A stretch of 32,000 bases of DNA from Candidatus Heimdallarchaeota archaeon (GTDB lineage: Archaea > Asgardarchaeota > Heimdallarchaeia > Heimdallarchaeales > Kariarchaeaceae). Both the position numbers and the translations under genes were made by a program. The notes under the pieces were generated by a model. That model did not search any database, was not told the DNA's origin, and was given only the letters and a program-made list of their open reading frames with translations. Where the stretch lies: positions 630,001 to 662,000 of the forward strand of contig JASBSB010000001.1 in assembly GCA_030149205.1 (NCBI GenBank), given 5' to 3'. Below, one piece after another: positions 1-32,000 of this stretch (within the stretch, counting starts at the first letter, position 1; the number at the start of each line of letters is the position of its first letter).

Positions 1-1
1 T

Positions 2-667
2 TCAGTAAGCGAGTAATTCTTTCATCTTTTCAAGGTAAGGTGACGATAGTCTGAGTATTCTTGATATAATTTCATTGACAGCCGAATTAATATCATCTTT
101 TTCAATGCAGTAATGAATAATTTTTAGCCTTAGTGCATCTTCTGCTGAAATTCCATCTGCTAACAGTATGAGTTCTTTTGCTCGACTCAGACCAATTAAC
201 TTCGGTAACCTTTGTGTCCCACCCCAAGCTGGCAATAGCCCAATACTTAGTTCAGTTAACCCCAGTTTTGCTGAGTTTACACAGATCCGTACATCACATG
301 CAAGGGCAAGTTCTAACCCTCCACCAAACGCATGCCCATTCATAACAGCTACGACTGGTTTAGGGAAGTTTTGTATTTTCATCAATAATTTTTGGGCAGA
401 GCGGGTGTAAGCAGATTTTTTCTCACCCTTTAGAGTTCTCACTTCTTTCAAGTCTGCTCCGGCACAAAATGTTGTACCAGTTCCGGTTATTATCAGGCAT
501 TTCAATTTTTGGTTTTTCCAAAACTGTTCAATTAGAAAATTAAATTCTTTTATCACATCACTGGAAATTGCGTTTCTGGCTCTTTCCCTGGAAATTGTTA
601 TTGTGACAACCAAATCTTTTCCTATTGCTTCTTCCTTTACGGTGAGATTGTTAAGGATCAATATCAC
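2..667 (-). CDS. Enoyl-CoA hydratase/isomerase (crotonase superfamily)
   Basis: Motifs RNAIS, FCAGADL, AVMNGHAFGGGLELALACD and GLTELSIGLLPAWGGTQRLPKLIG, with both catalytic Glu present. Stop TGA at 4-2. Start is GTG 667 or TTG 661 after GAGGGTG. Confidence 0.92.
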   Translation of the reverse strand: MILILNNLTVKEEAIGKDLVVTITISRERARNAISSDVIKEFNFLIEQFWKNQKLKCLIITGTGTTFCAGADLKEVRTLKGEKKSAYTRSAQKLLMKIQNFPKPVVAVMNGHAFGGGLELALACDVRICVNSAKLGLTELSIGLLPAWGGTQRLPKLIGLSRAKELILLADGISAEDALRLKIIHYCIEKDDINSAVNEIISRILRLSSPYLEKMKELLAY

Positions 668-745
668 CCTCTGAATTGATAAGTTAATATCTCTTCATAC
701 TGTTAAATAATGGATTGTAAATTGTATTTTCTGTTAATATCCTAC

Positions 746-1336
746 TTATAAACTATCTTTTCTTTGAAATTCTGCTTCAAGCCTTAATCGTATCAAGCCA
801 ATAACCTGACTTGCTAATAGTGATTCTTCGTGGATCGATATTGGAACACACCCTAATTCCTCCAAATTCAATCTGTCTTCTGGGGTTATGTCATTCTTTG
901 ACCCTAACACAATACCCAAGTCGTTATCTTTAAGGAGTTCTGCAATGTTCTCCTGCGTTAATTTGAAACCCGTTTCTTGTAGATCCATCCAGATCATATT
1001 TGGGTTGTTTTTCTTTAAATTGCCAGCAAGGTTAATCAGAGATTCTTCATGCCAAAGTGTTTCCCAATTTTCTTTGACCTTCCGAGCTAGTGAAACTTCA
1101 AATTCTTGATCAAAATTGAAGCTGTCTCGAGTCAAGTGAAGGTAACCTTTTGGTTCCCCACCCTTTAGAAAAGAATAAAAATCGACCTCAACGAAATCGT
1201 TTTTGGAAATAGTCCTTAATGCATTTAACATGCATCTGAATATAATATCAATTCTTCCATGACCAGGAAGGTTATTGAGCTTGTATGAATTGTTTGGGAT
1301 TGCTTTTTGATGTATGAGTAGAACAATGAGTTTCAT
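746..1336 (-). CDS. trmY: tRNA (pseudouridine54-N1)-methyltransferase, SPOUT family
   Basis: LNNLPGHGRIDIIFRC matches the TrmY N-terminal motif, and VLGSKNDI...ISIHEESLLASQVI fits a SPOUT knot. Start moved to ATG 1336 (MKLIVLL) because the longer ORF overlaps the upstream gene. Confidence 0.72.
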   Translation of the reverse strand: MKLIVLLIHQKAIPNNSYKLNNLPGHGRIDIIFRCMLNALRTISKNDFVEVDFYSFLKGGEPKGYLHLTRDSFNFDQEFEVSLARKVKENWETLWHEESLINLAGNLKKNNPNMIWMDLQETGFKLTQENIAELLKDNDLGIVLGSKNDITPEDRLNLEELGCVPISIHEESLLASQVIGLIRLRLEAEFQRKDSL

Positions 1337-1352
1337 ATTTTTGTGATATTCT

Positions 1353-2609
1353 TTAGAGAACACCAATATTATCAGAAATTGTACCACGAATTACCTGATT
1401 TGGGCCTATAGTTACATTTTGATTGACCAATGTGCCTGGCAATGAAGTAACATTAGGCCAGATAACACTGTGAGTTCCAAAAACCGCCCCAAATTTTATA
1501 GTGGGTATCTGTTCCTTTTTCCCGTCAACTAATGCAAATATGTGGTCTTGACCCTTGATTTTATTTACTGTGACACAACCAGCCTGAACAACTGCCTTTT
1601 TTCCAACAATTGAGTCACCTACAAAACATTGGCGAGAGACAGTAGATCCTTCCATCACCAAAGAACCTTTGACTTCAACGCCCATTCCTATTACTGAGTT
1701 TTTTTCAATGATAGTATCTTTTCGAACCAGACTGTTATTTCCTATAAAGGTGTTTTCTCCAATGTAAACTGGACCTCGAATAACAGATCCATGAAGAATT
1801 GTTACTCCCTTTTCTATAATAACAGGCCCTATGATTTGTGTACCACCCTCAATATTGGTTTCAGGGTGTATTATTGATACCTGTTTTGTCCCTAAAATCA
1901 TCTTGTTAGCTCGTAACAGGTTCCAAGGTCTTCCTACGTCAACCCAGGGTTCATTCCAGACCCCACAAGCAATTTTACCATCATTTTCAATGAAATGGTT
2001 CAACGATTGATTAAAGGGAACATTAGGTTTTAGATAATTGAATATATCTGCAGTTAGAACGAAAACACCGGAGACTATGTAGTTCCCCTCATCTCTTTCT
2101 CCTTCAGGATAGATTTTTTCTACAAGCCCCTGTGGTGAGACACCGACAACACCAAACTGAGATACTTTCTTTTCCAATACCACAGATAGAGCCATATCTG
2201 CACCTAAGTTGTCCAATGCGTTTAAGGTTCTTGTCAATATTTTTGAATCGGTTATTGTATCAACATGAAGCATCACAAACTGTTCTGATCCATCATTGAA
2301 TATCTCCTTAACTGAGAGCACAGCACCATCGATGCCTGGAACCTTGGGGTTTTGCACTATATAGTTGATATGGATACCCAGGTCTGTCCCATTTCCATAG
2401 AGTTCTTTGATAGAGTTATCACCCTTGTTTACAACAACATAGATGTCACGAATTTCGTGATCCCGAAGCATCCTAAATTGATATTCAATCAAGGGGATCC
2501 CCAGCACCTCCAATAATGCAACAGGTTTATTATTAGTTAATAGCTCCAAACTTTTTGAGCTCCCTGCGGCTAGGATTATACCTTTCACTTTTGAAGAGTT
2601 CCCTCTCAC
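1353..2609 (-). CDS. GlmU-like sugar-phosphate nucleotidyltransferase plus left-handed beta-helix protein, with degenerate catalytic motifs
   Basis: GIILAAG start, GIDGAVL, WVDVGRPWNLL and hexapeptide repeats (GPVIIEKG, GPVYIGEN, VGDSIVG). Divergent from glmS. Confidence 0.85.
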   Translation of the reverse strand: MRGNSSKVKGIILAAGSSKSLELLTNNKPVALLEVLGIPLIEYQFRMLRDHEIRDIYVVVNKGDNSIKELYGNGTDLGIHINYIVQNPKVPGIDGAVLSVKEIFNDGSEQFVMLHVDTITDSKILTRTLNALDNLGADMALSVVLEKKVSQFGVVGVSPQGLVEKIYPEGERDEGNYIVSGVFVLTADIFNYLKPNVPFNQSLNHFIENDGKIACGVWNEPWVDVGRPWNLLRANKMILGTKQVSIIHPETNIEGGTQIIGPVIIEKGVTILHGSVIRGPVYIGENTFIGNNSLVRKDTIIEKNSVIGMGVEVKGSLVMEGSTVSRQCFVGDSIVGKKAVVQAGCVTVNKIKGQDHIFALVDGKKEQIPTIKFGAVFGTHSVIWPNVTSLPGTLVNQNVTIGPNQVIRGTISDNIGVL

Positions 2610-2691
2610 TTATTTATAATCATCGAAATATCTCAATATGATTTGAGGAGCAACTGAAAATGAATCGCATTTTTCTTTATATAATAGAACC

Positions 2692-2699
2692 TTTAAATA
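2692..2699 (+). promoter_or_regulatory. Candidate archaeal TATA box for glmS (a second candidate, TTTATATA, lies at 2676-2683 in the divergent region)
   Basis: TTTAAATA about 40 nt upstream of the GTG start at 2739, with a GAGGA SD-like sequence just before the start. Confidence 0.35.
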
Positions 2700-2738
2700 A
2701 TTGTTGACGCAAGCCATTATATAGGATTTGAGGACAAA

Positions 2739-4565
2739 GTGTGTGGAATAATAGGTGTAACCCAAACCATCGATAATTCCACTGGGAAGATAGTTTTCGA
2801 TGCCTTGACAAGATTAGAGTACCGGGGGTATGACTCTGTCGGAGTGGCGATTATCAATCCAACTGGTGAATTACAGATCGAAAAAGACAAAGGACCCATA
2901 CTTGAAGTGGGAAAGAAGCTGGAATTTGAGAAGCTTAAGGGAAGAACAGCAATTGGGCACTCAAGATGGGCAACACATGGCCCACCGAACAAGATTAATG
3001 CACATCCACATATCTCACAGAATCGAAGGGTTGCAGTTGTACACAACGGAATCATTGAAAATTTCTTGGAACTGAAAAAGGATCTAATATCATTGGGATA
3101 TGCGTTCAAATCAGATACTGACACAGAGGTAATCCCCCAACTTATTGAATACTACTTAGATCAGGGAAAAAGCATTGTAGAAGCAATACGTACTTTTACC
3201 GACACAATTAAGGGAACCTTTGCAATTGTTTTAGTCACAGTAGATGAGCCAGAGAAAATTTACGCCTTCAGAAGAGATAACCCCTTAGTTTTGGGTATTG
3301 GTAAAAACGAAAATTATTGTGCTAGTGACATTCCTGCATTCTTACCTTACACAAATCAGGTTCTAATTTTGAAGGACAACGAACTGGCTATTCTTGAACC
3401 GAAAAATTATAAAATTCTTAACTTGACAACTGGGTCAGAGATCAAGAGAACCCCTAAAACAATTACCTGGACAGCAGAGGCAGCTCAAAAGGCAGGATAT
3501 CCACATTTTATGCTCAAGGAGATTCATCAACAACCACAGGTGCTTAAGACTCAACTCTCAACTCAAATGGAAGTTGTTGAGGAGATTGCAGATGTGGTAC
3601 TAGCTGCTGACAAGGTGTTTTCAGTAGCAGCTGGAACAGCTTATTACGCATCTCTGACTTTGTTTCATACAATTCCATCTCTGACAAAAAAAGTTGTTAT
3701 CCCAGTGATTTCTGCAGAATGGGATACAGTCTCATCTTTAGTAGACGATAAATCAGTGGTTTTTGCTGTGTCTCAGAGTGGTGAGACATTAGACACCATC
3801 AAAGGAATTAAAGATGCCAAATCAAAAGGTGCAAAGATCATTTCAGTTGTTAATGTGATTGATTCATCCTTGACACGGTATGGAGACCATGTACTTTACA
3901 TACATACAGGGCCTGAAATTGGAGTTGCAGCAACTAAAACCTACACAGGATTAGCATTGGCTTTGTGGAGAATCGCATATGCGGTTGCAGAAAAAAGAGA
4001 AGATATTGACTCTACATACCTCTCAAAGTTCGATAAATCATTGCATGCTCTACCAGAGGCAATTGAACATGTTATTCGAAAATATGAGGTGAAAGCCAAA
4101 GAAATAAGCAAATGGATGACACAAAAACAATCTGCGTTTTATCTGGGAAGAGGGGTGTCATTTGCGACAGCATGTGAGGGGGCACTAAAGATGAAGGAGA
4201 TTGCATATGTTCATGCAGAGGCTTATCCTGCTGGAGAATCTAAGCATGGTCCCATTGCATTAATTGAAAAAGACTTTCCAGTGATTTTTACAATTCCAAA
4301 TGATAAGAACAGGAAGAAGATGATGGGATCTGTTCAGGAGATGAAGGCAAGAGGAGCAAGAACAATTGGTGTTATTGAAGAGGGTGATGAAGAGTTTCAA
4401 GGAGTGTTAGATGAGTATTTCGAGATTCCCAAAGGCTTTAGTCAATTCCTTTCCTCTATTCTATATCAAATCCCTCAACAATTACTCGCATATTACACTT
4501 CGACACTCAAGGGGTTTGACCCAGACAAGCCAAGAAATCTTTCAAAGTCTGTGACGGTTGAGTAG
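2739..4565 (+). CDS. glmS: Glutamine-fructose-6-phosphate transaminase (isomerizing)
   Basis: N-terminal (M)CGI nucleophile, LEYRGYDS, GHSRWATHG, VVHNGIIEN, SQSGETLD, GPEIGVAATKT, ESKHGPIAL and C-terminal PDKPRNLSKSVTVE. Confidence 0.98.
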   Translation: MCGIIGVTQTIDNSTGKIVFDALTRLEYRGYDSVGVAIINPTGELQIEKDKGPILEVGKKLEFEKLKGRTAIGHSRWATHGPPNKINAHPHISQNRRVAVVHNGIIENFLELKKDLISLGYAFKSDTDTEVIPQLIEYYLDQGKSIVEAIRTFTDTIKGTFAIVLVTVDEPEKIYAFRRDNPLVLGIGKNENYCASDIPAFLPYTNQVLILKDNELAILEPKNYKILNLTTGSEIKRTPKTITWTAEAAQKAGYPHFMLKEIHQQPQVLKTQLSTQMEVVEEIADVVLAADKVFSVAAGTAYYASLTLFHTIPSLTKKVVIPVISAEWDTVSSLVDDKSVVFAVSQSGETLDTIKGIKDAKSKGAKIISVVNVIDSSLTRYGDHVLYIHTGPEIGVAATKTYTGLALALWRIAYAVAEKREDIDSTYLSKFDKSLHALPEAIEHVIRKYEVKAKEISKWMTQKQSAFYLGRGVSFATACEGALKMKEIAYVHAEAYPAGESKHGPIALIEKDFPVIFTIPNDKNRKKMMGSVQEMKARGARTIGVIEEGDEEFQGVLDEYFEIPKGFSQFLSSILYQIPQQLLAYYTSTLKGFDPDKPRNLSKSVTVE

Positions 4566-4896
4566 GTTGAAGCTTAAAGACATCACCCCTAATTCTACAT
4601 TTGATGAGCTAATTGTTCGTGTAATCTCAAAAAATGGTCCAAGACTGGTTGGTCGAACAAAGAAAAAATATCTCACAGAAATTTTGATTCTCGATGATAC
4701 CAAATCCAGTGTTCTGACACTTTGGGGAAAGAAATATCTAGATCAAATAAAATTGGGAAAGATAATTATTATCAAAAATGGATGGGTTAAATCATCCTAT
4801 GAATCTTTACAGGTTTCTTTGGGTCGAGAAGGAACAATTGAATTTACTGATAATGAGCATCCTGAAATACCAAAATCAATTCCATTGGATTATTAA
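4558..4896 (+). CDS. Single OB-fold ssDNA-binding protein (crenarchaeal SSB / SOSS-B-like)
   Basis: LKDITPN...LIVRV...ILDDTKSSVLTLWG...IIIIKNGWV...LQVSLGREGTI follows the single-OB SSB pattern. TTG start overlaps the end of glmS by 8 nt. Confidence 0.72.
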   Translation: MSRLKLKDITPNSTFDELIVRVISKNGPRLVGRTKKKYLTEILILDDTKSSVLTLWGKKYLDQIKLGKIIIIKNGWVKSSYESLQVSLGREGTIEFTDNEHPEIPKSIPLDY

Positions 4897-4904
4897 CATT
4901 AAGG

Positions 4905-5150
4905 TTATGATTTTTTAAGTTCATCAAGAAGTTTACTGCGAAGTCCAGCAATAGACGTTGATCTTACACGTTTTAAGCTGCCATCCTCGTTCTTTTCAAC
5001 AATTTTTTCTTTTGTGTTTTTCTCTAACTTAGCTATTTTTGCATTGTACTCTGCGAGCTCCTTCATATAGGTCTCTTCAGAAATTTCTCCTCGCCTGCAG
5101 GCTTCGTACCTACTATTTATCCATTCAAATAACTGTTCAGACTCACTCAT
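4905..5150 (-). CDS. Small hypothetical protein with a steadiness-box/SHOCT-like hairpin and C-terminal STSIAGLRSKLLDELKK helix
   Basis: ATG start, AT-rich upstream region with TTTATAAA, and a C-terminal motif shared with the CDS at 13947-15011, which supports it being a real gene. Confidence 0.7.
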   Translation of the reverse strand: MSESEQLFEWINSRYEACRRGEISEETYMKELAEYNAKIAKLEKNTKEKIVEKNEDGSLKRVRSTSIAGLRSKLLDELKKS

Positions 5151-5326
5151 AGTGATAATGTTATTTCTTTATTTATAAATCTTTAGAGAAATTCTTAAGT
5201 CATTTTAGACTCACCAAGGTATAGATTAATCCATTAAAACCTCGTCCCTGAAGATGAGTAATTTTATTGACCTGTTTTCTATAAAAATTGTTTTAATAAC
5301 TGAAGAGAAGAAAACATGTATAAATT

Positions 5327-5830
5327 ATGAGTTCTGATATAGTCACTGTAGATTTACTTATTGTTGGTGGTGAGGCAAAACCTTCTGGGAGTATTGCTCC
5401 AGCTCTTGGCCCAACTGGTGTAAACCTAGGGCAAGTAGTTGGGGAAATCAATAAACAGACCAGTGGATATAAGGGGATGAAGGTTCCTGTCAAAGTAATT
5501 GTCAACAAAAAGACAAGAACATTTGAGTTAGAGATCGGTATTCCACCTGCAAGTGCATTAGTCAAAAAAGAACTGGGAGTCTCCTCAGGAAGCGCTATGC
5601 CTCAAAATAGAGATGCAGGTAACTTGACCTATGAACAGGTATTAAACGTCACCAAATCTAAAAGACCCAATCTTCTAGGAGCTACCTGGAAAACAGCCTC
5701 ATTAGAAATTTTAGGTACTATGCAATCACTTGGTGCAACTTGTGAGGGTCTCGATCCTCGTGAAATGCAGAAGAAAGTCAAAAATGGTGAGTTTGACGAT
5801 CGTATAGCAGCTTGGGAAAAATCAAATTAG
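5327..5830 (+). CDS. rpl11: 50S ribosomal protein uL11, archaeal type
   Basis: GGEAKP...APALGPTGVNLGQVVGEINKQT..YKGMKVPVKV, GIPPASALVKKELG and EILGTMQSLG. Confidence 0.96.
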   Translation: MSSDIVTVDLLIVGGEAKPSGSIAPALGPTGVNLGQVVGEINKQTSGYKGMKVPVKVIVNKKTRTFELEIGIPPASALVKKELGVSSGSAMPQNRDAGNLTYEQVLNVTKSKRPNLLGATWKTASLEILGTMQSLGATCEGLDPREMQKKVKNGEFDDRIAAWEKSN

Positions 5831-5852
5831 TCATACGTAACTGGAAGTACAA

Positions 5853-7277
5853 ATGACACTAACTCTAGAACAATTTTTTGACAGACACACCATGTCTGTT
5901 CATCTTCGTGAAAATCTACCTCCAATGGCTAAACGTGGAAGACCTGGAGAGTGGAACTTGGTACCAATTGGAGAGAAAGCCTTTACATTCAAAGAATTAG
6001 CTGAAATCGCTGATGAAATTTTAGATTATGTGGAAACTCATGATGATGCGGTTATAGAGGATGATTGGGAGCAGGCAAGGGTTATACAGCTAAGAGATTT
6101 AAGGATTGTAATCACAACATATCCGTTCAGCAACGCGTTAGAGATCACCGCTGTCAAACCTACAATGCAAAAGTCTCTCGAAAGTTATAGTTTAGATCCC
6201 AAGTTATTTGACAGACTAGCGAAGAAAGCTGAGGGAATATTAATTTCAGGGTCCCCTGGTGCTGGTAAATCAACTTTTGCAGCTGCTGTTGCTGATTTTT
6301 ATGCCAGTCAAGGCAAAATTGTTAAGACTATAGAGAAACCAAGAGACCTAAGTGTGGATGAAAGGATCACACAATATCAGATGCTTGAGGATGACCCTGA
6401 GAAAACTGGAGACATTTTACTCTTGATGAGACCTGATTATGTTATTTATGATGAGGTAAGAAAGTCCAGAGATTTTGAGGTTTACAGTGATTTGAGATTA
6501 TCGGGGATTGGTCTTGTGGGGGTGGTTCATGCCACAAATCCAATGGATGCTATTCAAAGATTTGTATCCAGAATAGATATTGGATTAATTCCTTCAATTA
6601 TTGACACAGTAATTTTCATTGAAAGAGGTGAGATATCAGATGTATACTCACTGCAGATGACTGTTAAGGTCCCTACGGGGATGGTTTCCGGTGATTTGGC
6701 AAGACCTGTAATTGTGATTTCTGATTTCCTAAAAAATAAACCAAGATATGAAATGTTCAGTTTTGGTGAACAAGTCGTTCTCATTCCAATAGGTGCTGCG
6801 AAGGGATCCCGTAAAAGTAGCAAGAAGCTACCTTTAAGCGAAATTAAAGAAGAGCTAGCATATATTATCGAACACAACAATTTTGAAGTGGAACAGATCG
6901 GAAACTCATCAATTAGAATATACCTCCCAAGAAATCAAATCTCTAGCTTTATTGGAAAGAATGGTTCTAATATTAGAGAAATTGAGCGAATGTTGAGTGT
7001 TTCTATTGATGTTGAGCCTAGAACGTATGTAAATGATGCGAGCTTACCTCAGAGTAAACAAGTCAAAATTATAGAGGAAAAGAAAAATCTGATAATTCTA
7101 GTAGGCTCCGATTTTGCAGGTAAGAATGTAGATCTCATGATTGGACCTCAGACAGTTTTTAGTGGGACTGTAAATTTCTCTGGTGAAATTAGATTGTCAA
7201 AAAAGAAGACAACAGCAAAGAGACTTGTCAAATTTGTTGAGAATGCTGACAGCCCCCTTACAGTTATTGAACGTTAA
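5853..7277 (+). CDS. PINA-family (COG1855-like) PilT-type ATPase with KH domain, lacking the N-terminal PIN domain
   Basis: FFDRHTMSVHL, Walker A GSPGAGKST, TIEKPRDL, Walker B YDEVR, GVVHA and KH motif FIGKNGSNI. Confidence 0.88.
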   Translation: MTLTLEQFFDRHTMSVHLRENLPPMAKRGRPGEWNLVPIGEKAFTFKELAEIADEILDYVETHDDAVIEDDWEQARVIQLRDLRIVITTYPFSNALEITAVKPTMQKSLESYSLDPKLFDRLAKKAEGILISGSPGAGKSTFAAAVADFYASQGKIVKTIEKPRDLSVDERITQYQMLEDDPEKTGDILLLMRPDYVIYDEVRKSRDFEVYSDLRLSGIGLVGVVHATNPMDAIQRFVSRIDIGLIPSIIDTVIFIERGEISDVYSLQMTVKVPTGMVSGDLARPVIVISDFLKNKPRYEMFSFGEQVVLIPIGAAKGSRKSSKKLPLSEIKEELAYIIEHNNFEVEQIGNSSIRIYLPRNQISSFIGKNGSNIREIERMLSVSIDVEPRTYVNDASLPQSKQVKIIEEKKNLIILVGSDFAGKNVDLMIGPQTVFSGTVNFSGEIRLSKKKTTAKRLVKFVENADSPLTVIER

Positions 7278-7310
7278 AATTTCACAACCCTATCTCAAGG
7301 TCAAATGGAC

Positions 7311-8327
7311 TTAAAGTTCATTATAATCAACATCATTTAGTTCTGTTGAACCCACGATTCTTTGTTTTGAATTTAAATTTAAAATTGTTATTCGACTTTT
7401 TGAATGGATGGCAACCTCTTTTTCTAAATTAAAACTTAGAGTTCCATCTCTTTTGTCAGTGGTAAAGCTTGTTACCTTAATAGGACGATGTGCAATTCCA
7501 AAGACAGCATGAAGCATTTCACCCTCATTAATAGAGGTGAACATTGGGGCTAACTTAACCTTAAGACCATTAACTCGATTAATCACCTTCACTGAGCTAT
7601 CATCTGTTGTGATCAAAGTTCCCCTTTCAATGTTTTTTGGAAGAACACCTCTTAAAGCCAATCCAACATGCGACCTTTGAGAAACCTCATGAACATCAAC
7701 ATCGTTGAGTTGAATTGATTTTATGACCCCAGTCACACCCTCTGGTAGGCAAATGATCTTGTCACCTTTCTTAATTGTTCCTTGTAGCAAAGTTCCAAGT
7801 ATTACAGCACCAACACCTTGAACAGTAAATATATGATCAACTTCGACAATCGGTGGACCTGTAAGAACATAAGGGGGAAGTTTACTTGCTAAAATCTTCT
7901 CTTTGATTTCATTTAACTGATGAGGCTCAACAAACAACTTAGGATAATTTGTAACAAAAGATGATTGGAACAATTTGTCAAATTTTGAAAAATAGTCCTG
8001 GAATACTGATGCATTTTCTCCAACAATTGCAAGTACACCTGGAATTTGTAGACAATCTGCTAAAATTGATGACTCTGCCACCTCTGCATTAATTCCCGAG
8101 GTTGGGATAGGTATCAATACTATCTCTGCCATATGTGTTGCCAGAACCAATGGAATCGGTTTATCAGGATATTTTAACGGGATAACTGTCGTTTGAACAT
8201 AGGGTTTTGAAAGTGTCAACAGCAAAATATCACTCTGTGTCCCCCTTTTTCCCCAAGATTTCGTAATAAGTTCGATAATATCTGGGTTACCACTTAGCAA
8301 TCCTACAGTTAAATGTTGCTTCTCCAT
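7311..8327 (-). CDS. Archaeal SelB-like elongation-factor homolog (aSelBL type) with a degenerate GTPase domain
   Basis: EF-Tu domain II motif VDHIFTVQGVGAVILG...IKKGD...IKSIQ...HVGLALRG. The N-terminus has GKRGTQSDI and YPDKP but no GxxxxGKS/T, DxxG or NKxD. Confidence 0.75.
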   Translation of the reverse strand: MEKQHLTVGLLSGNPDIIELITKSWGKRGTQSDILLLTLSKPYVQTTVIPLKYPDKPIPLVLATHMAEIVLIPIPTSGINAEVAESSILADCLQIPGVLAIVGENASVFQDYFSKFDKLFQSSFVTNYPKLFVEPHQLNEIKEKILASKLPPYVLTGPPIVEVDHIFTVQGVGAVILGTLLQGTIKKGDKIICLPEGVTGVIKSIQLNDVDVHEVSQRSHVGLALRGVLPKNIERGTLITTDDSSVKVINRVNGLKVKLAPMFTSINEGEMLHAVFGIAHRPIKVTSFTTDKRDGTLSFNLEKEVAIHSKSRITILNLNSKQRIVGSTELNDVDYNEL

Positions 8328-8371
8328 TTCGTATAACTTTGGTTATGAGTTTTTAACCTAGGCATTCATTC

Positions 8372-9085
8372 TTAAATTTCATCTAAATTAGGTTGTATTG
8401 TTGCTTTTATCTCTTCATTGTGCTTTAATAATCCTTTCAGTTTAACTTCAAACTCACAGTATTGTGAACTTTCATTCTTAAAGGAACTATGTTTTTTAAC
8501 CATAGAATTTGAATCAAAAACATAATCAAAAATTGCGGATATACCCCCCGAAACCAGACTACATGATAAATTATGTTTTGGGTCTCCACTACATAAGCAT
8601 TTGGAAATCCTAACAACAAACCTTGAGTTAGAGGGAGATGTTTCAGTGACGGTAATCTCAGTTGAAACACTTGGTTTACCCTCATCAGAATAATTGATTT
8701 CTATGAAGGGATAGGTAATTGAGATGAATTTTGATAAAAGTTCTGTGTCATTTTTTAAACCTGGGTTTGGACACTCATTACCCAAGATTGTTGCAATGTT
8801 TTCGTGAACTAAGTTATACCCAATAGATTTTGCAATATTTGATGATTTCGATGCAGCAGATATTCTTCTAAACCAATCACCATAAGTGTCATGATAATAA
8901 TTTCGTGTCCGCAAATCTCCGGTTTGATTCACCCCGTTTTGTTCATTTAGATGTTTAAGTACGGACCTTACAGTATTTCTATGAAGCCCACTAATTTCAC
9001 CCAACTCTTGTATAGATAACTTCATAGGTAGCTTTTTTAGCAAGAGTTGTATAGTTTCTGTTGAACTTAAACACCTCTTACTCAT
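8372..9085 (-). CDS. HTH plus V4R-domain transcriptional regulator
   Basis: HTH LSIQELGEISGLHRNTVRSVLKHL. V4R-like C-terminus KCLC...SCSLVSGGISAIF...YCEFEV. Confidence 0.7.
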   Translation of the reverse strand: MSKRCLSSTETIQLLLKKLPMKLSIQELGEISGLHRNTVRSVLKHLNEQNGVNQTGDLRTRNYYHDTYGDWFRRISAASKSSNIAKSIGYNLVHENIATILGNECPNPGLKNDTELLSKFISITYPFIEINYSDEGKPSVSTEITVTETSPSNSRFVVRISKCLCSGDPKHNLSCSLVSGGISAIFDYVFDSNSMVKKHSSFKNESSQYCEFEVKLKGLLKHNEEIKATIQPNLDEI

Positions 9086-9124
9086 TTGTAATCACCTGTG
9101 GGTTAATTGAGGTTATTAATAATT

Positions 9125-16741: not shown

Positions 16742-17581
16742 CTAAACAATTGTGAATCTTAACTCACCAATTTCACTTATACCACTGATGATAGAATCAC
16801 CCGGTTGTAGTGTTTTTTTAGGATCCATATAAAATCCCACTCCAGAAGGAGTTCCAGTTAAAACTATATCACCTGGATAAAGAGTAATTGCTTCTGAGAT
16901 AAATTTCAATAGTGTCTCTATGGGGTAGATCATTTGTTTTAGTTTTGCTTGTTGTCTGAGATCACCATTGACTTGCAACCAAATTTCTAATTCCTTGTAA
17001 TCTTTTATCTCCTCTTTTGTTACAATTAAAGGACCAATAGGTAAACTGTTATCAAATGCTTTCCCTCTGGTCCATTGTTTTTCTGATTTTTGTACATCTC
17101 TCATTGTAAGATCATTGGCTACTGTATAGCCAAAAATGCAATCCAAAACATTTGGAGTATCTTTGTTCAGTTCCTTACCAATAACCACAGCGAGTTCAAC
17201 CTCATAATCAAGATGTTCCCCAAAACTCGGTTTTTTTATCTTTGACAAATGGGCTGTCATATTACTTGGATACTTGGAGAACAACAAAGGAGATTCTTCA
17301 GGAGTCTTATTCTGTTCGGTTATATGTTCTAAATAATTCCTTCCAATGCAAATAACTTTACCTGGTTTTGCTACTGGAGGCAACCACTCAAATTCTACTT
17401 GAGATGGTTCTATAGTTTCTATGAAGTTTTCTGTGGATAAAATATCAGATTTATCATAGTATAACTCTGTACCCAGATTATCTCTTAGATTCAAATCAGT
17501 ATTTGATAAATTGAATGTACCATTCTCATTCATTAGAATGTATCTTTCTTTTGAGTCTAATAGTATTCGACCTATCTTCAC
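16742..17581 (-). CDS. Fumarylacetoacetate hydrolase family protein
   Basis: KVICIGRNY, PLLFSK, LDYEVELAVVIGK, GYTVANDLTMRD, WTRGKAFD and PGDIVLTGTPSGVG. Confidence 0.95.
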   Translation of the reverse strand: MKIGRILLDSKERYILMNENGTFNLSNTDLNLRDNLGTELYYDKSDILSTENFIETIEPSQVEFEWLPPVAKPGKVICIGRNYLEHITEQNKTPEESPLLFSKYPSNMTAHLSKIKKPSFGEHLDYEVELAVVIGKELNKDTPNVLDCIFGYTVANDLTMRDVQKSEKQWTRGKAFDNSLPIGPLIVTKEEIKDYKELEIWLQVNGDLRQQAKLKQMIYPIETLLKFISEAITLYPGDIVLTGTPSGVGFYMDPKKTLQPGDSIISGISEIGELRFTIV

Positions 17582-17632
17582 AAATGAGAGAATTACTAAG
17601 GAGATTTAAGGGTTTATTACATGACCCATGAT

Positions 17633-18541
17633 TTAAGTAGAAATTACATGAGGAGCTTGTGTGCTCGGGTTAGTCAATATATATGATAAGTTTTTAGAGG
17701 ATAAAAATGCCTGGACTTGATCAGGATTATTAGGATGGATAACTATGGTTTCTCCTATCATTGCCATCGTAACATGAAACTCCTCAATTTTATGGAGACC
17801 ATCTACAAGTGTTGCAATTCGAGGTGTGCATAACCCACTTTTCATCAGGAAGTTATAAGACTCTTGAAATAAACTGTCAAGTGAAAAATTGATTAAAAGC
17901 CGGTTAATTGCTTCCATTCCTGCTGTGGTTACTTGATCCATCTTCTCCTTAGATTTTAACACGTTGGGTGTTGACAATGAAGCTATGGGTACGAGAAACA
18001 AATTTGCATTTAATGCAAATGACTTAACCTTCCCAATTCCAGGAGCACCTTGTTCGATTCGTAGCTCAAATCCAGGAACAGATTGTGCCAATACAGACCC
18101 TAACCCAGTTTGACAGATAATGTCTGTGATGTGTGCCATTTGTAAAATCTCTATGTCAGAGAGTTGAGTGTCATATAATTGATTTAATGCTAAAAGTGTA
18201 CCGATTGCGCCTGCTCCACTTGTAGAGAGCCCATAGCCTGTGGGAACAGGTGAATTATGATAAACATTGACGGCAGGGTTGATCCTCGTCCTGATCCGAA
18301 ATTGTTTAATTGCCTCTTTTGTTACCTCTCCATTTATAACTTGTTCATTTAGAAAAATTTTCACCTCCTCATTTTTTTTTCTAAGATCAACTGTTGTTTC
18401 CATTCCCAACCCAAAATTTACTCCGGCCCCAAGACTACCCATCTTAAGTGGCTCATTAAATTTTTTTGGCGTTGCAAATATAAAAGTAGCATGAATAGGT
18501 GCCCAAGCAGAAACTTTCTCCACAAGGATGCTAAATAACAC
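17633..18541 (-). CDS. pok: Pantoate kinase (GHMP family)
   Basis: GSLGAGVNF, PVPTGYGLSTSGAG, AH..DIICQTGLGSVLAQ, R..QGAPGIG and MAMIGET. A phosphopantothenate synthetase gene lies nearby. Confidence 0.82.
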   Translation of the reverse strand: MLFSILVEKVSAWAPIHATFIFATPKKFNEPLKMGSLGAGVNFGLGMETTVDLRKKNEEVKIFLNEQVINGEVTKEAIKQFRIRTRINPAVNVYHNSPVPTGYGLSTSGAGAIGTLLALNQLYDTQLSDIEILQMAHITDIICQTGLGSVLAQSVPGFELRIEQGAPGIGKVKSFALNANLFLVPIASLSTPNVLKSKEKMDQVTTAGMEAINRLLINFSLDSLFQESYNFLMKSGLCTPRIATLVDGLHKIEEFHVTMAMIGETIVIHPNNPDQVQAFLSSKNLSYILTNPSTQAPHVIST

Positions 18542-18566
18542 ATTCTTTAAACTTAAAGATTATATC

Positions 18567-19694
18567 TCAACTAGATTCTTTCACTTGAAATTCCATTAAA
18601 CAATATATATCCCTCTTACCTGCTTCAAAGTAGCTAGAAAACTCATATTCTTTTCCTGTGAATGTGGATAGAACGCCTTCATATATCCCCATTGCAAAAT
18701 CACAGATTGCTCTGTTCGCTGGAATGCATTTGTCTCCGGGACTAAGATTACAGAGTGACATTGCTTTTATATCTCGAACCATAGTAAGAGTCTCGGATTC
18801 TATAATTTCCTGACTCAGGATATCTTCTGGATTCTCTCCGAAAGACTCTTTTATAGAGGTTGAAAGGAAACGACCAACCATGTTTCCAACTAATTTAATC
18901 TCTCTATTTGCCTCTGTGGATTTTTCTATTAGAAATTCAGTCAGGGTCAAAACATTGGTCATAATGTCAGTTGATGATTGCTCATCAAGTGGGTTGATTT
19001 CATACCAAGATTTGCTGAATTCAACAAGAACCTCTTGCAACTGTAAAAAGAGAGTGGATTGTGGCAGTTTAGAATTTACTATTGGGAGTAAAAATTGAGT
19101 CACATCAATTTTTTGAGAGGATGTTGAATGTGTAGGAACTTCAACACTTTGATTTTGTATTGGGGGAGTTTGTGGTTGTCTAACATCTGCAGACTTAGAA
19201 ACAACTTTGTCCTTCGATGTCCGACCACTTTTCAGTCCAGATTCTATTGCTTTCACCTCAACAGTGTACGCAGGACCAGTGTTAAAGTCAACTGTTACCA
19301 GTGCATCTACCTCTCTATCTAAAAGATGATACCCCACTGCTTTAGAAACAGCTTTAACAAGTAACCTAATACCTTCCGATGAAGCGTCTGTTTGATCCAA
19401 GTGGCGATTGTTTCCTAATATTATTTCCAGATGATTTGCAGATTTTGTTCTTATCTGCACGTTTTTCCAGCCTAGAGTTGCTAGGAACGTTTGAACTTGC
19501 TCGTTTATGGAAAGCCCTCTTGAGGGGATAAAGAGATTTTTAATGATGGGGACAGTCACATCAAGAAAGCGGTTTGCTTCATCTTCTGCTCTTACAACAT
19601 CCTCTGCCAGATACTGAAGCATTCGTAAAAGTATCCGGATAGTTTGGCTAGATTGTGCCTTTTCGGAACCTGTTCTTGTCCAAATATTTAACAT
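18567..19694 (-). CDS. Protein with two V4R/TRAPP-Bet3-like domains joined by a low-complexity linker
   Basis: C-terminal CNL...ICDFAMGIYEGVLSTFTG...YCLMEFQV is V4R-like. N-terminal FLATLGWKNV...LEIILG...VSKAVGYHL has a similar pattern. Confidence 0.55.
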   Translation of the reverse strand: MLNIWTRTGSEKAQSSQTIRILLRMLQYLAEDVVRAEDEANRFLDVTVPIIKNLFIPSRGLSINEQVQTFLATLGWKNVQIRTKSANHLEIILGNNRHLDQTDASSEGIRLLVKAVSKAVGYHLLDREVDALVTVDFNTGPAYTVEVKAIESGLKSGRTSKDKVVSKSADVRQPQTPPIQNQSVEVPTHSTSSQKIDVTQFLLPIVNSKLPQSTLFLQLQEVLVEFSKSWYEINPLDEQSSTDIMTNVLTLTEFLIEKSTEANREIKLVGNMVGRFLSTSIKESFGENPEDILSQEIIESETLTMVRDIKAMSLCNLSPGDKCIPANRAICDFAMGIYEGVLSTFTGKEYEFSSYFEAGKRDIYCLMEFQVKESS

Positions 19695-19859
19695 GATATT
19701 TTTGTCCTCGTTTAATAAATTTCACTCATAACTGATATAAAACACTCGGTTAAACCATTGAATATTTGATGGATTTCCATTCTACAAGAGTAGATTTTAT
19801 CCAACCATGGTTTATCCAACCCCCACAAAATTTTAAACAGATAGTTAATTCTTTACCCT

Positions 19860-21167
19860 ATGGACTCATATAATCAGATGTTACCTGCAATCCATGAATG
19901 GCTAAGATTCAACGGATACTATTACCATGTTCCGGGTATTTCCTATGCAATTGAATTTGATGGAAAACTACTGACCTCAAGAGCTGTTGGAATGGCTAAC
20001 CTCAAAGAAAATAAACTTATGAACACCGAGACTAGGTTTAGAGTGGCATCCCATTCGAAGCTCTTTACTGCAACCGCAATAATGGAACTATATGCTGAAG
20101 ATAAATTATCAATAGATGATAGAGTCTCAAAACATCTCAGTTGGTTCAAGCCCAAAAACAGAAATATTAGGATCAGGCACCTTCTAACTCACAGTAGTGG
20201 GATTACAAGAGACACAGAGTATGGACAATGGGAACACCATAATTTTCCGGATCTAGAGACCTTTAAATCTCTTTTAAATGACAAATTTGAAATTCTAGAC
20301 CTCGCCTCTGAGATCAAATATTCAAACATAGGATACACTCTTCTTGGATTGATCATTGAAAAGGTGAGTGGATTGACATATGAGAACTACATGATAGACC
20401 TATGTACAAGATTAAACCTAACACACACTACACCAAGCCTAGGAGACACCGAAAAGTTACACGCAACTGGGTATAAGATGTATATGCCAAATGAACCTAG
20501 AGAACCATTACCACATGTGGAAGCAAAGGTTATGAATGCTGCAACAGGATTCTCCAGTGTCCCCACAGATATGCTTAGGTTTTTACACGCATTAATGCCA
20601 GAAACAGAAAGTCAACTAAAACTTGATGATTATTATAAAAGGGAGATGCAAAACGTCCAATTCTCTCATCAGGATAATGTTAAATGGGGTTTTGGCCTTT
20701 CAATCTCGAAGATCGATAATACAAAGTTTGTGGGTCATGGAGGAGGATACCCTGGTTTTATAACTTATTCAGCAATCTCACCTGAGAACAAACTAGCAGC
20801 CGCAGTATATACGAATACATTAAATCCTCCAGAATTATTTGGTGGAGTTATTGGACTTTTAAATTATGCAGATAAGAATTATGATAAATATTCTGGAAAG
20901 AATAGAGACCTTTCCAAATATGTTGGAGTGTACAGAGGTAGATGGAGGATGTTATACATCGGACAATTAAATCAACAATTAATCAGTGTTCCATTGTCCA
21001 ACTTAAACCCCATACCTTATATTGAGAGGTTGGAACCAACTGAGGAAGACACATTTATAATTAAAGAGGCAACCCCCTTAGCTTCTAAAGGCCAACCAGT
21101 TAAATTTTTAGATGGAGAGCTGCATGTAGGTGGCTCAATTTATAGAAGGTATGAATATAATTATTAA
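19860..21167 (+). CDS. Serine hydrolase, beta-lactamase class C / PBP family
   Basis: FRVASHSKLFTA (SxxK), LLTHSSG, YSNIGY (YxN) and GHGGGYPGF. Confidence 0.92.
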   Translation: MDSYNQMLPAIHEWLRFNGYYYHVPGISYAIEFDGKLLTSRAVGMANLKENKLMNTETRFRVASHSKLFTATAIMELYAEDKLSIDDRVSKHLSWFKPKNRNIRIRHLLTHSSGITRDTEYGQWEHHNFPDLETFKSLLNDKFEILDLASEIKYSNIGYTLLGLIIEKVSGLTYENYMIDLCTRLNLTHTTPSLGDTEKLHATGYKMYMPNEPREPLPHVEAKVMNAATGFSSVPTDMLRFLHALMPETESQLKLDDYYKREMQNVQFSHQDNVKWGFGLSISKIDNTKFVGHGGGYPGFITYSAISPENKLAAAVYTNTLNPPELFGGVIGLLNYADKNYDKYSGKNRDLSKYVGVYRGRWRMLYIGQLNQQLISVPLSNLNPIPYIERLEPTEEDTFIIKEATPLASKGQPVKFLDGELHVGGSIYRRYEYNY

Positions 21168-21306
21168 GTTAAGGAGATTTTACAATTAATATTTAATAGA
21201 GTAATCAGATATGTTCGTATCTCGGTCATTTCTGATCAGAAGAAATATGCTACATTGATATAGAAATATAGAAGAAGTTAAACTATGTAAGGATGATGAG
21301 TGCTTA

Positions 21307-22050
21307 TTGATTCCAAATTCTCATCCAAGAGCAGCATCATTGAACATTCGACATAAAATAATTGAGGGTATGCACAAACATATTGTTGCAGAATCTGGGT
21401 TAATAGCCCATGGTAGAGGAGAAGCTTTTGATTATTTACTAGGTGAGCAGACACATCACTTTGCGTTGGCAGCTATCGAGGCAGCTGCTGCGATGATTAA
21501 ACTTAGCACACATCCAATCATCTCAGTCAATGGAAATGTCTCCATATTATGTCCTAAGGAGATGGTTGAATTCTCTAAACTCTCTGAGGCAAAATTAGAG
21601 ATAAACCTTTTTTATAGAAGACCTGAAAGATATGAAGCCATCAAGTCTCACCTAGAAACTTTTGGTGCGGACGAGATTTTAGGTATAGAAGAAGATGCAC
21701 AGGTTGAATTAGATGGGTTAGAGTCATATAGAAGAATTGTTGATAAGGAGGGTATTTATATCGCTGACACTGTTTTTGTACCATTAGAAGATGGTGATCG
21801 AACTGAGACACTCAAACGATTGAATAAGAACGTTATTACTGTGGATTTAAACCCGCTTTCCAGAACCTCACTTAACGCTGATATTACAATAGTGGATAAT
21901 ATTATCAGGGTGTTTCCCCTCCTTCAGAACTTTTACAAAGATATGGAGGCAGATAGTGCACGAGATATACTCTCTAAATATAATAATAAGGCAGTGTTAA
22001 ATCAGGCCATGGAGACTATGAGTACAGAATGGAAAAAAAAATTGAATTAA
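21307..22050 (+). CDS. pps: 4-phosphopantoate-beta-alanine ligase (archaeal phosphopantothenate synthetase)
   Basis: IPNSHPRAASL, GLIAHGRGEAFDYLLGE, ISVNGN, VPLEDGDRTE and DLNPLSRT. Confidence 0.93.
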   Translation: MIPNSHPRAASLNIRHKIIEGMHKHIVAESGLIAHGRGEAFDYLLGEQTHHFALAAIEAAAAMIKLSTHPIISVNGNVSILCPKEMVEFSKLSEAKLEINLFYRRPERYEAIKSHLETFGADEILGIEEDAQVELDGLESYRRIVDKEGIYIADTVFVPLEDGDRTETLKRLNKNVITVDLNPLSRTSLNADITIVDNIIRVFPLLQNFYKDMEADSARDILSKYNNKAVLNQAMETMSTEWKKKLN

Positions 22051-22061
22051 TAATATAATTT

Positions 22062-24032
22062 TTAATCCTCTAGATCATTTAACCAAAATTCAGGAGAAAT
22101 ATCACTTGGTAGTCTCCAATCTGTTCGAGGGGAGAGTGTGATATCAGTCACCTTTGGCCCATCAGGCATTGCTGTTCTTTTAAATTGATTTTTAAAGAAC
22201 CTGTCTAAGAACAACCGAAGCCAGTCTTTCAATATTTTATCACTATACTTGTCCTCAAAAGCAATTTTTGCCAGAAATAAGATCTTGGATGGGCTATACC
22301 AATTTTTGACAAAATGATACAAGAAGAAATCATGAACTTCGTAAGGTCCTAAGGTTGCCTCAGTAATCTGAGAGATTTCTCCATTCTTGTGGGGTGGTCT
22401 AAGCTCAGGACTGATCGGGGTCTTTAGTATCTTTCCTAATATCGGCTTAAGTTTCTTAGGTGCTTTGTTTAATTCATACCAGTTTATGATTACCTGAAGC
22501 ATGGTTTTTGGAACGCTAGAGTTTACTGCGTAAGAACTTATCTGGTCACCTGCATAAGTCATCCAGCCAAGCGCTATCTCTGATAAATCACCTGTTCCCA
22601 CTAACAAACCTTTGATCTGATTTGCCTTGTTAAAAGCCAACTGGTATCTCATTCTCGCTTGAGTGTTCTCGTATGTCAAATCTATGGTACCGTCATGATG
22701 TAGGAGGTTAAGTTCATTTTGGACAATTTCCTCAAGGTTGATAATTTCATAAGGCACATCTAGTGATTCACAAAGTTCTTTTGATTGGCTGAAGGTTACC
22801 TCAGAAGTGCCGAATGAAGGCATTAAGAGGACATATATGTCCCTTTTAGATTTCCCAATTATTTGTAATGACCGACAGGCTACCAATAAGGTATGAGTTG
22901 AATCTAAACCACCAGATACTGCAACAACAAGTTTCTCAGCATGTGCTCGAACGATTCTTTGTGCTAACCCCTGAGACTGAAGTTCGAATATCTCTGAGCA
23001 GGTTTGTGAGATATCATACAATAAATTTTGATCCTTTGATTTAAAGTAATCAAACACAGATTTAATTTCTGGATGAAATGGGAAATAAGGGTATGGATTT
23101 ACCTTTCGGATGGTTTTATTAAGATTTCTGAGTGGAAAATATACTTGAACTTTGGGTATGTTAAGCTTATGACGTGTGATTGATTGATTCCAAGTGGTGT
23201 TTCTAATTCTTAAAGAATTGATTAACTCAAAGTCAACATCTTCTGTGAGCAGACTCACATTGGAAAAAGGAAGAGCCTCGTTTAGCATGACACCATTTTC
23301 ATAAATGAGGCTATGACCACTAAAAATTATATCTGAAGTAGACTCACCAATTCCAGCTGAAACAAAGCAGTATATTGAGAGGGTTTTTCTCGAGTGTTCA
23401 TTTATTAACCTCCTCCTATGGTCTCTTTTACCTACGATGTCATTGGAGGCAGAGAGATTGAATATAATTGATGCCCCTGATAAAGCAAGATAGTTACTCG
23501 GAGGGATTGGTGACCAAAGATCTTCACAAATCTCAACTCCAAATGTGAAATTGCCCGTCTGAAATATCAACGATCCAAATTGAATTGAACAATTTAGTTC
23601 TGGAAAATAAATTTCACGGGTATGATTTGGAGCATTTGAAAAATATATTTGCTCCTTAAATTCATCATAGTTTGGCAAGTACGTTTTCGGGACAATCCCA
23701 AGTATTTTACCATTAGAGACCACAAAAGAACAATTAAAAAGTTCATGTATCTCAACAAGTGGTGACCCAAAAATTATAATTAGATCAGGAAATTGGGATG
23801 AATACTCAACTAACTCCAGAATAGCCTCTCGTGACTGTTTTTGGAGGTATGATTGATGAAAAAGCTCATTACATGTATATCCAGTCAAAGATAGCTCAGG
23901 GAAGACTATGAAATGTGCACCTTCCCCTTCTGCCTCTTCTATAAGCTTTTTATGCTCCTGAAGGTTTCTTTTGACATCACTTACATATATTAATGGTCTA
24001 GCAAGAGTTATCCTTGCATATTGTGGCTCCAT
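22062..24032 (-). CDS. nadE: Glutamine-dependent NAD+ synthetase (nitrilase plus synthetase domains)
   Basis: FPELSLTGY, PKTYLPNY.EF.E, EICEDLW (E-K-C triad), SGGLDST, ENTQARMR, GTGDLSE and FKRTAMPDGPKV. Confidence 0.95.
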   Translation of the reverse strand: MEPQYARITLARPLIYVSDVKRNLQEHKKLIEEAEGEGAHFIVFPELSLTGYTCNELFHQSYLQKQSREAILELVEYSSQFPDLIIIFGSPLVEIHELFNCSFVVSNGKILGIVPKTYLPNYDEFKEQIYFSNAPNHTREIYFPELNCSIQFGSLIFQTGNFTFGVEICEDLWSPIPPSNYLALSGASIIFNLSASNDIVGKRDHRRRLINEHSRKTLSIYCFVSAGIGESTSDIIFSGHSLIYENGVMLNEALPFSNVSLLTEDVDFELINSLRIRNTTWNQSITRHKLNIPKVQVYFPLRNLNKTIRKVNPYPYFPFHPEIKSVFDYFKSKDQNLLYDISQTCSEIFELQSQGLAQRIVRAHAEKLVVAVSGGLDSTHTLLVACRSLQIIGKSKRDIYVLLMPSFGTSEVTFSQSKELCESLDVPYEIINLEEIVQNELNLLHHDGTIDLTYENTQARMRYQLAFNKANQIKGLLVGTGDLSEIALGWMTYAGDQISSYAVNSSVPKTMLQVIINWYELNKAPKKLKPILGKILKTPISPELRPPHKNGEISQITEATLGPYEVHDFFLYHFVKNWYSPSKILFLAKIAFEDKYSDKILKDWLRLFLDRFFKNQFKRTAMPDGPKVTDITLSPRTDWRLPSDISPEFWLNDLED

Positions 24033-24067
24033 AAGCTAAAATAACTTTATTAGCTAATTAATTAAAG

Positions 24068-24793
24068 TTAGCTATTAGAAGCATAAAGACTGTAGGTGTT
24101 TACTAATTCTAAGGGCAAAGTTTCCTTAATTTTCATGGATATGCACTCAGACTGGTCATACAGAAACACATTTTCAAATTTCTCCCGAAATACAACTTCT
24201 TTAATAAGTTCTGCTAAAATGGTTCCCTCCTTCATGCTTGGAAGCACCGAAAAGGAAAATAAGAGTAATGTATCGTTGATTTTAACCGATAACATTGAAC
24301 AATAGACATTTTCATTAAAATCCTCAATTATCCAATATTTTGAGGGAAATAAATGTAAAACTGCTCTGGGAATCTTTTGGAACTCTAACCTATCCTCTCT
24401 GGAAATATTGTTATAATCTGAAATCAGGTTAATTTGCTCATAAACCCTTTGGGATGAGTGAGATTTTGAATCATATGAGAAAAAATTGAAATTAAATCCA
24501 TCCGCAGGTAAACCTATTTCTCCAGTTAGATGGTAAATTGAAAATTTGCTTGATAATTGTTTTAAATTTCTAGGATTGGTTGATTCGTTGTCAATGAAGA
24601 GATCAAAATTTAGTTCAACATCTGTCTCTTTGACTTGAGGGGAAACGATTACAAAATCTGAAGGGAGTGTCTTCATTTGGTTCGAGTGATAAAAGTGAAA
24701 CCCACTGGGTAATTCTTCAAAGTGAAGGTTGGTCATTGCTTCACCAATTGATTTGTAAAAATTTTTTAAGAGTTCAAAACCCTGTTCCTTCAA
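24068..24793 (-). CDS. Hypothetical protein, possibly a degenerate GNAT fold at the C-terminus
   Basis: Long ORF in an otherwise empty interval. FSVLPSMKEGTILAELIKE weakly resembles GNAT motif A. Confidence 0.45.
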   Translation of the reverse strand: MKEQGFELLKNFYKSIGEAMTNLHFEELPSGFHFYHSNQMKTLPSDFVIVSPQVKETDVELNFDLFIDNESTNPRNLKQLSSKFSIYHLTGEIGLPADGFNFNFFSYDSKSHSSQRVYEQINLISDYNNISREDRLEFQKIPRAVLHLFPSKYWIIEDFNENVYCSMLSVKINDTLLLFSFSVLPSMKEGTILAELIKEVVFREKFENVFLYDQSECISMKIKETLPLELVNTYSLYASNS

Positions 24794-24902
24794 TAACTGA
24801 GAATTGATTTTTTACTCTTAAGCTTAATTCTTCAAGACTAAAATTCCTCTTAAGTTCAAATTGCAAACTAGCATTTAATTATGAGATAACTTAGTAAGTT
24901 TT

Positions 24903-25589
24903 GTGGACAAGGTGAATATCCCAGAGTGGTTAAATGAATTGGATACACATTCCACAAACAGATTCATTAATATCTTACAAGAATTTAACAGTAGCAAATT
25001 AGATTTTGATGATTTCAAATCAAAAAATATTAACGATTTTCTAAAACTAAAGTTACCAACAAGTTTATCCTTAAATGAATTGCTTATTCTTGCTCTTAAA
25101 TCAGGGATTGAACCAGAACAGGTGGTTAAGCTAATTTCATGGAAGCAGTTCGAAAGTTTAACTGCAGCTATATTAAATTATCAAGGATGGGAAACACAAC
25201 AAAACATTAAGTTCAGATCACCCACCAAATTTAATTCCTGGTTGGAGTTTGATGTCATAGCTTCAAAGGTTGATTATGAAACAGTGTTATTTATTGATTG
25301 TAAACGCTACCAATCACCAGCACCGAATATTGTAAATAAGGCAGCAACCAGACAAAAAGAAAGGCTTGGGTTACTTTTTACCAAACTTCCAGAATTAAGT
25401 TATGACTCTAGGTTTTACTGGCTTAAGAAAAAAAAAGGGAGATTACTACCCCTGCTATTAACATGGAGAGATCATCAAATAAAATTGAAAGATGATGTAG
25501 CAATAGTTCCAATCGCTAAATTCTCTGATTTTTTGAAAAATTTACAAAAGTATCGTGAATTTCTTTACCAAATCACATTTGATCTGTAA
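24903..25589 (+). CDS. Mrr-like PD-(D/E)xK nuclease-fold protein
   Basis: ISWKQFESLTAAIL...GW, LEFDVIA and LFIDCKRY form the E...D...(D/E)xK pattern. Confidence 0.72.
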   Translation: MDKVNIPEWLNELDTHSTNRFINILQEFNSSKLDFDDFKSKNINDFLKLKLPTSLSLNELLILALKSGIEPEQVVKLISWKQFESLTAAILNYQGWETQQNIKFRSPTKFNSWLEFDVIASKVDYETVLFIDCKRYQSPAPNIVNKAATRQKERLGLLFTKLPELSYDSRFYWLKKKKGRLLPLLLTWRDHQIKLKDDVAIVPIAKFSDFLKNLQKYREFLYQITFDL

Positions 25590-26304
25590 GAATTGTGACT
25601 GTGGTGTCAGATCCAATTCCATCGAGCTTGACAAGTCCCTCCTTTTCGAGTAGCTTTACGAGGTCTTGACTAGCGGCAAAGTTTCTTCCAGATTGCATTG
25701 CTAGCTTTCTCACGGAAATTGTTTTCTGATCATTCAAAACTCTCCAGAGGTCATACACATCAGCGGCTTCTGCAAGGACTCTTAAGACTTTAGCCTCTTT
25801 CTTTACAGAGTCAAGGTCTCCAGCCTCACTCAGTTTCATTTTTTGTTCTTCTAATTCAGCTTTGAGACTCTGGTTTTCTGAACGCAATGTTGCAAGTTGC
25901 TCGGTAAGAGAGGATACCTGTGCAGCTTTTTGTTTGTATTCTTCCAGTTCAGCCTTTTTTGCCTCGATTTGCCTGGTTAGATCATCAGTTTTGGATTTAC
26001 TTGAAGAGTTTTCAGCAGAAAGGGATTGCAATTTTTCTTCAAGGTTGGAAACTTTATCATTTAATGCTTTCATCTGAGCAACTTTTGCTTCTAATTCTGC
26101 AGTAGATGCTTTCAACGAAGAAACCTCAGATTCTTTGGCGGACAATTGAGCATTCAGTTCAGAAACCTTGGCATTTCCCGCAGCTAGTTTTTCTTCTAAA
26201 TTTGAAAGCTTTTGCTTAAGTTGTGACAATTCTTCTTCTTTAAGCTTAAGTTGTTCGGAATTATTGTTCATATCTGTAGATGGTTTTGGAACCTCTTCTG
26301 CCAT
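25573..26304 (-). CDS. Coiled-coil protein with a C-terminal winged helix
   Basis: About 160 aa of heptads (SNLEEKL occurs twice), then LWRVLNDQKTISVRKLAMQSG...LVKLLEKEGLVKL. Confidence 0.7.
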   Translation of the reverse strand: MAEEVPKPSTDMNNNSEQLKLKEEELSQLKQKLSNLEEKLAAGNAKVSELNAQLSAKESEVSSLKASTAELEAKVAQMKALNDKVSNLEEKLQSLSAENSSSKSKTDDLTRQIEAKKAELEEYKQKAAQVSSLTEQLATLRSENQSLKAELEEQKMKLSEAGDLDSVKKEAKVLRVLAEAADVYDLWRVLNDQKTISVRKLAMQSGRNFAASQDLVKLLEKEGLVKLDGIGSDTTVTILTDQM

Positions 26305-26388
26305 GATTAAAACTAATGTAGCTATCTTTTAAAAAGAGTGTGGTTTTTTTATTCTTATTTATCGAAAAAATCTTATGATTCTTGAACA

Positions 26389-26865
26389 TCATAACAGAAG
26401 CTCTAACGCGAAATCAGCTGTGTTTTTTAATGAAACTGAGAATCCGGGGTCAAACCCTATGATTCCTGTCTTTAACCCTTTTTCTTTGACCTTCATTAAA
26501 ATGGGACCGCATCGTGCATCACGACTTGCAATCATAAGTACATCACAATTTTTTCTCTTGGCTATGTTCAAGGAAAGTAAACCAATTTCAAGATAAACAT
26601 CCTCTGTTGTATGAATCGGTGTATAGCCACTGTTTATAACTGCTTGAATTAAACTTTCACTGGCAAACCTGTTTAAGACAACATATTTTTCTGATAATGA
26701 CCCAAGTTTTGAGGCTGCTTCCTCAATATCTTCCAATTTAATTTGGTTAAATTTGGTTTTACGAAGCATATTTGGGCCATCAATAATTATACTGACAGTA
26801 GATTGCCTTTTAAAAAAATTTTTGAGAACCTTTAATTTCCCGGATGAGATAGGTAAATTACTCAC
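26389..26865 (-). CDS. NYN/PIN-like domain protein (TIGR00288-like)
   Basis: IIIDGPNMLRK, YVVLN, AVINSGY.P, ASRDA, KEKGLKT..IG.DPGFS.SLKNTAD. Confidence 0.8.
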   Translation of the reverse strand: MSNLPISSGKLKVLKNFFKRQSTVSIIIDGPNMLRKTKFNQIKLEDIEEAASKLGSLSEKYVVLNRFASESLIQAVINSGYTPIHTTEDVYLEIGLLSLNIAKRKNCDVLMIASRDARCGPILMKVKEKGLKTGIIGFDPGFSVSLKNTADFALELLL

Positions 26866-26875
26866 TCTGCTTCCT

Positions 26876-28378
26876 CTATACCAATTTAGAAAGACTTATG
26901 GGTGAGCCTTTCTTATGAGAAGATTTAGCAAAAAATAGGTTGCCATCACGTCTCAATTCAACCGCACCGAAATCTGCCAACTCAACCAAAGATCTATGGA
27001 TTAGTTGCTCAGGAAGGTTTAAAGAGGTGCTTAAGTCAGGTAAATGAATTTCTACATCCATGCTGTCTAAAATAGCCAAAATCCGAAACTTTGGATCGTA
27101 AACAATTAAACTTTCAAAATATTCTAAGACCTCTTTATCTTCATTTATCCTGGACTCTGCTAGTTTTAGCCTTGATTCTAACTCAGTCTTTTCATCCGAA
27201 CTCATTGTAACCATCCCTTGATATTGTTCAAGTGCCTGTTCTTTCTCTGAAAGTGTTGTCTTGAGTTCTTGAAACTCCTTATCTAAGGTATTAAATTCTT
27301 CTTCCCGCAGATTGGCTGAGTCTTGAAGATCAAGAAATGTTTGCTCCAAAGATTTATATTTTTCTGTCAGAGTACTTAATCTTCCTTCATAATCTGATTT
27401 AAGTGATTCTATGGCTTCCATGTTTTGATTTAATTTGTCTTCATATTCCTTATGTAACAATGATTTCTCTTCAAGGAGTAATTTTGTTTTTCTGAGTTCC
27501 TCATTTCTGTTGACTTCATCAGATTTCAGCTTAAATAACTCATTTTGAGCCTCGTCATATTTGGATTGAAGTTCTTTGATAAAATCGTTAGACACTGTGG
27601 ATTGCTTTGCTAAGAGCTCCCTCTCTCTCTCTGTTAGTTCTTTGATTTGTTGCTTTAATTTATCTAGTTCTCTTAATTGCTCAAGGAGTTGACTATTTTC
27701 CTTTCGAAGTTTTTGAATTAAAACATCACGATTTGCAAGTACTTCCTGTAGTTCTTCTACATCTGTTGAGGATTTCATCATTGTGTTCCCTATCAAATTG
27801 ACTTGGTTTTCCATATCCACCAATTTGTTTTGTAGCTCAGTGTTCTCTTGTTCTTTTTCTCTTACTTTGTTTCTCAAAGTTTGAATTTCATGTTGCAGCT
27901 CCATATTATCAGATTGTGAATCAGAATAAGTCTCAGTCTGGTTGAGAAGATTTTCCTCGTATTCCTTCAATTTCAATGTTGCCTCTGAAGACTCAAGTTG
28001 CAATTCTTGTAGTCTCTGAAACTCTCGGATCACTTCATCTTGGACTATACCAGAAGAGGCTATTGAATTTTCAATTCCTGTTCTCATATAATGTGAAGCG
28101 ATGGTAACCAATCGTACATGAATTGAGTTTTTAAAGAATTTTAGGAAAAACTCTTTGTAGTTGTTCGTTAGCATGTCAATGTCTGAGGGAGTGTAAGAAG
28201 CCTTACCTAGCTGAGTCATCTCTGATTTTATCTCTTCTGATTTTTCTCGGATGATCTGTTCAAAATACCCTTTCTCGTTCTGCATCTGGTTCAGAAATTC
28301 GATAACTGCATCCTTAATTACAGAAACTTGAGAAGCCTCTGTTGGAAGATTACTTTCCATTACAAATTCAAATAGCAA
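26876..28378 (-). CDS. Long coiled-coil protein with a C-terminal winged helix
   Basis: About 300 aa of E/K/L/Q-rich heptads, then DPKFRILAIL...LPDLSTSLNLPEQLIHRSLVELADFGAVEL. Confidence 0.72.
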   Translation of the reverse strand: MLFEFVMESNLPTEASQVSVIKDAVIEFLNQMQNEKGYFEQIIREKSEEIKSEMTQLGKASYTPSDIDMLTNNYKEFFLKFFKNSIHVRLVTIASHYMRTGIENSIASSGIVQDEVIREFQRLQELQLESSEATLKLKEYEENLLNQTETYSDSQSDNMELQHEIQTLRNKVREKEQENTELQNKLVDMENQVNLIGNTMMKSSTDVEELQEVLANRDVLIQKLRKENSQLLEQLRELDKLKQQIKELTERERELLAKQSTVSNDFIKELQSKYDEAQNELFKLKSDEVNRNEELRKTKLLLEEKSLLHKEYEDKLNQNMEAIESLKSDYEGRLSTLTEKYKSLEQTFLDLQDSANLREEEFNTLDKEFQELKTTLSEKEQALEQYQGMVTMSSDEKTELESRLKLAESRINEDKEVLEYFESLIVYDPKFRILAILDSMDVEIHLPDLSTSLNLPEQLIHRSLVELADFGAVELRRDGNLFFAKSSHKKGSPISLSKLV

Positions 28379-28431
28379 CTCATTGTTATAGGTTTTTCTC
28401 TTTTAAGGTGAAAAAAGAATTGTAATACTTT

Positions 28432-28977
28432 TTAATTGTTTATTTTATCCAATTCATGCAATTTGACATACTCTTGAAGTTCCGGTATAAGTCCTCCCTT
28501 CTTGATTTTATTCAGTAAAAACCCTTCAATTTGATGACCATTTAGCACTTCTTGTGTTCTTTCATTCATTACCTCTGCTGTCTCCAAATTAACCAAGAGA
28601 ACATCTCCTTCTTCAACTTTATCTGTTATATTAGGAACCTCTAAGAGGGGTAATCCTACGTTAACGCAATTCCTAAAAAAGATGGATGCGAAACTTTCTG
28701 CGATGACTAATTTGACACCTGCATATTTGATTGCATCAGGTGCTTGTTCTCTTGATGAGCCAGACCCAAAATCTTTCCCACCAACAAAAATAACGTCCTC
28801 ATATTTTTGAATTTCATCATAAGTTGTTGGTCGTACGGCTGACATCACATACCGACAGTAAATTATTGGATCAGACTCCTCCAAATATTGTGAAGGAATG
28901 ATGATGTCAGTATTCATTCCGTCTCCAAACTTCATGACCTTCCCTCTAATATTAGTAAAATCATCAATTGTTATCAT
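28432..28977 (-). CDS. leuD: 3-isopropylmalate dehydratase/homoaconitase-type small subunit (substrate not certain)
   Basis: FGDGMNTDIIIP, GGKDFGSGSSREQAP and AESFASIFFRNCVNVGLP. 4-nt overlap with the large-subunit gene. Confidence 0.88.
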   Translation of the reverse strand: MITIDDFTNIRGKVMKFGDGMNTDIIIPSQYLEESDPIIYCRYVMSAVRPTTYDEIQKYEDVIFVGGKDFGSGSSREQAPDAIKYAGVKLVIAESFASIFFRNCVNVGLPLLEVPNITDKVEEGDVLLVNLETAEVMNERTQEVLNGHQIEGFLLNKIKKGGLIPELQEYVKLHELDKINN

Positions 28978-30242
28978 TTTTTGTATCCAGCTCCTGTAAT
29001 TTTACCTTTGATAGCGGACATTGCTGCTGTCGCAGGAGAACCTAAGTATGTCTTACTGGTTGAATCCCCACCCATTCTCCCAATAAAATTCCTGTTTGTA
29101 GTACTCAGTGCAGTCATCCCCGATCCAATTCGCCCAAGTGATCCACCATAACATGCACCACAGGTTGAGTAGGACCAAAAAGCACCAGCTGCCATGAAGA
29201 TTTCAACATATCCACGTTTCACAGCCTCAAGTGCAACCTGAGATGATCCAGGAATGACTATAGTCTCTGTTCGTACTTTTTGATTCTTAAGAATCTTAGC
29301 GACCACTTCAAGGTCTTCAATTCGAGCGTTTGTGCAAGATCCAATAAACACCTGATCCAGTTCAACTTCACCGACCTCATCTACTGATTTTACATTATCA
29401 GGAGAATGAGGGCATGCGACGACAGGTTCAACCTCGCTGGCATTGATTTCATACCTCTCGTGATAATTCGCACCCAAGTCAGGTGTTGTTGGGTGTATGG
29501 TCCCCCGAACTGGAACGGTGTCCAAATAATTTTGTAGTTTTTTGTCATATGGCATGATGCCAGCCACCCCTCCCATTTCCACAGCCATGTTACTCATTGT
29601 TAATCGAGCCTCTAATGAAAGGTCTAAAATTCCATCACCTGAATATTCAAAGGCTCGATCTGTGCCCCATTCGGTTGTTTTTTCTCCCAACATTGTGAGC
29701 AGCAAATCTTTACTATAAACCCCTTCTCTTAATTTTCCATCGACCTTTATAGAAATAGTTTCAGGAACATCCAACCAAGTACTTCCCTTTACCATCAACT
29801 CTACAAGGTCAGACCCACCAATTCCTTTGGCAAACGCATTAAAGGCGCCATGTGTGACTGTGTGACTATCACTCCCTAGAATAAGGTCTCCGGGCTTGAC
29901 ATAACCTTTCTCATGAAAGACCACATGAGATATACCTGAACCTGCAGGTTCCACCTTTAAATTAAATAGCTTCGCAAAATGTTTTGTGATCTGATGAAGA
30001 TGAATCATTTTATCTGTAGTTCCAAAGCCACCGTGATCTAAAATTGTAAGTGTGTTTTCTACAAAATATGGATTTAAACGCTTAGCCCCAGTCATTCTAA
30101 ATTTAGGAATCGCAACCATGGGTAACATTTCGTTGCTGAGAATAGAAGAGGGACCCACATCTACCCTGTCCCCTGCAAACACAGGTTCTTTTTGCAATGA
30201 ATGCTCACTGAGGATTTTTTCTGTAACTGTTTGGTCTTCCAC
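28974..30242 (-). CDS. leuC: 3-isopropylmalate dehydratase/homoaconitase-type large subunit (substrate not certain)
   Basis: GSDSHTVTHGAF, MSNMAVEMG, FIGSCTNAR, CGACYG (three Fe-S Cys) and STTNRNFIGRMG. Confidence 0.9.
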   Translation of the reverse strand: MEDQTVTEKILSEHSLQKEPVFAGDRVDVGPSSILSNEMLPMVAIPKFRMTGAKRLNPYFVENTLTILDHGGFGTTDKMIHLHQITKHFAKLFNLKVEPAGSGISHVVFHEKGYVKPGDLILGSDSHTVTHGAFNAFAKGIGGSDLVELMVKGSTWLDVPETISIKVDGKLREGVYSKDLLLTMLGEKTTEWGTDRAFEYSGDGILDLSLEARLTMSNMAVEMGGVAGIMPYDKKLQNYLDTVPVRGTIHPTTPDLGANYHERYEINASEVEPVVACPHSPDNVKSVDEVGEVELDQVFIGSCTNARIEDLEVVAKILKNQKVRTETIVIPGSSQVALEAVKRGYVEIFMAAGAFWSYSTCGACYGGSLGRIGSGMTALSTTNRNFIGRMGGDSTSKTYLGSPATAAMSAIKGKITGAGYKK

Positions 30243-30308
30243 AGGTTTATAGTAATTAAAAGTTTAAAGCTCTATTTTCTTGTGAACTTAAATTTATCAA
30301 CTTTTAAC

Positions 30309-30896
30309 TCAAATTCTATATCTTGCATGCAAGAATAAACGAAAAGTTTTGCTTTTGTTATTAACATATTTTACAAATCTTTGATACCCTGATAATGTAT
30401 GAACAATACCTACGCTATTTGGGGCAATAGGTAGGGTGTAATACTGATCAGAACCCAAATAATAGGTGATCTGGCCTCCTGCAGTTACATCATCCCAACC
30501 TTCAGTGAAATCAATAAAGACATCAAGTCCTTCCTCCAGATTTGCATCATCGTGCATTACAGTGTAATCTTTCCATTCATATTTCGAGACTGTAAGTTTG
30601 TTTAATTTAAGCCCTTCGATTTCTGTGACTCCTTCAAGGAAAAGTAGTAATTCCTTAGATTCAAATAAATTTGTTAACCGTTCTGAAATTTTATCCTGTG
30701 AAGAATATGAATACATTATGGGATTTATAACTTTTACAAAGCTTCCATCAAGAATCTCTTTCCTCAACTCTTGATACATCTCTGGTTTTAAAAATTCAAA
30801 AAGAACAACACTCTGAAAAACATTGTCAGACTTGAATTGTTCAGTTAAGACAGGAAAGTTGTCCACTATTGTATATACATCATTCATCAGATTCAT
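30309..30896 (-). CDS. OGFOD1/Ofd1 C-terminal degenerate oxygenase domain (CTDD)-like protein
   Basis: EFLKPE, LFESKELLLFL, YTVMHDD, LDVFIDFTEGWD..AGGQITY and NSVGIV..RFVKYVNNKS parallel the OGFOD1 C-terminal domain as recalled. The distal His is absent. Confidence 0.75.
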   Translation of the reverse strand: MNLMNDVYTIVDNFPVLTEQFKSDNVFQSVVLFEFLKPEMYQELRKEILDGSFVKVINPIMYSYSSQDKISERLTNLFESKELLLFLEGVTEIEGLKLNKLTVSKYEWKDYTVMHDDANLEEGLDVFIDFTEGWDDVTAGGQITYYLGSDQYYTLPIAPNSVGIVHTLSGYQRFVKYVNNKSKTFRLFLHARYRI

Positions 30897-31503
30897 ATAA
30901 CCACCCTGTTAAACTGACTCTAAAGTATTCACCCACCACTTCCTCAACTTCATGGAATGAGGTCGGGGTAACTTCAAAAAACATCAACCGATTGTATCGC
31001 GGTATGATTTTCTTTGTAACTATAGTTGGATAAGAATGCTCAGACTCAAATAAATTTAAAGATCCTCCAATTTTTTCTTTTAGATCGGTTAAGTAAAAAA
31101 TGAATGCAATTTTCCTCTCTGGTAACTTGTCATCATGACATATAAGATAGTCCGTGTCTGAATAGATATTTCCCGTCACATCCACCTTTTTCCGACTTAG
31201 TTTACACGAAGTTATTGCTTCAATAAAACTTTGAAATTCTTCAGATAGTAAAAAAGAAACAAACTCTCGAAATATTGGATTAGAGCTTTCTGAAAGGTCA
31301 CTTGTTTGTATAAATTGGAAGAGGTCAGCCTCTTTCAGAAAAAATTCTTCATCCTCCAACGCAGAAATGACCTCGTCAAGTTTCTCTTCTATGAAGAACT
31401 CATCAATTGCTAGATGAGGAAATGGTGAATTTTGCTTGTACTCCTCCTGGTACTCATCAACCTTCAGTTTGTGTGATGGATTGAATAGATCATTCACAAA
31501 CAT
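30880..31503 (-). CDS. 2OG-Fe(II) oxygenase, OGFOD1/Tpa1/Ofd1 catalytic-domain-like prolyl hydroxylase
   Basis: PFPHLAIDEF, DLFQFIQTSDL, YLICHDD (HxD), RKIAFIFYL, GGSLNLF, NRLMFFEVTPTSFHEVEEV (distal His) and RVSLTGW (RxS). Confidence 0.88.
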   Translation of the reverse strand: MFVNDLFNPSHKLKVDEYQEEYKQNSPFPHLAIDEFFIEEKLDEVISALEDEEFFLKEADLFQFIQTSDLSESSNPIFREFVSFLLSEEFQSFIEAITSCKLSRKKVDVTGNIYSDTDYLICHDDKLPERKIAFIFYLTDLKEKIGGSLNLFESEHSYPTIVTKKIIPRYNRLMFFEVTPTSFHEVEEVVGEYFRVSLTGWLYESDE

Positions 31504-31527
31504 AAATTGAATGAACTAACTATTAAC

Positions 31528-32000
31528 TCACTGGTAAGAAACTAAAATATTACCGATTACCAAGATTAACACTAAAACTTGTACAGATATTGACAAGAAA
31601 TTTCTAAATCCTTCTTTCACATATTGCAGGAGAAAAGAAAGAATCTTCCCCCCATCTGTGAAAGTGAATGGTAGAAGATTGTAAACCCCTACAGCTAAAT
31701 TCAGATTGGAAAGCCAAATTAAACTAAATGTTACAAAATATGGAAGAAGTGGAAGGAACCCAAAATTTGGGTAGTAGTTGGAAACTTTAATTCCTAAAGT
31801 TGATTTTGTATTATCTCCCCCAGTTTTTACAAGAACATCTGAATTTAATAGGTGAATTAACAATGTTGTATTTGCAGGGGTATGGTTCAAAACCCTAGTT
31901 AAGTCATAAACTGATGTGATAGCAACTTTGCCATAACTCTGATTGAACTCATTTATTCTGCTTATTCCAACTATTATATCTCCAGTATGCAATGGCTGAT
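31528..32000 (-). CDS. M50 site-2 protease family membrane metalloprotease, C-terminal part (5' end lies outside the window)
   Basis: NLAVGVYNLLPFTFTDGGKIL (NxxPxxxxDG), flanking hydrophobic helices and PDZ-like GDIIV. The frame stays open to the window edge; HExxH is not visible. Confidence 0.8.
   Translation of the reverse strand, partial: QPLHTGDIIVGISRINEFNQSYGKVAITSVYDLTRVLNHTPANTTLLIHLLNSDVLVKTGGDNTKSTLGIKVSNYYPNFGFLPLLPYFVTFSLIWLSNLNLAVGVYNLLPFTFTDGGKILSFLLQYVKEGFRNFLSISVQVLVLILVIGNILVSYQ

What the first reader, a model, noticed from the sequence alone, without database searches (positions are those of the whole stretch)
30309..31503. Split, two-gene version of the eukaryotic ribosomal prolyl hydroxylase OGFOD1/Tpa1/Ofd1 in an archaeon
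The upstream gene matches the catalytic domain with all ligands (CHDD...SFHEV...RVS). The downstream gene matches the degenerate C-terminal domain (HDD kept, distal His replaced by FVK), in the same order as in the eukaryotic fusion. Segment-by-segment similarity to human OGFOD1 as recalled: CHDDKLPERKIAFIFYL vs CHDDELEGRRIAFILYL; FFEVTPTSFHEV vs FFEVSPVSFHQV; EFLKPE vs EFLKPE; FVKYVNNKS vs FVKHINHRS. The junction looks natural: a 17-nt overlap, ATG 30896 preceded by GGGTGG, and an alternative ATGAATGA coupling at 30887. The eukaryotic enzyme needs O2 and hydroxylates a Pro in uS12, so this would imply O2 exposure and a pre-fusion ancestor of a eukaryotic translation/oxygen-sensing enzyme (inference).
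Basis: partly seen in the sequence, partly recalled or inferred. Interest (0 to 1): 0.9.

Follow-up and report, generated by a model that had tools for sequence, protein, structure and literature searches.

The report
Two-gene archaeal OGFOD1-type prolyl hydroxylase
A Heimdall-group (Asgard) archaeon that carries oxygen-respiration genes encodes, as two overlapping genes, both halves of the oxygen-dependent enzyme that hydroxylates ribosomal protein uS12 in eukaryotes. The literature calls this family eukaryote-only, but the pair is far commoner in tiny DPANN archaea, and a direct Asgard-to-eukaryote descent is not shown.

Summary
Gene 1 (207 aa) is the catalytic Fe(II)/2-oxoglutarate domain of OGFOD1/Tpa1 (E 4e-29 to human OGFOD1, all ligands present). 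Gene 2 (195 aa) is the non-catalytic Ofd1_CTDD domain (44 bits against a cut-off of 27).

The 17-nt overlap is real. All 60 archaeal loci examined keep two genes, with three different frame relations, so it is neither a sequencing error nor a programmed frameshift. A paralog-rooted tree makes gene 1 orthologous to eukaryotic N-domains and gene 2 to C-domains (100/100). A heterodimer is predicted (0.81 against best control 0.44).

The genome is archaeal, its relatives are labelled Heimdallarchaeota/Kariarchaeota, and it carries three heme-copper oxidase genes.

The evolutionary reading is only partly supported:
- The pair occurs in 6 of 400 Asgard genomes (2 genera of one oxidase-bearing family) but in 73 of 401 sampled DPANN genomes.
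- The best trees join the Asgard copies to a Woesearchaeota-type DPANN subgroup, and eukaryotes to three other DPANN genomes.
- AU tests do not reject an Asgard+eukaryote grouping (p 0.20-0.24).

The uS12 substrate is inferred, not shown. This scan has reported the same split family before on other, mostly DPANN, DNA. None of the earlier notes I retrieved mentions an Asgard genome.

The parts
30880..31503 (-). Gene 1 (207 aa plus stop): catalytic Fe(II)/2-oxoglutarate double-stranded beta-helix subunit, orthologous to the N-terminal domain of OGFOD1/Tpa1/Ofd1.
   Evidence: PF13661 96.9 bits, PF13640 54.2 bits. PDB 4nhx E 4.4e-29, Tpa1 E 6e-21. Groups with eukaryotic N-domains at 100/100 in the paralog-rooted tree.
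31129..31137 (-). Codons for His123-Asp124-Asp125 (the HxD iron ligands, within CHDD).
   Evidence: Aligned to the CHDD of human OGFOD1. H123 and D125 are invariant in the five Heimdall-family sequences. Codons read directly.
30952..30954 (-). Codon for His184, the distal iron ligand (in SFHEV).
   Evidence: Aligned to SFHQV of OGFOD1; invariant in alignment A2.
30919..30921 (-). Codon for Arg195 (RVS), the 2-oxoglutarate C5-carboxylate binding arginine.
   Evidence: Aligned to RLS of OGFOD1; invariant in A2.
30309..30896 (-). Gene 2 (195 aa plus stop): non-catalytic second double-stranded beta-helix subunit, orthologous to the C-terminal domain (Ofd1_CTDD) of OGFOD1/Tpa1/Ofd1. The distal His is replaced by Phe174 in the invariant FxKYVN strand.
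   Evidence: PF10637 44.1 bits against cut-off 27. 4nhx C-domain E 1.3e-10. Invariant F174 K176 Y177 V178 N179. Groups with eukaryotic C-domains at 100/100.
30880..30906 (-). Translational-coupling junction. The Gly-Trp codons GGGTGG (30906-30901) act as a Shine-Dalgarno-like site. The gene 2 ATG is at 30896-30894, an alternative ATG at 30887-30885, and the gene 1 stop TGA at 30882-30880. The overlap is 17 nt, with gene 2 in the +1 frame.
   Evidence: Sequence. The 16S rRNA 3' end is ...GGATCACCTCCT. GGNTGG, four further bases, then ATG recurs in most of the 60 archaeal loci, and ATG sits 10 nt after the Gly codon in most.

Best explanation
The two genes form a translationally coupled pair that encodes a two-subunit version of the OGFOD1/Tpa1/Ofd1 protein prolyl hydroxylase.

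Shown:
- Gene 1 has the complete Fe(II) (His123, Asp125, His184) and 2-oxoglutarate (Arg195) site.
- Gene 2 is the orthologue of the eukaryotic non-catalytic C-domain and lacks the distal His.
- The split is the conserved archaeal state.

Predicted: the two proteins form a heterodimer through the same sheet-to-sheet packing that joins the two domains in OGFOD1. The invariant FxKYVN strand of gene 2 lies at that interface.

Inferred from homology only: the heterodimer uses O2 and 2-oxoglutarate to hydroxylate the conserved proline of the KQPNSA loop of ribosomal protein uS12 at the decoding centre.

Evolution: the NTD/CTD duplication predates the split between archaeal and eukaryotic members, and the eukaryotic single-chain enzyme is most simply a fusion of such a pair. 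Gene 2 usually starts in the +1 frame 10 nt after the Gly codon of the terminal Gly-Trp, so a single-base indel there would bring the frames together. The pair is mainly a DPANN family. The Heimdall-family copies, confined to two genera of a family that carries heme-copper oxidases, were probably exchanged laterally with Woesearchaeota-type DPANN rather than being the direct ancestor of the eukaryotic gene.
For: Identity:
- Pfam and PDB matches.
- Ligands invariant.
- Gene 2 motif conservation and loss of the distal His.

Real split:
- All 60 archaeal loci have gene 1 then gene 2 on one strand as separate ORFs, and 57 of 60 overlap.
- By an automatic start call that is ambiguous for some loci, the frame offset is +1 in 49, +2 in 9 and in-frame with a stop in 2.

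Orthology of each half: N and C clades are each 100/100 in the paralog-rooted tree.

Heterodimer:
- Score 0.81 against best control 0.44, a mark reached by 58 of 80 solved complexes and 2 of 110 mismatched pairs.
- The three runs agree in 100% of contacts, and partner pLDDT is 90.
- The interface is chain 1 residues 116-124 and 183-191 with chain 2 residues 109-114 and 174-181. On my assignment of these strands to the minor sheets, this matches the minor-sheet packing described for OGFOD1 (PMC4396695).
- Because OGFOD1 and Tpa1 structures are solved, this pass may reflect likeness rather than independent evidence.

Substrate present: uS12 has GSKQPNSALRK.

O2: three COX1 genes in this genome. 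In the order, COX1 is found in family f1 (10/11) and f4 (2/3) but not in f2 (0/26).

Distribution: 6 of 400 Asgard genomes, against 73 of 401 DPANN genomes.

Trees:
- Asgard clade 98/92.
- Asgard plus 22 DPANN 98/98.
- Eukaryotes plus 3 DPANN 99/97.
- Both halves place Asgard with the same DPANN subgroup.
Against: - No biochemical evidence exists for any archaeal member, so the uS12 target rests only on homology.
- The KQPNSA loop is universal, so its presence does not discriminate.
- uS12 lies on another contig (C2 against C4), and the local neighbours (an M50-type peptidase gene and aconitase-family genes) give no translation link.
- The lateral-transfer reading is not statistically secured. 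AU tests do not reject Asgard+eukaryotes as one group (p 0.234, 0.241, 0.198).
- Many rows have deviant composition.
- The root inside each half is unresolved.
- One fused 426-aa form sits on a prokaryote-like contig, so 'fused means eukaryote' is not absolute.
Confidence: 0.6

Rival explanations
1. Vertical descent. The pair was present in the Heimdall-type ancestor of eukaryotes, was lost from nearly all other Asgard lineages, and was fused on the eukaryotic stem. This locus would then be a surviving pre-fusion form of OGFOD1.
For: AU tests do not reject an Asgard+eukaryote grouping (p 0.198-0.241). The pair sits in the oxidase-bearing Heimdall family, so loss from anaerobic lineages would be expected for an O2-dependent enzyme. 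The shared junction design in all archaea argues that split is ancestral.
Against: - Found in only 2 of 85 Asgard genera and 6 of 400 genomes. Not found in four other COX1-bearing genera of the same family, in genomes 63-94% complete.
- The best trees under two models put Asgard with a DPANN subgroup (98/98, 97/96) and eukaryotes with three other DPANN genomes (99/97). The constrained tree is 14-24 log-likelihood units worse.
- Both domains agree independently.
Confidence: 0.2
2. Same fold and chemistry but a different substrate. The archaeal heterodimer hydroxylates another protein (for example a translation factor) or a small molecule, and uS12 specificity arose only in eukaryotes.
For: No genomic link to uS12 or to translation genes at this locus. 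uS12 is on another contig. Related single-domain prolyl hydroxylases act on other targets, such as the bacterial prolyl hydroxylase PPHD (cited in PMC4396695).
Against: - Both halves are orthologous to the eukaryotic enzyme, including the non-catalytic domain, which Horita et al. consider likely to bind uS12 or other binding partners.
- Gene 1 is far closer to OGFOD1 (E 4e-29) than to EGLN-type hydroxylases (E 0.2 or worse).
- The target loop is present in uS12.
Confidence: 0.3
3. Artefact or recoding. A single OGFOD1-like gene is broken by an assembly frameshift, is a decaying pseudogene, or is a programmed frameshift site that yields a fused protein.
For: Gene 2 lies in the +1 frame with a short overlap, which is what a one-base error in a fused gene would look like in a single genome.
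Against: - The same two-ORF layout occurs in all 60 archaeal loci from independent assemblies, at 23-54% identity to the window.
- Both ORFs are intact, and each gene 2 has its own start.
- There are three different frame relations, including in-frame pairs separated by a stop and a spacer.
- No shared slippery motif is seen apart from the Gly-Trp codons.
- No intact fused form was found in any archaeal genome searched.
Confidence: 0.03

Closest known systems
Human OGFOD1 (PDB 4nhx/4nhy), S. cerevisiae Tpa1 (3kt1, 4nhk), S. pombe Ofd1, Drosophila Sudestada1: uS12/RPS23 prolyl 3-hydroxylases or 3,4-dihydroxylases
   Same: - A catalytic N-terminal double-stranded beta-helix with HxD...H and Arg.
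- A second, non-catalytic beta-helix of the Ofd1_CTDD family, in the same order.
- Each half is orthologous by the paralog-rooted tree.
- The predicted packing of the two halves uses the strands that I assign to the minor sheets, through which the two domains pack in OGFOD1.
   Different: - Two separate, translationally coupled polypeptides instead of one chain with a linker.
- No acidic insert or N-terminal extension, so about 400 aa in total against 540-650.
- Archaeal host, whereas the family is described as 'found only in eukaryotes' (PMC4396695).
- Activity and substrate are untested.
The same two-gene pair in DPANN archaea (Woesearchaeota, Pacearchaeota and Nanoarchaeia MAGs), reported earlier in this scan
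   Same: Same two genes, same order and same junction design (GGNTGG, four further bases, then ATG). Gene 1 is 39-49% identical. The window's pair groups with a Woesearchaeota-type subgroup at 98/98.
   Different: The host is a 3.3-Mb Heimdall-group Asgard genome with heme-copper oxidases, not a roughly 1-Mb DPANN genome. Within Asgard the pair is rare (6 of 400 genomes).
Single-domain prolyl hydroxylases: EGLN/PHD (HIF hydroxylases) and bacterial PPHD (an EF-Tu hydroxylase, from my own knowledge of Scotti et al. 2014)
   Same: Fe(II)/2-oxoglutarate prolyl hydroxylase fold and ligand triad. Horita et al. suggest that the OGFOD1 subfamily branched off from single-domain prolyl hydroxylases of this kind.
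   Different: Only marginal sequence similarity (EGLN1 E 0.2 to 1). They have no partner beta-helix subunit and act on different substrates.
YcfD/RoxA-type bacterial ribosomal oxygenases (uL16 arginyl hydroxylase)
   Same: A prokaryotic 2-oxoglutarate oxygenase that modifies a ribosomal protein, which sets a precedent for O2-dependent ribosome hydroxylation outside eukaryotes (PMC4396695).
   Different: A JmjC-related subfamily with a different residue and ribosomal protein. There was no detectable sequence match here.

Membership tests
OGFOD1/Tpa1/Ofd1 subfamily of prolyl hydroxylases | N-terminal catalytic double-stranded beta-helix with the HxD...H iron triad and the 2-oxoglutarate-binding Arg | tested here: met
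   Gene 1: PF13661 96.9 bits. 4nhx E 4.4e-29 with CHDD, SFHEV and RVS aligned. H123, D125, H184 and R195 are invariant.
OGFOD1/Tpa1/Ofd1 subfamily of prolyl hydroxylases | Second, non-catalytic double-stranded beta-helix of the Ofd1_CTDD family lacking the metal site | tested here: met
   Gene 2: PF10637 44.1 bits against curated cut-off 27. OGFOD1 C-domain E 1.3e-10. The distal His position is an invariant Phe, and the HxD is not conserved among relatives.
OGFOD1/Tpa1/Ofd1 subfamily of prolyl hydroxylases | Each half orthologous (not merely paralogous) to the corresponding eukaryotic domain | tested here: met
   Paralog-rooted tree of 80 rows: all N-domains plus gene 1 form one clade and all C-domains plus gene 2 form the other, each 100/100.
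OGFOD1/Tpa1/Ofd1 subfamily of prolyl hydroxylases | Both domains on one polypeptide joined by a linker | tested here: not met
   There are two ORFs with a 17-nt overlap here, and two ORFs in all 60 archaeal loci. All 16 eukaryotic sequences used are fused.
OGFOD1/Tpa1/Ofd1 subfamily of prolyl hydroxylases | The two beta-helices pack tightly through their minor sheets | tested here: met
   This is a prediction only. Score 0.81 against best control 0.44, a mark reached by 58 of 80 solved complexes and 2 of 110 mismatched pairs. The runs agree in 100% of contacts, and partner pLDDT is 90. The interface strands carry the HxD and distal-His positions of gene 1 and the equivalent strands of gene 2. 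Solved OGFOD1 and Tpa1 structures may drive this result from memory.
OGFOD1/Tpa1/Ofd1 subfamily of prolyl hydroxylases | Hydroxylates the loop proline (human Pro62) of uS12/RPS23 | not testable with these tools
   Only the presence of the substrate motif could be checked. uS12 of this genome has GSKQPNSALRK, and that loop is universal.
OGFOD1/Tpa1/Ofd1 subfamily of prolyl hydroxylases | Eukaryote-restricted distribution, as stated in the structural literature | tested here: not met
   The genome has an archaeal SSU rRNA. The pair is in 6 of 400 Asgard and 73 of 401 DPANN genomes. The statement 'found only in eukaryotes' is in PMC4396695.
EGLN/PHD and PPHD single-domain prolyl 4-hydroxylases | Significant sequence similarity to the PHD catalytic domain, and single-domain architecture | tested here: not met
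   EGLN1 chains match gene 1 only at E 0.2 to 1, and gene 1 always comes with the CTDD partner gene.

The most novel reading that the evidence does not exclude
Eukaryotic OGFOD1 arose by fusion of exactly this kind of archaeal two-gene operon and was inherited vertically from an O2-respiring Heimdall-type ancestor. O2-dependent hydroxylation of the ribosomal decoding centre would then predate eukaryotes, and this locus would be a surviving pre-fusion form.
Probability: 0.18. Interest if true: 0.85.

Novelty: new variant of a known kind. Interest (0 to 1): 0.62.

Why it matters
[quoted passage not shown] The data here show three things:
- The duplication into a catalytic and a non-catalytic half is already present in archaea.
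- The archaeal form is a two-subunit enzyme.
- The eukaryotic protein is most simply a fusion of the two genes.

The pair occurs in a Heimdall-group family that also carries heme-copper oxidases. This ties an O2-dependent, ribosome-directed modification enzyme to the archaeal lineage most discussed as the host of eukaryogenesis, even though the best trees point to exchange with DPANN archaea rather than direct descent.

The finding makes several things directly testable. One is whether archaeal ribosomes carry hydroxyproline in uS12. Another is what the non-catalytic half does when it is a separate protein. A third is when oxygen-linked control of decoding arose.

Tried and rejected
- A word-indexed homologue search with gene 2 returned only the window's own protein. 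I replaced it with an exhaustive profile search.
- The AU test on the 77-row tree under the site-heterogeneous model did not finish in two 300-s runs. I replaced it with a 40-row test under the same model and a 77-row test under LG+G4.
I obtained handles first.
- Sequencing error, pseudogene and programmed frameshift are rejected because the split is conserved, with three different frame relations, in 60 loci.
- A bacterial origin is not supported. The one 'bacterium'-labelled MAG (L018) has a 1.1-Mb genome and groups inside DPANN sequences.
- A gene-neighbourhood link to translation was not seen. The flanking genes are M50-peptidase-like and aconitase-family, and uS12 is on another contig.
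- Literature searches for OGFOD1, Tpa1, Ofd1 or prolyl hydroxylase together with archaea, Asgard, Heimdallarchaeota or DPANN found no report of archaeal members.
- I did not scan for promoters, because the tool covers sigma-70-type sites only.

Full report
**Observation**

The window holds two minus-strand ORFs, 30880-31503 (207 aa) and 30309-30896 (195 aa), which overlap by 17 nt. Read on the minus strand, the junction is GGGTGG (30906-30901), then TTAT, then the gene 2 ATG (30896-30894). A second ATG at 30887 overlaps the gene 1 stop TGA (30882-30880) as ATGAATGA.

**Identity of the two genes**

- Gene 1 matches 2OG-FeII_Oxy_4 (PF13661, 96.9 bits) and 2OG-FeII_Oxy_3 (54.2 bits).
- Among solved structures its best match is human OGFOD1 (4nhx, E 4.4e-29), followed by yeast Tpa1 (E 6e-21). 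EGLN-type hydroxylases reach only E 0.2 to 1.
- The alignment puts CHDD, SFHEV and RVS on the OGFOD1 iron and 2-oxoglutarate ligands. H123, D125, H184 and R195 are invariant among the Heimdall-family homologues.
- Gene 2 passes the curated threshold of Ofd1_CTDD (PF10637, 44.1 bits against 27) and matches the C-terminal domain of OGFOD1 (E 1.3e-10).
- In gene 2 the distal-His position is an invariant Phe, and the HxD is not conserved among relatives. It is therefore non-catalytic, like the eukaryotic C-domain.

**The organism**

- The assembly is 3.3 Mb in 12 contigs and 93.5% complete. Its SSU rRNA is best matched by the archaeal model (1198 bits).
- Three same-genus genomes and one same-family genome are sequence-identical, at this locus, to public MAG contigs. 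Those are titled uncultured archaeon, Candidatus Heimdallarchaeota (two) and Candidatus Kariarchaeota.
- The genome has three heme-copper oxidase subunit I genes.
- Within its order, this oxidase is found in the window's family (10 of 11 other genomes) and one other family (2 of 3). It is not found in the largest family (0 of 26).
- O2 exposure is therefore plausible on independent grounds.

**The split is real and general**

I examined 60 non-redundant archaeal loci:
- 6 from the Heimdall family
- 14 MAG loci with public titles, most of them labelled as DPANN groups
- 40 further genomes from the same DPANN phylum

All 60 have gene 1 followed by gene 2 on the same strand as separate ORFs, and 57 overlap.

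In most loci gene 2 starts at an ATG exactly 10 nt after the first base of the Gly codon of the terminal Gly-Trp of gene 1 (GGNTGG, four further bases, then ATG). By an automatic start call that is ambiguous for some loci, the frame offset is:
- +1 in 49 loci
- +2 in 9 loci
- 0 in 2 loci, with a stop and a spacer

Three frame relations, each with its own stop and start, exclude assembly error. They also argue against programmed frameshifting.

The Gly-Trp codons pair with the 3' end of this genome's 16S rRNA (GGATCACCTCCT) if two G-U pairs are allowed. The design therefore looks like classical translational coupling.

**Orthology and heterodimer**

The profiles of the two genes detect each other weakly, as expected for an old duplication. 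A tree of 40 N-halves and 40 C-halves separates them into two clades, each 100/100. Eukaryotic N-domains fall with gene 1 and eukaryotic C-domains with gene 2. The duplication therefore predates the divergence of the archaeal and eukaryotic members.

The complex predictor supports binding of gene 2 to gene 1:
- The score is 0.81 against a best control of 0.44, a mark reached by 58 of 80 solved complexes and 2 of 110 mismatched pairs.
- The runs agree in 100% of contacts, and partner pLDDT is 90.
- The interface comprises the strands carrying the HxD and distal-His positions of gene 1, and the equivalent strands of gene 2, including the invariant FxKYVN motif.
- On my assignment of these strands to the minor sheets, this corresponds to the minor-sheet packing described for OGFOD1 (PMC4396695).
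- Because OGFOD1 and Tpa1 are solved, this pass may reflect memory of those structures.

**Distribution**

- An exhaustive profile search with gene 2 found 1225 cluster representatives (698 at E up to 1e-10).
- About 143 of the best 150 are stand-alone proteins of 150-250 aa.
- Six of the seven long, fused ones carry eukaryotic or eukaryote-collection labels or Tpa1-like annotations (Basidiobolus, Rozella, Balamuthia, EukProt, JGI entries).
- In the Asgard phylum the pair was found in 6 of 400 genomes, all in two genera of the window's family. It was not found in four other genera of that family, whose genomes are 63-94% complete.
- In the phylum of a Woesearchaeota genome it was found in 73 of 401 evenly sampled genomes.

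**Phylogeny**

The tree is a concatenated N+C tree of 77 rows and 399 columns under LG+C20+F+G4 PMSF.
- The six Asgard rows form a clade (98/92) that joins 22 DPANN rows of a Woesearchaeota-type subgroup (98/98).
- The 16 eukaryotes plus one unlabelled fused protein form a clade (100/98). It is sister to three DPANN genomes (99/97).
- LG+G4 gives the same picture.
- Each half separately places Asgard with the same DPANN subgroup.

In the best trees, whatever the root, Asgard and eukaryotes are not sisters. However, AU tests do not reject holding them together:
- p 0.234 (40 rows, LG+G4)
- p 0.241 (40 rows, PMSF)
- p 0.198 (77 rows, LG+G4)

I named the tested group after seeing the tree. Many rows have deviant composition. 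My reading is that lateral exchange between DPANN and the Heimdall family is favoured, at roughly 3 to 1, over direct descent to eukaryotes, but the question is not settled.

The three DPANN genomes nearest the eukaryotes are also split. One of them (L068) has the usual overlap design with one extra codon. This makes a split ancestor with a derived eukaryotic fusion the simpler reading. A one-base indel just after the gene 2 start would join the frames.

**Function**

- Shown: a complete oxygenase site in gene 1, a degenerate partner in gene 2, conserved coupling, and the target motif in this genome's uS12 (GSKQPNSALRK).
- Inferred: O2- and 2-oxoglutarate-dependent hydroxylation of that proline, as OGFOD1 does at Pro62 of RPS23 (PMC4396695).
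- Nothing at the locus links it to translation. The neighbours are an M50-type peptidase gene and aconitase-family genes, and uS12 is on another contig.
- I put the uS12 assignment at about one half.

**Novelty**

Horita et al. [quoted passage not shown] Six full-text searches found no paper that links the family to archaea, Asgard or DPANN.

This scan has already reported the split archaeal pair on other DNA, in at least 22 genomes, mostly DPANN. None of the notes I retrieved mentions an Asgard genome.

What this window adds:
- The Heimdall-family occurrence and its restriction to an oxidase-bearing family.
- The paralog-rooted orthology of each half.
- The explicit test of the Asgard-eukaryote relationship.

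I class it as a new variant of a known kind.

Noticed in passing
L078:8001-9281: A fused 426-aa OGFOD1-like protein (P0070, with both domains in one chain) lies on a densely packed, prokaryote-like 23-kb contig. Its neighbours include DsbD, AhpC/peroxiredoxin, radical SAM and glycosyltransferase genes. It groups inside the eukaryotic clade (93/81 with a EukProt sequence). This may be a eukaryote-to-prokaryote transfer or a prokaryotic fusion.
   Followed up: partly
L068, L055, L076 (G754:C1, G781:C1, G596:C2): The split pairs of three DPANN genomes (1.2-1.8 Mb, two on megabase contigs) are the sister group of all eukaryotic OGFOD1 sequences (99/97). Their taxonomy is unknown to me, and two have deviant amino-acid composition.
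   Followed up: partly
L015, L016, L018: MAGs titled 'uncultured Methanosarcinales archaeon' and 'bacterium' carry the pair. The two whose genome size I looked up (L015, L018) are 1.1-1.4 Mb, and all three group among DPANN sequences. One (G401) was drawn as a member of the same phylum as a Woesearchaeota genome, so the labels look wrong.
   Followed up: partly
window 30885-30896: The public gene call for gene 2 (P0001, 192 aa) starts at the second ATG (30887). The start conserved across most of the 60 loci corresponds to the first ATG (30896), which gives 195 aa.
   Followed up: yes
G000 and its order (genome-wide): Heme-copper oxidase subunit I is found in the window's family (10 of 11 other genomes) and one other family (2 of 3), but in none of 26 genomes of the largest family of the order. 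This is a sharp split in aerobic potential within the order.
   Followed up: partly
window 26876-28378 (-), 24068-24793 (-), 24903-25589 (+): Three sizeable ORFs (500, 241 and 228 aa) have no Pfam match at E up to 1e-5.
   Followed up: no
window 25573-26304 (-): A 243-aa coiled-coil protein has weak, sub-threshold matches to the crescentin rod and CENP-F leucine-zipper families and a marginal match to TolA_bind_tri. It sits next to an NYN-domain protein (26389-26865).
   Followed up: no
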